DNA of 64,000 nucleotides, from the NCBI GenBank assembly GCA_963665325.3, contig OZ224045.1:1408001-1472000 (forward strand), read 5' to 3'. Position 1 is the stretch's first letter. Each line of letters opens with the position of its first letter. A program made the translations under genes and the position numbers. The DNA comes from Alphaproteobacteria bacterium (GTDB lineage Bacteria; Pseudomonadota; Alphaproteobacteria; Bin95). The notes beneath the pieces were generated by a model. That model was given only the letters and a program-made list of their open reading frames with translations, was not told the origin of the DNA and made no database searches. Shown piece by piece: positions 1-64,000 of this stretch.

Positions 1-854
1 ACGGCGGCCTGCAGCCGCGTTTCCCGGTTGGTGGCGGAGCCGGCGGCCGTCAGGTGCTCCAGCCGGTCCTCGATCCATTTCACCGGCCGGCCGGCAAGCC
101 GCGCGACGGCGGCCATCAGCACGATATAGGGCGCGAGGCCCTGCTTGATGCCGAAGCTGCCGCCGGAGTCGGGCGGGGTGCGCAGCCGGAGCCGGTTGGC
201 CGGCACGCCGAGCGCCGCCGCCATCACCGGATGCAGCGCGAACGGCCCCTGGAAGGGCGCTGTCACCTCGAAGGCGTCGCCGTCCGGGTCCCAGGCGGCG
301 ATGAGGCCGAAACATTCGATGGGCGTGACGGCGCTGCGCGGATAGCTGACCTCGATGGCGATGCGATGGTCGGCGGCTGCAAACGCGCCTTCCGGGTCGC
401 CGTATGAAAAGCGCCGCCGGTTTGCGAGGTTCGTTCCAGCAGCCTCGTGGAGCAGCGGCGCGCCTGCGGCGATCGCCGCCGAGGGCGAGACGACGGCCGG
501 CAGCGGCTCGTACTCGATCTCCACCAGCTCCAGCGCGTCCTCGGCCCGGTAGCGGTCCTCCGCCAGCACCACGGCGACCGGCTCGCCGACATAGCGGACC
601 TTGTCGGTCGCGACCGGGAAATGGCGCATGGGCGTGCGCAGCGCCGCGATGAACGGCTTGAGGCCGGCTGCGATCTCTTGTCCCGTGAACAGCCGCACGC
701 CTTCCGGCGCGGTTATGCGCCCGAGCCGCGCATGGGCATGCGGCGAGCGCAGGACCGCGGCATGGAGCGTGCGCGGCGGCACGGGCAGGTCGTCGATAAA
801 TCGCCCCCGCCCGCGCAACAGCGCCCGATCCTCAACCCGCTGGCCGCCCGTCAC
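1..854 (-). CDS. xanthine dehydrogenase/CoxL-family molybdopterin-binding subunit (partial, runs off window start)
   Basis: Minus-strand frame from GTG at 854 reads VTGGQRVEDRALLRGRGRFIDDLPV...HAAVLRSPHAHA...DKVRYVGEPVAVVLAEDRYRAEDALE, typical of the N-terminus of Mo-hydroxylase large subunits. Confidence 0.9.
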   Translation of the reverse strand, partial: MTGGQRVEDRALLRGRGRFIDDLPVPPRTLHAAVLRSPHAHARLGRITAPEGVRLFTGQEIAAGLKPFIAALRTPMRHFPVATDKVRYVGEPVAVVLAEDRYRAEDALELVEIEYEPLPAVVSPSAAIAAGAPLLHEAAGTNLANRRRFSYGDPEGAFAAADHRIAIEVSYPRSAVTPIECFGLIAAWDPDGDAFEVTAPFQGPFALHPVMAAALGVPANRLRLRTPPDSGGSFGIKQGLAPYIVLMAAVARLAGRPVKWIEDRLEHLTAAGSATNRETRLQAA

Positions 855-988
855 CCTGTATCCTGCTCCGTCGAAAAATGTCAAAAGATGTCATAGTCTG
901 TCCCCGAAGCGCCTAGCCAACGAACATCGATTCGCCAACGATTTTCTCCCGCAAGTGTCTAAGTTGACTATGGTATGCAAATGTACAA

Positions 989-2065
989 CTAGACGCACTC
1001 GCGTGCTAGAATACCATCTAAATATCCCGGAACCAAGAATTGCTTAAGTTCCATTAGCGTTACCGGCCGGGCTATTTTTGCAATTAATCGATGTACCATT
1101 CGATGACAATTCGAACAAAGCATAAAGAAATCTTCAGGTCTGGTTTGTCTGTTGGCTGCGTATGACAGTGGTAGTGCGTGATGCGCTTCAATAAAATTAT
1201 CCCCAATGAAGCCATATGTTTGCGAAAAATCTATGTTGCATGATTGACAAAACAGCCGGCCATTATTCTCTTCTTTAAAGGCTTGTTTTGCATTCCTTAC
1301 CACGGTTTGATTTCTTTCTCGGCAATAGTGAGAAACAAATTTCTTCGCGCCTTCGGAATATTCACTATCTTGAAGTTCCGGAGAAAATCCCATAGCGCCA
1401 ATAGAGTGATGTCCCATAATGTATGAAAACACTTCATTCTTGAATTGCAGGTGTTCTCTCTTGTTTGCTTTACCACCTCCGTCTGCATACCAAACCATAG
1501 ATTGAAGAGCCATCCAGCCAAGTCCTCGTGGCACCCTAAAATCTCGATCTTCTTCCGGTATAAGGTAGGCATCTCCTTCTGAGCACGAAACGCAGTATTT
1601 TGGGGTATCTTCTGCTGTCTGAAGGTTCGCTTCTATCTCGGCCTCAATTTCGTCTCGAAGCGGGTGAGGAAGGTAGTGAGAATGAATGGTCGCATTCCTC
1701 CACCATCCGACTATAAAGGTGTTTTCTGCAGGTTTATTTCTTGATGCTGTCCATACTATAGTAGCGTTGTTGAACCTCGATGTGTTTTCAATTTCACCGC
1801 AGTTCTTTGTCAGTCGTCGAATGATGGAGGATGGATTTGTATGCTCAAAGAAGCCGTAGAGATTATTTTCGTGTGGAATGAAATTCCAACACTCAATTCC
1901 ATGGCCATGTTTCTTGGGATATGTTCCTGCGGGATAATTTAATGGATCGTCCGTGAGTCCTCTATAATATTTCATCCACTCGATCCGAAAAAATACCATT
2001 CTGTTTATATTCAGCGATAATTCACCTTCGTAAAGATCAGTATCGAATTGCTCGGACATGCTCAT
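989..2065 (-). CDS. HNH endonuclease (McrA-like C-terminal domain, uncharacterised N-terminal domain)
   Basis: C-terminal CQSC...FIEAHHALPL...LCSNCHRMVHR zinc/HNH motif. Visibly AT-richer than its flanks. Confidence 0.85.
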   Translation of the reverse strand: MSMSEQFDTDLYEGELSLNINRMVFFRIEWMKYYRGLTDDPLNYPAGTYPKKHGHGIECWNFIPHENNLYGFFEHTNPSSIIRRLTKNCGEIENTSRFNNATIVWTASRNKPAENTFIVGWWRNATIHSHYLPHPLRDEIEAEIEANLQTAEDTPKYCVSCSEGDAYLIPEEDRDFRVPRGLGWMALQSMVWYADGGGKANKREHLQFKNEVFSYIMGHHSIGAMGFSPELQDSEYSEGAKKFVSHYCRERNQTVVRNAKQAFKEENNGRLFCQSCNIDFSQTYGFIGDNFIEAHHALPLSYAANRQTRPEDFFMLCSNCHRMVHRLIAKIARPVTLMELKQFLVPGYLDGILARECV

Positions 2066-2285
2066 GCTCGCTCTGATCTGAGACGGGGGTCAACTCAATC
2101 GACAAGGATCATATTCGAGTGCGGGCGATTCTGGCAATGTGGCTCCCGCCATGGATAGAAGGGATGGGCTGAAGAAACGGTGGAGAACAACGGCTTCAGG
2201 TGGACACAAGAGGATGGAGCATTCGCCACTGTCACCCGGCTGCGAACGACGGTTGAAGCGTTAGGTACGCGAACAGACTGATTTA

Positions 2286-3914
2286 TCAGTCGCCCCCATC
2301 CTTCTCCCGCAGCATGCGCTCGGCGAGGCGGCGGGCGTCTTCGCGGGTCTCCACGATGTGCTCTTCGGGGATGCTTCTCAGGCAGTGGAGCGAGTTCAGG
2401 GTTTGCGCGGCGGCTCCGTGGAGGCCCGCCACGATGCAGGAGGTCCCCGCCGCTTCCCCGATGCCGATCAGCTGTTCGATGACCATGGCGGCGCTGTCAT
2501 CGATGTAGGCGGCGCCGGAGAAGTCGAAGATCACGATCTCATGGTCGCGGATTTCCGGGCCGATGGCGTCCGCCAGCTTGTGCGACGAGGCGACGGTGAG
2601 GCTGCCCCGGAGTGCCACGAAGCCGGCCCGCGCGGCAAACGCGCTCTCCTCTTCCTCCCCGTGCGGGCCGAGAAGGGTCCGGTCGAGCAGCGGCGTCGAG
2701 ACCACGCTGTCGAGTTCGAGGCGCTCCAATTGCCGTGCATGGACCATGCCGCCTGCGATGAGGCCGATGGCGACGGCAGTGACCAGGTCGACGAAGACCG
2801 TCAGCGCCAGCACCGTCAGCATGACGATCAGATGCTCGCGCCGCAGATGGCGGGCGCGGGCAATGAGCCGCCAGTCCACGATGTCCCAGCCGACCTTCAT
2901 CAGCACGGCGGCAAGCGCAGCCAGCGGTATCGGCTCCACGAGGCGCCCGAAACCCAGCAGCAGAGCCAGCAGAAGCCCGGCGCGCAGAACGCCCGAGACG
3001 GGCGTCGCGCCGCCGGCGCGGATGTTGGTCGCGGTCCCCGGCGCAGACCCGGCCCCGGGCAGCGCACCGAACAGCCCGGCGACCGTGTTCGCGATGCCCT
3101 GTCCGACCAGTTCGCGGTCCGGATTGTGGCGCGTGCCGGTCATCGAATCGGCGATCATCGCCGTCAGCAGGCTGTCCACGGAGTTGAGCAGGGCGAGGAT
3201 CAGGGCCGGCTGCAGCAGGTCGAGCAGCAGGGCCGGCGAGAGCAGCGGAAGCTGCAGGTCGGGCAGGCCGGCGGGAATCGGGCCGATGACCGGCGCCGAG
3301 TCCAGCCAGAGCGCGCCGAGCAGCGTGCCGGCGACGAGCGCCGCCAGCAGGCCGGGCGCGAACCGCTCCAGCCGCTTCGGCCAGAGGAAGGCCGTCGCCA
3401 GCGTTACGACGGCGATGGCAAGGGCTTGCGCGTTGAGGCCGCGCAGCGCCGAGGGAAGGGCGGCGACGACCTCTACCGCTTCGCCGGGGACGGTAGAGGC
3501 CCCGAGGGCGGGCAGCATCTGGACCAGCACGATGATGATGCCGATGCCCGACATGAAGCCGGAAACGACCACATAGGGCGTGTAGGCGGCGAAGCGCCCG
3601 AGCCTGGATATGCCGAGAAGGATCTGCACCAGCCCGGAGAGGACGACCACGGTCAGGGCCTCGGCGAGGCTGGACGTATGGCTGGTGATGATGACCGCCA
3701 TGATGATAGTCGTCGGCGCAGTGGGGCCGGAAATCTGCGTGCGGGTGCCGCCGAACACCGACGCAAAGAAGCCGACGGCGATGGCGCCGTGCAGGCCTGC
3801 CGCCGCCCCCATGCCGGACGCGATGCCGAACCCGAGCGCCACGGGCAGCGCCACCACGGTCGAGGTGATGCCCCCGAACAGGTCGCCGCGGAAAGTCTCG
3901 AGATCGTATTTCAT
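2286..3914 (-). CDS. SulP family inorganic anion transporter
   Basis: GDLFGGITSTVVALPVALGFG, QISGPTAP and RELVGQG motifs, plus a C-terminal STAS-like IFDFSGAAYIDDSA. Confidence 0.93.
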   Translation of the reverse strand: MKYDLETFRGDLFGGITSTVVALPVALGFGIASGMGAAAGLHGAIAVGFFASVFGGTRTQISGPTAPTTIIMAVIITSHTSSLAEALTVVVLSGLVQILLGISRLGRFAAYTPYVVVSGFMSGIGIIIVLVQMLPALGASTVPGEAVEVVAALPSALRGLNAQALAIAVVTLATAFLWPKRLERFAPGLLAALVAGTLLGALWLDSAPVIGPIPAGLPDLQLPLLSPALLLDLLQPALILALLNSVDSLLTAMIADSMTGTRHNPDRELVGQGIANTVAGLFGALPGAGSAPGTATNIRAGGATPVSGVLRAGLLLALLLGFGRLVEPIPLAALAAVLMKVGWDIVDWRLIARARHLRREHLIVMLTVLALTVFVDLVTAVAIGLIAGGMVHARQLERLELDSVVSTPLLDRTLLGPHGEEEESAFAARAGFVALRGSLTVASSHKLADAIGPEIRDHEIVIFDFSGAAYIDDSAAMVIEQLIGIGEAAGTSCIVAGLHGAAAQTLNSLHCLRSIPEEHIVETREDARRLAERMLREKDGGD

Positions 3915-3993
3915 GAAGGCAAGGTTAGCCGGTGCCGCGCCGCCCGCAATCCGCTATTGTCGACGGCGAAGGCCAATGGAGGAGACGAACCCG

Positions 3994-4395
3994 ATGCCAG
4001 ACACCAGTTCCCAGCTTCGCAAGCTCGCCCACGCCACCGCAGAGTCGGCGCCGCTCGTCGCCGGACGGCGCGATTTCTTCAAATATCGCGATCTCGGCGT
4101 CACCGAGGCGAGCCTCGGCAGCATGCGCGCCCAGACCATGACCGCGGTCCGCGGCATGACCGAGCCGACCGGCTGGCACTATCACGAGTGCGAGGGCCAG
4201 TTCGTCTATGCGCTCAAGGGCTGGGTGGACCTGGAATTCGAGAACGGCGAGACGCTGCGGATCAAGGAGGGCGAGTCGCTGTTCATCCCCGGCGGGCTGA
4301 AGCACAACGAGACAGCGACCTCGGACGACCTCGAAATCCTGGAGCTGTCCATTCCCGCGGAGATGGGCACCGTCCCCTGCGACCCGCCGGCCTGA
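3994..4395 (+). CDS. cupin domain protein
   Basis: GGAGGAG SD upstream of ATG 3994. Cupin motifs TGWHYHECEGQFVYALKG and IPGGLKHNE. Confidence 0.88.
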   Translation: MPDTSSQLRKLAHATAESAPLVAGRRDFFKYRDLGVTEASLGSMRAQTMTAVRGMTEPTGWHYHECEGQFVYALKGWVDLEFENGETLRIKEGESLFIPGGLKHNETATSDDLEILELSIPAEMGTVPCDPPA

Positions 4396-4411
4396 CGACC
4401 CAATCCGTCGG

Positions 4412-5515
4412 CTAAGCGCGCAAGCGCGAGAGCCCGTCTTCCGGCATCCGGCCCCTGTTCTTCTCGGCGAGTAGGGGCCGGACCAGTTCCGCAAATCCGG
4501 TCGCGGCGGCGGCGTGCGGAAAGCCGGACAGACAGAAGGAGTGGCACCCCGCGTCGATGAAGGCCTGGAGCTGATCGGCGCACTGCTCCGGATTGCCGAC
4601 GACCGCGATGCCGGCGCCGGCCCGGACCCTGGTGATGCCGGTCCAAAGGTTCGGCCCGATCATCTCGCCATGCTCGTGCGCCAGTTCCTGCACGCGCCGG
4701 TTCGCTGCCGAATTGAAGGTGTTGTCGATAATTTCCTGGCGGTTCGCATCGGTGCCGTGCGCGACCAGCCTGCGGGCCGCCGTCCAGGCCTCGTCTTCCG
4801 ACTCACGGCACATGATCTGCAGGCGCATGCCGAATCCGATCTCGTCCCCGCGCCCGAACTCCGCTGCGCGCCGGCGGATATCGACGATGTTCTCGGCGAT
4901 CCGCTCCGGCGTGTCGCCCCAGAACAGGTGGACATCCGAGTGCCGGGCGGAAATATCGGCGGCCTGCGGCGACCCGCCGCCGAGATAGAAGCGGGGATGG
5001 GGTTTCTGGTAAATCTCCGGAACGATCGAGCAGTTCTTGAGGGTGTGGAACCTGCCGTCGAAGTCGATGGGCCCTGACGCCGCCCAGAGCCGCTTCATGA
5101 TGGCGACTTCTTCCCCCATCAGGGCGTAGCGTTCCTCCTTGCTGTAGCGGATGCCGTCGGCCTCGAAGTCCGTTTCCGCCTGCCCCGCTATCAGGTTTAT
5201 TGCGAGGCGCCCGCCGGTCATCCGGTCGAAGGTCGCCAGCATCTTGGCCAGGAGCACCGGATTGACATAGCCGGGCTTGGCCGCGACCAGCGGTTTGATC
5301 GTCTTCGTCTTGCCGGCGAGGAAGGCGGCAATGACATAGGCTTCCCAGCAGATGTTGACGACCGGGATCAGGATGTATTCGAACCCGGCATCCTCCGCCG
5401 CCAGGACGATCCGCTCCATCATTTCCGGCGACGGAGCGATCTCGGCCTCCGGATCGCGGAAGGCCGTCGTGTCGCCGTTCGTCGGCAAGTACCAGCCGAA
5501 TTCGAGCTGCCGCAT
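4412..5515 (-). CDS. LLM-class flavin-dependent monooxygenase (SsuD-like)
   Basis: FGWYLPTNGD, AEDAGFEYIL, TFDRMTGGRLAINLIAG and YLGGGS motifs. Confidence 0.9.
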   Translation of the reverse strand: MRQLEFGWYLPTNGDTTAFRDPEAEIAPSPEMMERIVLAAEDAGFEYILIPVVNICWEAYVIAAFLAGKTKTIKPLVAAKPGYVNPVLLAKMLATFDRMTGGRLAINLIAGQAETDFEADGIRYSKEERYALMGEEVAIMKRLWAASGPIDFDGRFHTLKNCSIVPEIYQKPHPRFYLGGGSPQAADISARHSDVHLFWGDTPERIAENIVDIRRRAAEFGRGDEIGFGMRLQIMCRESEDEAWTAARRLVAHGTDANRQEIIDNTFNSAANRRVQELAHEHGEMIGPNLWTGITRVRAGAGIAVVGNPEQCADQLQAFIDAGCHSFCLSGFPHAAAATGFAELVRPLLAEKNRGRMPEDGLSRLRA

Positions 5516-5715
5516 ATGCCTGTCTCCCCGACAGGCAATCTAGCATGGATTTCCCGGCTCCGGCCCCACGATCCGCCGACGGTCGTTGTCGCGAGCGCCA
5601 TGGCGGACACGCGCCGGCGGTTCCGGCCCGGTCGGGCGCGTACGCCGGACTTGCCTTCCTGCCCGCCAGGGTCCTATCCGGTATTTCCCGATGCCATTTG
5701 GGGGAGGCGCGCCCG

Positions 5716-6891
5716 ATGGACAAGCAGACCGACTTGATTGGAAACTGGAGTTTCCCCACCCCGATCCGTTTCGGCGCCGGGCGCATAGGCGAGCTCCCCC
5801 AGGCCTGCCTCGAACTCGGCATCCGCCGGCCCCTCCTGGTCACGGACCCGGGACTCGCGGCGCTGCCCATGGTGAGCGATGCTGTGGAGTCCTGCGTGCA
5901 GGCGGGACTCGCATGCGCGGTCTTCTCCAATGTGCGCGCGAACCCGGTTGAGGCCAATGTCCATGAAGGCGTGAGGACGCTCCGGGATGGGGACCATGAC
6001 GGAATCGTCGCCTTCGGCGGCGGCAGCGCCCTGGATGCCGGGAAGGCGATCGGCTTCATGGCGGCTCAATCGCGGCCCATCTGGGACTTCGAGGACCGGG
6101 AGGACTGGTGGACCCGGGCCGACGAGGACGGCATGGCGCCGGTGGTCGCGGTTCCCACGACGTCGGGCACGGGCTCGGAGACAGGGCGCGCCTCGGTGAT
6201 TACCGACATCCGGACCGAGCACACCAAGCGGATCATCTTTCACCCGCGCATGATGCCGGGGCGCGCGATCCTCGACCCCGAGCTCACCCTGGGCCTTCCC
6301 GCCCACCTGACCGCGGCAGTGGGGATGGACGCTCTCTCCCACAGCCTCGAAGCCTATTCGAGCCCTGTCTTCCATCCGCTGGCGCAGGGCATTGCGCTCG
6401 AAGCCATGCGCCTCGTCCGCGACGCGCTTCCCGTCGCGGTGAAGACTCCCTCCGACCTTGCCGCGCGGAGCCGCATGCAGGTAGCGGCCGCGATGGGCTC
6501 GACCGCCTTCCAGAAGGGGCTGGGTGCGATGCATGCCCTCAGTCACCCCTGCAGTTCGTTGCTCGACACCCATCACGGACTGACGAACGCGGTGGTCATG
6601 CCCTATGTGCTCGTCTTCAACCGGCCCGCGATCGATACGAAGATGGCTGCCCTCGCGCGTTACCTGGACCTGCCGGACCCGTCGTTCTCCGGCGTCCTCG
6701 ACTGGATCCTCGCCCTGCGCGAGGAGATCGGCATTCCGCACACGCTCAAGGACATCGGTGTGGACGAGTCGTTGTCAGCGCGCATGGCGCGCATGGCGGC
6801 GGAGGACCCGTCGGCCGCGACCAATCCGGTTCCGCTCGACGCAGGCGCCCTGGAGCGCCTCTATCTGCGCGCGATCGGCGGCGTGCTGTAG
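5716..6891 (+). CDS. iron-containing alcohol dehydrogenase
   Basis: FGGGSALDAGK, PTTSGTGSE, GMDALSHSLE and HHGL motifs. GGGGAGG SD upstream of ATG 5716. Confidence 0.93.
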   Translation: MDKQTDLIGNWSFPTPIRFGAGRIGELPQACLELGIRRPLLVTDPGLAALPMVSDAVESCVQAGLACAVFSNVRANPVEANVHEGVRTLRDGDHDGIVAFGGGSALDAGKAIGFMAAQSRPIWDFEDREDWWTRADEDGMAPVVAVPTTSGTGSETGRASVITDIRTEHTKRIIFHPRMMPGRAILDPELTLGLPAHLTAAVGMDALSHSLEAYSSPVFHPLAQGIALEAMRLVRDALPVAVKTPSDLAARSRMQVAAAMGSTAFQKGLGAMHALSHPCSSLLDTHHGLTNAVVMPYVLVFNRPAIDTKMAALARYLDLPDPSFSGVLDWILALREEIGIPHTLKDIGVDESLSARMARMAAEDPSAATNPVPLDAGALERLYLRAIGGVL

Positions 6892-7043
6892 TACCGAATA
6901 AGAAGAGCCGCGCAGCTGTCACCGGCGTACACGAGACCGAGAAGAAGCGTCCACTCCATCAACTCTGCACCGCCGTGACCGGAATGAATCGTCGCTTCGC
7001 GTGGAGAAGCATTCCGCCGCCGCTAACACCCAATTTTCGATGC

Positions 7044-9121
7044 TCAACGTAAAGACGGGATTAATCGTAGTTTCGACTCCGCTACCTTGACCTTCCGATA
7101 AATCCACTCTGATATCAACTTGGAGCCCTGTACACTAGGGTGATCATCGTCGAAATAATACACCTCAATGGAATTGTGGGTCTTACACCTTCCTGCGATC
7201 TCCAAATCGCAAAACAGCTCATGCGGATAAACCCGGTGAAGATTTGGATGCACAACGCCGTCCAGCAGTTCGAAGGCTTCCCTCGATCGGCGATGATACA
7301 CATCGGAGCTGGTCGTCAACGGGTCGTTGACAAGAAGGCGTTGGATATCTGCTCGTGGCATACCTCTTGTTTTGCTGAATAGGCGCGCTGGAACATTGAC
7401 TCCGACACTAGGAATTGGGTACACGAGCACAATATGGTGTCCGTCGTCCAACAATCTACGATAGGTATCAGTAAGTTTCTTCTTGAACCCAGTGCCGTCG
7501 AGACTTTCAAAATGCTTGGGCCAGTCCAAATTCGATCTTTCGCGCCCACCTTCCTCGTTGTCAAAAAAGGTTCTGCTCAAATAAAGAGGCATCCGGCCGC
7601 CCAAAATGAGGATGGAGGGGCGATCCGACATGGTATCCAAGCGGGTCTTCTGGTACGCACTGCTGCATTTGTCGACCTTGCCATTCGTAATACGATCAAC
7701 ATCCAATACGAAGGGACATCCAGCCATATTTGCTTCAACGTAGTTGAATTCACCTGCAATGGCCTGAAATAATGTTTCCGACATTGATGAAAAGTGACTA
7801 TCGCCAAATGCGTACACGGTGATTGCTTTCTCGTCTAGCTTGTTCGTGCAAAAATTCTCCACTCTATCATAACATTGCTCTCCATCCATGGAACGTGATT
7901 TCCAAATGGAAACTGATGTATCGACATTCCTCAAGAACTCGGGAAGTCTCCTTTCGAACCCATTCGTTTCGATAGTAGATACCCCCAACGCGGTGACTAT
8001 GAGAAAGCCCGATGAAAGAAGAACCAAGAATCCGCGACGGCCGACGAAGCTGGCACGTCGAAACGGCTTCTCAATGAGAAAATAGGAAGCTACAGATAAG
8101 GAAATCGTGAGCATTATCCACACCAGTTTTTCGAAGTTCGCCGGCTCTCCTGAGTTTATGCGTGAAAAAGCAAAAATTGGGTAATGCCATAAATACATCG
8201 AATAACTGATCAAGCCAGTCCAAACGAAAGGTTTGCTTCCCAAGACCCTCCCCACTACATCGTCATTCGATGCAAATCTAATGATCAGTACCGCGCCAAG
8301 AATTGGAATTATCGTGACAGAACTCGGATGCGGTATATTGCCGTCGAAAAAGAAGATCGAATATACAATCAAGCCCAATCCTATGACAGGGAGAAATTGT
8401 GTGAGAGAGTTAGTGCTCTCGCTCTTCTGGCGCAACTCCCTCCATGCTAGTATGGACCCAAGAGATAGCTCCCAAAAACGACTGAACGGAAGATAAAAAT
8501 TGAAATCTGAGTTTCTCGCTTGCATCAGTTCGGAAAACAATAGGCTTGCAAAAGTGAGTGCCGCGAGTGTAAGAAAAAAGTATTTTCTAAAGCATCTGAA
8601 AGCGACGATTAGCAAAATTGGGAATAGGAAGTAAAATTGCTCTTCAATACCCAAACTCCATGTGTGAAGAAAAGGCTCCAGAAGCGAGCTTGCGGCACCA
8701 TACTCTGTGGTATTAATATAAAAGAATAGGTTCGAACCGAAAAAGAGTGAAGCAAGAACACTTCCGGCATACTTGACCATTTCCGGCGGCAGTAGTATTT
8801 GCCACGCAAACGCATCGACAATAAAATTACAACAAGCAGCATAGGCAGTATTCGTCGCGCGCGCCGTTCGTAGAAGTTCATAAAGCTAAAGGAGCCTCTC
8901 TTGTAAATTTCCGAAAGAATGACCCGGGTGACCAAATAGCCGCTGATCACGAAGAATATGTCTACGCCTATGTATCCGCCTTCGAACCAGTCTCGGCCAA
9001 GCAGCAAGAATTTCGCGTGATAAAGCAGTACGCTGACGACGGCGATGGCGCGAAGACCGTCGACGTCCGCACGATAGGTCGATTTAGGCAGGCTGTTGGA
9101 AGTACCAGTCTCGGGTGTCAT
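7044..9121 (-). pseudogene. OafA/OatA-like acyltransferase-3 + SGNH fusion, split by a 1-bp frameshift near 8811
   Basis: The upstream frame has YRADVDGLRAIAV, GVDIFFVISGYL and FYERRARRILP. The downstream frame has HTWSLGIEEQFY, FGDSH and DDDHPS. Adding one C (ATG CG TTT GCG TGG to ATG CCG TTT GCG TGG) joins them. Confidence 0.82.
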
Positions 9122-9740
9122 TTGGGCTGATTGGGTCTTACACGCGCATTCTTTCCGTCGCGGATACGGCGGAAGGTCGCGGCCGGGAGGGGAAGGGCGG
9201 CCAGCGCTTTCGCGGTCTGCCGTATCGAACGGGAAACTGCTAGAGAATCGGTAAGGCCGACGGGAAGGCCGTTTGAGGTGGAAGTCGTGCCCTGTTCTTA
9301 CTTCCTGTGCAGCTACAGGTGCAAGAGGGTATTTGCCGACGGATCCAAAGCGCGGGATGGCTCTCACGCCGACACCAGATCATCGCCAGAAACCCGGCTG
9401 GAGGAGGGTCGAGGTCCATGACGGCCGGATCGGTTTGGAACGGCACTGTCCCTGGATGTTGGAGGCTCGTCGCCTTCTGCCGCGCGGCGGATTGCGCGGA
9501 AAAGGGCGGCGAACTCGTCTCGTTCATTCTCCGCCGTCTGGAGCGCTGGCACGGCTCGGTGGACCCGGCCTGGTACCGGTATGCCGGCTTGCCCGCCGGC
9601 ACGCCGTGCCATCGTACCGCCCGGGTGCCGTCCGACGCCGGCAGGGGCTGTTCCCGGCAGCGCTGATTCTCCTTTGCGGCACAGACAACCGGCGCCGATG
9701 TCAGGCAGGCCGAGCCGTTCTGGGAGATGGGATCGTTATG

Positions 9741-10127
9741 TAGCCCGCATTTCTCACCAGGGTCGTGGTCTGCGCGGCGCTGTCGGGTCGGCAGGGTAGG
9801 AGAGACGCGCAGCGCATCGTGCGCCAACGCGCGTGGGCGCGCGGCGCGGGGCATCGGGCAAGCGGCTCGGCGCACCCTGCCGGCCCGACAGCGCCGCCCT
9901 TCGGGTCGCGCCCAGGCGCCCGCCCGCGGCGGCGTAAACGCCGCCATTCATACAGTCCGCCGCGTTGCGCACGGCGGCGTAAACGCCGCCATCCAAACAA
10001 ACTGCCGCGTTGCGCGCGGCGTCGCGGGCCTCAACCGTAGGCTGTGCTACGCTTTTCGGCCCGCTCCTTGCGGAGCGAACGCCTGGACAGCGACGCAGGC
10101 CGTGACCCTGGCGAGAAATGTGGGCTA
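9741..10127. mobile_element. MITE copy 1 (non-autonomous IS derivative, 387 bp including terminal TA)
   Basis: Ends TAGCCCGCATTTCTCACCAGGGTC and GACCCTGGCGAGAAATGTGGGCTA form an imperfect 24-bp inverted repeat. Near-identical to 19099-19441. Confidence 0.88.
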
Positions 10128-11573
10128 GCGCGCAGGGATCGGGCGCTCGCGGCGAAGCGCCTTGCCTGGCCGGGCGCCGGTCAGGCCTCCGTTTGCCCAG
10201 ACCGGCTCACCCGCCACCAGCACCGTATGGATGCCGTCCGCCGGCGCGAGCGGGTTCTCGAAGTCGGCCCGGTCGATCACGGTCTCGGGGTCGAACAGGC
10301 AGAGGTCCGCCACTGTGCCCGCCTCGACAGTGCCGCGCCCGTCGAGCCCGAACCGGTCCGCCGGCAGGCCCGTCATGCGGTGCACGGCTTCTTCGAGCGG
10401 CATCAGGCCGAGTTCGCGGCTGTAGTGCCCCAGCACGCGCGGGAAGGTGCCCCAGAGGCGCGGATGGGGGCGCGGGTCGTGCGGAATGCCGTCGGAGCCG
10501 ATCATGGCGCGCGGGAAGCGCAGCACGCGCTGCACATCGTCCTCCGACATGGCGAAATAGATCGCCCCGGCCGGTAACAGCCTGAACGCCATCTCCTCGT
10601 CGGAGACGCCGTGCTCGGCTGCGATGTCCGAGAGGTCCCGGCCCGCGGCCTCGGGGTGGGGCTCCGACCATGTAATCAGGACGCGCTTCGAATCCGCAAG
10701 GCGATCGGGCAGGAGGACGGTCGAACTCATGGCGTAGGGATAGACGTCGAGCGATACCTGCTGCTCTGCCGCTGCGGCCTCGACCAAGGGCAGGGAGCGG
10801 GCGGTCTTGCCGTGATGGGCGGCGCCCGACGCCTTGTGGTGCGAGAGCACGACCGCGACGCCCGCGCGCCGGCCGATCTCCAGCGATTCCTCGACCGACT
10901 CCTCAAGGAACGCCCCTTCGTCGCGCATATGGGTGGCGTAGAGACCGCCAAAGGGCGCCGCCGCCTCCGCAAGCGCGACCACCTCGTCGGTCGGCGCGGC
11001 CTTGGAAGGCGGATAGAAAAGCCCGGTCGAGAAGCCGACCGCGCCTGCCTGCATCGCCTGTTCGACGCCCGCGCGCATCCGCGCGATCTCGCTCGCGTTC
11101 GCCGGACCGTTGAGATCCTCCACATGCTGCACCCGCAGCGTCTGGTGGCCGACCAGGAAGAGGCCGTTGACCACCGGCGGCCGCGCGTCCAGCGCCTCCA
11201 GATAGGAGCCGAAGGTCGGGAACCGGTAATCGCTCTCGCCGCCGAGCAGGTTCATCGGCGCCGGCGGGTTGCCGCTCGGCGTGAAGGGCGCCAGCGAGAT
11301 GCCGCAATTGCCCGCGACCACGGTCGTCACACCCTGGCTCGCCTTGGCGGCCATGTCGCCGTCCAGCAGCGCGCGGTCGTCATGGGTGTGGACGTCGATG
11401 AAACCGGGCGCGACGACGAGGCCGCGCGCGTCGATCTCCCGTTCCCCCGCCACTTCGCCCAGCGCGCCGACCTCAGTAATGCGACCGCTGTCCACGGCCA
11501 CATCGGCCTTGCGCGCCGGCCCGCCTCCACCGTCGATGACGGTTCCGCCCCGGATTACCAGATCGTGGCGCAT
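10125..11573 (-). CDS. N-acyl-D-amino-acid deacylase (D-aminoacylase)
   Basis: PGFIDVHTHDD, GVTTVVAGNCG, GSDG and HPRLWGTFPRVLG motifs. Confidence 0.93.
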   Translation of the reverse strand: MRHDLVIRGGTVIDGGGGPARKADVAVDSGRITEVGALGEVAGEREIDARGLVVAPGFIDVHTHDDRALLDGDMAAKASQGVTTVVAGNCGISLAPFTPSGNPPAPMNLLGGESDYRFPTFGSYLEALDARPPVVNGLFLVGHQTLRVQHVEDLNGPANASEIARMRAGVEQAMQAGAVGFSTGLFYPPSKAAPTDEVVALAEAAAPFGGLYATHMRDEGAFLEESVEESLEIGRRAGVAVVLSHHKASGAAHHGKTARSLPLVEAAAAEQQVSLDVYPYAMSSTVLLPDRLADSKRVLITWSEPHPEAAGRDLSDIAAEHGVSDEEMAFRLLPAGAIYFAMSEDDVQRVLRFPRAMIGSDGIPHDPRPHPRLWGTFPRVLGHYSRELGLMPLEEAVHRMTGLPADRFGLDGRGTVEAGTVADLCLFDPETVIDRADFENPLAPADGIHTVLVAGEPVWANGGLTGARPGKALRRERPIPAR

Positions 11574-11654
11574 CGCCGCGTTTCCTCCCGCCCCTTGCTG
11601 GCACCTTCTCTACCATGCGGGTAAGGTCCGCGAAAATCGGGAGACACCCCAGCC

Positions 11655-12533
11655 ATGGCCCTATGCGCGGTCGGCGATATCGCCGTTCACCGGGTCGAGG
11701 AAAACGCCGGTCCTTCCTTCCTTCCGGGCCAGATCTACCCGGACTGGACGCCGGAATACCTGGAGAAGCATCGGGATTGGATGGTACCGCGCGCCTTCCA
11801 CGAGCGCAGCGGCCGATTGATGATGAGCCTGCACAGCTGGCTTCTGCGCACGCCGCGGCACACGATCCTGGTCGATACCTGCGTCGGCAACCATAAGACC
11901 CGCTCGCGCACGATGTGGAACGACCTCGATACCCCCTGGCTCGAGCGGTTGAAGGCCGCCGGCGTCGCGCCCGAGGAAATCGACTTCGTGCTCTGCACCC
12001 ATCTGCATACCGACCATGTCGGCTGGAACACCCGGCTCGAAGACGGGCGCTGGGTGCCGACTTTCCCGAATGCGAAATACCTGATCGGCAAGATCGACTA
12101 CCAGTACCGCACGCAGCGGCTGGAGCTCTATCCCGATGAGGCCCCCATGGACGGCGCCTTCGCCGACAGCGTGCTGCCCGTGGTGGAGGCGGGGCAGGCG
12201 GTCATGGTCGAGGACGGCTACCGGATCGACGAGGCCATGCTCATCGAGGCCGCGCCCGGCCACACGCCCGGCCACGTCACGATGGCGCTCGATTCCGGGG
12301 GCGAAGAGGCGCTGTTCGTCGGCGACATCATGCACCACCCGATCCAGATCTACGAACCGCACTGGAACTCGGCGTTCTGCGAGTGGCCGGAGCATGCCGC
12401 AGTCACCCGGCGCCGTGTGCTGGAGCGGGTAGCGGACACGTCGGCGCTGCTGATGCCGGCGCATTTCCCGAACCCGTCCTGCGGCCATGTGCTGAGCGCG
12501 GGCGACGGTTTCCGGTTCCGCTTCGCCGACTGA
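11655..12533 (+). CDS. MBL-fold metallo-hydrolase
   Basis: THLHTDHVGWN, PGHTPGH, GDIMHH and PAHF motifs. Confidence 0.92.
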   Translation: MALCAVGDIAVHRVEENAGPSFLPGQIYPDWTPEYLEKHRDWMVPRAFHERSGRLMMSLHSWLLRTPRHTILVDTCVGNHKTRSRTMWNDLDTPWLERLKAAGVAPEEIDFVLCTHLHTDHVGWNTRLEDGRWVPTFPNAKYLIGKIDYQYRTQRLELYPDEAPMDGAFADSVLPVVEAGQAVMVEDGYRIDEAMLIEAAPGHTPGHVTMALDSGGEEALFVGDIMHHPIQIYEPHWNSAFCEWPEHAAVTRRRVLERVADTSALLMPAHFPNPSCGHVLSAGDGFRFRFAD

Positions 12534-12559
12534 GCTTCGGCGCGGCCGCTCCTTCTCCC

Positions 12560-13777
12560 ATGCCCGAGTCGCCCAATGCCGGCCGCTATCCCTGGGTAGT
12601 CTGCTTTACCTCGCTGTTTCTGGTCTTCTTCGGCCAGGGCGCGATGTTCGTGCTGAATGTGGAGCTGAAGCCGATTGCGGAAGACATGGGCTGGCCGCGC
12701 GAGCTGCCCTCGCTCGGCTACACGTCCGCCTTTCTGGGCGCAGGCATAGGCGCCCTCTATTTCGGCCCGCTCTCGGAACGCCTCGGCATGGGCAATGTCG
12801 CGCTGATCGGCGCAATCTCGGTCGGCTCCGGCACCTTCCTGGCGGGCTATGTGGAGACCCCCGGCCAGCTGATGCTGATCTTCGGCGTGCTGATCGGCCT
12901 GCTGGGCAATGCCTGCATGTTCGCACCGCTGATGGCGCATGTGATGCGCTGGTTCGACCGCAACCGGGGCCTGGCGCTCGGCATCGCGACGGCCGGACAA
13001 AGCGTCGGCGGCGCGGTCTGGCCCTCGATCATCACCTGGCTGGACGGGACGGTCGGCTGGCGCGACACCTTCCACATATACGGCCTGCTCTGCTTCGCGA
13101 TCATGGTGCCGCTGACCATGCTGCTGCGCCGCCCGGCGCCGCCGGCGGCATCGGGCAGTCCGCGCAAGGCCACGCCCGACGGCCGCGCCTTCGGACTGCC
13201 GGGCGGGATCGCGACGGCGGTGCTGTGCGCGGCGATCGTCGGCTGCTGCATCCCGATGTCGATCCCGCTGGTCCACCTCAAGGCCTACGGCACCGATCTC
13301 GGCCTCGCTCCGCAGGCGGCTGCGGCCGCCCTGTCGATGGCGCTGTTCGCCAGCCTCACCTCGCGCATCCTGGGCGGGATGCTGGCGGACCGCATCGGCG
13401 GGCTGAAGACGCTGCTGATCGGCTCGGTGATCCAGTGCGCGATGCTGGCTGTCATCTCCCAGGCCCGCGAGATGTGGACGCTCTACGCCGCCTGCATCGT
13501 CTTCGGCCTCGGCTATGGCGGCATTATCGGCATGTACGCCTATCTCGTGCGGGAGTATTTCCCGCCGGCCGGCGCAACGCGGCGAATTGCCTGGATCTTT
13601 CTTTTCGGCACCATCGGCATGGCTGCCGGCGGGTGGCTCGGCGGCCGGCTGTTCGATGCCACCGGGAGCTACGAGACGGCGTTCCTCGCAGGCTCGGCCA
13701 TCAACACCGTGCAACTCGCCATTGTGGTCACGCTGTTAGTTCGCGCGCGCCCCTCTGTGAGGTTGGCCGCCGGTTAA
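12560..13777 (+). CDS. MFS transporter
   Basis: About 12 hydrophobic segments with GPLSERLG, WFDRNRGLALG and GMLADRIG motifs. Start chosen at ATG 12560. Confidence 0.88.
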   Translation: MPESPNAGRYPWVVCFTSLFLVFFGQGAMFVLNVELKPIAEDMGWPRELPSLGYTSAFLGAGIGALYFGPLSERLGMGNVALIGAISVGSGTFLAGYVETPGQLMLIFGVLIGLLGNACMFAPLMAHVMRWFDRNRGLALGIATAGQSVGGAVWPSIITWLDGTVGWRDTFHIYGLLCFAIMVPLTMLLRRPAPPAASGSPRKATPDGRAFGLPGGIATAVLCAAIVGCCIPMSIPLVHLKAYGTDLGLAPQAAAAALSMALFASLTSRILGGMLADRIGGLKTLLIGSVIQCAMLAVISQAREMWTLYAACIVFGLGYGGIIGMYAYLVREYFPPAGATRRIAWIFLFGTIGMAAGGWLGGRLFDATGSYETAFLAGSAINTVQLAIVVTLLVRARPSVRLAAG

Positions 13778-13892
13778 ACGGTGCGCGGAGGGCTGGTCCC
13801 CGGAGCGGAAAGGGGACTACCATGCCGTTGCGCGGCCCGGGCCGCCTTCGAGGCGCCGGCTCGGGTGCGGTCATTGAAGAGGAGGACATGGA

Positions 13893-14345
13893 ATGGCGAG
13901 CGTCACCATAAACGGTGAAGCCCGGATGCTGGACGGACCGGACGACACCGTCCTGTTGTGGGCCCTGCGTGACATGGCGGGCCTGACGGGAACCAAATAC
14001 GGATGCGGGGCCGGCCTCTGCGGCGCATGCACGGTGCATGTGGACGGCAAGGCGGAGAAGTCCTGCATGATGACCGTGGGCGATGTGGCAGGCAAGGCGG
14101 TCACCACCATCGAGGGCCTGTCGGCCGACGGCGACCACCCGGTCCAGGTCGCGTGGCGCGAGATGCATGTGCCGCAATGCGGTTTCTGCCAGACCGGGCA
14201 GATCATGCAGGCCGCCAGCTTGCTGGCCGAGAACCCGAAGCCGACCGACCGGGAAATCCTGGACGGGATGGCCGACAATATCTGCCGCTGCGGCTGCTAT
14301 GAGCGCATCGTCTCCGCGGTGCGGCTCGCATCGACGGGGGTCTAG
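13893..14345 (+). CDS. (2Fe-2S)-binding small subunit, isoquinoline 1-oxidoreductase alpha-like
   Basis: GTKYGCGAGLCGAC, QCGFCQTG and CRCG motifs. Confidence 0.92.
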   Translation: MASVTINGEARMLDGPDDTVLLWALRDMAGLTGTKYGCGAGLCGACTVHVDGKAEKSCMMTVGDVAGKAVTTIEGLSADGDHPVQVAWREMHVPQCGFCQTGQIMQAASLLAENPKPTDREILDGMADNICRCGCYERIVSAVRLASTGV

Positions 14346-14348
14346 GCC

Positions 14349-16664
14349 ATGTTGCACATGATGGAAAATGCGTTCCTCGGAAGCCCCGTTCGCGAAGCGG
14401 CGAAGCTGGCTTTCGCCAATGTCTCCCGGCGGCGGTTCCTGCAGGGCTCGGCGGCCGGTTTCGCCGTCGCCGCCTTCGCCACCACGGCCGAGGGTTTCGC
14501 GCGCTACAAGACCGGCGGCGATGCAATGCCGAACGGCCTGCGCTACGACCCGCACATCTTCGTCTCCATCGACGCCGACGGGACGGTGACCATCGTCGCC
14601 CACCGCTCGGAGATGGGCACCGGCTCGCGCACCTCGCTGCCGATGGTGCTTGCCGACGAGATGGGCGCCGACTGGGGCATGGTGAAGATCGTCCAGGCGG
14701 AAGGCGACGAGGAGAAATACGGCAATCAGGACACGGACGGGTCGCGCTCCATGCGCCACCACATCCAGTCCATGCGCCAGATGGGCGCGTCGGTGCGCCA
14801 TATGCTCGCCAATGCCGCGGCCGAAATGTGGGGCGTGGACGCCTCGGCGGTCTCGGTCGGCGTGCATGAGGTGACGGGCGGGGGCAGGAAAGCCGGATTC
14901 GGCGAACTTGCCGAGGCTGCGATGAAGCAGCCTGTGCCCGAATTCGAGGCGCTGTCCTTCAAGGACGAGTCCGAGTTCCGCTATATCGGCAAGGGCAATA
15001 TCGGCATCACCGACCTGCACGACATCACGACCGGCAAGGCCGTTTTCGGCGCCGATGTGATGTTGCCGGGAATGAAGGTGGCAGCCGTCGCGCGCCCGCC
15101 GGTGGTCGGCGCCGAGGCGAAGAGCTACGACGCAAGCGCGGCCATGGCCGTTCCGGGCGTCGAGCATGTCGTGCCGCTTCCGGCCTCGATCATGCCGGCG
15201 AAGTTCGCCCCGCTCGGCGGCGTCGCCGTCGTTGCCTCCAACACGGATGCGGCGATCAAGGGCCGCGACGCGCTGGAGATCCAGTGGGGCGACAGCCCGC
15301 ATGGCGGCTATACCTCCGAGTCCTACCTGGAGGAGATGCGGGCGACGGCGAAGCAGCCGGGGCAGGTGTTCCGCGCCGAGGGCGACGCTGCGGCGGCGTT
15401 CGCGGGCGCGGCGAAGACCTTCGCGCAGGAATACAGCCAGGCCCATATGGCGCACGCGATGATGGAGCCGCCGGTGGCGGTCGCCAATGTCGCGGACGGC
15501 AAGTGCGAGATCTGGGCGCCGGTGCAATCGCCCTTCGGCGCGCGCGGCGATGTCGCGGCGGCGCTGGAGATGGAAGTCGCCGACGTCAGGGTGAATGTGA
15601 CCCTGCTCGGCGGCGGTTTCGGCCGCAAGTCCAAGTGCGACTTCGTCATCGAGGCCGCCATGCTCAGCAAGAAGCTCGGCATGCCGGTCAAGGTGCAGTG
15701 GACGCGCGAGGACGATATCCGGCACAGCTTCTACCACACCGCCTCGGTGGAGCGGATCGAGGTTGCGCTGGACGGCGACAACAAGGTCACCGGCTGGCGG
15801 CACAACTCGGTGGCGCCGTCGATCCTGTCCACCTTCGCGCCGGACAGCGGGCACCAGTTCTTCATCGAGAGCGGGATGGGGCATGTCGATATCCCCTTCG
15901 AAATCCCGAACCTTTCGGTGGAGAACGGCAAGGCGATGGCGCACACGCGCATCGGCTGGTTCCGTTCGGTCTCGAACATCCCGCGCGCCTGGGCGGTGCA
16001 GTCCTTCGCGTCGGAACTCGCGGCCGAGCTCGGCCGGGACGATCTCGAGGTCATGCTGGAGCTGATCGGCTCCGACCGGAAGCTCGACCCGCCGAAGCAG
16101 GGCTTCCCGGAGAACTTCTGGGACTATGGTGAGGTCTATGACGAGTACCCGATCGACACCATGCGCCTGAAGAACGTCCTCAGGCTGGCTGCCGAAAAGG
16201 GCGGCTGGGGCAAGCAGATGCCCGCAGGCGAGGGCCTCGGACTGGCGGTGCACCGCTCGTTCGTCACCTATGTGGCGACCTGCGCGCATGTGAAGATCGT
16301 GGACGGCAGGATCACCGTTCCCGAGATTCACATGGCGTTGGATTGCGGCTTCGCGGCCAATCCGGAGCGGATTCGCAGCCAGATGGAAGGATCAGCTGTC
16401 CAGGGCATGACCATCGCCCTCTACAGCGGCGTCACCTTCGAGAACGGCGCGGCGGTGCAGTCGAACTACCACGACTACCAGATGGTGCGTTCGGACAACT
16501 TCCCCGAGAAGGTCCACACGCACATCGTGCCGCATCCCTTCTCGGTCCATGCCTCGGGCGTGGGCGAGCCGGGTGTGCCGCCGGTCGCGCCGGCGATCGC
16601 CAATGCGATCTTCCACGCGACGGGCAAGCGCATGCGCGACCTGCCCATGGGCGACACCGTCTGA
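14349..16664 (+). CDS. molybdopterin-binding large subunit, isoquinoline 1-oxidoreductase beta-like, Tat-exported
   Basis: SRRRFLQ Tat motif, plus SEMGTG, LGGGFGRK and GVGEPG motifs. Confidence 0.92.
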   Translation: MLHMMENAFLGSPVREAAKLAFANVSRRRFLQGSAAGFAVAAFATTAEGFARYKTGGDAMPNGLRYDPHIFVSIDADGTVTIVAHRSEMGTGSRTSLPMVLADEMGADWGMVKIVQAEGDEEKYGNQDTDGSRSMRHHIQSMRQMGASVRHMLANAAAEMWGVDASAVSVGVHEVTGGGRKAGFGELAEAAMKQPVPEFEALSFKDESEFRYIGKGNIGITDLHDITTGKAVFGADVMLPGMKVAAVARPPVVGAEAKSYDASAAMAVPGVEHVVPLPASIMPAKFAPLGGVAVVASNTDAAIKGRDALEIQWGDSPHGGYTSESYLEEMRATAKQPGQVFRAEGDAAAAFAGAAKTFAQEYSQAHMAHAMMEPPVAVANVADGKCEIWAPVQSPFGARGDVAAALEMEVADVRVNVTLLGGGFGRKSKCDFVIEAAMLSKKLGMPVKVQWTREDDIRHSFYHTASVERIEVALDGDNKVTGWRHNSVAPSILSTFAPDSGHQFFIESGMGHVDIPFEIPNLSVENGKAMAHTRIGWFRSVSNIPRAWAVQSFASELAAELGRDDLEVMLELIGSDRKLDPPKQGFPENFWDYGEVYDEYPIDTMRLKNVLRLAAEKGGWGKQMPAGEGLGLAVHRSFVTYVATCAHVKIVDGRITVPEIHMALDCGFAANPERIRSQMEGSAVQGMTIALYSGVTFENGAAVQSNYHDYQMVRSDNFPEKVHTHIVPHPFSVHASGVGEPGVPPVAPAIANAIFHATGKRMRDLPMGDTV

Positions 16665-16684
16665 TCCGCCTCCGGGCGGACAGG

Positions 16685-16724
16685 CAAAGGAAAGGGCCGG
16701 CCCCCGCGCCGGCCCTTTTTCTTT
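16685..16724. terminator. intrinsic terminator, probably bidirectional
   Basis: AAAGGGCCGGC / GCCGGCCCTTT stem followed by a T-run, directly after the stop at 16664. Confidence 0.8.
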
Positions 16725-17159
16725 GGGTGGGGCGACGAGGTGGTCTATGTGGACGAGGGATTACGCGGAAGGGCTAGAACAGAGTTTGCGGTTGAGGCCA
16801 CAAACACGAGGATTGGTACTAGGAGCGAGATAGCACCGGGGCCCAGTCTATAGCGTTGGACGACTTCAAAGCAGATTGCCGGTACCAACTCTTCGGTCTC
16901 TTCAAGCGACGTCGGAAGGCAGGCTCCCAGCATTGTGCAAAGAAATTTTTTGCACCGATGTGCGACGGAATTCGTATTCCAGCCCAATGACAGGACTGCC
17001 AGCCGCGAAAATGACTATTGCTATGATGCCATAGCGGTTCGAGGCGTACAGGAGAAGCAGCAAAAACGCCATACCTGTTTCACAACTCACTGAAAACAGG
17101 CCATGCTTGCCAAGCCGGGACAATCCGTTTGCGTCCTGACTCAGCAAGCATTAGAGTGT

Positions 17160-17247
17160 TGGTGCCCCCGGCGGGATTCGAACCCGCAAGACCAGAGCAG
17201 TCAACCGGTTCCAAACCGGATGCGTTTACCAATTTCGCCACAGGGGC
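17160..17247 (-). tRNA. atypical type II tRNA: tRNA-Leu body with UGG (Pro) anticodon
   Basis: Reverse complement folds as GCCCCTG TG GCG AAATTGGTAAA CGC A TCCGG TT-TGG-AA CCGGT TGACTGCTCTGGTCTT GCGGG TTCGAAT CCCGC CGGGGGC A CCA. It is 88 nt with a long variable arm and encoded CCA. Confidence 0.85.
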
Positions 17248-17307
17248 AGGCCCCGCCCCGTTCCGCTTCCAGCTGGTCCGGGGCGAGCGATAGGCATCCT
17301 CCGCCTA

Positions 17308-17835
17308 CTAGCGGTCGGTGCGTTCATTCAGGGTGGCGGCATTCTCGCGGTCTTCCTGTTTGGGGTTCGAGTCGGAGAGCTTGTCTTGAGAGGTCTGGCT
17401 CTCCGACTCCTCGAAAAGTGCTATGGCATCCGGAAGCGGTTTATCGACGAACCACCAAGCGTGGCGTCCATGCCATTTGACTGACTGAAAGCCACAGCCG
17501 CGCTTTGATAAGACGCTTGACAGGTTGACAGCGGGTTTTTCTCCGCCGACGCGAGCGCCAAATTGCGGCATGATTTCAATCAGTTCATGCACGGATAGGG
17601 GATAACCCTTCGCACCAAGGGCCATTCTCGCGCCTTCGAGCATCGTGACCTTCTTGGGCACAATATCTTGTGAAGTGGAAGTGAGTGCATTACTTGGCGT
17701 TGTGTCGTGCCGGAGTCCTAGGAGATCAGTGCGGGCTCTTCGAAGAATCGAAAGCTCACGGTAAAGCGGGCTTTCAGCGAGCTCCGCCTCAAGCTCCTTC
17801 ATCCTTCGCTCAATGGCTGCGAGTGTGTCATTCAT
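17308..17835 (-). CDS. hypothetical protein with N-terminal coiled coil and predicted winged HTH (HARE-HTH-like)
   Basis: LAAIERRMKELEAEL coiled coil, then ARMALGAKGYPLSVHELIEIM...GGEKPAVNLSSVLSK...AWW. Alternative GTG start at 17856. Confidence 0.7.
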   Translation of the reverse strand: MNDTLAAIERRMKELEAELAESPLYRELSILRRARTDLLGLRHDTTPSNALTSTSQDIVPKKVTMLEGARMALGAKGYPLSVHELIEIMPQFGARVGGEKPAVNLSSVLSKRGCGFQSVKWHGRHAWWFVDKPLPDAIALFEESESQTSQDKLSDSNPKQEDRENAATLNERTDR

Positions 17836-17867
17836 AGGGACCACCATCTTTGGCACTTGAATGGCAT

Positions 17868-17896
17868 ATTATCGGCATCAACAATGGTCGTGTCAA
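17868..17896 (-). promoter_or_regulatory. sigma70 promoter for the HTH gene and atypical tRNA
   Basis: Minus strand TTGACA (17896-17891), 17-nt spacer, GATAAT (17873-17868). Confidence 0.7.
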
Positions 17897-18111
17897 TGGG
17901 GAGTGAAGACCAATGGCAAGATTTTTCATTGTCGACAGAAGGTTGCGGAGAAGCCACCCTACACACGCTATGTGACGCGAGAAATGTGAAAATCTGTACC
18001 TTGCAGGCCGGGTCAAAGCAGAATTTCCGCCAACGCTCGGGCCTATGACAGCGGCACGCCCCGGTTTACACTGCTCACCCGGCGCGTCCGGGAAAGGAAG
18101 CCTTCCGAGCC

Positions 18112-19101
18112 ATGGCCCTCGATGCAATTCCGGCGATCGATCTCGGACCCTGGCGGTCCGGCAGTGCCGCCGGCAGGCGGGAGGTGGCCGAGCGGGTTGC
18201 CTGGGCGTGCGAGAATATCGGCTTCCTGATCGTCAGCGGTCATGGCATTCCCCAGGAGGTGATCGACCGCGCCTTTTCGGTCTCGCGGACGTTCTTCGAC
18301 CTGCCGCCCGGGGAAAAGTCGCGCTTCATGCCGGAAGACGGCGTGGCGCCGCGCGGCTACCACGCCGTCGCGACGCGCAATCTGGCGCGCACGCTGGGGC
18401 AGGAGACGCCGCCTGACCTCCGGGAGCAGTTCTTCATCGGCCCGCTTGTCCCGCCCGCGGACCGGTTCGCCCATATTCCGGGCGCGCCCCTGTTCTATTC
18501 CGGCAATATCTGGCCGGCGCATCCCGTCGCCTACCGGGAAGCCCTGACGGAGTTCTACTGCGCGTTCGAAGCCCTGGCCGAGCGCCTGATGGGGATTTTC
18601 GCGGTGGCGCTCGGGCTGCCGGAGGACTTCTTCGACGACAAGATCGACGAGCATTTCAGCACCTGCCCGTCGAACCACTATCCCGTCATCGAGGACGACC
18701 CGCAGCCGGGCCAGCTCCGCTGCGGGGCGCATACCGATTTCGGCAGCCTGACGATCCTCGCCTTCAACGACGCGCCGGGCGGCCTGCAGGCGCTGATGCC
18801 GGACGGCTCCTGGCTCGACGTGCGGCCGGGGCCGGGGCAGTTGGCGGTCAATCTGGGCGACATGATGCAGCGCTGGACCAACGACCGCTGGAAATCCACC
18901 GTCCACCGCGTCGTCAACCCGCCGGAGGAGCGGCGGACGGAAAGCCGGCGCCAGACCATCGGCTATTTCCTGCACCCGAATTACGACGCCGAGATCGCCT
19001 GCCTGGATAGCTGTTGCGGCGCTGGCAACCCGGCGAAATACCCGCCGATCATGGCCGGCGACCACATGCGCGAGAAAATGGAACGCCGGATCGACGGATA
19101 G
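18112..19101 (+). CDS. isopenicillin N synthase family 2OG-Fe(II) oxygenase
   Basis: IPAIDL, GFLIVSGHGI, GAHTDFGSLTIL, VNLGD and STVHRV motifs. Confidence 0.93.
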   Translation: MALDAIPAIDLGPWRSGSAAGRREVAERVAWACENIGFLIVSGHGIPQEVIDRAFSVSRTFFDLPPGEKSRFMPEDGVAPRGYHAVATRNLARTLGQETPPDLREQFFIGPLVPPADRFAHIPGAPLFYSGNIWPAHPVAYREALTEFYCAFEALAERLMGIFAVALGLPEDFFDDKIDEHFSTCPSNHYPVIEDDPQPGQLRCGAHTDFGSLTILAFNDAPGGLQALMPDGSWLDVRPGPGQLAVNLGDMMQRWTNDRWKSTVHRVVNPPEERRTESRRQTIGYFLHPNYDAEIACLDSCCGAGNPAKYPPIMAGDHMREKMERRIDG

Positions 19102-19441
19102 CCCGCATTTCTCACCAGGGTCATGGTCTGCGCGGTGCTGTCGGGCCGGCAGGGTAGGAGAGACGCGCAGCGCATCGTGCGTTGACGCGCGTGGGCGCAC
19201 GGAGCGGGGCATCGGGCAAGCGGATCGACGCACCCTGCCGGCCCGACAGCGCCGCCCTTCGGGTCGCGTCCAGGCGTCCGCCCGCGGCGGCGTAAACGCC
19301 GCCATCCAAACAAACTGCCGCGTTGCGCGCGGCGTCGCGGGCCTCAACCGTAGACTGTGCTACGCTCTTCGGCCCAACTCCTTGCGGAGCGAACGCCTGG
19401 ACAGCGACGCAGGCTGTGACCCTGGTGAGAAATGCGGGCTA
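19099..19441. mobile_element. MITE copy 2 (343 bp including terminal TA)
   Basis: Perfect terminal inverted repeat TAGCCCGCATTTCTCACCAGGGTCA / TGACCCTGGTGAGAAATGCGGGCTA. Lacks one 45-bp internal unit present in copy 1. Confidence 0.9.
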
Positions 19442-19459
19442 GGCGGAGGCGAGGCGGAC

Positions 19460-20353
19460 ATAGCGGACATCTCGACCCTCGGATTCATCGGGCTCGGCGC
19501 CATGGGTGGACCCATGTGCCGGAACCTTGTGCAGCGCGCCGGCCTGCCGGTCATCGTCCACGATACCGACCTCGAGGCGCGCGCCCGGTGTGTCCTGCAA
19601 GGGAGCGTCGCGACCGACGATCCGGGGCGCGTCGCGCGCGAGTGCAACATCGTCTTCCTGTCGCTGCCGGGCGCTGCCGAGGTTCGCCGCATCTGCCTGG
19701 GCGCAGACGGGCTGCTGGCCCATGCGTGCCCCGGCGATACCGTCGTCGATTGTAGCACGGTGCCGCTGGCGCTCACCCGCGAGTTCGCGGCCACCTTCGC
19801 CGACAAGGGCGCGCGCTATGTCGATGCCCCGGTCGCCGGCACCGTGCAATCGGTCGCCGAGCGGGACATCAGCATCATGGTCGGGGCGGACGAGCGGACA
19901 TTCGCCCGGCTGGAGCCGCTGCTGGATTGCATGGCCCGGACGGTCCAGCATTGCGGCGAGAGCGGGAGCGGCACGGTAACGAAGCTCTTGCTGAACATGG
20001 TGCTTGCCCAGTCGGTCACCGCACTCGCCGAGGCGCTGCTGCTCGGCCGCCGGGCGGGCGTGGACGGCACACGGCTGTTCGAGGCCTTCCGCAACGGGTG
20101 CGACAGCTTTGCGCTCAGGCAGCATGGCATGACGGCCCTGTTGCCGGGCTGCTTTCCCGAAGGCAGGTTCCCGACCCGCTACATGCTGAAGGACCTCGAC
20201 TACGTGATGGAGCTGAAGGAGTCGCTGGGGATGACGCTCGGGGGCATGGACGCGACCCACGGCCTGCTGGAGCGCGCCGCCGCTGCGGGCCTCGGCGATG
20301 CCTACTGGCCTTCGCTGATCGAGGTCATCGACGGGGGGAAGGAATGCAAATAG
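19460..20353 (+). CDS. NAD(P)-dependent oxidoreductase, 3-hydroxyisobutyrate dehydrogenase family (start uncertain)
   Basis: LGFIGLGAMGGPM, VDCSTV, DAPVAG and KDL motifs. No ATG/GTG/TTG lies between the MITE and the Rossmann motif; an in-frame ATA at 19460 follows an SD. Confidence 0.85.
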   Translation: MADISTLGFIGLGAMGGPMCRNLVQRAGLPVIVHDTDLEARARCVLQGSVATDDPGRVARECNIVFLSLPGAAEVRRICLGADGLLAHACPGDTVVDCSTVPLALTREFAATFADKGARYVDAPVAGTVQSVAERDISIMVGADERTFARLEPLLDCMARTVQHCGESGSGTVTKLLLNMVLAQSVTALAEALLLGRRAGVDGTRLFEAFRNGCDSFALRQHGMTALLPGCFPEGRFPTRYMLKDLDYVMELKESLGMTLGGMDATHGLLERAAAAGLGDAYWPSLIEVIDGGKECK

Positions 20354-21489
20354 CGGACAGTGCGCCTGTGGACGGCCATTGCGACCGGCGTTTCGCCGGC
20401 ATCGCCGATGCGTTCGCGGAAAACTTCCGCACCCGCGGCGAGGCCGGCGCTGCCGTTGCCGTCACCCTGAACAGCGAGCCGGTCGTCGATCTTTGGGGCG
20501 GCTTCGCCGACAGCGCCCGCACGCGCCCCTGGGCGGAGGACACGCTGGTCTGCATGATGTCGGTCGCCAAGGCGGTGACGGCCTTGTGCGCCGCGATGGC
20601 CGTGGACCGCGGGCTGATCGGCTGGGACGAGCCGGTGGCGCGCTACTGGCCTGAATTCGCTGCTGGCGGCAAAGGCGATATCCCGGTCCGGTGGGTTCTC
20701 GACCACCGCGCGGGGCTGGCGGCCATCGCGCAGGCCATGCCCGAAGGCGCGGCCTACGATTGGCAGGCGATGACCGGCGCGCTGGCGGCGCAGGCGCCCC
20801 TGTCGCCGCCGGGCGAGGCGCGCGCCTACCATTCCGTCACGCTGGGTTACCTGGTCGGCGAGCTGATAAGGCGAACGGACGGCAGGAGCCTCGGGCGTTT
20901 CCTTGCCGAGGAGGTCTGCGGGCCGCACGGTATCGACTACTGGATCGGCCTGCCGCCGGAGCTGCACGGGCGGTGCGCGGAGTTCTTCGGCGAGACCAAG
21001 GGCACGCTGTTCGACCGCTCGGAGCCGGACTCCCTGAAGTGCCGGGCGATGGCGCAGGTGCCGCCCGAGGACTTCAACACCGAGAGGTTTCGCAACGCGG
21101 AAATCCCGTCGATCAATGGCATCGGCACCGCGCGGGGCGTCGCCAGGCTGTTCGACGGCCTCGCTGCCGGCGGCGTCCTCGACGGCCGGCGCCTGCTGAG
21201 TGCGGATGTGCTGGCGGAAGCCACCAAGGAACAGTGGTATGGCGGGGAGGACCTGCTCGGACACACGCGGCGCATGGGCCTCGGCTTCGCGCTCGGCCTG
21301 CCGGGGCACCTCGCCATGGGACCCAGCCCGCGCGCTTTCGGCCACACCGGCGCGGGCGGCGCCATCGGCTTCGCGGACCCGGACGCCGGCCTCGGCTTCG
21401 CCTACGCGCCCAACCGCATGTATTCCGCCCCCGGCATCAGCCCGCGCCTCAGCGCGCTGGTCGATGCGCTGTATGCAGCGCTTGCATGA
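20344..21489 (+). CDS. serine hydrolase, beta-lactamase/family VIII esterase-like
   Basis: VVDLWGG, SVAK (SxxK), YHS and FGHTGAGG motifs. Confidence 0.9.
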   Translation: MQIADSAPVDGHCDRRFAGIADAFAENFRTRGEAGAAVAVTLNSEPVVDLWGGFADSARTRPWAEDTLVCMMSVAKAVTALCAAMAVDRGLIGWDEPVARYWPEFAAGGKGDIPVRWVLDHRAGLAAIAQAMPEGAAYDWQAMTGALAAQAPLSPPGEARAYHSVTLGYLVGELIRRTDGRSLGRFLAEEVCGPHGIDYWIGLPPELHGRCAEFFGETKGTLFDRSEPDSLKCRAMAQVPPEDFNTERFRNAEIPSINGIGTARGVARLFDGLAAGGVLDGRRLLSADVLAEATKEQWYGGEDLLGHTRRMGLGFALGLPGHLAMGPSPRAFGHTGAGGAIGFADPDAGLGFAYAPNRMYSAPGISPRLSALVDALYAALA

Positions 21490-21504
21490 ATTGCGGGGGC
21501 GGAG

Positions 21505-21518
21505 TGGCTCCGCTGGTA
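21505..21518. repeat. att-like direct repeat of the tRNA-Asn 3' end
   Basis: TGGCTCCGCTGGTA versus TGGCTCCGCGGGTA at 22384-22397 (13/14 identical), positioned at the GC-content shift. Confidence 0.55.
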
Positions 21519-21649
21519 TCCTCCAGAGGATTGCAAGCCGAAGTAGGGACGCGGCGAGATAAGGGAGCATAGATGGCGCGAATAATGGACATATGAGATT
21601 GACACACTCCTCAGGGATGCGGAGGATGCTCATCGTCAGAGAGGGTTCA

Positions 21650-22303
21650 ATGATTATATTTCAAGGCAGTTGTCCGCACTGCGGAACAAAGAGTGTTGCA
21701 TTTGAAATCATCTACGAACACAAAGTATCAAGATCGACGTCTGTTCATTGGGACACGTTGGCGAGTTGTGGCCAGTGTAACCGAGGAGTCCTCGCTACTT
21801 TCTTGTCTGGAAATGGTCACAAACCAAGCGAATGTTTGCAAAACGGTTGGACTGATCTCTTATCCCCTCCTTATTTGTCTCCGGCACCCCCAGACACTGG
21901 AGCGCCGAAACACACTCCTCCCAATGTGGCTCACTTCTATCGGCAAGGAATGGACAATTTAGGCGGAAACTGGGACGCTGCCGGAATGACCTTTCGTAAG
22001 GCGTTAGACGTAGGCCTTAAGTTCAAATTTCCCGAAGATAGCAATGTATCATTATTTGAGCGGATTAAACGCGCTTCTAAACGGCACGATTTGACACCCG
22101 ATCTGGCGGAATGGGCACATCAGATTCGCTTAGACGGCAACGATGCGGCTCATGAAGAGGAGCCGTTTTCCAAAGAGGATGCGGCGCGTTTGCAGATTTT
22201 CACAAGCTTGGTGTTTCAATACTTGTTCACCTTGCCGGGCATGATGCAAGAAGCACGAGGGGCCGAGATCAGCACAGGTGGGCAGCCAGCTGATGGGACC
22301 TAG
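21650..22303 (+). CDS. DUF4145-like (HEPN-related) protein with N-terminal zinc ribbon
   Basis: CPHCG...CGQC, then AAGMTFRKALD...AEWAHQIRLDGNDAAHE. AT-richer than its flanks. Confidence 0.82.
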   Translation: MIIFQGSCPHCGTKSVAFEIIYEHKVSRSTSVHWDTLASCGQCNRGVLATFLSGNGHKPSECLQNGWTDLLSPPYLSPAPPDTGAPKHTPPNVAHFYRQGMDNLGGNWDAAGMTFRKALDVGLKFKFPEDSNVSLFERIKRASKRHDLTPDLAEWAHQIRLDGNDAAHEEEPFSKEDAARLQIFTSLVFQYLFTLPGMMQEARGAEISTGGQPADGT

Positions 22304-22383
22304 TACCACGCTAAGGCTGGGAACAGAAATCGGACTTGTTTTCGTATCTCATCTCACCCAACCCATTGGAAAATAAGGAAAGA

Positions 22384-22458
22384 TGGCTCCGCGGGTAGGA
22401 TTCGAACCTACGACCAATCGGTTAACAGCCGACCGCTCTACCACTGAGCTACCGCGGA
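22384..22458 (-). tRNA. tRNA-Asn(GTT)
   Basis: TCCGCGGTAGCTCAGTGGTAGAGCGGTCGGCT-GTT-AACCGATTGGTCGTAGGTTCGAATCCTACCCGCGGAGCCA. Confidence 0.97.
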
Positions 22459-22511
22459 ACAGACCCGAACGGGCGCCCTTATAGCGGCCCTTTGCGAGCT
22501 TGGCGAGGGCC

Positions 22512-22585
22512 TGGAGGCGCGGACCGGATTCGAACCGGTGTAAGCGGATTTGCAGTCCGATGGATAGCCACTCTCCCACCGCGCC
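22512..22585 (-). tRNA. tRNA-Cys(GCA)
   Basis: GGCGCGGTGGGAGAGTGGCTATCCATCGGACT-GCA-AATCCGCTTACACCGGTTCGAATCCGGTCCGCGCCTCCA, with U73. Confidence 0.95.
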
Positions 22586-22596
22586 GCCGGGTGCTG

Positions 22597-22625
22597 GACA
22601 TAAGCCGGAAGCCCGGCGCGGTCAA
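22597..22625 (-). promoter_or_regulatory. probable promoter of the tRNA-Cys/Asn pair
   Basis: Minus strand TTGACC-N17-TATGTC just upstream of tRNA-Cys. Confidence 0.5.
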
Positions 22626-22805
22626 TGCGCGCCGGGCGGTCGCTGCTCGGGACGAGGGAGTCGGCCCCCTGCGTCACCCCGGCCCCCGAGCCGGGGTCCA
22701 TCCCGCCTCCCTGTTCCCCGCCGAGTTCTTGATCCGGCTTCACCTTGAGCCGTTCGATGCGCTTCAGTAAGGTGCCTCGTTTCATTCTACGCGCGTACAA
22801 ACCTC

Positions 22806-24434
22806 ATGCAGTGGTTGATCCCGCAGCCCTCCGGCGATCCTCTGGCGGTCGAACTCGAAGCCGGTAAGCAAATCTTCGTCGTCGGGCCCAACGGCTCCGG
22901 CAAGTCGGCTCTCCTGCAGCATCTCGCCGCGTCCTCCAGTGAGGGCAAGATCAGACGCATCTTCGCGCACCGCCAGACGTGGCTGAATTCCGGCAGCCTC
23001 ACACTTACCCCCGAGAGTCGGCGTCAGTTCGAAGGCAACAGGCGCAGGTACGAGACCGCCCGAGACTCCCTCTGGAGAGACCACACGGGAGCCCAGACCC
23101 ATGCGGCCGTCCTCTTCGACCTCGTGGCCGCCGAGAACAAGCGGGCCCGCTCAATCGCGAAGTATATGGAGAACGGCAGGATCGAGTGTGCCGAAAAGAC
23201 CGCCAACATTGCCTCCCCGTTCACGCGGCTGAACGACCTTCTGGCACTGGGCACACTCCAAGTCTCGCTAGACAACTCAGACGACGTCGAGATCGTGGCG
23301 CGCAAGGGTCCCGGTCCAACTTTCGGCATCGAGAGGATGTCCGACGGCGAACGCAATGCCGTCATCATGGCGGCCACCGTGCTGACGGTCGACCCGGGGA
23401 CCACGCTATTGATTGATGAGCCGGAGCGCCACTTGCACCGTGCCATCATCGCCCCGTTCCTTTCCGCCCTGTTCGAGCAGCGACAGGACTGCGCGTTCGT
23501 CGTCTCCACCCATGAGCTGTTCCTGCCCGTCGAGAATCCGGATGCCCGCGTGCTGATGACGCGCTCTTGCACTTGGGCGGGGGACAACCCTCAAGCCTGG
23601 AAGCTCGAGCTGCTCGCGCAACCCGCCGAATTGCCCGAGGAACTGCGGCTCGCCGTCCTGGGCGCCAGGAGCCGCGTGCTGTTCGTCGAAGGTTCGTCGT
23701 CCAGCCTCGACCTGCCGCTATACGACACCCTTTTCCCCGGATTGTCGGTCTCGCCCCGCGGGAATTGCGTCGACGTCGAGCGGGCCGTGCGCGGTCTGCG
23801 CGCCACCGCGGATCGACATCATGTTGAGGCTTACGGCGTCGTCGATCAGGACGACCGCGATGACGCAGCGGTTGAGAAACTCGCTATGGAGGGCATTTTC
23901 GCGCTGGCAGTGCGATCCGTCGAGTCGCTGTACTACTGTTCCGATGCCATGCAGGCCATCGCGCGACACCAGGCGGACTCCATGGGTCTCGACGCCGAGA
24001 AGCTGGCGGCGTCAGCGAAGCGGGACGCCCTCTCCGCGCTTGAGCAGGAGGAGGTCATTGAGCGGATGGCCGCGCGCCGGTGCGAGCGGCGCATGCGCGA
24101 CACTGCCCTCAGCCAGCTGCCGGACTGGAAGACCATCCGATCCGCAACCGGCCCGACCATCAACCTGCATGTCCCGTCCGCCTACGCTGACGAGGTCGCC
24201 CAGTTCCGGCAACTTCTGGCAGACAAGGACTTCGATGCGCTCGTCGCACGGTATCCGCTACGCGAGACCAAGGCTTTCGATGTGATCGCCAAGGCCCTTA
24301 AATGCGCCTCGACGCGTGATTACCAGCAGATGGTTGCGGTACGCACCGCCAAAGACGACACGTTGGCGACTGCTCTGACGAGTCGCCTCCAACCATTGGC
24401 GGATGCGATCGCTCCCGCCATGGTTGGGTCGTAG
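22806..24434 (+). CDS. ABC/AAA-type ATPase fused to TOPRIM (DUF4435/OLD-like) domain, putative defence nuclease
   Basis: GPNGSGKS, MSDGE, LLIDEPERHLH and STH motifs, followed by LFVEG, VVDQDD and VESLYY. Confidence 0.82.
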   Translation: MQWLIPQPSGDPLAVELEAGKQIFVVGPNGSGKSALLQHLAASSSEGKIRRIFAHRQTWLNSGSLTLTPESRRQFEGNRRRYETARDSLWRDHTGAQTHAAVLFDLVAAENKRARSIAKYMENGRIECAEKTANIASPFTRLNDLLALGTLQVSLDNSDDVEIVARKGPGPTFGIERMSDGERNAVIMAATVLTVDPGTTLLIDEPERHLHRAIIAPFLSALFEQRQDCAFVVSTHELFLPVENPDARVLMTRSCTWAGDNPQAWKLELLAQPAELPEELRLAVLGARSRVLFVEGSSSSLDLPLYDTLFPGLSVSPRGNCVDVERAVRGLRATADRHHVEAYGVVDQDDRDDAAVEKLAMEGIFALAVRSVESLYYCSDAMQAIARHQADSMGLDAEKLAASAKRDALSALEQEEVIERMAARRCERRMRDTALSQLPDWKTIRSATGPTINLHVPSAYADEVAQFRQLLADKDFDALVARYPLRETKAFDVIAKALKCASTRDYQQMVAVRTAKDDTLATALTSRLQPLADAIAPAMVGS

Positions 24435-24538
24435 GATCGGCCAACCGCAAGCATTAACGAGAACAATGACCACCGCCTGCCCTTGCGCACCAGCGGGGAA
24501 GCCGGGGCTTCCCTCCAATGCCGCCCCTGCCACGCGAG

Positions 24539-24562
24539 GCCCCGCCTTCGCGGGGGCGACGG
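24539..24562. repeat. REP-like palindrome
   Basis: GCCCCGCCTTCGCGGGGGCGACGG resembles the common alphaproteobacterial CCCGC-TTCG-CGGG extragenic palindrome. Confidence 0.5.
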
Positions 24563-24638
24563 CTTCATGCGGCGTTGACGGCGGAAGCGGCGCCGGCCCA
24601 GACTGGCGCGCGAAGGCAGCGGGGGAGAGTCTGCGCCC

Positions 24639-25796
24639 ATGAGCTACGAGAAGCCCTATGCGGGACTGCGCGTCGTCGATCTGAGCCAGGGGATTGCCGG
24701 GCCCTACTGCGCGATGCTGCTGGCGCAATACGGCGCCGATGTCGTTAAGGTCGAGCCGCCGGAAGGGGACTGGTCGCGTGTGCTGGGACCACGCTACGGC
24801 AGCCACACCGCCTTCTCCGTCATCGGCAATCTCGGCAAGCGCAGCATCGTGCTGGACCTCAAGCAGGCGGAAGACAAGGAAAAGCTGCGCCGGCTGGCGG
24901 GCACGGCGGATGTTTTCATGGAGGGTTTCCGTCCGGGCGTGGCCGCGCGGCTCGGCTTCGGCTTTGAGGCGGTGAAGGCGCTGGCGCCGGGCATTATCTA
25001 TGTCTCGGTCTCGGGCTTCGGGCAGACCGGTCCGCTCAGCGCCAAGCCGGCGATGGACCCGGTGCTGCAGGCGTTCACCGGCTTCACGCTCGACAACAAG
25101 GGCCATGACGGCATCCCGCACCGGGCCAACCCGGTCATCGTGGACATGTCCACCGCGCTTTACACCCACCAGGCCGTGGCTGCCGCCATCTATGCGCGCC
25201 GGGACGATGCGCGCGCGCGGTTTATCGATTCCAGCCTGATGGCGGCCGCGGCCAACCTCCAGGCGGTCAGGATGTGTGCGACCGTGATGGAGGGCGGGAC
25301 CATGCCCATAGCGACCTCGCCTTCCGGCGTGTTCCGGACGGCCGACGGCTGGCTGCACCTCGTCGTTCTGAAGAACAGCGACTTCCAGGCGCTTTGCGGG
25401 CTGATCGACCGACCCGACCTTGCAGCCGACCCGCGTTTCGCCGGGCCGGCGGGACGGGCGGCCCATGCGGAAGAGTTGAACGCCGCAGTCGCGGAGCATG
25501 TCGAGGCGCAACCGACCGCATACTGGCAGGCCTGCCTGACGGAAGCCGGCCTCCAGAACGAGGCCGCACAGGACTACGCGCAGTTCACCGCGCATCCGCA
25601 CACGGAAGCGACCGGCCTGATTTCCCGGTTGGCGCAGCCGGGCGGAGACCGCATCTGGCCGGTTCCGAACCCCGCCGGCGCGCCGCCGCTGGTTTCGGGC
25701 ACGCCGGAGGCCACCGCGCCCGAGCTCGGCCAGCACACGGAAGAAGTGCTGCTGGAATTGGAGGAATCGGCCGCCGCCGCCGCCGCCGAGGAGTGA
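24639..25796 (+). CDS. CoA transferase, CaiB/BaiF family III
   Basis: LRVVDLSQGIAGP, GADVVKVEPP, NLGKRSIVLDLK and SGFGQTGP motifs. Confidence 0.93.
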   Translation: MSYEKPYAGLRVVDLSQGIAGPYCAMLLAQYGADVVKVEPPEGDWSRVLGPRYGSHTAFSVIGNLGKRSIVLDLKQAEDKEKLRRLAGTADVFMEGFRPGVAARLGFGFEAVKALAPGIIYVSVSGFGQTGPLSAKPAMDPVLQAFTGFTLDNKGHDGIPHRANPVIVDMSTALYTHQAVAAAIYARRDDARARFIDSSLMAAAANLQAVRMCATVMEGGTMPIATSPSGVFRTADGWLHLVVLKNSDFQALCGLIDRPDLAADPRFAGPAGRAAHAEELNAAVAEHVEAQPTAYWQACLTEAGLQNEAAQDYAQFTAHPHTEATGLISRLAQPGGDRIWPVPNPAGAPPLVSGTPEATAPELGQHTEEVLLELEESAAAAAAEE

Positions 25797-25887
25797 GGCT
25801 CTACGCCGGGCGTTGTCGGCGCCGGGCGCATCTGCTAAAGGCTGCCCCCGCAGGCGGTCCCGGGGCCGCCCTGGCGGGGGGACAGCA

Positions 25888-26658
25888 TTGAGCCAGCCGG
25901 TTCTCGAGGTCCGCGATGTTGCGGTGCATTTCGGCGGTATCGTGGCGCTGGACGGCGTGTCCTTCGACATTCCGAAGGACCTGATCGTCGGCCTGATCGG
26001 TCCGAACGGCGCCGGCAAGACGACGCTCTTCAACTGCCTCTCCCGGCTCTACACGCCGAATGCGGGCGAAATCCTGTTCAAGGGCAAATCCCTTCTGGGC
26101 CTGGCGCCGAACCGCATCGCCTCGCTCGGCATCGGCCGCACCTTCCAGAACCTGGCACTCTTCCCGACGCTTTCGGTGCTCGACAACGTCATGATCGGCG
26201 GCCATTCCCGCACCGGAAGCGACTTCGTCTCCAACGCCTTCCGCCTGCCGTGGGTCCGCCGGGAGGAAGCGGAGCTGATGGCCCGCGCGCTGGAGTCGAT
26301 CGAGTTCATGGAGCTGACGGAGTTCACGCACACGCCAGTCGGCGGGCTGCCCTTCGGCTACCAGAAGCGGGTTGAACTGGCGCGCGCGCTCGCCAGCGAG
26401 CCGGAACTGCTGCTGCTCGACGAGCCGGCGGGCGGCCTCAACCACGAGGAACTCGACCACCTGATGCAGCAGATCCGCCAGATACGGGACGACCGCGGCG
26501 TCACCGTGCTGCTGGTCGAGCACCATATGAGCCTGGTCATGCAGGTATCGGACAAGGTCGTGGCCATAGACTTTGGGCGCAAGATCGCCGACGGCACCCC
26601 GGAAGAGGTGCAGCGCGACCCCAAGGTCATCGAAGCCTATCTCGGGACGGCGCACTGA
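25888..26658 (+). CDS. branched-chain-type ABC transporter ATP-binding protein (LivG-like)
   Basis: GPNGAGKTT, RTFQN, LLDEPAGG and VIEAYLG motifs. TTG start inferred. Confidence 0.92.
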   Translation: MSQPVLEVRDVAVHFGGIVALDGVSFDIPKDLIVGLIGPNGAGKTTLFNCLSRLYTPNAGEILFKGKSLLGLAPNRIASLGIGRTFQNLALFPTLSVLDNVMIGGHSRTGSDFVSNAFRLPWVRREEAELMARALESIEFMELTEFTHTPVGGLPFGYQKRVELARALASEPELLLLDEPAGGLNHEELDHLMQQIRQIRDDRGVTVLLVEHHMSLVMQVSDKVVAIDFGRKIADGTPEEVQRDPKVIEAYLGTAH

Positions 26659-27368
26659 TGGCGTTTCTCGAAGTCCGGGGGCTGGAAGCCTACTACCGCC
26701 AGACCCAGGCGCTGTTCGGGGTCGATTTCGTGCTCGACGAAGGGTCGATCACGGCGGTCCTGGGCGCCAACGGCGCGGGCAAGACGACCACGCTCAGGGC
26801 AATCTGCCGCATGGTAAGGACAGAAGGCGAGGTCGTGTTCGACGGGCAGGACCTGTCCGGCCTCTCGACCGAGCGCGTCGTCGGGCTCGGCATCGCGCAT
26901 GTGCCGGAAGGGCGGGGCACCTTCGTGCGCCAGTCCGTCGAGGAAAACCTCCAGCTCGGCGCCTATACGCGCAAGAACAAGGCCGACATCGCCGCCGACA
27001 TGGAGAGCGTTTACGGCTATTTCCCGAGGCTCGGCGAACGCCGCCGCCAGCAGGCGGGCACGCTTTCCGGCGGCGAACAGCAGATGCTCGCCATCGGCCG
27101 CGCGCTGATGCTGCGCCCGAAGCTCATGCTGCTCGACGAGCCATCCTTCGGCCTCGCGCCGCTGATCGTGCAGGAGATTTACGAGATCATGGCGCGTATC
27201 CGCGAGCGGGAGGGCACCTCCATGCTGCTCGTGGAGCAGAATGCAAGCATCGCGCTCGAACTCGCCGACCACGCCTATCTGCTGGAAACGGGCAGGGTGG
27301 TGATGGGCGGCGAGTCCAGCCTGCTGCGCGACGACGAAGACATCCGCCGCAGCTATCTCGGCTACTGA
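26658..27368 (+). CDS. branched-chain-type ABC transporter ATP-binding protein (LivF-like)
   Basis: GANGAGKTT, LSGGEQQM and LDEPS motifs. Confidence 0.94.
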   Translation: MAFLEVRGLEAYYRQTQALFGVDFVLDEGSITAVLGANGAGKTTTLRAICRMVRTEGEVVFDGQDLSGLSTERVVGLGIAHVPEGRGTFVRQSVEENLQLGAYTRKNKADIAADMESVYGYFPRLGERRRQQAGTLSGGEQQMLAIGRALMLRPKLMLLDEPSFGLAPLIVQEIYEIMARIREREGTSMLLVEQNASIALELADHAYLLETGRVVMGGESSLLRDDEDIRRSYLGY

Positions 27369-27384
27369 AAGCGCGCGCCCAACG

Positions 27385-28260
27385 ATGGACCTGTTTCTTC
27401 AACTGACGCTCGCCGGCCTCGCTATCGGGTCGATCTACTCCTGCGTCGCGCTGGCCGTGGTGATGATCTACCAGGCCACCGACCACTTCAACTTCGCCCA
27501 GGGCGAGATGGCGATGTTCTCGACCTATGTCGCCTGGACGCTGATTGGCCTTGGCGCGCCCGTCTGGCTGGCCTTCCTGCTCGCGGTCGGCATTTCCTTC
27601 CTGGCCGGTGTCATCATCGAGCGGGTGATCGTCAAACCGGTCGAGAACGCGCCGGTGCTCAACCAGATCATCGTGTTCATCGGCCTGCTGGTGATCTTCA
27701 ACGCGTTTGCCGGCTGGATCTGGGAGTTCACCATCAAGCCCTTCCCGAGCCTCTTCCCCGAGGACCTGGGCTTCAAATCGGAGCTGATCGGCCCGCACCA
27801 TATTGGCGTCATTGCGCTGACGCTCGGCGTGCTGGCGCTGGTCTTCGCCTTCTTCCGCTTTACGCGCGTGGGGCTCGCCATGCGCGCCGCCGCTGCCAAC
27901 CCGGACTCGGCCAGGCTGGTCGGCGTCTCGGTCGGCTGGATGCTGGCGCTCGGCTGGGGGCTGGCGGCATCCATCGGCGCCGTCGGCGGCATCCTGGTCG
28001 CGCCCATCGTGTTCCTGGAGCCGAACATGATGGCGGGCGTTCTGCTCTACGGCTTCGCCGGCGCGCTGCTGGGCGGCGTGTCCAGCCCCGGCGGCGCGGT
28101 GCTGGGCGGCCTCGTCGTCGGCGTGCTGGAAAACTGGGTCGGGCAATATGTGCCGGGCGGCTCCGAGCTGAAGCTCACCTTCGCCCTGATCCTGATCGTC
28201 GGCGTGCTCGTCTTCAAGCCGGCCGGCCTGTTCGGCCGCGTCGTGGTGCGGAGGGTCTGA
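27385..28260 (+). CDS. branched-chain-type ABC permease (LivH-like)
   Basis: NFAQGE and TRVGLAMRA motifs; hydrophobic. Confidence 0.93.
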   Translation: MDLFLQLTLAGLAIGSIYSCVALAVVMIYQATDHFNFAQGEMAMFSTYVAWTLIGLGAPVWLAFLLAVGISFLAGVIIERVIVKPVENAPVLNQIIVFIGLLVIFNAFAGWIWEFTIKPFPSLFPEDLGFKSELIGPHHIGVIALTLGVLALVFAFFRFTRVGLAMRAAAANPDSARLVGVSVGWMLALGWGLAASIGAVGGILVAPIVFLEPNMMAGVLLYGFAGALLGGVSSPGGAVLGGLVVGVLENWVGQYVPGGSELKLTFALILIVGVLVFKPAGLFGRVVVRRV

Positions 28261-28265
28261 CCGCC

Positions 28266-29258
28266 ATGATGCGCCCGAACCCCGTTACGCCCCGGCTGCT
28301 CATCGGCTTCGGCGCCGCCATCGTCTTCGCGGCGATCCTGCCGCATCTCGTCTCGGACTTCACCAGCTTCCAGTTCACCCTGGCTATATCCTATGGCATC
28401 GCGCTGCTCGGGCTGAACATCCTGACCGGCTATAATGGCCAGTTCTCGATCGGCCACAGCGCGTTCTACGCCGTGGGCGCCTATACCGCCGCGATCCTGC
28501 TCTACCATTTCGAGTGGAACCACTACGCCACCCTGCCGGTGGCGGCGCTGGTGGCGTTCGTCGTCGGCTTCCTGTTCGGCCTGCCGGCGCTCCGGCTGGA
28601 GGGGCTCTATCTCGCGCTCGCAACCTTCGCCTTCGCCGTGGCGACGCCGCAATTGCTCAAGTTCGATGCGTTCGAGCATTGGACGGGCGGCGTGCAGGGG
28701 CTGTTCGTGCCGAAGCCCGAGCCGCTGATCGGCGGGCTAAGCGCCGACCAGTCGCTCTATTATGTTGCGCTGGCCATAATGGTGCTGCTGATGGGCGTTG
28801 CCTGGTGCCTGCTGCACAGCCGGTCGGGCCGGGCGATCATGGCGATTCGCGACAACCCGATCGCGGCCAGCACGATGGGCATCAACACAGCGCTCTACAA
28901 GACGACGGTCTTCGGCATCAGCGCCATGTACACCGGCATTGCCGGCGCGCTCAGCGTCTTCGTTACCGAGTTCGTGGCGCCCGACGCCTTCAACTTCTTC
29001 CTCGCGGTCAATCTTCTGATCGGGTCCGTGGTGGGCGGCATCGTGTCGATTCCGGGCGTGATCTTCGGCGGCCTGTTCCTGGTCTTCGTGCCCAACTTCG
29101 CCCAGGACATCAGCCGCGCCTATCCGTTCGTGCCGCCGCCCTGGGCGATCTTCGGCATCTTGCTGATCCTTGCGATATACTTCGTGCCGTTCGGGGTCTG
29201 GGGCGCGGTGGAACGGGTGTTCGCCCGGTGGAAACGCAAATCGGCCGCCGGCCGGTAG
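28266..29258 (+). CDS. branched-chain-type ABC permease (LivM-like)
   Basis: GLNILTGYNGQFSIGH and GLYLALAT motifs. Confidence 0.93.
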   Translation: MMRPNPVTPRLLIGFGAAIVFAAILPHLVSDFTSFQFTLAISYGIALLGLNILTGYNGQFSIGHSAFYAVGAYTAAILLYHFEWNHYATLPVAALVAFVVGFLFGLPALRLEGLYLALATFAFAVATPQLLKFDAFEHWTGGVQGLFVPKPEPLIGGLSADQSLYYVALAIMVLLMGVAWCLLHSRSGRAIMAIRDNPIAASTMGINTALYKTTVFGISAMYTGIAGALSVFVTEFVAPDAFNFFLAVNLLIGSVVGGIVSIPGVIFGGLFLVFVPNFAQDISRAYPFVPPPWAIFGILLILAIYFVPFGVWGAVERVFARWKRKSAAGR

Positions 29259-29291
29259 AGCTAATTCTCAACGAAACGGAGGTTTAGACCC

Positions 29292-30491
29292 ATGCGCATC
29301 AAGAACCTGCTCGCTGCCGCTGCGGCAGCGGGGTTGCTCGCCGGGACGGCGCAAGCCGCCGACATGACGGGCATCACCGACACCACGATCAAGATCGGCA
29401 ACACCAACCCCTATTCGGGCCCGGCCTCGGTCTACAGCACCATCGGCAAGACCATCTCCGCCTATTTCACGATGGTGAACGAGATGGGCGGCATCCAGGG
29501 CCGCCAGATCGACTTCATCTCGCTGGATGACGGCTACAGCCCGCCGCGCACGGTCGAGCAGGTCCGCAAGCTCGTCGAGCAGGAGGAGGTGGCGCTTCTC
29601 TTCCAGACGCTCGGAACGCCGACCAACTCCGCCATCCACCGCTATGTGAACTCGAAGAAGGTGCCGCATCTGTTCGTCGCGACGGGCGCCAGTAAGTGGG
29701 GCCAGCCGGACAAGTATCCCTGGACCATGGGCTTCCAGCCGACCTATGACGTCGAGGGCGAGATCTACGCGAAATACGTGCTGGAGAATGTCGAGAACCC
29801 GAAGATCGCGATCCTGTTCCAGAACGACGACTACGGGAAGGACTATCGCGACGGCTTCCTGCGCGGGCTCGGCGACAAGGCGGACGACCTCGTCGTCTCC
29901 CAGTTGCCCTACGAGGTCACCGACCCGACGGTGGACAGCCAGATCGTGGCGATGAAGGACAGCGGCGCCAATGTGTTCTTCAACATTACGATCCCGAAAT
30001 TCGCCGCCCAGGCGATCCGCAAGTCCTGCGAGATCGGCTGGAAGCCCACGCATCTGCTGAACAATGTGTCGTCCTCGGTGGGCGCGACACTGACGCCGGC
30101 CGGCCTCGACTGCTCCAAGGGCCTGATTACGGCGATCTACCTGAAGGACCCGGTGGACCCTCAGTGGCAGGATGATGCGGGCTACAAGGAGTGGGTCGGC
30201 TTCATGGAGAAGCACATGCCGGGCGCCGACATGACGGACGTCAACTACGCTTACGGCTACAACGTCTCCAAGCTGATGCACATCACGCTCGACGGCTGCA
30301 AGGACCTGTCGCGCGAGGGCATCATGGCCTGTGCCGCCAACCTCAAGGACATCGAGTTGCCGATGGTCCTTCCGGGCATTCTGGTCAACACGGCTGCCGA
30401 CGACTTCTACCCAATCCAGGCTGAGCAGCTCTCGCAGTTCGACGGTGAGCGCTGGGTCGCCTTCGGCGGAATCATCGACGCCAGCAAGTAA
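29292..30491 (+). CDS. ABC transporter substrate-binding protein (LivK-like fold)
   Basis: Signal peptide, then IKIGNTNPYSGPAS and DDGYSP motifs. Confidence 0.92.
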   Translation: MRIKNLLAAAAAAGLLAGTAQAADMTGITDTTIKIGNTNPYSGPASVYSTIGKTISAYFTMVNEMGGIQGRQIDFISLDDGYSPPRTVEQVRKLVEQEEVALLFQTLGTPTNSAIHRYVNSKKVPHLFVATGASKWGQPDKYPWTMGFQPTYDVEGEIYAKYVLENVENPKIAILFQNDDYGKDYRDGFLRGLGDKADDLVVSQLPYEVTDPTVDSQIVAMKDSGANVFFNITIPKFAAQAIRKSCEIGWKPTHLLNNVSSSVGATLTPAGLDCSKGLITAIYLKDPVDPQWQDDAGYKEWVGFMEKHMPGADMTDVNYAYGYNVSKLMHITLDGCKDLSREGIMACAANLKDIELPMVLPGILVNTAADDFYPIQAEQLSQFDGERWVAFGGIIDASK

Positions 30492-30514
30492 CCGCGCCGG
30501 CATAGCGGAAACTG

Positions 30515-30546
30515 GCCGCTTCCCCCGTCGGGGAGGCGGCTTTTTT
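30515..30546 (+). terminator. intrinsic terminator
   Basis: GCCGCTTCCCC / GGGGAGGCGGC stem followed by TTTTTT. Confidence 0.8.
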
Positions 30547-30608
30547 CTGGCCCTGTTTCAGCGAAAGTCCCGAGGCCGCCACAGCCCGATATGGTCTATG
30601 GTTGCACG

Positions 30609-31250
30609 ATGGCTCGGCATAGCAGGAAACGGAGGGCAGCGATGGCCGGGTTGGCCCTCGCCGCTGCAGGCGCAGCAGCATTGCCCCTGCTGGTCCGTGC
30701 CCGCTCGACGCCGTTGGGCTATGCCTTTCCCGGCGCGGCAGCCGACCTCGGCCTCGGGCTGGCGCCGCCGCCCGCTTGCACGCCCGGCACCCGAGCGCAG
30801 ACCGAAGGGCCCTTCTACACACCCTCGACGCCCCACCGCGCCGATTTGCGCGAACCCGATGCGGACGGCGAGCCGCTCATCTTCCAGGGCCTGGTGCTGA
30901 CGCCGGACTGCCGGCCCGTGCCGGGCGCGGTCATCGACATCTGGCATAGCAACGAGCGCGGACGCTACGACAACCGGGGCTTCCGCTACCGGGGCCACCA
31001 GTTCACGGACGCGGCAGGCGCCTTCCGGTTCCTGACGATCAGGCCGGGTCGCTACACGGGCCGCACGCCGCATATCCATGTGAAGGTACAGGGCAGGACG
31101 ACGCGCCTGCTCACCACGCAGGTCTATTTCCCGGACCTCAGGGACGCCAACCTCCGCGACTCCATCTACCGGGACGAGTTGCTGCTGCGCCTCGACCGGG
31201 CCGACGGGCTATGGCGCGGACGGTTCGATTTCGTGGTTGCGCCGGCCTGA
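30609..31250 (+). CDS. intradiol ring-cleavage dioxygenase-like protein, probably exported
   Basis: TEGPFY, DIWH...GRYD, TIRPGRY and RTPHIHVKV motifs, with an N-terminal RR/hydrophobic leader. Confidence 0.85.
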   Translation: MARHSRKRRAAMAGLALAAAGAAALPLLVRARSTPLGYAFPGAAADLGLGLAPPPACTPGTRAQTEGPFYTPSTPHRADLREPDADGEPLIFQGLVLTPDCRPVPGAVIDIWHSNERGRYDNRGFRYRGHQFTDAAGAFRFLTIRPGRYTGRTPHIHVKVQGRTTRLLTTQVYFPDLRDANLRDSIYRDELLLRLDRADGLWRGRFDFVVAPA

Positions 31251-31304
31251 GATTCGCGGGCCGGCACGACAAACCTCCGCCGGCCCGCATCCCTCGTTAC
31301 GGAC

Positions 31305-32366
31305 TCAGTTCTGCGCTACCCAGCGGTTCCAGCGCTCGGTCAGCTCTTCCTGGTAGTCCACCCAGAAGTCGAGCGCTTCCTGGCTGCCGCCGAACAGGCC
31401 CGTCGCCAGATTGTCGCCCGCCGGCAGGCTCTTCGCCCGCTCCGGATCGACCATCGCAACGCCGTTCTTGTGCGTCGGCCCGTAGGCGTAGGCCTTCGTG
31501 AAGGCAGCCTGGCGTCCGGGATCGGTCGTGTATTTGATGAAGGCGTAGCCGGCGTCCTGGTTAGGAGCGCCCTCGACGATGGCCCAGGAATCGATGGCGA
31601 AAATCGTCCGGTCCCAGATCATCTGCAGGTTCTTGCCGTCCTTCTGCGCATTGGTGATCCGACCGTTATAGGCCACGCTCAGTTCGACATCGCCCGCGGC
31701 AAGCCATTCCGGCGCCTGCGCGCCGGCCTCCCACCACTGGACCAGCGGCTTGACCTCGTCGAGCTTGGCGAAGGCCCGATCCACGCCCTCCGGCGTGTTG
31801 AGCACCTTGTAAACGTCCGCCGGCTCGACGCCGTCGGCCATCAGCGCATATTCGAGGTTGAGTTTCGGCCCCTTGCGCATGCCGCGCTTGCCGGTCCAGG
31901 TCTTCGTGTCCCAGAAATCGGCGAGCGTGGCGGGCGCCTTGCCGACCGTGTCGGCGTTGTAGGCAATGACCACCGACCAGACCAGCATGCCGACGCCGCA
32001 ATCGGTGACCGCGTCCGGCAGCATGTCTCCGGGCGGCACGAGCTTCGACCAGTCGAGCTGGACGAACACGCCTTCCTCGCAGCCACGGACCAGTTCCGAA
32101 GTCTCGACCTGCACCACATCCCAGGGGATTTGCCCGGTGTCCTGCATGGCCTGGAACTGGGCCCAGCCGCCGAGATAGACGTCTTCCAGGAAGGCGGTGC
32201 CCGATTCCTGGCTGAACGGGGTGAAATAAACCTCGCGCTGGGCGTCCTGATAGCTGCCGCCCCAGCTGGCAATCGTGAAATCTCGGGCTTCAGCGGCCCC
32301 GGAAAGCACGCCGAGCGCCGCGGCAACCGCGAAAAGGGGCCTGAAACTCCTCCCGATGGTTTTCAT
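31305..32366 (-). CDS. polyamine-type ABC substrate-binding protein
   Basis: ASWGGSYQDAQR, WDVVQVE and LEYALMADGV motifs. SD GGAGGAG before ATG 32366. Confidence 0.92.
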   Translation of the reverse strand: MKTIGRSFRPLFAVAAALGVLSGAAEARDFTIASWGGSYQDAQREVYFTPFSQESGTAFLEDVYLGGWAQFQAMQDTGQIPWDVVQVETSELVRGCEEGVFVQLDWSKLVPPGDMLPDAVTDCGVGMLVWSVVIAYNADTVGKAPATLADFWDTKTWTGKRGMRKGPKLNLEYALMADGVEPADVYKVLNTPEGVDRAFAKLDEVKPLVQWWEAGAQAPEWLAAGDVELSVAYNGRITNAQKDGKNLQMIWDRTIFAIDSWAIVEGAPNQDAGYAFIKYTTDPGRQAAFTKAYAYGPTHKNGVAMVDPERAKSLPAGDNLATGLFGGSQEALDFWVDYQEELTERWNRWVAQN

Positions 32367-32473
32367 TGCTCCTCCTCCTTTCCGCCGCACAGGGCACCTT
32401 GCTGATGGTCGCAATCTATCAGTGTCCTGCTCCGGGAAGCCTTGTGCAACCGGTTTCCTTCCGGCTGCGCCCC

Positions 32474-33304
32474 TCAGTCGGTGCGCGCGGAGCGCTGGCG
32501 GGAGCTTCGCCATTGCAGCAGTTCCACAACGACGAGCAGGGCGATGGAGAAGGCGATCAGTATGGTTGCTATCGCCACGATGGAGGGATCGACCTGGTCG
32601 CGGAGGCCAGTAAAGAGCTGGCGCGGCAGGGTAAGCTGGGCCGGACCGCTGACGAAGAGCGCCACGATAACCTCGTCCAGCGAGGTGACGAATGCGAAGA
32701 CCGCGCCCGCCAGCACGCCCGGCAGGATGAGCGGCAGCGTCACCTGGAAGAAGGCCGCGAGCGGCCGCGCGCCCAAGCTCTCTGCAGCGCGCACGAGGTT
32801 CCAGTCGAATCCCTTCAGCGTCGCCGACACGGTGATGACGACGAAGGGCACCGCCAGCACGACATGCGCGATTATGAGCCCGATATGCGTCTGCACGAGG
32901 CCGACCCGCGCGAAGAAAAAGTAGAGGCCGAGCGCGGTGATGACGAGCGGCACTGCGAGCGGCGAGATCAGCAGGCCGAAGACGAACGGCTTTCCCGGGA
33001 AGTCGGCGCGGGTCAGGCCATAGGCCGCAAGCGTGCCGAGCGCCGTTGCAATAATCGTCACCGTGACGGCGACGATCAGGCTGTTTTCCAGCGCGAACAT
33101 CCAGGGGAAGGGCTCGACCACGGCGTCGTACCAGCGCATCGAAAAGCCGGGCAGGGGATAGCTGAGGAAGCTGCCCGAGCTGAAGGAGATCGGCACGATG
33201 ACGATGATCGGCCCGATCAGAAAGACGAAACCGAAGCCGCAGAAGAGCCGCAGGCACCAGTACCAGACATGCTGGCCGCGCGTGGCGTTGACGGGCATCG
33301 CCAT
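32474..33304 (-). CDS. polyamine-type ABC permease (PotC-like)
   Basis: GFSMRWY, EAA-like RAAESLGA and SLDEV motifs. Confidence 0.92.
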   Translation of the reverse strand: MAMPVNATRGQHVWYWCLRLFCGFGFVFLIGPIIVIVPISFSSGSFLSYPLPGFSMRWYDAVVEPFPWMFALENSLIVAVTVTIIATALGTLAAYGLTRADFPGKPFVFGLLISPLAVPLVITALGLYFFFARVGLVQTHIGLIIAHVVLAVPFVVITVSATLKGFDWNLVRAAESLGARPLAAFFQVTLPLILPGVLAGAVFAFVTSLDEVIVALFVSGPAQLTLPRQLFTGLRDQVDPSIVAIATILIAFSIALLVVVELLQWRSSRQRSARTD

Positions 33305-33312
33305 CGGCCGGC

Positions 33313-34572
33313 CTAGCCGAGCCGGAGGCTGCCGCCGCGCACCAGCCCCCGATAGATCGGGTAGAGGGCGACCACGCTCAGCAGCAGCAGGATGGCGATG
33401 GCGCTGGCCATGCCCCAATTGCCGGTCCGGGTCGCGAACTCGGCAATCAGGTAGCTCAGCATCTGGTCGGACGCGCCGCCGATGAGGGCGGGCGTGATGT
33501 AGAAGCCCAGCGACAGGATGAACACCAGGATGCACCCGGCGCCGAGGCCGGGCAGGGTCTGCGGCAGATACACCGACAGGAACGCGGCCGGCGGCTTTGC
33601 GCCGAGCGAGGCGGCGGCGCGCATCTGGCTCGCCGGGATGTTCCGCATGACGGCGTAGAGCGGCAGAACCAGGAAGGGAAGCAGGATGTGGACCATGGCG
33701 ATATAGACGCCTGTCCGGTTGAATATCAGCGTCAGCGGTTCGTCGATGAAATCCATGTAAAGCAGGGAGTCATTGACGATGCCCTTGTTCTGGAGCAGCA
33801 CCACCCAGGCGGCCGTGCGCACCAGGAGCGATGTCCAGAAGGGCAGCAGTACCAGCACCAGCAGGAAGCGCGACCAGCGCTTTTCGGATGTGGCGATGAG
33901 GAAGGCCATCGGGTAGCCGATGGCGATGCAAAAGGCCAGCACCCAGAAGCTGATCCAGAACGTGCGTTTCAGATAGTCGATATAGATGGTGCGCTCAGGT
34001 GGAGCGGCGCCGATGCTGCCGTCCCACCGCCTTTGGAGGTCGACGGCCGCCAGCAGGTAGCGGGTAGTGTAGGGCCCGGCTGAGGCTTTGATCGCGCGCC
34101 AATAGGTAATGTCGCCCCAGCGCTTGTCGAGCCCGATCAGGGCCTCCTTGTAGGGCGGTCCCTCAATGCGGCTTATCTTGCGCCCGGTGCGCATGACCAT
34201 GCTGCGAAAGCCGCTGATCTCGTAGTTGAGCCGCATGGCGGCCGCCGCAACCGTTCGGTTCGAATAGCCGGTGCGGATTTCCTCGACCACGGTGGCGAAG
34301 GCCTCTTCGCCCGGCAATTCGGCCCCGTCCCACTCGGCCACGGTCTCTGCGGTCAGGGGCATGACCTCGGCGAGTTTCGGGTCGTCCACGCTGAAATAGA
34401 GCAGCGAGAGGATCGGGCCCGCAAACACCACGACGATGAACAGAAGCAGGGGCGCGACAAGCAGGAAGGCGTTGAGCGAGCGGCGCCGCTCGGCGCGTCT
34501 GAGCTTTATCTCCAGGCTACGGTCTGCGGGACCGGCCTTTCCTTCACCCGCGAATCCGGCAGGCGCGTTCAT
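33313..34572 (-). CDS. polyamine-type ABC permease (PotB-like)
   Basis: LPFWTSLLVRTAAW, RAAASLGA and GFYITPALIGG motifs. Confidence 0.92.
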   Translation of the reverse strand: MNAPAGFAGEGKAGPADRSLEIKLRRAERRRSLNAFLLVAPLLLFIVVVFAGPILSLLYFSVDDPKLAEVMPLTAETVAEWDGAELPGEEAFATVVEEIRTGYSNRTVAAAAMRLNYEISGFRSMVMRTGRKISRIEGPPYKEALIGLDKRWGDITYWRAIKASAGPYTTRYLLAAVDLQRRWDGSIGAAPPERTIYIDYLKRTFWISFWVLAFCIAIGYPMAFLIATSEKRWSRFLLVLVLLPFWTSLLVRTAAWVVLLQNKGIVNDSLLYMDFIDEPLTLIFNRTGVYIAMVHILLPFLVLPLYAVMRNIPASQMRAAASLGAKPPAAFLSVYLPQTLPGLGAGCILVFILSLGFYITPALIGGASDQMLSYLIAEFATRTGNWGMASAIAILLLLSVVALYPIYRGLVRGGSLRLG

Positions 34573-35663
34573 TCCGGAGCCAGCACGCGGCAGTGCTTCG
34601 GAGACCAGCCGACCTCGACCGTCTCGCCCGGCGCGAGGGCATCGCTGCGGGTGCTGGCGGGGGCAAGCGCGATGATGTCGTCCCGCCCCGTCATCGCCAG
34701 CCGCACGCGGTTATGCGCGCCGAAATAGATCACCTCGACAACGGTGGCGCCGAACCGGTTTGCAACGTCGTCGGCATCCGGGTCGATGACCAGACGTTCC
34801 GGACGCAGGGACAGCACCGCTGCATCTCCCTTCGCGCGCGGGGTTGCGGAGCGCGCACGGACGACATCGCCGTTTGACAGCCGGACGGCGCATTCCGAGC
34901 CGCTCATGCTCTCGATCCGGCCTTCGAAGCTGTTGTTTTCGCCTACGAAATTGGCAACGAATGCGTTGGCGGGCTCCTCATATACCTCATGCGGCGAGCC
35001 GACCTGCTGGATGAGCCCTTCATTCATGATCGCCACCCGGTCGGACATGGTCAGCGCCTCGCCCTGATCGTGTGTGACATAGGCAACGGTCATGCCGAGC
35101 TCTTCGTGCAGATGCTTGATCTCGATCTGCATCTGCTCGCGAAGCTTCTTGTCGAGCGCGCCCAGCGGCTCGTCCATCAGCACGATCTCTGGCTCGAAGA
35201 CGAGCGCTCTTGCGAGCGCGACGCGCTGCTGCTGTCCCCCGGAGAGCTGGTTGGGGCGCCGGTCGTCGAGGCCCGACAGGTCCACCATGCGCAGCGCCGC
35301 CTCGACTTTCTGGCGGATCGCTTGCTTGGAATTGCGGCGCTGGACTAGCGGGAAGGCGACATTCTGGAAGACCGACTTGTGCGGGAAGAGGGCGTAGTTC
35401 TGGAACACGATGCCCATGTTCCGCCGGAAAGGCGGCACATTGCGCAGCGAGCGGTCGTTGAGGGCGATGTCACCGGCCGTCACCGCCTCGAAGCCGGCAA
35501 GCATCAGCAATATGGTCGTCTTGCCCGAGCCGGACGGGCCAAGCAGCGTCAGGAACTCGCCCCTGCAGATTTCGAGGTTGAGGCGGTCCACGACATTGAC
35601 GCGACCGTCATAGGTCTTCTCGACATCCCGGAACCGGACGAGGACTTCGGGCTCGGGCGCCAC
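34569..35663 (-). CDS. polyamine-type ABC ATP-binding protein (PotA-like)
   Basis: GPSGSGKTT, LSGGQQQR and MDEPLGALD motifs. Confidence 0.94.
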   Translation of the reverse strand: MAPEPEVLVRFRDVEKTYDGRVNVVDRLNLEICRGEFLTLLGPSGSGKTTILLMLAGFEAVTAGDIALNDRSLRNVPPFRRNMGIVFQNYALFPHKSVFQNVAFPLVQRRNSKQAIRQKVEAALRMVDLSGLDDRRPNQLSGGQQQRVALARALVFEPEIVLMDEPLGALDKKLREQMQIEIKHLHEELGMTVAYVTHDQGEALTMSDRVAIMNEGLIQQVGSPHEVYEEPANAFVANFVGENNSFEGRIESMSGSECAVRLSNGDVVRARSATPRAKGDAAVLSLRPERLVIDPDADDVANRFGATVVEVIYFGAHNRVRLAMTGRDDIIALAPASTRSDALAPGETVEVGWSPKHCRVLAPE

Positions 35664-35818
35664 TTCTAGCGGCGCTCCCGGCCCGCTCCGTCAGCCGCGC
35701 TTCGGGTGCGAAAACCTGCAAGGCGGGCCGCGCGGCCGGAGAGGCCGCCCCGCCGCAGGCAGGAGAGCGGCAGCCCGGCTGGCGACCCTAATGACAAGGC
35801 GTTGCAGCCTTGCCGGGG

Positions 35819-37207
35819 TTATGCAACCGCCTTGCCCTGTCTCGTCAGCAGGTCGAGCCCCTCGTCGAGCGCCTTGGCGTAGCGGTCGAACATGTCGTCG
35901 ATTTCGCTCTTCGCGATAATCAGGGGCGGGGAAAAGCACATCGCATCCCCGACCGGCCGCGTGATCAGCCCGTGCTCCGCGCACAGGTTGTTGACCAGCG
36001 CGCCGACGCCGTCGGATGCCGCGAACGCCTCCCGGGTTGCCTTGTCCTTGACCAGCTCGGTCGCCCCGACCAGTCCGACGCCGCGAACTTCGCCGACCAG
36101 GGGATGGTCGGTAAAGCCGCGCAGGCGTTCCTGGAAGTGCGGCGCCACGCTGCGGACATGGCCCAGCATGTCGGTTTCCTCGTAGATCTTGAGCGTCTCG
36201 AGGGCGACGGCCGCGGCCACCGGATGCCCGGAATAGGTGTAGCCGTGCCCAAACACGCCCATCTTGGCGCTTGCATCCGCGATGGCCTGATAGACTTGAT
36301 CGCTGATCATCGTGGCCGAGATCGGCACGTAGCTCGACGACAGCGCCTTGGCACAGGTGAGGATGTCGGGCTCGATACCGTAAGTCTGGGACCCCCAGAA
36401 ATTACCGGTCCGGCAGAAGCCGCAGATCACCTCGTCGGCGACGAACAGCACGTCGTGCTTGCGGAGCACGGCCTGCATCTTCTCGAAATAGGTGGCCGGC
36501 GGCACGATGACCCCGCCGGCACCCATGACCGGCTCGGCGAAGAAGGCAGCCACCGTTTCGGGCCCTTCGGCCTCGATCAGCGCATCAAGTTCCTCCGCCA
36601 TCCGCGTCGCGAAATCCTCTTCGCTCTCGCCTTCCTGCCCGGCACGGTAGTAGTGCGGATTGCCGGTGTGGATGAACCGGTCAAGCGGCGCATCGAAACC
36701 GGAATGGTTGAGCGAGCGGCCGGTCAGGCTGGCTGCCGCCAGCGTGATGCCGTGATAGCCGTTGACGCGTCCGACGATCTTCTTCTTCTGGTGACGGCCG
36801 CGGGCATTGTTGTAGTACCAGATGATCTTGATCGCGGTGTCGTTCGCCTCGGACCCGGAGTTGTTGAAGAACACCTTGGAGACCGAGGTCGGCGCGAGGC
36901 CCATCAGCTTCTCGGCGAGGTCGATGCCGGGAAGATGCGATTTCTGCCCGAACTGGTGGTAGTAGGGCAGTGTCTCCATCTGCTTTACGGCAGCGGCGAT
37001 AAGGCGCTTGTGCTGGAAGCCGAGTGAGGTGGACCAGAGGCCCGCCATGGCCTCGATATACTGCTTGCCGGCCGTATCCCAGACATAGACGCCTTCGCCG
37101 CGCTCGATGACCATCGGCCCCTGTTCTTCGTGCTGGCGGAAGTTCGTGTAAGGGTGAAGCAGATACGCGACATCGCGCGCTTCCGGTGAATTCGGCTGCA
37201 ATGGCAT
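35819..37207 (-). CDS. class III (omega) aminotransferase
   Basis: NSGSEAND, GYHG, ADEVICGF, PLP-lysine motif TCAKALSS and HGYTYSGHP. Confidence 0.94.
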   Translation of the reverse strand: MPLQPNSPEARDVAYLLHPYTNFRQHEEQGPMVIERGEGVYVWDTAGKQYIEAMAGLWSTSLGFQHKRLIAAAVKQMETLPYYHQFGQKSHLPGIDLAEKLMGLAPTSVSKVFFNNSGSEANDTAIKIIWYYNNARGRHQKKKIVGRVNGYHGITLAAASLTGRSLNHSGFDAPLDRFIHTGNPHYYRAGQEGESEEDFATRMAEELDALIEAEGPETVAAFFAEPVMGAGGVIVPPATYFEKMQAVLRKHDVLFVADEVICGFCRTGNFWGSQTYGIEPDILTCAKALSSSYVPISATMISDQVYQAIADASAKMGVFGHGYTYSGHPVAAAVALETLKIYEETDMLGHVRSVAPHFQERLRGFTDHPLVGEVRGVGLVGATELVKDKATREAFAASDGVGALVNNLCAEHGLITRPVGDAMCFSPPLIIAKSEIDDMFDRYAKALDEGLDLLTRQGKAVA

Positions 37208-37529
37208 GGGACGGCCTCCGGGGACGCTGGTGGCGAGGGGAAGCCATAGTCTAGCACCCTGCGGCGGCCCGTCCCAAGTTCCTTTGTGGGCGGGCTCCGG
37301 TTCGTTTGCAGGAGTCTGGTGCGGCCGGCCGCGCCATTCGACACGCGGCCAATCGTTGCGTTGACAGGGTCGCCAGTTGGTGCATGGTCTCCGCACGCCG
37401 ACAGGAGGCCCGTTCGTTGCCGACCGTTGGCATCTGGGCTGCGCCGCCATTGCGCGCCGGATGCGAACCTGCGGGACCGGGAACGACAGCGGACCCTCCA
37501 GCCGGACACCAATCAGGGAGAAGACAAAA

Positions 37530-39068
37530 ATGAGTTTCAGGAAACTTGCGGGCGTGGCGGTGTCGATCGCCGGCGCCGCAATGATCGCAACCTCGGCCAA
37601 CGCGGGGCCCGACGACGACTCGCTGATCGTCGCGTGGGGTTCGACCGGCCCCATTGAGAACGTGGACAACTATTTCAACACCAACCGGACCGGCATCTGG
37701 TTCAGCCGCATGGTCTGGGACCAGCTCATCTATCGCGAGCCGAAGACCTTCGAGTTCAAGCCGCTTCTGGCGACGAGCTGGGAACTGCTCAACGACACGA
37801 CCTGGCAATTCAAGCTGCGCGAGGGCGTCAAATTCCATAACGGCGAGCCGTTCGACGCCGATGACGTGGTCTTCACCATGAATTGGATCTCGAACCCGGA
37901 CAACGGCGTCAAGGTGCAGCGAAACGTCAACTGGATCGACCGGGCTGAGAAGGTAGACCAGTACACCGTCAACCTGCACATGAAGAAGCCGTTCCCGCAG
38001 GCTTTCGAGTTTCTGTCGGGGCCGCTGACGATCTATCCCAACGAGTATTACGCCGAAGTCGGCCCGCAGGGCATGGGCCAGAAACCGGTCGGCACGGGCC
38101 CGATGAAGGTCGTTTCGATCAAGACCGCTGAGGAATATGTCTTCGAGAAGAACGAGGACTACACCTGGGGCAGTCCGAAGGGCGGGGCGCAGGTCTCGAA
38201 GATGGTCGTGCGCGAGATTGCCGATGTGCAGACTCAGATTGCCGAACTGCTGGCGGGCGGCATCGACGTGACCGCCGATATTTCGGCCGACCATGTGGAC
38301 CAGATCGGCCAGGTGCCGGGCTACAACGCCCTCCAGGCCGGCACGATGCGAACGGGCTATATCGGTTTCGACGCCGCTGGCCGCGGCAATTTCGAGCCGA
38401 CCACGAAGCTCAAGGTCCGCCAGGCGATGGCTCACGCGATCGACCGCGCGTCGCTCGTCAAGAACCTGATCCGGGGCGACGCCGGCGTCATTCATACGCC
38501 TTGCTTCCCGACCCAGTTCGGCTGCGATGCCGAGGCGGCGGTCAAATACGAATTCGACCCCGAGAAGGCCAAGATGCTTCTCGCCGAGGCCGGCTATCCC
38601 GACGGGTTCGAAATCGGTTTCTACACCTTCCGTCCCGCGGACTGGGCCGAAGCGATCATGGGTGACCTGGCCAAGGTCGGAATTAAGGCGACGCTGACCA
38701 AGATGCCCTACTTCGCGCTGCGCGACAAACAGCGCAATGAGGGCACGACGCCGATGTTCCTGATGGACTGGGGCTCCTATTCGATGAACGACATGTCGGC
38801 GATCACCAGCCACTTCTTCAAGAAGGGGCCGGACGATTTCGCGCTCGACGACGAGGTGGCCGCGTGGCTCGAAGAGGGCGACACGAACTCGGACCCGGAG
38901 GTGCGGAAGGCCGCCTACCGCAAGGCGGTAGAGAAGATCACCCGCGAGGTCTACTGGCTGCCGATGTTCAACCATGTCCGCAACTACGCCTATCGCGAGG
39001 AGCTGAACTTCATCCCCTACCAGGATGAGATTCCGCGCTTCTGGCAGTATGGCTGGGCAAGCAGCTAA
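37530..39068 (+). CDS. peptide/opine-type ABC substrate-binding protein
   Basis: Signal peptide, then LREGVKFHNGEPFDADDV and PVGTGP motifs. Confidence 0.92.
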   Translation: MSFRKLAGVAVSIAGAAMIATSANAGPDDDSLIVAWGSTGPIENVDNYFNTNRTGIWFSRMVWDQLIYREPKTFEFKPLLATSWELLNDTTWQFKLREGVKFHNGEPFDADDVVFTMNWISNPDNGVKVQRNVNWIDRAEKVDQYTVNLHMKKPFPQAFEFLSGPLTIYPNEYYAEVGPQGMGQKPVGTGPMKVVSIKTAEEYVFEKNEDYTWGSPKGGAQVSKMVVREIADVQTQIAELLAGGIDVTADISADHVDQIGQVPGYNALQAGTMRTGYIGFDAAGRGNFEPTTKLKVRQAMAHAIDRASLVKNLIRGDAGVIHTPCFPTQFGCDAEAAVKYEFDPEKAKMLLAEAGYPDGFEIGFYTFRPADWAEAIMGDLAKVGIKATLTKMPYFALRDKQRNEGTTPMFLMDWGSYSMNDMSAITSHFFKKGPDDFALDDEVAAWLEEGDTNSDPEVRKAAYRKAVEKITREVYWLPMFNHVRNYAYREELNFIPYQDEIPRFWQYGWASS

Positions 39069-39158
39069 CGGCGCCTCGCCCTCGCAAGGGGGCAGCGACA
39101 GGGCAGGGCGGGCCGTGCTCCCGCCCTGCCGTTCCTTCGACCGTCGGAGAGCGGCGGA

Positions 39159-40076
39159 ATGCCTGCCTACACGCTCAAGCGGACCTTCGTTGCGTTCCTG
39201 ATCCTGATCGTCGTGTCGGGGCTGACCTTCTCGCTCAGCCATCTCTCGGCCGATCCGGCGCTGACCATTGGCGGCGAGCAGGCGAGCGAGGAGGACATCC
39301 AGGCGATCCGCAAGCTCTATGGCTTCGACCGGCCCGTCCATGTGCAGTATTTCGACTGGCTGGGCCGCGCCCTCTCCGGCGATTTCGGCGAGAGCTACCA
39401 CTACAAGCAGCGCGTCTTCGACATGGTCTCCGAACGGATCGGCCGGACGATGCTTCTCGGCACGCTGGCGATTTTGTTCGCGCTGGTTGTCTCGATCCCA
39501 CTCGGGACGCTGGCGGCCATGTGGCCCAATTCGATCGTTGACCGGGTCGCATTATTCATTGCGGTTCTCGGGCAGGCGCTGCCGACCTTCTGGTTCGCGC
39601 TGATGATGATTATCGTCTTCGGCGTCTGGTGGCGCTGGCTGCCGATTTCCGGCCATACGCAGTGGGCCAACTATGTCATGCCCACCATCGCGCTCGGTTA
39701 CTATGCGACGCCTGCGCTGATGCGCCTGACCCGCGCCGGCATGATCGAGGTGCTGGCCTCCGACTATATTCGCACCGCGCGCGCGAAGGGGCTCAGTCCG
39801 GGCTCGGTGCTCTTCAAGCATGCGCTCAGGAACGCGATCATCCCGGTGGTCGCGCTGGCGGCCGTGTGGTTCGGATTCATGCTCGGCGGTTCGATCGTCA
39901 TCGAGACGATCTTCAATCTCAAGGGCATCGGCTGGCTCTCTTACGACGCACTGTTGCGATCGGACCTGCCGGTCGTGCAGGCGATCGTGCTGGTCTTCGC
40001 TTCCTTCTATGTGGTGCTAACGCTGCTGGCCGACCTGCTCAACGCCTATCTCGACCCGCGAATCTCGGTGCGCTGA
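39159..40076 (+). CDS. peptide-type ABC permease (DppB-like)
   Basis: GDFGES, DYIRTARAKG and HALRNA motifs. Confidence 0.93.
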   Translation: MPAYTLKRTFVAFLILIVVSGLTFSLSHLSADPALTIGGEQASEEDIQAIRKLYGFDRPVHVQYFDWLGRALSGDFGESYHYKQRVFDMVSERIGRTMLLGTLAILFALVVSIPLGTLAAMWPNSIVDRVALFIAVLGQALPTFWFALMMIIVFGVWWRWLPISGHTQWANYVMPTIALGYYATPALMRLTRAGMIEVLASDYIRTARAKGLSPGSVLFKHALRNAIIPVVALAAVWFGFMLGGSIVIETIFNLKGIGWLSYDALLRSDLPVVQAIVLVFASFYVVLTLLADLLNAYLDPRISVR

Positions 40077-40085
40077 GGTATTGCC

Positions 40086-41012
40086 ATGACCAGTACCGAC
40101 GCCGCCAGACCCCTCGTATTCCGACAGCGGCAGACGGCCGAGGAAATCCTCGAGCCCTCGCCCTGGTCCAAGCTCCGCCGGCGCATTCTCGGGAACCACA
40201 GCTTCCTGATCGGCGCGATCATCCTCGCCTCGATCTTCGCGGTGGCGATCCTTGCACCCCTGCTCGCGCCGCACGATCCCTACGACCAGGACCTTGCGAA
40301 GCGCCTGACCAACCCGTTCTGGCATGAAAAGAAGATTGATCCGGAGCATATTCTCGGCACCGACAAGGTGGGCCGGGACTATCTCGCACGGCTCATCTAC
40401 GGCAGCCAGATTTCGCTGCTGATCGGCTTCTCGACCATGCTGATCTCAGGTGTCATCGGCACGGTGCTGGGGGTGACGGCGGGCTATTTCGGCGGCCGGG
40501 TCGATATGGTGGTGAACTTCATTATCAACACGCGACTCGCGATGCCGGTCTTCCTGGTCGCGATGGCGGCCGTCGTGGCCTTCGGTGCGTCGCTGACCGT
40601 TGTGATTCTCGTTCTCGGGCTCTTTCTCTGGGACCGCTTCGCCGTGGTGATGCGGAGCATCACCATGCAGGCCCGCGACCTCGACTATGTGAAGGCCGCG
40701 CGAGCCATGGGCTGTTCGACGCCCTATATCATCGTGCGCGAGATCTTTCCGAACGTGCTCTCATCGCTGACCGTTGTCGCAACCGTCGAGATGGCGAACG
40801 CCATTCTGCTCGAAGCCGCGCTCTCCTTCCTCGGTTTCGGCGTCCAGGCGCCGACGCCGAGCTGGGGCCTGATGCTGAACGAGGGGCGCGAATACATGTT
40901 CTTTTCGCCCTGGCTCCTGGCATTGCCCGGCGTCTGCCTCTTCATGCTGGTTCTGGCGATTAACCTGTTCGGCGACGGGTTGCGGGATGTGACGCGCGAA
41001 CGGGACCGCTGA
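40086..41012 (+). CDS. peptide-type ABC permease (DppC-like)
   Basis: LGTDKVGRD, EAALSFLGFG and NLFGDGLRD motifs. Confidence 0.93.
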   Translation: MTSTDAARPLVFRQRQTAEEILEPSPWSKLRRRILGNHSFLIGAIILASIFAVAILAPLLAPHDPYDQDLAKRLTNPFWHEKKIDPEHILGTDKVGRDYLARLIYGSQISLLIGFSTMLISGVIGTVLGVTAGYFGGRVDMVVNFIINTRLAMPVFLVAMAAVVAFGASLTVVILVLGLFLWDRFAVVMRSITMQARDLDYVKAARAMGCSTPYIIVREIFPNVLSSLTVVATVEMANAILLEAALSFLGFGVQAPTPSWGLMLNEGREYMFFSPWLLALPGVCLFMLVLAINLFGDGLRDVTRERDR

Positions 41013-41013
41013 G

Positions 41014-42030
41014 ATGGCGCCCGGAAATATCCTCGAAGTCGAGAACCTCCGTGTCGATATCCCCGTGGCGTCCGGGATGTTGCATCCCGTGCGCGGCATC
41101 GACTTTTCGGTATCGCGCGGCGAGACCCTTTGCATCGTCGGCGAGTCCGGTTGCGGCAAGTCGCTGACCTCGCTCGCGGTCATGGGGCTTCTGCCGAAGA
41201 CCGCCCGGCGCACCGCCGCCCGGATGGATTTTCTCGGACACGATATCCGCACTTTGCGCGAACGCGAGATGGCGCGTCTGCGCGGCGGGTCGATATCGAT
41301 GATCTTCCAGGAACCGATGACCTCGCTCAATCCGTCCTACACTATTGGCAACCAGCTGGCGGAGGTCTATCTGCGCCATGTCGAGCAGAGTCGCTCGGCC
41401 GCGCGCGACCGGGCGGTCTTCCTTCTCGAGAAGGTGGGCATTTCTTCGGCCGGCTCGCGCCTCGGCCAGTATCCGCACCAGCTGTCGGGCGGGCAGCGCC
41501 AGCGCGTGATGATCGCCATGGCATTGATGTGCGGGCCAGAACTCATCATCGCCGACGAGCCGACCACCGCACTCGATGTCACCATCCAGGCCCAGATTCT
41601 CCATGTCCTGGCCGATCTGCAGCACGAGTTTGAGATGGGCATGATTCTCATCACCCACGACCTCGGCATCGTTGCGCGCGTCGCCGACAAGGTGCAGGTG
41701 ATGTATGCAGGCAAGACGGTCGAGGAAGGCCCGTGCGAGGCGGTTTTCGATGCGCCGATGCATCCCTATACGCAAGGGTTGCTTCGCTGCATCCCGATTC
41801 CCGGCAAGACGCAACGCGGCGAGCGTCTCGGTTCGGTGCCCGGTATCGTGCCGAACCTCGTCGGAGAGCTCTCGGGCTGCATGTTCCGGAACCGCTGCGA
41901 ATACGCTTCCGAGGCTTGCGCAGAAATGAGGGATGAGCCGACGCGCATGGGCGACGGCCACGCCTATACTTGCCTGCGCGCGCCGGAAGAGATTGTGGGC
42001 GAACGGCAGGGCGCCGGGGGGGTGCTGTGA
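41014..42030 (+). CDS. peptide-type ABC ATP-binding protein (DppD-like)
   Basis: GESGCGKS, LSGGQRQR and ADEPTTALDV motifs. Confidence 0.94.
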   Translation: MAPGNILEVENLRVDIPVASGMLHPVRGIDFSVSRGETLCIVGESGCGKSLTSLAVMGLLPKTARRTAARMDFLGHDIRTLREREMARLRGGSISMIFQEPMTSLNPSYTIGNQLAEVYLRHVEQSRSAARDRAVFLLEKVGISSAGSRLGQYPHQLSGGQRQRVMIAMALMCGPELIIADEPTTALDVTIQAQILHVLADLQHEFEMGMILITHDLGIVARVADKVQVMYAGKTVEEGPCEAVFDAPMHPYTQGLLRCIPIPGKTQRGERLGSVPGIVPNLVGELSGCMFRNRCEYASEACAEMRDEPTRMGDGHAYTCLRAPEEIVGERQGAGGVL

Positions 42031-43025
42031 CCGAAGCCGCCGCCGCGCTCGAGACGGTCGATGTCACCTGCGTTTTTCAGGTGGGGCAGGGCTTCCTGCG
42101 TGGCGCGAAGCCGCTTCGCGCGGTCAATGGCGTCTCGCTGAAAATCCCGCAGGGTCAGGTCGTGGGGCTGGTGGGCGAGTCTGGCTGCGGCAAGAGCACG
42201 ATGGCGAACATCCTGCTTGGGCTCCAAAAGCCCAGTTCGGGGGATGTGCTATATTCCGGCAATAGCGCGGCCGGCTTCTCCCGCCGCCAAATCGCGCGTC
42301 GAATCCAGCCGATTTTCCAGGACCCCTATTCTTCGCTCAACCCGACAAAGACCATCGAGTCGATCGTCTCCCAGCCGCTCAAGATCCACAATGTCGGCGA
42401 GCCGTCGGAATGCTCTGCGAAAGTTGCCGAGATGCTCGATGTCGTCGGGCTGCCGCGCCGGGTGGCATCGAGCTACCCAAGCCAGCTTTCCGGCGGCCAG
42501 CGCCAACGCGTGGCGATCGCCCGGGCGCTGGTCATGCGCCCCGAGGTGGTGATCTGCGACGAGCCGACCTCGGCCCTCGATGTCTCGGTGCAGAGCCAGA
42601 TCCTCAATCTGCTGCAAGATCTGAAGGAAGAGCTGGGCCTCACCTATCTGCTCATCAGCCATAATCTGGCTGTGGTCCAGCACATGGCCGATCGGGTCGC
42701 GGTGATGTATCTCGGCCGGATCGTCGAGGAGGCGGATGCGGAAACGCTCTTCAACGACCCGCGCCATCCCTATACAAGGGCGCTCCTCGGTTCGGTGCTT
42801 ACGCCTGACCCGCGCCTCGGCGTTCCCGATACGCATCTCGGCACGGTCTTCCCGAACCCGATCGACCCTCCGCCCGGCTGCTCGTTCCATCCGCGTTGCT
42901 CGGAGTGCATGGAGATTTGCAGGTCGCGGGCGCCTCGACCGGTCGTGGATGGCGGCCACGAGACCGAGTGCCACCTCTACGGCAACACCGGCGGGCAGGA
43001 TCGACACGTCGCGCATAACGATTGA
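42027..43025 (+). CDS. peptide-type ABC ATP-binding protein (DppF-like)
   Basis: GESGCGKS and CDEPTSALDV motifs. GTG start overlaps the upstream TGA. Confidence 0.93.
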   Translation: MTEAAAALETVDVTCVFQVGQGFLRGAKPLRAVNGVSLKIPQGQVVGLVGESGCGKSTMANILLGLQKPSSGDVLYSGNSAAGFSRRQIARRIQPIFQDPYSSLNPTKTIESIVSQPLKIHNVGEPSECSAKVAEMLDVVGLPRRVASSYPSQLSGGQRQRVAIARALVMRPEVVICDEPTSALDVSVQSQILNLLQDLKEELGLTYLLISHNLAVVQHMADRVAVMYLGRIVEEADAETLFNDPRHPYTRALLGSVLTPDPRLGVPDTHLGTVFPNPIDPPPGCSFHPRCSECMEICRSRAPRPVVDGGHETECHLYGNTGGQDRHVAHND

Positions 43026-43039
43026 ATGGGGGGACAAAC

Positions 43040-44497
43040 ATGAAAGTCTTCATCGCCTGCCTCGGGACCGAGACCAACACCTTCTCGTCCATGCCGACCG
43101 GCGTGCGGACCTTCGAGGACACGATGCTGTTCCGCGGCGATGCCACCCGGCATCCCCCCACAGCGTTCAGCATGCCCCTGCATGTCTGGCGCACCGCCAC
43201 CGAGGAGCGCCAGGGCCAGGTGGTCGAGAGCATCGCCGCCTTCGCCCAACCCGCCGGGCTGACCGTCCGCAGGGTGTATGAGGGGTTCCGCGACGAGATT
43301 CTGGACGACCTGCGCGCGGCGCTGCCGGTCGATATCGTGCTGCTGTCGATGCACGGCGCCATGACCGCCGAAGGTTACGAGGATTGCGAGGGCGATCTGC
43401 TCGCCCGCGTGCGCGAGATCGTCGGGCCGGATGTCGTCATTGGCGGTGAGCTGGACCTTCACTGCTCGATTACCCCGGCGATGGTCGAGAACGCGGATGC
43501 GCTCGTCGTTTTCAAGGAGTATCCGCACATCGATGTCGGCGAGCGAGCGGCCGAGCTCTTCGATATCTGCCTCGCCGCGCACCAGGGCGATGCGAAGCCC
43601 GTCATGGCCGTCCATGATTGCCGGATGGTCGGCATGTGGCGCACGCCGGTCGAGCCGGTGCGCAGCCTCGTCGAGGAAATGCAGGCGGCTGAAGGCAGGG
43701 ACGGCATCCTCTCCGTCTCCTTCGCGCACGGCTTCCCTTGGCAAGACGTGCCCGAAACCTCCGCCAAAATGCTGGTTATCGCCGATGGCGATGCAGAAAT
43801 TGCAGCCGAGACCGCGCGGGCCTTCGGAAAGAAGATCTGGGAGCAGCGCGGCGAGACGCAGCAGGAAAGCGCGACGATCGACGAGGCGCTCGACCTGATC
43901 GAAGCGGGTCCCGGCCCGGTGGTCGTGGCCGATGTCGCGGACAATGCCGGCGGCGGCGCGCCCTCGGACTCGACCTTCCTGCTGTCCCGCGCGCTCGAAC
44001 GCGGCGCAACGGGGCTGCTATCGGGCTACTACTGGGATCCGGTCGCCGTGCGCTTCTGCGAAGAGGCGGGAGAAGGCGCCACGATTCGGCTCCGCGTTGG
44101 AGGCAAGTGCGGGCCGGACTCGGGCGACCCGGTGGACCTGACCGTCACGGTGAAGCGCATTCTGGAGGGCGCCAGCCAAAGCTTCGGCGAAGCCACGATG
44201 GGCATGGGGACAGCCGTCTGGTTGTCGGCGGACGCGGGTATCGACCTCATCCTCACTTCGACCCGAACACAGGTCTTCCATCCGAACGGCATGACGCAGC
44301 TCGGCATTGACCTCGCCGGCTACAAGGGCATCGCCGTCAAATCGACCCAGCATTTCTATGCCGGGTTCGCGCCGGTCGCATCGCGGATCGAATATATCGC
44401 CTGCGAGGGCGCGATTCCGCCGGACTTTGCGACGATCCCCTTCCAACGCTTCGCCGCCCCCTACTGGCCGCGCGTCGAGAATCCTTACGAGGACTGA
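43040..44497 (+). CDS. M81 family metallopeptidase (MlrC-like)
   Basis: ETNTFS, SMHGAM, LDLHC, YPHID, DNAGGG and VKSTQHF motifs. Confidence 0.92.
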   Translation: MKVFIACLGTETNTFSSMPTGVRTFEDTMLFRGDATRHPPTAFSMPLHVWRTATEERQGQVVESIAAFAQPAGLTVRRVYEGFRDEILDDLRAALPVDIVLLSMHGAMTAEGYEDCEGDLLARVREIVGPDVVIGGELDLHCSITPAMVENADALVVFKEYPHIDVGERAAELFDICLAAHQGDAKPVMAVHDCRMVGMWRTPVEPVRSLVEEMQAAEGRDGILSVSFAHGFPWQDVPETSAKMLVIADGDAEIAAETARAFGKKIWEQRGETQQESATIDEALDLIEAGPGPVVVADVADNAGGGAPSDSTFLLSRALERGATGLLSGYYWDPVAVRFCEEAGEGATIRLRVGGKCGPDSGDPVDLTVTVKRILEGASQSFGEATMGMGTAVWLSADAGIDLILTSTRTQVFHPNGMTQLGIDLAGYKGIAVKSTQHFYAGFAPVASRIEYIACEGAIPPDFATIPFQRFAAPYWPRVENPYED

Positions 44498-44544
44498 AGG
44501 TTGTGCCGCCGATACTTGGCGGCATTCCGGGTCATTGGTTTAGT

Positions 44545-44620
44545 TGGTGCCGCGCAAAGGATTCGAACCCTTGACCTGCCGATTACAAATCGGCTGCTCT
44601 ACCGACTGAGCTAGCGCGGC
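44545..44620 (-). tRNA. tRNA-Thr(TGT)
   Basis: GCCGCGCTAGCTCAGTCGGTAGAGCAGCCGATT-TGT-AATCGGCAGGTCAAGGGTTCGAATCCTTTGCGCGGCACCA. Confidence 0.96.
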
Positions 44621-44632
44621 ATCGGGCGCATT

Positions 44633-45655
44633 CTACGCGCTTGGCGCTGTCCGCGAAACGGCCTGCCGGCGCTGCGGCCTGCCGTTCGCGGCCTGTGCGA
44701 AACTGCGCTGGTAGCGCCCGGGCGTAGTGCCGACCAGGCGTCGGAAATGGTGGCGGAGGGTTTCGACCGAGCCGAAGCCGGACTGCGCCGCGATTTGCTC
44801 CACGGTGAGGTCGGTCGTCTCGGCAAGCTGCCGGGCAAGGGCGATACGTTGGCGGGCGAGCCACTCGCCGGGCGTTGTCCCGAGCGTCTTCCGGAAACGG
44901 CGCTGGAAGGCCCGGAGGCTCATCCCGGCGCGCCGGGCGAGGTCTCCGACGGTCAACTCCTCGTCGAGATGGCCGGGGAGCCAGTCGAGCAGCGCCGCCA
45001 GCCGGCCGTTGCCGGCCTCGCACGCGACGGGCGTTGCCACGAAGTGCTGCTGGCCGCCGTCCCGGTGTGGCGCCAGCACGAGACGGCGGGCAACATTGTT
45101 CGCAACCGCAGCGCCATGGTCCCGGCGGACGATGTGCAGGCAAAGGTCCAGGCCCGCTGCGCTGCCCGCCGACGTCAGCACCGACCCTTCGTCCACATAT
45201 AGGACATCGGGGTCCACTCGGATGTCGGGGTACCGCCGCGCCAGGGACTCGGTGTAGCGCCAATGGGTCGTTGCCCGCTTTCCGTCGAGCACGCCGGTAG
45301 CGGCCAGCACGAAGACGCCCGAGCAAATCGACACCAGCCGGCCGCCGCGTTCCGAAACGCGCATCAGCGCATCCAGCAAGGGCTGCGGGGGAGACTCGGT
45401 TTCGCCCCGCCAGCCGGGCACGATCACCGTGTCCGCCCGCTCAACCAGCGCCAGGTCGTAGGGAGCCTGCACCGCAAGACCGCCGGCCGCGTACAGCGGG
45501 CCCGGCTCGGCGGCGCAGACGTCGAAGCGGTACCAGGGACGGTCCAGCTCCGGCCGTGGCAGGCCGAAGATTTCGTAAGTGCAGCCGAACTCGAAGGTGC
45601 AGAGACCGTCATAAGCCAGCGCGACGACGCGCGAATGAAGCGGTTGACCCGGCAT
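44633..45655 (-). CDS. ftrA: GlxA/FtrA-family AraC transcriptional regulator
   Basis: LAYDGLCTFEFGC..EIFGLPRPE, SICSG and TSAGSAAGLD motifs, with a C-terminal AraC HTH. Confidence 0.85.
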   Translation of the reverse strand: MPGQPLHSRVVALAYDGLCTFEFGCTYEIFGLPRPELDRPWYRFDVCAAEPGPLYAAGGLAVQAPYDLALVERADTVIVPGWRGETESPPQPLLDALMRVSERGGRLVSICSGVFVLAATGVLDGKRATTHWRYTESLARRYPDIRVDPDVLYVDEGSVLTSAGSAAGLDLCLHIVRRDHGAAVANNVARRLVLAPHRDGGQQHFVATPVACEAGNGRLAALLDWLPGHLDEELTVGDLARRAGMSLRAFQRRFRKTLGTTPGEWLARQRIALARQLAETTDLTVEQIAAQSGFGSVETLRHHFRRLVGTTPGRYQRSFAQAANGRPQRRQAVSRTAPSA

Positions 45656-45754
45656 GGTGGCGCGATCTTACCGAGAATGGGCAAAAACGCCACGGGACGA
45701 GCCGGCGCGCGTGTCCAATCATGTACGACGACCGGACTCTGTAAGGAACCGCCG

Positions 45755-46366
45755 ATGCTTCGCCTCTACGACAACCACACCTCCGGCAACGGCTACAAGC
45801 CGCGCCTGCTGCTCGCCCATCTCGGCACTGCCTTCGAGCGCATCGAGGTCGATATCGACAAGCGAGAGTCCCGCACGCCTGCCTTCCTCGAGAAGAACCC
45901 GAACGGGCGCATTCCCGTGCTGGAACTAGAGGACGGCGCCTGCATCGCGGAGTCCAACGCGATCCTGTTCTATCTGGCGGAAGGTTCGCGCTTCCTGCCT
46001 TCGGAGCGGCTCGCCCGTGCGCTCACCCTGCAATGGATGTTCTTCGAGCAATACAGCCACGAGCCGTTCATCGCCGTCGCGCGCCACTGGATCCATACAG
46101 GAATGAACGATGAGCAACGTGCCCAGCTGCCCGCCAAACAGAAGGGCGGCCGCGCCGCGCTCGCGGTCATGGAAGACCGGTTGGGCAAGGCGGACTGGTT
46201 CGGCGGCGAAGGAATGACCGTCGCCGACATCGCGCTCTACGCCTATACGCATGTCGCCGAGGAAGGCGGTTTCGACCTCGGGGAATTTCCAGCCGTGCGC
46301 GCCTGGCTCGACCGGGTCGCGGCGGAGCCGGGGCATGTTCCGATGGCCGTGGAGGGGATATCCTGA
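45755..46366 (+). CDS. glutathione S-transferase family protein
   Basis: SGNGYK, NPNGRIPVL, ESNAIL and ADIALYAY motifs. Confidence 0.93.
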   Translation: MLRLYDNHTSGNGYKPRLLLAHLGTAFERIEVDIDKRESRTPAFLEKNPNGRIPVLELEDGACIAESNAILFYLAEGSRFLPSERLARALTLQWMFFEQYSHEPFIAVARHWIHTGMNDEQRAQLPAKQKGGRAALAVMEDRLGKADWFGGEGMTVADIALYAYTHVAEEGGFDLGEFPAVRAWLDRVAAEPGHVPMAVEGIS

Positions 46367-46413
46367 GGGCGAACCGGATCGAGGCCTGCCGCCTTGCGGC
46401 AAAAGGATGAAGG

Positions 46414-46893
46414 ATGACGAACGACAAGCCGCCGCCGGCGATTGCCGCCGTGGATGTTGCGCCCCGGACGAAGGCTTCCAACTACCCGGAACCCTTTTTC
46501 AGCCGTATGGCGCGCCGGGAGAAGCGGGCGCTCGGCGACTTCTTCGGCCTGAAGAATTTCGGCGTGAACCTGACGAGGATCGCGCCAGGCGGCGAGTCGG
46601 CGCTGATGCACACGCACAGCATGCAGGACGAGATGGTCTATGTGCTCGAAGGCGAGGCGGTGCTGGCAACTCCATCCGGCGAGACCCGGCTCGGGCCGGG
46701 CGACTGCGCCGGATTCCCGGCCGGGGGCGAGGCGCACCATATCCTCAACCGCACCGACCGGGATCTGCTGATTCTGGAAATCGGCGACAGGCCCGAGGGC
46801 GATGAGGGCAGCTATCCGCAGGACGATATCCAGGCCGTCATGGGCGCTGACGGCAAGTGGAGCTTCGCCCGCAAGGACGGCACGCCCTACTGA
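46414..46893 (+). CDS. cupin domain protein
   Basis: FGVNL, HTHSMQDEMVYVLEG and GFPAG..AHH motifs. Confidence 0.9.
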   Translation: MTNDKPPPAIAAVDVAPRTKASNYPEPFFSRMARREKRALGDFFGLKNFGVNLTRIAPGGESALMHTHSMQDEMVYVLEGEAVLATPSGETRLGPGDCAGFPAGGEAHHILNRTDRDLLILEIGDRPEGDEGSYPQDDIQAVMGADGKWSFARKDGTPY

Positions 46894-46929
46894 CGCGGAG
46901 CGGGGTCCGCCGGACGCATCCGGCGGGCT

Positions 46930-47919
46930 TCAGCGCTCGTAATGTTCGGCTTCCCGCGGGCCGGCCCGCATGTCGTCGATGGCCCGTGTGACGTCCTCGA
47001 CCGCCGCCTCCAGGCGGGCGATGACCGCCTCCGGTTCCTGATGGAAAGGCAGGGTTTCGATCAAGGCTTCGAGCCGTCCTTGCGCGCGCCAGGCGGCATG
47101 CCTGGCCAGTTCCGTATAGATCGCCGCCTCGTCGTCGATGCCGAAGAGGTCGCGCATGCGGCTCTGGTCGTCCCGGCTCCGGTCCATAGCCACATAGGCA
47201 TTGACCATGGTGATGCGTTCGGCCCGCTCGGCCAGAGGGGCGGCGCGATGGACGACCATGTTGCCGTGGAGCGCGATGGCGTAGCCGGGGCCCGGGAAGT
47301 CCGGGACGACAACGCGGTCCCGGGGCGGCGTTCTGCCCTGGGCGGCGAGCGCGGCAGCCTCGGCCTTCGTGCCCATGAAATATTCGAACCGCCCGCCCGC
47401 CAGCCCCGCCGGGTCCGTCACCATCATCACGTAGTCGAGGGGGATTGTGTCGTGATGCCACTTGTCGACCGCTTCCGCGAGATTGGCGGGCTCGAAGTTC
47501 ATGTGTCCGAGATGCACGGGCATGGAATGAGGCGCAATGCGCGCGCCGTAGATGTCGGACATTGCCTGGGTGACCTCCGGGCTGATGCACAGATCCCGTA
47601 GCCAGCGGGAGCGGTAGCAGCCGCCCCGGACGACGTTCTCGATCCGGTTGCCGGCCCGGGCCGCCCAGGGCCGCAGGCGCCGAGCCGTTTCCAGCATGAT
47701 CCGGGCGCCGTCTTCGGAGAGCACGCGAAAGGGTGCCGAGACCGCGACCGGGGTGGCAGTCGGTTCGATCTCGGCCTCGCTGTAGCCGAACTCGGCCAGG
47801 CCGGTCACGCTTGCCGGCCGCTCCAGCGCCAGGTGCGTGTCGGGATCGAAAGGGACTTCGTCGGGAAGCCACTCGTAGCCGACCGGACGTTCTAGCGGAA
47901 AAGGCACCGCGACGTTCAT
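46930..47919 (-). CDS. hypothetical protein, probable Fe(II)/2OG oxygenase fold
   Basis: VDKWHHD (HxD), GGRFEYF and VVHRA...RITMVNAY pattern. Confidence 0.65.
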   Translation of the reverse strand: MNVAVPFPLERPVGYEWLPDEVPFDPDTHLALERPASVTGLAEFGYSEAEIEPTATPVAVSAPFRVLSEDGARIMLETARRLRPWAARAGNRIENVVRGGCYRSRWLRDLCISPEVTQAMSDIYGARIAPHSMPVHLGHMNFEPANLAEAVDKWHHDTIPLDYVMMVTDPAGLAGGRFEYFMGTKAEAAALAAQGRTPPRDRVVVPDFPGPGYAIALHGNMVVHRAAPLAERAERITMVNAYVAMDRSRDDQSRMRDLFGIDDEAAIYTELARHAAWRAQGRLEALIETLPFHQEPEAVIARLEAAVEDVTRAIDDMRAGPREAEHYER

Positions 47920-47974
47920 GGCGGGGTTCTCCCGTTCACAGGCGACCCGTGCCTTGCTCCGCCTGAGCCGGCCC

Positions 47975-48361
47975 TCAGCCGGAGCGGACGGCGATTGCCT
48001 CGATTTCCACCTTGAGTTCCGGCATGGCCAGCGCGCTCACCTCTACCAGAGTCGAGACCGGGAAATCGCCGGCGAAGAACTCGCGCCGCGCCCTCCAGAC
48101 CTCCTCGCGCCGCGAGATATCGGTGACATAGATCACGACCTTGACGACATCAGCCATCGACGCGCCGGCCGCGTCCAGCAGCTTGGCGATCTTGTCGAAA
48201 ATCGCCTGCGACTGCCCGTATTCGTCGTCGGCCAGGATTTGCGTTCCGGTGCGCGCCGTCATGCCGGCCACGAAGATATGGTTTCCCGCAACCAGGCAGT
48301 TGGACCATGTTTCCGGCGGCGGTTCGGCCACATCCGGATGGGTGACTCGCATGGCCGCCAT
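47975..48361 (-). CDS. RidA/YjgF family protein
   Basis: FVAGMT, DVVKV and STLVEVSAL...VEIEA motifs. Start uncertain (48379, 48361 or 48352). Confidence 0.88.
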   Translation of the reverse strand: MAAMRVTHPDVAEPPPETWSNCLVAGNHIFVAGMTARTGTQILADDEYGQSQAIFDKIAKLLDAAGASMADVVKVVIYVTDISRREEVWRARREFFAGDFPVSTLVEVSALAMPELKVEIEAIAVRSG

Positions 48362-48375
48362 GGCTCTCTCCTCGG

Positions 48376-49713
48376 TCAAGCTTTCACGATCCGCGCCGGG
48401 CGCGGCCGCTCATCGTAAACATTGCGTGTATCGACGACCAGCGGCAGCGCCGCCGCCAAGGCCTCCCAGTCCACCGCATCGTGGTCGGTCACAGCCAGCG
48501 CGGCATCGAAACCGGCGAGCGCCTCCCGCGACCAGTCGATACATGGCGTGCCGGCCAGTTCGGGATGGGCGCGGGTGGCCGGAATCGCCAACACATGCGG
48601 GTCGTAATAGGCGACTTCGGCCCCGCGCTCCGCCAGCAGGTCCCAGAGGCGCAGCGCCGGGCTTTCGCGCGTGTCGTCGATGTTCTTCTTGTAGGCGACG
48701 CCGACCAGCAGGATACGGCTGCCCGCAAGCGCCGCGGGCGCCAGCGCCTCGGCCAGCCTTGCGACCACGCGCTCCGGCATTTCGGCGTTGATCTCGCCCG
48801 CGAGCTCGATGAAACGGCTCGGCAGACCGACGCTGCGCGCCTTCCAGGCCAGATAGAACGGGTCGATCGGGATGCAGTGGCCGCCCCAGCCCGGCCCCGG
48901 ATAGAAGGGCATGTAGCCGAAGGGCTTGGTACTCGCGGCCTCGACGACTTCCCAGATGTCCACATCCATTCCGGCGTAGATGCCCTTGAGTTCGTTGACG
49001 AGTGCGATGTTGACGGCGCGGAAGACATTTTCGGTGAGCTTCGCGGCTTCCGCCGCGGCCGGCGACGACACAGCGTGCACCGCCGGCGAAACGGCCTCGT
49101 AGAGCGTGCGGGCGAGCGCCAGCGCTTCGGGCCCGTCGGCGCCGACAACGCGCGGGATGCGCCGCTCGCCGCTGCCGGGAGATTCGCGTTCCGGCGCGTA
49201 GGCGAGGAAGAAGTCGCGTCCGCTTCGGAGCCCGCCTTCCTCCAGGATGGGTTTGACGACCTCGTCGGTTGTGCCGGGCCAGGTGGTCGATTCGAGAATG
49301 ACCAGCTGTCCCGGCCGGAGGGTTTCGGCGACGGCGCGAACGCTCGCCTCGACGAAGCGCAGATCCGGCTCCCGGTCCGGACCGAGCGGCGTCGGCACGC
49401 AGATCGCGATGACGTCGGCCTCGCCGAGGCGGGCGAAATCGTCCGTTGCCTCGAACCGTCCGCTCGCGGCCATCGCCGCAACCTCTCCGTCGGCGACATC
49501 CATGATGTAGGAGTGTCCGGCTGCGAGCAGCGGGGGCTTTTCCGGGTCCGTGTCGAACCCGGTTACGGAAAAGCCCGCCTCGTGAAAGGCGCGGGCCAAC
49601 GGCAGCCCAACATAACCGAGCCCGACGACGCCGATGCAGGCCCGGCGAACCTGCAGCTTGTTCAGCAAAGCTTCAGGCGTAGCTGCGTTCGCCTCCAACA
49701 TTCCTTCGTCCAT
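48376..49713 (-). CDS. nucleotide-sugar dehydrogenase (UDP-GlcNAc/ManNAc type)
   Basis: VVGLGYVGLP, CVPTP, ESTTWPGTT and GHCIPIDP motifs. Confidence 0.93.
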   Translation of the reverse strand: MDEGMLEANAATPEALLNKLQVRRACIGVVGLGYVGLPLARAFHEAGFSVTGFDTDPEKPPLLAAGHSYIMDVADGEVAAMAASGRFEATDDFARLGEADVIAICVPTPLGPDREPDLRFVEASVRAVAETLRPGQLVILESTTWPGTTDEVVKPILEEGGLRSGRDFFLAYAPERESPGSGERRIPRVVGADGPEALALARTLYEAVSPAVHAVSSPAAAEAAKLTENVFRAVNIALVNELKGIYAGMDVDIWEVVEAASTKPFGYMPFYPGPGWGGHCIPIDPFYLAWKARSVGLPSRFIELAGEINAEMPERVVARLAEALAPAALAGSRILLVGVAYKKNIDDTRESPALRLWDLLAERGAEVAYYDPHVLAIPATRAHPELAGTPCIDWSREALAGFDAALAVTDHDAVDWEALAAALPLVVDTRNVYDERPRPARIVKA

Positions 49714-49868
49714 CAGGGATCGCTTCTCTTGTCGCACCGGGCCGAACGTCGTCTTCCCCGGGACTAGCGTCAAGGCGTCCCGGCCATCCATACGATCGTG
49801 ACGGCGAAGAACGGCATCTCGTCGGTCGAGATGGGCCGCCGGCGCGGCGCGGGAGCCGCCTCGGCCCC

Positions 49869-51275
49869 TCAGGCGCTCGAATCGGCCTCCTTGCCGAAGA
49901 GGCGGACCTGGGCACCGGCGAGCAGATCGGCGAGCCGGCCGCGAATGGCCCAGAGGCAAATGAGCGACGGGATCACCATGAGCGTGGTGATGACGAAGAA
50001 AGTGCCCCAGTCCCCTTCCAGCCAGTCCACCAGTTCGCCGGAGGAGGCGGCGAACAGGGTCCGCCCGGCCGTGCCGATGGACGCGAGCAGCGCATATTGG
50101 GTCGCGGTATAGGTCCGGTCCACCAGCATCGAGATGAAGGCGACGAAGGTGACGGTGGCAAACGCGCTGGTGAGGTCGTCCATCACGACGGCGGCGGCGA
50201 ACAGCAACTCCGACTTGCCCGACCAGGCCATGAGCGCGAACAGGAGGTTGGTCGCCGCCATGGCGATGCCGGAGACGAACATCGCCCGCACCAGCCCCAT
50301 GCGGATGGCGAACAGCCCCCCGAGCACGGTGAAGACCACAGTGGTGAGCCAGCCGAGGCCCTTGGAATAGACGGCAATGTCCGACTTCGAGAAACCTACC
50401 TCCTTGTAGAAGATCAGCGACATGCGCCCCATGAACGCCTCGCCGATCTTGAAGAGGAAAATGAAGCCGAGCACGGCGCCGGCGATGGCGAAGCCGTTGC
50501 GCCGGAAGAAGCTGAGCAGCGGGCCGCCGACCGTTCCGGCAAGCCACGCGGAGACACGGCCTGCCGGGCCGGGGACTCCGAACCGGGAAGCGATCAGCTG
50601 TTCGTCCCGGTCCTGCGCGGCGATGCGTTCGGCCGCGGACGGCTCGGGCACGAAAGCCAGGCCGATATTGCAGAGCACGACCACGATGCCGAGCACGAGG
50701 AACGTGGCCTGCCAGTACTGCTCGACGCCGGCCTGCTCGAAATACTGGGCGGCCTCCAGCGCGACGATGCCGCCGAGCTTGTAGCCTGTCCACCAGCCGA
50801 CCACGGCCACGGCCGCGCCCGCTGCCATGGAACCGCCCTCGTCCTTGCCGATCTGCTCGATCCGCAGCGCGTCCACGGCAATGTCCTGCGTGGCGGAGGC
50901 GACGGCGATGGCAAGCCCGATCGCAACGACGAGGCCGAGATCGGCAGTGGGTTCGACCGTACTCCACAAGATGAGGCAGATGAGGATGACCGCCTGAAGC
51001 GCCACGATCCAGGACCGCCGGTGGCCGAGCCGGTCCGCGATCCAGGGCAGGCGGATGCGGTCGATCAGCGGTGCCCAGAGGAAGTTGAACGCATAGACGC
51101 CGAAGATGAGCCCCGCCCATCCGATGGTGCTGCGGCTGAGCCCCTCCTCCTTCAGCCAGAGGTTCAGGCTGCTGCCGATGAGCACCCAGGGGAAGCCGCT
51201 CACGATGCCCAGCAGCAGGATCCGCGCCATGCGCCGTTCGAAATAGGTCGTCAGCGATTCCCGGAATTGCGCCAC
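49869..51275 (-). CDS. AmpG family muropeptide MFS transporter
   Basis: LLLGIVSGFP, FLWAPLIDR, SATQDIAVDALRIE and TATQYALL motifs. Confidence 0.9.
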   Translation of the reverse strand: MAQFRESLTTYFERRMARILLLGIVSGFPWVLIGSSLNLWLKEEGLSRSTIGWAGLIFGVYAFNFLWAPLIDRIRLPWIADRLGHRRSWIVALQAVILICLILWSTVEPTADLGLVVAIGLAIAVASATQDIAVDALRIEQIGKDEGGSMAAGAAVAVVGWWTGYKLGGIVALEAAQYFEQAGVEQYWQATFLVLGIVVVLCNIGLAFVPEPSAAERIAAQDRDEQLIASRFGVPGPAGRVSAWLAGTVGGPLLSFFRRNGFAIAGAVLGFIFLFKIGEAFMGRMSLIFYKEVGFSKSDIAVYSKGLGWLTTVVFTVLGGLFAIRMGLVRAMFVSGIAMAATNLLFALMAWSGKSELLFAAAVVMDDLTSAFATVTFVAFISMLVDRTYTATQYALLASIGTAGRTLFAASSGELVDWLEGDWGTFFVITTLMVIPSLICLWAIRGRLADLLAGAQVRLFGKEADSSA

Positions 51276-51394
51276 CCTGCCACCCCTCGTCTGCCGTTGG
51301 ACGCCGCCGAGGCTGCCGGTTTCGGCCGCGGCCTCCTCCCGCATTGTGCGGCGCGGCGGTTTTGCTACAGTCCCGGCGGCAAGGAGGCAAGACG

Positions 51395-52288
51395 ATGACG
51401 GACTTCGGACCCGACGCAATAGGGGGCATCGTGCCGCCCATGACGACGCCGTTTTCGGCGGCGGGCGAGATCGACGAGACGGCATTCCGCGCCGAGGCGC
51501 GCTTCCTGCTCGATGCCGGCGTCCACGGGCTTGCGGTCGCAGGCAGCACGGGCGAAGGCCATGCGCTTTCCACCGACGAGGTCTGCCGCCTTACGGCCAT
51601 CGCGGTTGAGGAGGCGGAAGGGCGCGTGCCGATTGTCGCCGGTATCATCGTCGATTCGACCCAGCAGGCCATCGACCGCGGCCGGGCGGCAGCCGAAGCC
51701 GGTGCGGCGGCGCTGCAGGTGACGCCCGTGCATTACCTCTTCCGGCCCGACGACGCCCATATGAAGGAGCATTTCCGCGAGATGGCCGAGGCCGTCGCTT
51801 CGCCCATCATCATCTACAATGTCGTGCCCTGGACCTATCTCTCGCCCGAACTCCTGGTCGAGATCATGACAGACATACCGGGCGTGGTCGGCGTCAAGCA
51901 GAGCGCAGGCGACCTCAAGCTGTTCGCCGACCTGATGGCGACCGCGCCGGAGGGCTCGCGCATCATGAGCGCGGTCGATGCGCTGATGTACCCTTCCTTC
52001 ACGCTCGGCGCGCACGGGGCGGTCGCGGCGATCCTGACGGCAGCGCCCAAAGCATCCGTGATCCTCTGGGACGCGGTGGCGGACGGCGACCACGCAAGCG
52101 CGCTCGACCTGCATTTGCGGCTGCTGCCGCTCTGGAACGCGATGATCGACGATAACCTCCCGGCGGCGGTCAAGGCCGCGCTGGACTTCCAGGGGGTCGC
52201 GGGCGGTCTGCCGCGCCGGCCGATGCCGGTGGCGTCCAACAGCCAGCGCAGCGCCATCGCCGCGGCCCTCAAGGAGTTGCCGCAATGA
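51395..52288 (+). CDS. dihydrodipicolinate synthase family aldolase/lyase
   Basis: PPMTTPF, GSTGE, IYNV and GVKQS motifs. SD AGGAGG upstream. Confidence 0.92.
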   Translation: MTDFGPDAIGGIVPPMTTPFSAAGEIDETAFRAEARFLLDAGVHGLAVAGSTGEGHALSTDEVCRLTAIAVEEAEGRVPIVAGIIVDSTQQAIDRGRAAAEAGAAALQVTPVHYLFRPDDAHMKEHFREMAEAVASPIIIYNVVPWTYLSPELLVEIMTDIPGVVGVKQSAGDLKLFADLMATAPEGSRIMSAVDALMYPSFTLGAHGAVAAILTAAPKASVILWDAVADGDHASALDLHLRLLPLWNAMIDDNLPAAVKAALDFQGVAGGLPRRPMPVASNSQRSAIAAALKELPQ

Positions 52289-53544
52289 ACGCTGCCGCCA
52301 ATACGGCCGACATCATGCCGGCCTGGCCGGAGGGCGGCGTCTCCCGCGTGCCCTACCGGCTCTTCTCGGACAACGATGTCTATGCGCTGGAGCAGGAGCG
52401 GCTGTTCCGGGGGCCGGTCTGGAACTATCTCTGCCTAGAGCTGGAGGTGGCGGAACCCGGTGATTTCCGCACCGCCTTCATCGGCGAGACGCCCGTCGTC
52501 GTCGCGCGGGACGGGAACGGCGAACTGCGCGGCATGGTCAATCGCTGCGCGCACAAGGGCGCGCTAGTCTGCCTCGCCGAGCGGGGAAATCGCAAGCACT
52601 TCTCCTGCATCTACCACTCCTGGACCTACCATCTCGACGGGCGGCTTCGCGGCGTGGCCTTTCGCGGCGGCCTGAAGGGCAAGGGCGGCATGCCCGAGGA
52701 TTTCGATCCCGCCCGCCACCGCATGCAGCCGATCCGCGTCGAGGTGTTCTGCGGGCTCGTCTTCGGTACCTTCGAGCCGGACATGCCGCCGGTGGAGGAG
52801 TGGGTCGGGCCGACCATGGCGCACTTCCTCAAGCGCAATCTCGGCTCGCGTCCGCTGAAGGTGCTGGGCACCCACAGCCAGATCATCCACAACAACTGGA
52901 AGCTCTACGCGGAGAATGTGCGCGATTCCTACCACGCCACCCTGCTGCACACCTTCTACACCACCTTCAAGGTGAACCGGCTCGACATGGACGGCGGCAT
53001 CCTGCTCTCGGAGGGCACGCCCTGGCACCATATCAGCTACGCCAAGCGCGCAACCCTCGAGGAGGCGGCGGAATACAAGGACGCCAACGTTCATTCGGCC
53101 AGCTACGATTCGAAGCTCAACGGCCCCGCGCTTCTGAAGACCGAGGATGAGTTCGACGACGGTATCACCCACTCGGTGCAGTCGATCTTCCCGACGCTGG
53201 CGGTGCATTTCACGCTGAACTCGCTCTGCGTGCGTAATTTCGTGCCGCGCGGGCTGGAGGAGACCGAGCTCGTCTGGACTTATCTGGGCTATGCGGACGA
53301 CAGCGAGGAGATGACGGCCATGCGCGTGCTGCAGGCAAACCTGACCGGCGCGGCCGGGCTGGTCTCGCTGGAGGACGGCTGCATCAACGAGTTCGTTCAG
53401 CGCGGCACCAGGGGCAGTGGGGACGCCGCGGCCGTGCTGGAGATGGGCGGACGCGGGCTCGAGTCCAGCGAAAGCTCGCGCGCGACCGAAGTCTCGATCC
53501 GGGGCTTCTGGAGCGGCTATCGCGGCCTGATGGGCTACGCATGA
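52285..53544 (+). CDS. Rieske aromatic ring-hydroxylating oxygenase alpha subunit (salicylate/anthranilate/terephthalate group)
   Basis: CAHKG...CIYH Rieske ligands, plus NWKLYAEN.RDSYHATLLH and SLEDG motifs. Confidence 0.93.
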   Translation: MNAAANTADIMPAWPEGGVSRVPYRLFSDNDVYALEQERLFRGPVWNYLCLELEVAEPGDFRTAFIGETPVVVARDGNGELRGMVNRCAHKGALVCLAERGNRKHFSCIYHSWTYHLDGRLRGVAFRGGLKGKGGMPEDFDPARHRMQPIRVEVFCGLVFGTFEPDMPPVEEWVGPTMAHFLKRNLGSRPLKVLGTHSQIIHNNWKLYAENVRDSYHATLLHTFYTTFKVNRLDMDGGILLSEGTPWHHISYAKRATLEEAAEYKDANVHSASYDSKLNGPALLKTEDEFDDGITHSVQSIFPTLAVHFTLNSLCVRNFVPRGLEETELVWTYLGYADDSEEMTAMRVLQANLTGAAGLVSLEDGCINEFVQRGTRGSGDAAAVLEMGGRGLESSESSRATEVSIRGFWSGYRGLMGYA

Positions 53545-54014
53545 TTGACTCGGAGACGCGCCAGCGGACCGAAGACTTCCTGCTCGACTGCGCCTGGACC
53601 ATCGACGAGGACGATCTGGAGGCGTGGCCGGGCTTCTTCGCCAAGGACGGCCGCTACCGCATAACAACCCGCGACAACGAGGAGCGCGGCCTGCCGGTCG
53701 GCATCATGCTCTGTGAGGGGCGCGGCATGTTGGAGGACCGGGTGCTGGCGCTGCGCACCGCCAATATCTTCGAGCCGCACCGCTACCGGCACATTCTGGG
53801 CCGGCCCCGCCTTCGCGAGAGCGAGGACGGGCTCATCCGCTCCGACAGCAGCTTCATCGTGATGCGCACCATGCAGGATGGCCGCATGGACCTGTTCGCC
53901 GCCGGCAATTACCGCGACCTGCTGCGCGTCGAGGACGGCCGGGTGATGTTCCAGGAGCGCGCGGCGGTGCTGGAGTCGCGGCGCGTCGATGTGCTGATCG
54001 TCATCCCGATATGA
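53541..54014 (+). CDS. aromatic ring-hydroxylating oxygenase beta subunit
   Basis: IDEDDLEAWPGFF, MLEDRV..LRTANIFEPH and C-terminal VIPI motifs. Confidence 0.92.
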   Translation: MIDSETRQRTEDFLLDCAWTIDEDDLEAWPGFFAKDGRYRITTRDNEERGLPVGIMLCEGRGMLEDRVLALRTANIFEPHRYRHILGRPRLRESEDGLIRSDSSFIVMRTMQDGRMDLFAAGNYRDLLRVEDGRVMFQERAAVLESRRVDVLIVIPI

Positions 54015-55060
54015 CGCGGGCGGGAACGGGAGCCTCGACAATGCGGCCTTTGACCGACTCTACCGGCATTCAGGACGACGGGGCGAAGCTCCGCGAGCGG
54101 GCGGCGGCGGACGGCTATGTTCTCGTCCGGGGGCTCCTTCCGCGTTCGCTGCTGGAGGAGGTGGCCGAGGAAATCGCCGAGCCCATGGCCGAGGCCGACT
54201 GGATCGCTCCGGGCGAGCCTTTGGCGGACGCCAGGGCGGACCTTTCCAAATTCTGCGTGGAGCCGCAGCCGCCTTTCATGGAGGTGTTCTACAGGCAGTT
54301 GTCGCTGCGCTCGCTGCACGCGCTCAAGCTGCACGGGAACCTGCTCGGCTTCTTCGGCAAATTGTTCGGCGAGGAGGCATTCTGCCCGCCGCATTTCGTG
54401 ATGCGGCTCGCCTTCCCCGGCAAGGACAAATACGCAACGCCGGCGCATCAGGACTACACGCATTTCGAAGGCAGCCGGCGCAATTGGGCCGCCTGGATTC
54501 CCTTCACCGACATCGACGCGGAGCGCGGCGGCCTTGCCGTCGCCGCCGGCTCGCACAAGGGCGGCGTGCTAGACATGCGCCCGGCGCTCGGCGCGGGGCA
54601 GATGGTCATCGACGCGGACCTCGACGCATACGACTGGCGCTGGAGCCCGATGCAGGTTGGCGACGTGCTCATCCACAATTGCCAGACGATCCACAAGGGT
54701 CTGCCGAATGCATCGGGCGCCATGCGGGTTTCCATGGACTGCCGCTACCAGCCGCTTTCGGAGCCGGTCGGCGAGAAATATCTCGGCGTCTCGCACCAGA
54801 TGCGGACCTGGGAAGACCTCTATGCCGGCTGGGAGGAGGATGACCCGCTGAAATATTACTGGCGGGACCTGCCCCTCACCGTCCAGCCCTTCGAATATCG
54901 CTGGTACGACCGGCGGGACGAACGCGCCATCGAGATGGGCGAGGCCGGAGACCCGGAAGCCCTCCTTGCGCTGGAGAACATATCGCTGAAGCACCGGTCG
55001 GCAGCCGTCAGGCAGAGGGCGGACGCTGCTCTGTCCCGGTTGCGGACGGCGTTGGGGTGA
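54011..55060 (+). CDS. phytanoyl-CoA dioxygenase (PhyH) family protein
   Basis: DGYVLVRG, TPAHQD, WIP, GSHK and GDVLIH...IH...RVSMDCRYQ motifs. Confidence 0.9.
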   Translation: MTRAGTGASTMRPLTDSTGIQDDGAKLRERAAADGYVLVRGLLPRSLLEEVAEEIAEPMAEADWIAPGEPLADARADLSKFCVEPQPPFMEVFYRQLSLRSLHALKLHGNLLGFFGKLFGEEAFCPPHFVMRLAFPGKDKYATPAHQDYTHFEGSRRNWAAWIPFTDIDAERGGLAVAAGSHKGGVLDMRPALGAGQMVIDADLDAYDWRWSPMQVGDVLIHNCQTIHKGLPNASGAMRVSMDCRYQPLSEPVGEKYLGVSHQMRTWEDLYAGWEEDDPLKYYWRDLPLTVQPFEYRWYDRRDERAIEMGEAGDPEALLALENISLKHRSAAVRQRADAALSRLRTALG

Positions 55061-55094
55061 GTCCGCAAGAACGGTTTTTTCGGAACCCGGTCCG

Positions 55095-55820
55095 TTATTC
55101 CTCCGCCGCCATCACGGCTTCTGCCCTGTCGGGGTAGATGATGCGCTCGGCGAAGCGGTGCATGAGGTCGATCTCGTCCTGGCTCCGATATTCAATCCGG
55201 CTGCCCTTAATCGCGGCGAGATGCTCGGCGATGATGTTGCGCTTCACCTCGGCGGCGAAGGAGGTCAGGCGGTGGTAGGCCTCCGAGATCGTCCGGCCGA
55301 GCGTCGTCACGCCGTGCCCGATCAACACCACGCAATTGGTATCGGCGATGAAGTCCTTGACGGGTCCGACATCGGTTTCGACGTCGATATCGGCGGGGAG
55401 ATAGTAGGGCGGCTTGCCGTGGATGAACGGCATGTCGAGCGAGATTATCCGGACTTCGCTGAAGGCGCCCGAGCCGAAAAACGCGATGGTCTCGTCGTGA
55501 TGAACATGGATGACCGCGTCGATATCGGGCCTGAGCCTGAGGATCTCGCGGTTGAGGTTATGGCCGACGCTCGTCATCGCCTCGCCATGCAGCAGCCGGC
55601 TGGTCGGAATGTCGGTGATGACGATGTTGTCGACGGTCATTTCCTCAAGCGAAATCTCCGCATGCTTGGTATAGGCCACGCCGTGCTCGAAATCCGGATG
55701 CGGCTTGCGCATCACCATGTTTCCCAGCGTGTTGTGAACGTAGCCCCGCCTCGCGACCATGTGGGCGTAACGGATGAAGGCGGCGCCGAACTCGGCATCG
55801 AATTCAACTTCGTTGACCAT
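55095..55820 (-). CDS. class II aldolase/adducin family protein
   Basis: GNM, RPDIDAVIHVH and LIGHGVTTLGRTISEA motifs. SD AGGAGAG upstream of ATG 55820. Confidence 0.85.
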   Translation of the reverse strand: MVNEVEFDAEFGAAFIRYAHMVARRGYVHNTLGNMVMRKPHPDFEHGVAYTKHAEISLEEMTVDNIVITDIPTSRLLHGEAMTSVGHNLNREILRLRPDIDAVIHVHHDETIAFFGSGAFSEVRIISLDMPFIHGKPPYYLPADIDVETDVGPVKDFIADTNCVVLIGHGVTTLGRTISEAYHRLTSFAAEVKRNIIAEHLAAIKGSRIEYRSQDEIDLMHRFAERIIYPDRAEAVMAAEE

Positions 55821-55936
55821 CCAGCCTCTCCTCCTTGCTACGGCCCAATATCTCATAAATTTCAATGGATTGGGAGAGGTCGCCGTTCTCCTTCGCCGCG
55901 GTTGGCCTGCTGTCGAATTCGAGTCTTTGGCTTGCG

Positions 55937-56263
55937 TTACCGGGCTATGCCGAGAAATACGATGGCTGCACGACCGATCCGTTGCATGTCGGCATTCCCA
56001 AGCATACCGATTCGGCGATGAAGGCGGTCACGGCGAACAGTCGTGATCTTGTCGATCATCGCGTGGCAGCGCTCATTCAGTCCATTTTCCGGAGAAGGCA
56101 AGAGAGGGATTCGGAACAGCGGCGCAGAGGTACTGTCGGTAGTCAGGCCGCAGACCGTAACCGACGGGGTTCGGTCGAAACGGTTGTCCTGGAGGATTAC
56201 GACGGGCCGGGGTCTTCCGGCGTAGTCGCCGCCGGCTGCTATCCAGACTTCGCCACGGTTCAC
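55937..56263 (-). CDS. PemK/MazF family toxin
   Basis: RGEVW...YAGRPRPVVILQ, ENGL and MIDKITTV motifs. Confidence 0.92.
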   Translation of the reverse strand: MNRGEVWIAAGGDYAGRPRPVVILQDNRFDRTPSVTVCGLTTDSTSAPLFRIPLLPSPENGLNERCHAMIDKITTVRRDRLHRRIGMLGNADMQRIGRAAIVFLGIAR

Positions 56264-56478
56264 TCTTCGTTGAATTCCGAAATCGAGTCGATGAAGGCCT
56301 GGTCGTCATCGGCATGAGCACTGGCCGCGATGGCCAGGGACTGCCTCCGGGCTTCCTCGGCAAAACCCGGCGCCCGCGTGTCCGCGACCCAAATCTGAAC
56401 AGGCCGCAAGCCTTGCTGGCGGAGCCGGGCGCGATGCCGGCGGACCTTTTCCACAGCGCCGTCCTGAGCAGACGACAT
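56260..56478 (-). CDS. MazE-like (DUF3018-type) antitoxin
   Basis: KVRRHRARLRQQGLRPVQIWVADTR...EARRQS; overlaps the toxin start. Confidence 0.9.
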   Translation of the reverse strand: MSSAQDGAVEKVRRHRARLRQQGLRPVQIWVADTRAPGFAEEARRQSLAIAASAHADDDQAFIDSISEFNEE

Positions 56479-56488
56479 GGCACATGTC

Positions 56489-56509
56489 CTTATAGGGTTA
56501 CATGAAACC
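56489..56509 (-). promoter_or_regulatory. TA operator palindrome overlapping promoter
   Basis: GGTTACATGAAACC near-palindrome (56496-56509) next to a minus-strand -10 TATAAG, upstream of the antitoxin. Confidence 0.6.
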
Positions 56510-56546
56510 TAACGCAGAGGAGGCCTCCGGGCAAGAGCCGCACACT

Positions 56547-57590
56547 TCACGCCGGGCGGATCGTCCAGACCAGCGTATCGCCTTCCATCTCGGCGTCGAC
56601 CGCCATGAACCGGCGGTGCGAGGCGACGGCGCCCCGCCAGAGTTCGATCCAGCAGGCCAGCAGGGCTTCGCGCTCCGGGCCGGGGAGCCCGCGCACGATC
56701 CTGAGCCCCGTCTGGCGGAGGGCTACAGAGTCTCCTCCTGCGGCCTCTGTTTCGACCCCGTCGCCCATGCCTCGGAACATGGCGGCGAGGAATTCTGCGG
56801 CCTCTTTCGGCCCACTGTCCACGCCGCCTACGGCCTCGGCCATCCGGCGGTAATGCTGCAGGCCCGTCAGCCGCGCGGCGCGCTTGCCGTGCGCCAGCGC
56901 CTTCTCCACGCCGACCGTCTCGACCAGTTCGCCGATGCCGGTGCGGATGAATTCGGCCGCATAGTTCCGGTTGGCCCTGGCCAGGCGTCCCTCGCTCCAG
57001 TCGGCCTCGGGCGCGGCGGGCTGCCGGTCGGGATCGAAGGGCGGTGGGCGCTCGTCGGGCGCAAAGACCAGGCGCTCGTTGTCGCTGAGGTCGCGGTCGT
57101 ACTCCCTGAAATATCCGCAGAAGCCGAACTGGCCGGTCATATCCTCTGAGACGCACACGAAGCCGAGCCTGGGATTGTTCAGCGACACGCCGTTCTGCGC
57201 ATACCAGCCGCGCAGGAAACCCCGGCCCGCCTCGACCGGCATGCCGCAGATCGCCGGCCCGTCGAACATCCAGCGCGGATAGCGGAAGCGGACCCAGGCC
57301 TTGCGGTCGGACTCCTCCATATACTCGACGGGGACGCCGCCTATGACATTCGAGAGCGTGTGATACCGGGCGCAGGCCACCGCATCGGGCAGGCCTTCCA
57401 GTCCCAGCTTCGCGAAGCTCGACAGGAATTTCTCCTCATGCAGCCGACGGAAGAGCCGGAACATCCAGTCTCCGACGACCTCCGGCCGTTCGTGCGCAGC
57501 CACCATGAGTTCGAGACCCAGCAGATATTGGTGGTGAAGCTCCGCCTGGGCGGATATGGCGGCGGCTTCGGTAGTTTCGGCAGGGGTCAT
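56547..57590 (-). CDS. hypothetical protein
   Basis: 347-aa ORF with protein-like composition; its ATG overlaps the ligase-homolog stop (ATGA). Confidence 0.75.
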   Translation of the reverse strand: MTPAETTEAAAISAQAELHHQYLLGLELMVAAHERPEVVGDWMFRLFRRLHEEKFLSSFAKLGLEGLPDAVACARYHTLSNVIGGVPVEYMEESDRKAWVRFRYPRWMFDGPAICGMPVEAGRGFLRGWYAQNGVSLNNPRLGFVCVSEDMTGQFGFCGYFREYDRDLSDNERLVFAPDERPPPFDPDRQPAAPEADWSEGRLARANRNYAAEFIRTGIGELVETVGVEKALAHGKRAARLTGLQHYRRMAEAVGGVDSGPKEAAEFLAAMFRGMGDGVETEAAGGDSVALRQTGLRIVRGLPGPEREALLACWIELWRGAVASHRRFMAVDAEMEGDTLVWTIRPA

Positions 57591-59146
57591 TCGGCGTTCC
57601 TTCGTTCAAGCAAGCTCGGTTCGTCTGCCATCAACCGTTGAAGGCTGTCTGCGGCATCCGGCGCTAGGTCCCAAAGAATCCGGACGACCTCCGGGCGTTC
57701 GAGCGCGAGGCCCGCCTTGCGGCGCGGCGCGGGGCGGACCTCGTCGAACGAAACTTCCAGCACCAGCGCCGGCTCGACGGTGCGGACGGGGCCGTAGCGT
57801 CCGGCGGTGTGCGCGCGAATCCAGCGGCCCAGCCGCTCGCGTTCCTCGCCTGAGAGGCGGCAGGGCGCGTCCCCGACCGCCACCGGCGCACTGTCCCGGA
57901 GGAGGGCGACGCTGTAGCTCGGGCCGGCTTCCCCGACTCCTGCGGGCCGAACGGCGAGCAGCAGGGCGCGGACCGTTCGCGGCGCGGCCTTCCGGAGGAG
58001 CCAGGGCGGGCCGTCCGGGCGGTAAGGGGCGTCGGCGCGTTTCAAAATCACGGAGACGCTGGCATCGAGTTCCACCCGCCCTTCGAGCGCAAGCAGCGGC
58101 GACAGGTCGAAGCGGGGCCGGCCGGCGACCCGCGCCTCAAGCCGCGTCCGCCGCTCATGGAACGGCATGGCGCGGTTGTCCTCGCCGCCGTCGAACAGCA
58201 TGTCGAACAGGCGCACGAAGGCTGGGACCTCCGCCGGCAGCCGGCGCGGGACGGTCTTGCGTCCGAGCCGCCTTTCCAACGCTTCCGGCGGCGCTAGCCG
58301 GTAGGGCGGGCCGTCCGGGCCGCGGGCTGTCATCAGCACACCGTCGAAGACACCGTCCAGCCCCTCCATGGCCGCGACGATATCCGGGAAGAGGAAGGAA
58401 ATATCGTCACCCGAGCCGCTGTAGAGCCGATGCCGGTCTGCTTCCGCAACAAGCTGCACCCGCAGGCCCGGCCATTGCCGCTCGGCCCGGTATTGCGGGA
58501 GGTCGATGCCGGCGGCGTCCGCCTCCTGAAGCGGGCGGACGGGCATGAGCGGGCGAAAGCCGGCGACGACCTCGGGACGCGGCGCGCGGCCCTCCAACCA
58601 GGCGAAGAGCGGCCCGTAGGGCGGGACCTGCCCGTGCCATACTTCTTCGACGGCGCCGAGATCGGCCTTGAACGCGGCGGCGAGCGCCGTTCTCGCGAGC
58701 CGGGGTGTGACGCCGGGAGGCTGCCGCCCTGCGGCAAGCTGCGCCAGCGCCAGGCGAACCGGCGCCTCGGAGCGGTCGAACCAGCCGGCAAGCAGGCGTG
58801 GCGCCGCCGGGCGGGAGCTTCCGGAAAGCGCCGGCACGGCTTCGGCGAGCGCGGGCGGGCAGGGCGCGGCCCCGCTGTCCGGCCATATGAGCGCCGCCGT
58901 TTCGACCGGATCGCCGACGAATTCGAGCGAGAGCCGCAGCAGTTCGCCATCGACGCGCTCCGCCGCGAGCGCGCTGAGGGCCGCCGGCCGGATGCGGGCG
59001 GCGTCGAGGCCGCCGGCCAGCACGGCAAGCGCCCAGCCCCGGTCCGGGTCTGGCGCCCGCTCCAGATAGTCGGCCATGAGACGGATGCGGACTGCGGGCG
59101 AGGACGCGAAGGAAAGTCCGTCCAGCAGCGCGGCGAAGTCTTTCAT
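57587..59146 (-). CDS. ATP-dependent DNA ligase homolog of the Exo-Lig-Lhr-PdeM cluster, predicted catalytically inactive
   Basis: PDPDRGWALA, VGDPVETAALIWP, EEVWHG..PPY.PLF.WLEG and GPVRTVEPALVLEVSFD are present. Motif I reads ERQWPGLR instead of ExKxDGxR. Confidence 0.85.
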   Translation of the reverse strand: MKDFAALLDGLSFASSPAVRIRLMADYLERAPDPDRGWALAVLAGGLDAARIRPAALSALAAERVDGELLRLSLEFVGDPVETAALIWPDSGAAPCPPALAEAVPALSGSSRPAAPRLLAGWFDRSEAPVRLALAQLAAGRQPPGVTPRLARTALAAAFKADLGAVEEVWHGQVPPYGPLFAWLEGRAPRPEVVAGFRPLMPVRPLQEADAAGIDLPQYRAERQWPGLRVQLVAEADRHRLYSGSGDDISFLFPDIVAAMEGLDGVFDGVLMTARGPDGPPYRLAPPEALERRLGRKTVPRRLPAEVPAFVRLFDMLFDGGEDNRAMPFHERRTRLEARVAGRPRFDLSPLLALEGRVELDASVSVILKRADAPYRPDGPPWLLRKAAPRTVRALLLAVRPAGVGEAGPSYSVALLRDSAPVAVGDAPCRLSGEERERLGRWIRAHTAGRYGPVRTVEPALVLEVSFDEVRPAPRRKAGLALERPEVVRILWDLAPDAADSLQRLMADEPSLLERRNAE

Positions 59147-60132
59147 CCGCCGTTCCCCTCCGGCGGTTCCAGCGGCCGGGCGTCGAGGCCTCGGCCCTGC
59201 GCCCAGCGGATCAGGGCGCCGGGTGCCCCATGCGTCACACGGATATCGGATGCTCCTGTCTCGCCAATTGTAGCCGTGAGCCCGGTCCAGTCGGCATGAT
59301 CGGAGATGGCGAGCGGCAGTTCGACGCCCCGCCGGCGGGCACGGGCGCGAATCTGCATCCATCCCGACGCGAACACCCTCACCGGTTCGGCAAAACGGTC
59401 TGTCCGCTGCTCCGGCCCGGGAGGTTGAAGCACGATTTCGCCCGCTAGGCCCCGGGCATTTCCTAACGGGCGCGTCTCTCCGAGGTCCACGCCGAATTGG
59501 CGGTAGAGTGCGCTCATCCGCTCCAGGGTGTCGTGCAGCCAGACCGGGCGGTCGTAGCCGGCGCGCCGCAGCAGGCCCAGTATGCGCTGGCACTTGCCGA
59601 GGCTATAGACCCCGATGACATGGGAGCGGTCCGGGAAGGTCTCGACCGAGCGCAGCAGGCGGGCGGTCTCTTCCATGTCGTCCGGCAGGCAGAAGACCGG
59701 CAGGCCGAAGGTCGCCTCGGTGATGAAGACATCGGAGCGAACCGGCTCGAACGCGGCGCAGGTCGGGTCCAGCGTTCGCTTGTAGTCGCCCGAGACGGTA
59801 ACCCGCCGTCCACGATATTCGAGCACGGCCTGGGCCGAGCCCAGCACATGGCCCGCCGGCGCAAGCCGGACGGAGACGCTCCCGGCCTGCACAGTCTCGC
59901 CGTAGCGGAGCGGCTGCTGGGCCGGGCGGTCGCGAGGGTAGCGCAGCGCCATGATCGCGAGCGTCTCCGGCGTCGCCAGCACCGCGCCGTGTCCGGGACG
60001 CGCATGGTCGGCATGGCCGTGGGTGACGAGTGCGCGCGGGACGGCCCGCTGCGGGTCGATATGGAACCCGCCCGGCTCGCACCAGAGGCCCGCCGGCGTT
60101 GGCCGCAACCAGTCTTCGAGCGCATCCGCCAT
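59143..60132 (-). CDS. ligase-associated DNA damage response exonuclease (MBL/beta-CASP)
   Basis: THGHADHAR, AGHVLGSAQ, SGDYKR, TEATFGLPVF and SDHADW motifs. Confidence 0.93.
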   Translation of the reverse strand: MADALEDWLRPTPAGLWCEPGGFHIDPQRAVPRALVTHGHADHARPGHGAVLATPETLAIMALRYPRDRPAQQPLRYGETVQAGSVSVRLAPAGHVLGSAQAVLEYRGRRVTVSGDYKRTLDPTCAAFEPVRSDVFITEATFGLPVFCLPDDMEETARLLRSVETFPDRSHVIGVYSLGKCQRILGLLRRAGYDRPVWLHDTLERMSALYRQFGVDLGETRPLGNARGLAGEIVLQPPGPEQRTDRFAEPVRVFASGWMQIRARARRRGVELPLAISDHADWTGLTATIGETGASDIRVTHGAPGALIRWAQGRGLDARPLEPPEGNGG

Positions 60133-60178
60133 CGCGCTACTATGGCCCCCTCGGGCCGGGGGAAGGAAGCGCAGCGGC

Positions 60179-62638
60179 ATGGAGGCAGGCACGGGGGTCT
60201 CTCAGCCCGCCGCGATCCAGAACTGGTTCCGGGCGCGCGGCTGGCGGCCTTACGCGCATCAGTTGGCGATGTGGCGCGCGGCCGAGGCCGGACGCTCGGC
60301 CCTGCTGGTGGCGCCGACCGGCGGCGGCAAGACGCTGGCCGGCTTCCTGCCGAGCATCGCGGAACTCGCCACCGAACCGCGCCCCGGCCTGCACACGCTC
60401 TACATCTCGCCGCTTAAGGCGCTCGCCGTCGATATCCACCGCAATCTCGAAGCGCCGATTACGGAGATGGGCCTCGATATTGGCGTCGAGACGCGCACCG
60501 GCGATACGCCGCAGCGCAAGCGCGAGCGCCAGCGCCGCAAACCGCCGCAAATGCTGATGACGACGCCCGAGTCGCTGGCGCTGATGCTGTCCTGGCCCGA
60601 TTCGCCGGCGCTGTTCGGCGGGCTGCGCTGCGTCATCGTCGATGAACTGCATGCGCTCGCCGACAACAAACGCGGCGACCTCCTGTCGCTCGGCCTGGCG
60701 CGGCTCGGCGGCATGGCCCCCGGCGCCCGGCGGACGGCCCTTTCCGCCACGGTTGCTGACCGCGAATACCTTGCCGGCTGGCTGTCGCCCAGCGCCGGGC
60801 GGGAGCCGGATGTCGAGGTTGTCGTCGGCCGCGGCGGCATTGCGCCCGAAATCGCCATCGCCCGGATGCGCGGGCCGATGCCCTGGTCCGGCCATATGGC
60901 GGTCTATGCGATGGGCGAAATTTACGACGCGATCCGCCGGCACCGCACGACCATCGTGTTCGTCAACACCCGCGCCCAGGCGGAACTGATCTTCCGCGGG
61001 CTGTGGGACCTCAACGAGGACGGTCTCGCCATTGCGCTCCATCACGGCAGCCTGGCTCCGGAGCAGCGCCGCAAGGTAGAGGCCGCCATGGCGGCTGGCC
61101 GGCTGCGGGCCGTGGTCGCCACCTCCTCGCTCGATCTCGGCATCGACTGGGGCGATGTGGACCTGGTGGTGCAGGTGGGTGCGCCGAAGGGGGCCGCGCG
61201 GCTGCTCCAGAGGCTCGGGCGCTCCAACCACCGCCTCGACCGGCCGAGCAAGGCGCTGCTGGTGCCGGCCAACCGCTTCGAGGTGCTGGAATGCCATGCC
61301 GCCATCGACGCGGTCCGCGCGGGCACGCTGGACGGCGACGCGCCGGAACCGGGCGGCCTCGATGTGCTGGCCCAGCATATAGCGGGCGTCGCGGCGTCGG
61401 GGCCGTTCGAGGAGGAGGCGCTGTTCCAGGAGGTGCGCTGTGCATTCCCCTATCGCGGCCTCACCCGCAAGACCTTCTCGGAGGCCGTCGATTTCGTGGC
61501 GACGGGCGGCTATGCGCTCGGCGCCTATGAGCGCTACCGGCGGCTGAAGCGCGACGCCGCCGGCCGGCTGAGGGCCACCAACGGCGATGTCGTGCGCCGC
61601 TACCGGATGAATGTCGGTACTATCGTCGAGGCGGTGACGCTGAAGGTGAGGCTCGGCGGGCGCGTGCTCGGCGAGGTCGAGGAGTATTTCGCCAACACGC
61701 TGACGCCGGGCGACACCTTCGTATTCGCCGGCCGGATGCTGCGCTTCGAGGGCATCCGGGAAATGACCATCCGTACCTCTCCGGCCACGGGCGAGGCGCC
61801 GCGCATTCCCGCCTATGGCGGCGGACGGCTGCCGCTGACGACCCATCTGGCCGAACGGGTGCGCGGCCTGCTCGCCGACCGGCGGCGCTGGCGGGAGTTC
61901 CCGCCCGACGTGCTCGAATGGCTGCGCGCGCAGGACTGGCGCTCCGTGCTGCCGCGTCCGGGCGGCCTCCTGGTCGAGACCTTCCCGCGCGGCGGCAAGT
62001 GGTATCTCGTCGCCTATTGCTTCGAGGGGCGCAACGCCCACCAAACGCTCGGCATGCTGCTGACAAGGCGTATGGAACGCGCCGGGCTCGGCCCGCTCGG
62101 CTTCTGCGCCTCCGACTATGTGCTCGCGGTCTGGAGCCTGCGCGAGGCGGAGGAGGTGGACGAGCTGTTCTCCGAGGACATGCTGGGCGACGACCTTGAG
62201 GACTGGATGGCCGAGTCCACCCTGCTCAGGCGCACCTTCCGCAATGTGGCGGTCGTGGCGGGGCTGATCGAGCGGCGCCATCCGGGCCGGGAGAAGACCC
62301 GCCGCCAGGTTACCTTCAACGCCGACCTGATCTACGACGTGCTGCGCCGGCACGAGCCAGGCCATCTGCTGTTGCGCGCCACCCGCCGGGACGCGGCCAG
62401 GGGTCTGACCGACATCCGCCGCTTGGGCGAAATGCTGGCACGGGCCAGGGGCCGGATCGAACTGCGCCGGCTCGACCGGGTGTCGCCGCTTGCCGTGCCG
62501 GTGCTGCTCGAGATCGGCAAGGAGTTCGTCTATGGCGGTGCCATCGAGGAATTGCTGGCCGAGACGGCGGCGGACAGCGAGAGCGACCTGGTGGCCGAAG
62601 CCATGAGCGGCGCGGACATGGCGGAACTCCCGCTTTGA
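60179..62638 (+). CDS. ligase-associated DEXH-box helicase (Lhr-core)
   Basis: APTGGGKT, YISPLKALA, DELH, SAT, HHGSL and SLDLGIDW motifs. Confidence 0.94.
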   Translation: MEAGTGVSQPAAIQNWFRARGWRPYAHQLAMWRAAEAGRSALLVAPTGGGKTLAGFLPSIAELATEPRPGLHTLYISPLKALAVDIHRNLEAPITEMGLDIGVETRTGDTPQRKRERQRRKPPQMLMTTPESLALMLSWPDSPALFGGLRCVIVDELHALADNKRGDLLSLGLARLGGMAPGARRTALSATVADREYLAGWLSPSAGREPDVEVVVGRGGIAPEIAIARMRGPMPWSGHMAVYAMGEIYDAIRRHRTTIVFVNTRAQAELIFRGLWDLNEDGLAIALHHGSLAPEQRRKVEAAMAAGRLRAVVATSSLDLGIDWGDVDLVVQVGAPKGAARLLQRLGRSNHRLDRPSKALLVPANRFEVLECHAAIDAVRAGTLDGDAPEPGGLDVLAQHIAGVAASGPFEEEALFQEVRCAFPYRGLTRKTFSEAVDFVATGGYALGAYERYRRLKRDAAGRLRATNGDVVRRYRMNVGTIVEAVTLKVRLGGRVLGEVEEYFANTLTPGDTFVFAGRMLRFEGIREMTIRTSPATGEAPRIPAYGGGRLPLTTHLAERVRGLLADRRRWREFPPDVLEWLRAQDWRSVLPRPGGLLVETFPRGGKWYLVAYCFEGRNAHQTLGMLLTRRMERAGLGPLGFCASDYVLAVWSLREAEEVDELFSEDMLGDDLEDWMAESTLLRRTFRNVAVVAGLIERRHPGREKTRRQVTFNADLIYDVLRRHEPGHLLLRATRRDAARGLTDIRRLGEMLARARGRIELRRLDRVSPLAVPVLLEIGKEFVYGGAIEELLAETAADSESDLVAEAMSGADMAELPL

Positions 62639-63342
62639 AGGCGGCGTGCTTCCGGTTGAACGGGGCGTCGCTGGCAGCGGACCCCTCGGGCGCGCTCTGG
62701 TGGCCGGAGGCGAAGACGCTGGTCGTGGCGGACCTGCATTTCGGCAAGGGGTCGGCCTACGCGGCGGAGGGCGGCGCGCTGCTGCCGCCCTATGACAGCC
62801 ATGCAACGCTGGACCGGCTGGAAGCGCTGGCGCGGCGCTACCGCCCGGCGCGCTGGGTGTCGCTCGGCGACGGCTTCCACGACCGGGATGCCGGCGCGCG
62901 CCTCGACCGCGGCGCGGCGGAGCGTCTCGACGGGCTTGCGCGAAGCTGCGACTGGCTCTGGCTGCGGGGCAACCACGACCCCGAGCCGCCTTCGGGCTTC
63001 GGCGGGCGCGCGCTCGCCGAATGGCGCGCGGGACCGCTGGTCTTCCGCCATGAGCCGCATCCGGGTCCGGCGCCGGGGGAGGTCGCGGGCCATCTCCATC
63101 CGCGCGCGACAGTGACCACGGGCCGGCGGCAGGTTTCCGGCCGGGTGTTCGCCACGGACGGGCGGCGCCTGCTGCTGCCGGCCTTCGGCGCCTATACAGG
63201 CGGCCTCGATGTCCACGACCCGTCCGTCCGCATGCTGTTCGCCGGCCTGCCGCGCGTTTTCCTGCCGGGTCGGGAGGCCGTCCACGCCTTCCCCTGGAGC
63301 CGCCTGGCGGTTCCCGACCGGCTGAGGAACGGGGTCGGGTAA
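62635..63342 (+). CDS. pdeM: ligase-associated metallophosphoesterase/endonuclease
   Basis: ADLHFGK, LGDGFHD, GNHD, GHLHP and LPAFGAYTGGL motifs. Confidence 0.9.
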   Translation: MKAACFRLNGASLAADPSGALWWPEAKTLVVADLHFGKGSAYAAEGGALLPPYDSHATLDRLEALARRYRPARWVSLGDGFHDRDAGARLDRGAAERLDGLARSCDWLWLRGNHDPEPPSGFGGRALAEWRAGPLVFRHEPHPGPAPGEVAGHLHPRATVTTGRRQVSGRVFATDGRRLLLPAFGAYTGGLDVHDPSVRMLFAGLPRVFLPGREAVHAFPWSRLAVPDRLRNGVG

Positions 63343-63351
63343 GCGGCCGGC

Positions 63352-63786
63352 CTATATCGCAGCGGCCGGGTCCACGATGTCGATATGGCCGGCATAGCGG
63401 CGGAAGTCGCGAATATTGAAGGTCAGCAGGCGCCGCTCGCCATGCGCCAGCATGGTTGCGACGATATTGGCGTCATGCACCTGCTTGCCGCCTATGGGAA
63501 TCTCCTGGCAGAGCGCCGCCAGCACGTCCATGACCTGCGGCCCGTCCTCCAGTATCTCGAATGCTTCCTGCATCCATGAGAGATCGGCGAGAGCCCTCGC
63601 TACCGGCAAGGGCGCGGACCAGGCCTGCGGTCTGGTCGCCGCGGCGAGATATTCGCGCATGACCTGCCGGCTGATGCGCAGCGCCTCGCCGGCCCGCTCG
63701 GCCCGCTCCAACGCCGCTCTGGCAACAGCATGCGCCGGAGCCGCGTCGAAGCGGGCGGGAATGAAGAGATTGGTATCGACGAACAC
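63352..63786 (-). CDS. PIN-domain (VapC-like) toxin
   Basis: FVDTN, QVMREY, GGKQVHDANIVATM and LLTFN.RDF motifs. Confidence 0.92.
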   Translation of the reverse strand: MFVDTNLFIPARFDAAPAHAVARAALERAERAGEALRISRQVMREYLAAATRPQAWSAPLPVARALADLSWMQEAFEILEDGPQVMDVLAALCQEIPIGGKQVHDANIVATMLAHGERRLLTFNIRDFRRYAGHIDIVDPAAAI

Positions 63787-63790
63787 GGCG

Positions 63791-64000
63791 TCAGCCGTCG
63801 GACCCGGAATCGTCCTCCGGCCCGCCGGTCAACCGCCCCATATCGTCATAGATCTGCTCGCGGCTTACGGTGAAGCCTTCCGGCCAGGGGCCGCCATTCC
63901 AGGGCGGGAAATCGCGGTCGAGGTTCAAGTCGCGTTTGCGGCGCTGCGCGGCCGGCCGCGGCGGCAGGCCGATCGATGCCGGGGCCTCACGGAGGCCTTC
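63791..64000 (-). CDS. probable antitoxin (partial, start outside window)
   Basis: Open frame ...WPEGFTVSREQIYDDMGR...* ends just upstream of the PIN gene. An SRExxY tail is common in VapB-like partners. Confidence 0.65.
   Translation of the reverse strand, partial: EGLREAPASIGLPPRPAAQRRKRDLNLDRDFPPWNGGPWPEGFTVSREQIYDDMGRLTGGPEDDSGSDG

Follow-up and report, generated by a model that had tools for sequence, protein, structure and literature searches.

The islet and its borders

Two genes lie close together on the minus strand of a short insertion in the alphaproteobacterial DNA considered here ("the window" is the whole stretch that was analysed, 64,000 nucleotides long). The first encodes a small protein with a predicted winged helix; the second, a class II tRNA gene, begins exactly 60 nt beyond the stop codon of the first (at 17310-17308), as had been claimed in an earlier note made from the sequence alone, and combines a body resembling that of tRNA-Leu with an anticodon for proline. 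The genes bordering the islet are both conserved metabolic genes: one border is the terminator of a gene for a molybdopterin-binding oxidoreductase subunit, the other the DNA upstream of a gene for a 2OG-Fe(II) oxygenase. The AT-richness that had first drawn attention to the islet holds on measurement: the GC content of 300-nt windows over 16700-18050 is 0.51-0.58 vs 0.62-0.73 in the surroundings, and that of 16727-18033 is 0.546 vs 0.670 in the 3 kb to the left and 0.693 in the 3 kb to the right. Coordinates are collected in Table 1.

Table 1. Features of the islet (positions in the window)
Feature	Position	Strand	Remarks
Inserted islet	16727..18033	.	1,307 bp, GC 0.546
Insert tail, no assigned function	16727..17059	.	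small ORFs of 80-81 aa
Two post-tRNA hairpins, the second followed by a U-run	17060..17151	-	likely end of the transcription unit
Class II tRNA, 88 nt, Leu-like body, anticodon UGG (17213-17211)	17160..17247	-	A73, encoded CCA
Hairpin 2, in the 60-nt leader	17252..17287	-	ends 4 nt before the tRNA
ORF of 175 aa with its stop codon	17308..17835	-	start shared with five homologues
Motif ATGCCGCCRCC	17332..17342	-	from DNA alignments of three loci
Hairpin 1, 12-bp perfect stem, 17-nt loop	17369..17409	-	in the tail-coding part of the ORF
TGCCATT, downstream copy	17860..17866	-	begins 2 nt past the -10 hexamer and covers the expected start of transcription
Sigma-70-like promoter, TTGACA-17 nt-GATAAT	17868..17896	-	11 of 12 consensus matches
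TGCCATT, upstream copy, candidate operator	17912..17918	-	lies 15 nt before the -35 hexamer

Two things take the observation beyond chance: the pairing of ORF and tRNA recurs in other genomes (below), and the islet is a genuine insertion. Of 16 further genomes of the genus, 6 lack it at the equivalent intergenic site. In five of the islet-free genomes (G011, G008, G007, G005 and G012) the flanking genes abut, with a gap of 0-9 nt, while G016 has a different, 271-nt filler between them; the empty site is without a tRNA. Among the DNA contigs of runs X1 and X4, contigs that skip from 16724/5 to 18051/3 coexist with the filled form. In the host genome the islet is present as a single copy. Its junctions display neither a target duplication nor a terminal repeat, and the signs of a tRNA-linked genomic island were looked for and not found: there is no integrase-like ORF in the insert, as the earlier note had also observed, and no repeat of the tRNA 3' end at the junctions. 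The ORFs of the insert have no match beyond noise in Pfam, PHROGs or PADLOC. The same searches returned nothing for the 80-81-aa ORFs of the insert tail, a homologue search with the 81-aa ORF found none, and the tail contains one terminator-like site, at 16805-16784 (-).

The 175-aa protein

The open frame (17308-17856, minus strand) could encode 182 amino acids counted from a GTG, but all five homologues, which are 42-57% identical, start at M8 (the ATG at 17835); the protein is accordingly taken to have the 175 residues originally proposed for it. Its predicted layout is a helical hairpin (residues 1-43), a disordered linker, a HARE-HTH-like winged helix (approximately residues 63-130) and an acidic disordered tail. 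The AlphaFold2 model has a mean pLDDT of 72, rising above 90 across the winged helix. The Pfam HARE-HTH profile (PF05066) scores 13.9 bits against the protein of the window (E = 0.07; the cut-off is 25.9 bits), and reaches E <= 0.01 in 10 of 36 members of the protein family, with a best value of 1.7e-5. A Foldseek search, one of the checks proposed at the outset, gave a best match at E = 0.03; the structure matches are winged-helix DNA binders (Z 6.4-8.1) that include chains of the RNA polymerase delta subunit (Z 7.7, 7.4 and 6.4). We infer from the modelled fold alone that the protein binds DNA. A predicted complex of two copies of residues 8-150 scored 0.19 (the mark is 0.42).

NCBIfam and PHROGs have nothing for this protein, and comparison with the known toxin, antitoxin and defence families of PADLOC and PHROGs yielded no meaningful match. 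(Two weak matches over the helical N-terminus, to Csx1 in PADLOC, with E = 0.0058 and 13.7 bits, and to Csm6-HEPN in Pfam, were judged to be noise.) The family at large is widespread and sparse: a profile search retrieved 398 protein clusters at E <= 0.001, of which 109 reach E <= 1e-10 and 9 reach E <= 1e-30, and four sweeps of genomes found members in 2/61, 4/401, 2/37 and 2/401, with G002 the only close relative besides the window. The more distant homologues (G191, G330, G086 and L003/L004; six loci, representing four distinct genes) have no tRNA in the stretch of surrounding DNA that was covered and no neighbour in common, so that the protein family as such is not dedicated to tRNAs. In G191, two identical copies of the distant homologue adjoin an IS1-like transposase. 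Searching viral contigs with the protein profile gave 22 pattern matches and no relatives; tblastn with the protein against plasmids and phages gave no match. Eight matches to the leader pattern in viral contigs were discarded as chance, since none has a tRNA by ARAGORN or Rfam.

A tRNA of hybrid identity

As a tRNA, the second gene of the islet is in good order. It scores 59.8 bits with the Rfam tRNA model (RF00005; the gathering score is 29), where class II tRNAs native to the host reach 51.6-61.6 bits, and it outscores four of the five host tRNA-Leu genes. The Rfam alignment gives it a standard 7/5 cloverleaf with one irregular pair, U-U at 27:43, and a variable arm of approximately 16 nt. 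(A "tRNA-Arg(tcg)" on the plus strand, at 17144-17231, has broken stems and is a shadow of the real gene; it is also a sub-threshold match to tRNA-Sec, at 25.1 vs 47 bits.)

The body is that of a leucine tRNA. The D-arm is two positions away from those of host tRNA-Leu genes, the core is identical to that of host tRNA-Leu(CAA) at 53 of 73 positions, and an ordinary tRNA-Leu(CAA) is also the best match in a plasmid database. All three positions of the anticodon differ from those of host tRNA-Leu(CAA). What the tRNA has of the proline type is the NGG anticodon (UGG) together with A73; the long variable arm, G1-C72 and A37 are not of that type, the three tRNA-Pro genes of the host being 77 nt long, with C1-G72, and with G37 in the UGG and CGG isoacceptors. 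In tRNA-Pro the base at position 37 is normally m1G37. It carries C2-G71. The host genome encodes 46 tRNAs in 5.58 Mb, and its canonical sets are complete, with five leucine and three proline isoacceptors; the islet tRNA is therefore surplus. CCG accounts for 62% of the host's proline codons.

How such a molecule would be charged can be judged from the identity elements set out in parts of PMC9976931. LeuRS ignores the anticodon, and its determinants are A73, U8 and A14; C2-G71 and A73 are anti-determinants for SerRS; ProRS looks to G35/G36 and A73; GlyRS looks to C35/C36, G1-C72 and C2-G71, and bacterial tRNA-Gly has U73. Since LeuRS disregards the anticodon and the known leucine determinants are in place, the islet tRNA is most likely charged, at least in part, with leucine. 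Correct or dual charging according to the anticodon may also occur, because the anticodons of this tRNA and its relatives (below) carry the main determinants for ProRS or GlyRS as well.

The same pair at other loci

Close homologues of the protein, with 52% identity, are encoded at two further loci, L001 (G002:C81) and L002. The earlier note had proposed that the ORF and the odd tRNA belong together and that homologues lacking this linkage would speak against it: at all three of the close-homologue loci a class II tRNA with a leucine-type body and a non-leucine anticodon follows on the same strand, at distances of 60, 104 and 107 nt. The anticodon is GCC (glycine) at L001 and AGG (proline) at L002; none of the three is a leucine anticodon (NAG or YAA). 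The flanking genes are different at each locus. For comparison, a randomly chosen point is estimated to have a tRNA start in the next 110 nt downstream with a chance of about 5e-4 (46 tRNAs in 5.58 Mb). The sample is a small one of three loci, two of them from one genus.

The two additional tRNAs score 51.9 (L001) and 45.5 bits (L002) with the Rfam model. All three have the 7/5 geometry in the Rfam alignment, share an anticodon loop of 7 nt that includes U33 and A37, and end in A73 and an encoded CCA; all three have the leucine determinants A73 and A14 (U8:A14); and each is identical to a host tRNA-Leu at 51-55 of 73 core positions. Compensatory changes are found in 10 of the 24 cloverleaf pairs (a comparison of low power with three sequences), which argues that the cloverleaf is kept by selection. 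Individual peculiarities are a variable arm of approximately 30 nt at L001, which is beyond ARAGORN's model, and A18 and G55 at L002, where tRNAs normally have G18 and U55. (ARAGORN labels 17160-17247 Pro(tgg), a plain tRNA-Pro, and misses the L001 copy entirely.) Also common to the three loci are a leader motif, a hairpin on the 5' side of the tRNA and a repeated TGCCATT near the promoter region. Taken together, the comparison supports the view of the ORF and its odd tRNA as one conserved unit.

Promoter, leader and the probable transcription unit

The near-consensus promoter announced in the earlier note is present at 17896..17868 (-); the promoter scan found 2 promoter-like sites in 1.8 kb, vs 0.6 +/- 0.8 in shuffles. 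Ahead of the L001 and L002 ORFs no promoter-like site scored on the coding strand: L001 is without one and L002 has one on the opposite strand only. The near-consensus promoter is thus specific to the window and is not conserved at the other two loci. What recurs is the heptamer AATGGCA/TGCCATT, the sole 7-mer that occurs at least twice in each of the three 150-nt upstream regions, while none of 2000 shuffles contained any 7-mer at least twice in all three. The two copies in the window bracket the promoter; L001 has three copies and L002 four copies of TGCCAWT, at the start codon or within approximately 135 nt upstream of it. Repetition of this motif in all three upstream regions, and its position on either side of the promoter in the window, make autoregulation of the cassette plausible.

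The predicted transcript has several features of possible structural interest. The perfect 12-nt inverted repeat that had been reported inside the 3' part of the ORF exists (arms 17369-17380 / 17398-17409); as RNA it folds with -22.7 kcal/mol (z = -3.1; 0 of 200 shuffles as good). At the equivalent place in L002 the stem is perfect over 11 bp and differs by one compensatory double change; in L001 the structure is not stable (z = +0.96). The motif ATGCCGCCRCC is coding sequence in the window and lies just past the stop codon in L001 and L002: conservation extends beyond the stop codons of the homologues and hence works at the level of nucleotides. Hairpin 2 is found at all three loci, with one compensatory change from G:C to A:U and energies of -24 to -25 kcal/mol (z = -1.1 to -2.5). 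(An alternative pairing of leader and tRNA, CGCCAC with GUGGCG, is absent from the RNAalifold prediction and was dropped.)

In the interval that separates the ORF from the tRNA, no promoter-like or terminator-like site scored on the coding strand of any of the three loci. This, with the conservation of the leader sequence and of hairpin 2, makes it plausible that the two genes form one transcription unit. Beyond the tRNA there is a further inverted repeat (17103-17121 / 17133-17151), and the post-tRNA fold, at -40.3 kcal/mol (z = -3.0), was equalled by 0 of 200 shuffles; a scan for consensus terminators gave the post-tRNA hairpins no score. The two hairpins and the U-run are, on structural grounds, the likely end of the transcription unit.

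Comparison with known systems

Natural tRNAs whose anticodons contradict their bodies have been described before. Allo-tRNAs have a long variable arm and diverse anticodons that mismatch the identity of the body; their genes sit in small accessory loci, often near toxin-antitoxin genes or transposon remnants, and induction of some of them in E. coli leads to efficient miscoding and brings growth to a halt (Mukai et al. 2017, PMC5389517, in part). The cassette tRNAs share the long variable arm and the mismatched anticodon. They differ in architecture: allo-tRNAs, as portrayed in portions of that paper, have 8/4 or 9/3 acceptor/T-stems, a D-arm like that of tRNA-Sec, mostly G73 or U73, and serine (or alanine) identity, whereas the cassette tRNAs have 7/5 in all three cases, A73, C2-G71 and the D-arm of tRNA-Leu. 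In those same portions of PMC5389517 no conserved partner comparable to the winged-helix protein is described, and one supplement makes no mention of LeuRS, leucine identity, proteobacteria, a transcriptional regulator or a helix-turn-helix.

A parallel in genetic layout is tRNAProX with ProRSx in Streptomyces and Kitasatospora, where a hybrid tRNA is linked to a partner gene in what is read as an encoded mistranslation module (parts of PMC11415595). In both systems a tRNA of hybrid identity is tied to the gene of a dedicated partner protein, and A34, which occurs in that system, is found in the L002 tRNA (AGG) as well. The terms are exchanged, to judge from the same parts of that source: tRNAProX has a proline body with a foreign anticodon (alanine, asparagine or threonine), the cassette tRNAs a leucine body with a proline or glycine anticodon; and the partner of tRNAProX is a synthetase paralogue that charges it, that of the cassette a small protein that has a winged helix and lacks a catalytic domain. 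No synthetase paralogue stands beside the hybrid tRNA of the window: the 175-aa protein is its sole partner ORF and the neighbours are metabolic genes.

Nematode nev-tRNAs have leucine-type bodies with long variable arms and anticodons for glycine or isoleucine, and are charged with leucine; the L001 tRNA follows the same logic of body and anticodon. They are eukaryotic and are not known to have a linked regulator gene or to lie on a mobile cassette.

There is also a likeness to toxin-antitoxin or addiction modules under repressor control: the cassette is small, of patchy distribution and made up of two genes, its promoter motifs are repeated in a manner that would suit autoregulation, and its second product is potentially harmful. 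It differs from such modules in matching no known toxin or antitoxin family and in that the putatively harmful product is a tRNA and stands second in the operon. In the literature that was searched, which takes in subscription journals in part, no tRNA is described as the toxin of a repressor-controlled toxin-antitoxin module, and no HARE-HTH protein was found paired with a class II hybrid tRNA.

What the cassette may do

We tentatively favour, with confidence that falls a little short of even, a reading of the islet as a horizontally acquired two-gene cassette that regulates itself and carries as its cargo a missense tRNA of hybrid identity, probably charged with leucine. The cassette is probably mobile. 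The promoter flanked by TGCCATT would drive the gene of the winged-helix (HARE-HTH-like) protein, and the transcript would probably continue through the conserved, structured leader into the tRNA gene, from which RNase P and 3' processing would free the tRNA. Charged by LeuRS, the tRNA would put leucine at the proline codons CCA and CCG. The TGCCATT repeats are the most likely target of the protein, which in this way would keep expression of the operon low, and with it that of the tRNA; were repression lost, missense decoding would follow throughout the proteome. Any harm or benefit to the cell is something that we infer.

A more specific form of this scheme, which we regard as rather unlikely, makes the islet an addiction or defence cassette in which the tRNA is the harmful product, held down by the repressor and rewriting proline (or glycine) codons as leucine. 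It includes a feedback that could operate on the repressor itself: the repressor gene uses the target codons at invariant residues (the cassette tRNA reads 5 of the 9 proline codons of the ORF in the window and 7 of the 12 glycine codons at L001), so that a leak would impair the repressor and thereby grow. The cassette would then act as a bistable switch that turns on proteome-wide miscoding and stops growth, for example upon phage attack or loss of the cassette. The three ORFs show no consistent avoidance of the codons of their own tRNAs (at L002 the count is 1 of 10 proline codons), a finding that leaves the case for a strongly toxic product unchanged or slightly weakened.

Should the tRNA instead be charged according to its anticodon, with proline (glycine or proline in the relatives), it would add one more isoacceptor, without harm or to mild advantage, whose unusual body derives from tRNA-Leu and which travels with a regulator on a small mobile cassette; there would be no miscoding. 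In favour are G35, G36 and A73, which are strong determinants for ProRS, and, for GlyRS, the C35, C36, G1-C72 and C2-G71 of the L001 tRNA; the ORFs use the codons concerned freely, and the genome that quietly harbours the cassette is complete and looks healthy. Against this, the body has leucine determinants for a synthetase that ignores the anticodon, ProRS would miss G72 (the pair is G1-C72), A37 replaces the G37 of host tRNA-Pro(UGG) and tRNA-Pro(CGG), and the L001 tRNA has A73 vs the U73 of bacterial tRNA-Gly. Nor is there a selective reason for placing three different anticodons on a leucine-type body when readers of CCG and GGC are already present in the hosts. On balance we consider this account improbable. 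We give an equally low rating to the idea that the element is tRNA-shaped for some purpose outside translation, as a signal for mRNA 3' processing or stability, an RNA ligand of the winged-helix protein, or a recombination site. It does follow a conserved structured leader within the 3' untranslated region; its anticodon varies (UGG, GCC, AGG); A18, G55 and a lower score set the L002 copy apart, and the long L001 variable arm is not modelled by ARAGORN; some winged helices bind RNA (SelB, at Z 6.8, and an Egalitarian-RNA complex, at Z 6.5, are matches to the fold); and many allo-tRNA(UAU) species are inactive in translation (PMC5389517, in part). Yet all three copies keep the 7-nt anticodon loop with U33 and purine 37, A73 and the encoded CCA, and compensatory changes maintain the 5-bp anticodon stem: these are needs of translation and not of a processing signal. 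For a recombination site, one would have to do without a recombinase and with an empty site that has no repeat of the tRNA sequence.

It is far less probable still that the islet is what remains of a once larger island, with the tRNA as a decaying, functionless copy of tRNA-Leu that has mutated and come to lie next to the ORF by chance. The 330-nt tail without recognisable content, the absence of mobility genes and the rarity of the protein family (the few genomes of the four sweeps) would suit such decay; the reading is disfavoured by the pairing at 3 of 3 close loci with different flanks, by the compensatory changes that keep the cloverleaf, by a score as high as those of the host's genuine class II tRNAs, and by the change of all three anticodon positions relative to host tRNA-Leu(CAA), which is not a single slip.

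Significance

Natural tRNAs in which body and anticodon disagree are rare, and the question they pose is whether proteins are miscoded purposefully and how the carriers survive it. Here a tRNA with a leucine body and proline or glycine anticodons is tied to one small, regulator-like protein in a cassette of approximately 0.8 kb, which, going by its sequence, could miscode proteins on purpose. There is also a warning for annotation: ARAGORN's output would pass the islet gene off as a plain tRNA-Pro and leave the L001 copy overlooked. The family would give a first function to a widespread group of small "hypothetical proteins" of the HARE-HTH-like type (398 clusters were retrieved at E <= 0.001), and the compactness of the cassette, with two genes and one promoter, makes the question of deliberate miscoding directly testable.

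A small insert with a protein and a tRNA

Everything that the earlier note had observed here was confirmed: an AT-richer islet (GC 0.51-0.58, versus 0.62-0.73 around it) carries a near-consensus promoter, a 175-aa ORF with a conserved ATG start, an odd tRNA 60 nt behind its stop codon on the same strand and, inside the 3' part of the ORF, a perfect 12-nt inverted repeat (hairpin 1). The coordinates are collected in the table, together with those of the two other loci for which DNA of a close homologue was obtained.

Features of the islet and of the two further loci with close homologues of its ORF
Locus	Feature	Coordinates	Strand	Remarks
Window	insert	16727-18033	-	1,307 bp; all features on this strand
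Window	promoter TTGACA-17-GATAAT	17896..17868	-	11/12 matches
Window	longest open frame of ORF	GTG start 17856	-	182 aa
Window	ORF	ATG 17835, stop 17310-17308	-	175 aa
Window	annotated product of ORF	17308-17643	-	111 aa; starts at M72 of 182-aa frame
Window	hairpin 1	17369-17380 / 17398-17409	-	12 nt, perfect
Window	tRNA	17247..17160	-	88 nt
Window	final 330 nt of insert	16727-17059		no function assigned
L001 (MAG contig, G002:C81)	ORF	6001-6489		same genus, different context
L001	tRNA	6594-6694		101 nt; Rfam 51.9 bits; loop UUGCCAA = GCC, Gly
L002 (metagenome contig)	ORF	5019-5501		
L002	tRNA	5609-5695		Rfam 45.5 bits; loop CUAGGAC = AGG, Pro

The islet is an insertion. When a 3.7-kb stretch across it was searched in 17 genomes of the genus, the flanking genes (left, a molybdopterin-binding oxidoreductase subunit; right, a 2OG-Fe(II) oxygenase) were found to abut in 6 of the 16 other genomes: the gap is 0-9 nt in G011, G008, G007, G005 and G012, and is taken up by an unrelated 271-nt filler in G016. 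In the remaining 10 the two flank matches lie on separate contigs or far apart, or the right gene is matched only at paralogue level. Junction alignments place the insert, which is single-copy in its genome, directly after the terminator of the left gene, with no target duplication or terminal repeat visible at the junctions. Two public sequencing runs that hold the insert also have contigs skipping from 16724/5 to 18051/3, that is, an empty site. As they matched at 85% likeness, on sides of 36-37 letters, these contigs probably come from co-occurring relatives.

The neighborhood offers some further observations. The G016 filler (L019, 2624-2907) is GC-rich and differs from the islet while occupying the very same intergenic site, which may thus be a hotspot for small insertions. 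A second copy of window 15600-16724, 97% identical, lies at G000:C1:1236202-1237326 in the window's own genome; it repeats the molybdopterin-binding oxidoreductase gene over its final 1.1 kb and ends at the point of the islet's left junction. In one run (X3; window 16300-18109) a single contig has the islet with 0 differences and the flanking gene (16373-16604) with 10, and may represent a second strain or exchange with the 97% paralogue. Window 19099-19300 holds a dispersed repeat of ~170-200 bp, with at least a dozen copies (76-98% identity) among the matches listed in this genome. Numerous further copies occur in other members of the genus, and the repeat may represent a MITE- or REP-like element.

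The tRNA

The window tRNA is well formed. It scores 59.8 bits with the Rfam tRNA model, more than four of the five host tRNA-Leu genes (60.1, 56.9, 55.3, 51.7 and 51.6) and inside the host class II range; it has a standard 7/5 cloverleaf with U27-U43 as the only mismatch, a long variable arm, A73, an encoded CCA, and a D-arm that differs from that of host tRNA-Leu by two substitutions. Over the 73 core positions (variable arm excluded) it equals host tRNA-Leu(CAA) at 53. Its anticodon loop, UUUGGAA, nevertheless spells UGG, between U33 and A37. Since the host already has five tRNA-Leu genes and three normal 77-nt tRNA-Pro genes, one of them with UGG, the window tRNA is surplus to its set. In 72,556 plasmid records similar DNA turned up just once, as an ordinary Sphingomonas tRNA-Leu(CAA) at 75% identity.

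A mirror-image "tRNA-Arg" called by ARAGORN at window 17144-17231 (+) gets no support from the Infernal tRNA model and was rejected. (A technical note: nine of the 56 ARAGORN calls on this genome, the mirror image included, lack Infernal support; these long "tRNAs" of 88-99 nt, e.g., C1:251470-251561, C1:1769646-1769743 and C3:197439-197537, are for that reason likely to be false positives.)

A conserved pairing

The pairing of ORF and tRNA is conserved in all three loci from which it is known, at pairwise protein identities of 52%, 52% and 60%, and with different flanking genes at each (an ATP-grasp protein and a small unnamed ORF at L001, MobB at L002). The L001 tRNA was missed by ARAGORN because its variable arm is ~30 nt long. 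It and the L002 tRNA both have A73, U8, A14, C2-G71, an encoded CCA and a Leu-type D-arm, and share 55 and 51 of the 73 core positions, respectively, with a host tRNA-Leu; among themselves the three odd tRNAs agree at 42-52 positions, a comparable closeness. Across the three loci, compensatory changes are found in 10 of 24 cloverleaf pairs. The L002 tRNA has A18 and G55 in place of the usual G18-U55; the two positions may co-vary as a tertiary pair.

How far does the linkage extend? Six loci (four distinct genes) with distant homologues (G191, G330, G086, L003/L004; E = 1e-12 to 6e-4, or 27% identity) have no tRNA within the nearby DNA examined, so linkage is a property of the close subfamily. 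That subfamily is rare in genomes (2/61 relatives; 2/37 in the order): a search of 401 genomes of the class gave no close-level match besides the window, and 401 genomes of the phylum held no member. In G191 the distant homologue is present on two replicons as copies with identical match scores (L008 on C2, L011 on C3); as the L008 copy adjoins an IS1-like transposase gene, this homologue may be the passenger of a mobile element.

Conservation is not confined to the two genes. In L001 and L002 the nucleotide sequence stays conserved beyond the end of the ORF; a leader motif, ATGCCGCCRCC, and the sequence following it align in all three loci, and the window ORF reads on through the motif. Each of the three leaders also contains a second hairpin, which stops just short of the tRNA and shows one compensatory change of G:C to A:U; its energies are -24 to -25 kcal/mol, at z values from -1.1 to -2.5. 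For hairpin 1 the window sequence folds strongly, at -22.7 kcal/mol (z = -3.1), as does that of L002, at -24.1 (z = -3.9), where a U-A pair has become G-C by compensatory change; the L001 counterpart is degenerate (z = +0.96). On the coding strand, neither a promoter-like nor a terminator-like site scored between ORF and tRNA at any of the three loci; downstream of the window tRNA lie two hairpins, then a U-run.

The promoter hexamers are not conserved across the loci. An unbiased k-mer count of the three 150-nt upstream regions singles out AATGGCA/TGCCATT as the sole 7-mer occurring at least twice in each (0 of 2000 shuffles give any such 6-mer or 7-mer). Two of the seven TGCCATT copies in the 64-kb window flank the promoter, one 15 nt upstream of the -35 hexamer and the other starting 2 nt after the -10 hexamer; TGCCAWT lies within ~135 nt of the start codon in 3 of 5 copies in L001 and 4 of 6 in L002.

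The protein

A word-indexed search returned, besides the window's own annotated product, five homologues of 42-57% identity. That annotated product lacks the N-terminal helical hairpin conserved in all homologues. The family is sizeable, unnamed and made up of 140-190-aa proteins: among 1.84 billion representatives, its profile recovered 398 clusters at E <= 0.001, of which 109 reach E <= 1e-10 and 9 reach E <= 1e-30. In an AlphaFold2 model (mean pLDDT 72), two N-terminal helices and a disordered linker precede a winged helix of three helices and two strands, for which pLDDT exceeds 90; the acidic tail is disordered. The structures that it matches are winged-helix DNA binders: the best Foldseek E is 0.03, and the highest VIA-align Z is 8.1, RNA polymerase delta-subunit chains reaching 7.7, 7.4 and 6.4. 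VIA-align itself takes such values to indicate a shared fold and nothing closer. Of 36 family members, 10 match Pfam HARE-HTH at E <= 0.01, and the window protein does so only at E = 0.07; a language-model atlas gives unnamed "hypothetical protein" clusters, one with HARE-HTH in 15% of its members. With the window protein, NCBIfam and PHROGs gave no match and PADLOC only noise-level ones.

What the cassette may do

Beyond the anatomy, we infer a mechanism from the three loci. According to PMC9976931, Leu identity is essentially A73 plus A14 (U8:A14), leucylation does not need the anticodon arm, and C2-G71 and a non-G73 discriminator speak against SerRS. By these rules all three odd tRNAs should, from their sequences, be LeuRS substrates. 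The window tRNA (UGG) would then decode CCA/CCG as Leu, the L002 tRNA (AGG) CCU, and the L001 tRNA (GCC) GGC/GGU. In the host, CCG makes up 62% of Pro codons and GGC 67% of Gly codons. When m1G37 is lost, +1 frameshifting at CCN codons becomes more likely; the window tRNA has A37 versus G37 in host tRNA-Pro(UGG) and tRNA-Pro(CGG). Because the anticodons also offer the main determinants for ProRS or GlyRS, a dual identity like that of tRNAProX would be possible as well.

The protein is best read, only from its fold, position and the motif, as the cassette's own repressor, which would act at the TGCCATT repeats as candidate sites. The regulator genes show no avoidance of the codons read by their tRNAs; a leak of the tRNA would also hit the regulator, because its gene uses the codons concerned.

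Relation to known systems

The nearest known group is that of the allo-tRNAs, described in PMC5389517 as being of hybrid identity, with a long variable arm, encoded near toxin-antitoxin genes and toxic on induction. Hybrid identity and the long variable arm are shared with the window tRNA; the allo-tRNAs differ in 8/4 or 9/3 geometry, in G73 or U73 and in Ser identity. Next nearest is tRNAProX-ProRSx (PMC11415595), where a hybrid tRNA likewise goes with a protein dedicated to it; that partner is a synthetase, unlike the winged-helix protein of the window. The literature searched, mostly abstracts, describes no Leu-bodied tRNA that carries a Pro or Gly anticodon and is linked to a small winged-helix protein. 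The pair of Leu-bodied tRNA and winged-helix protein is a variation on the already known hybrid-identity tRNAs.
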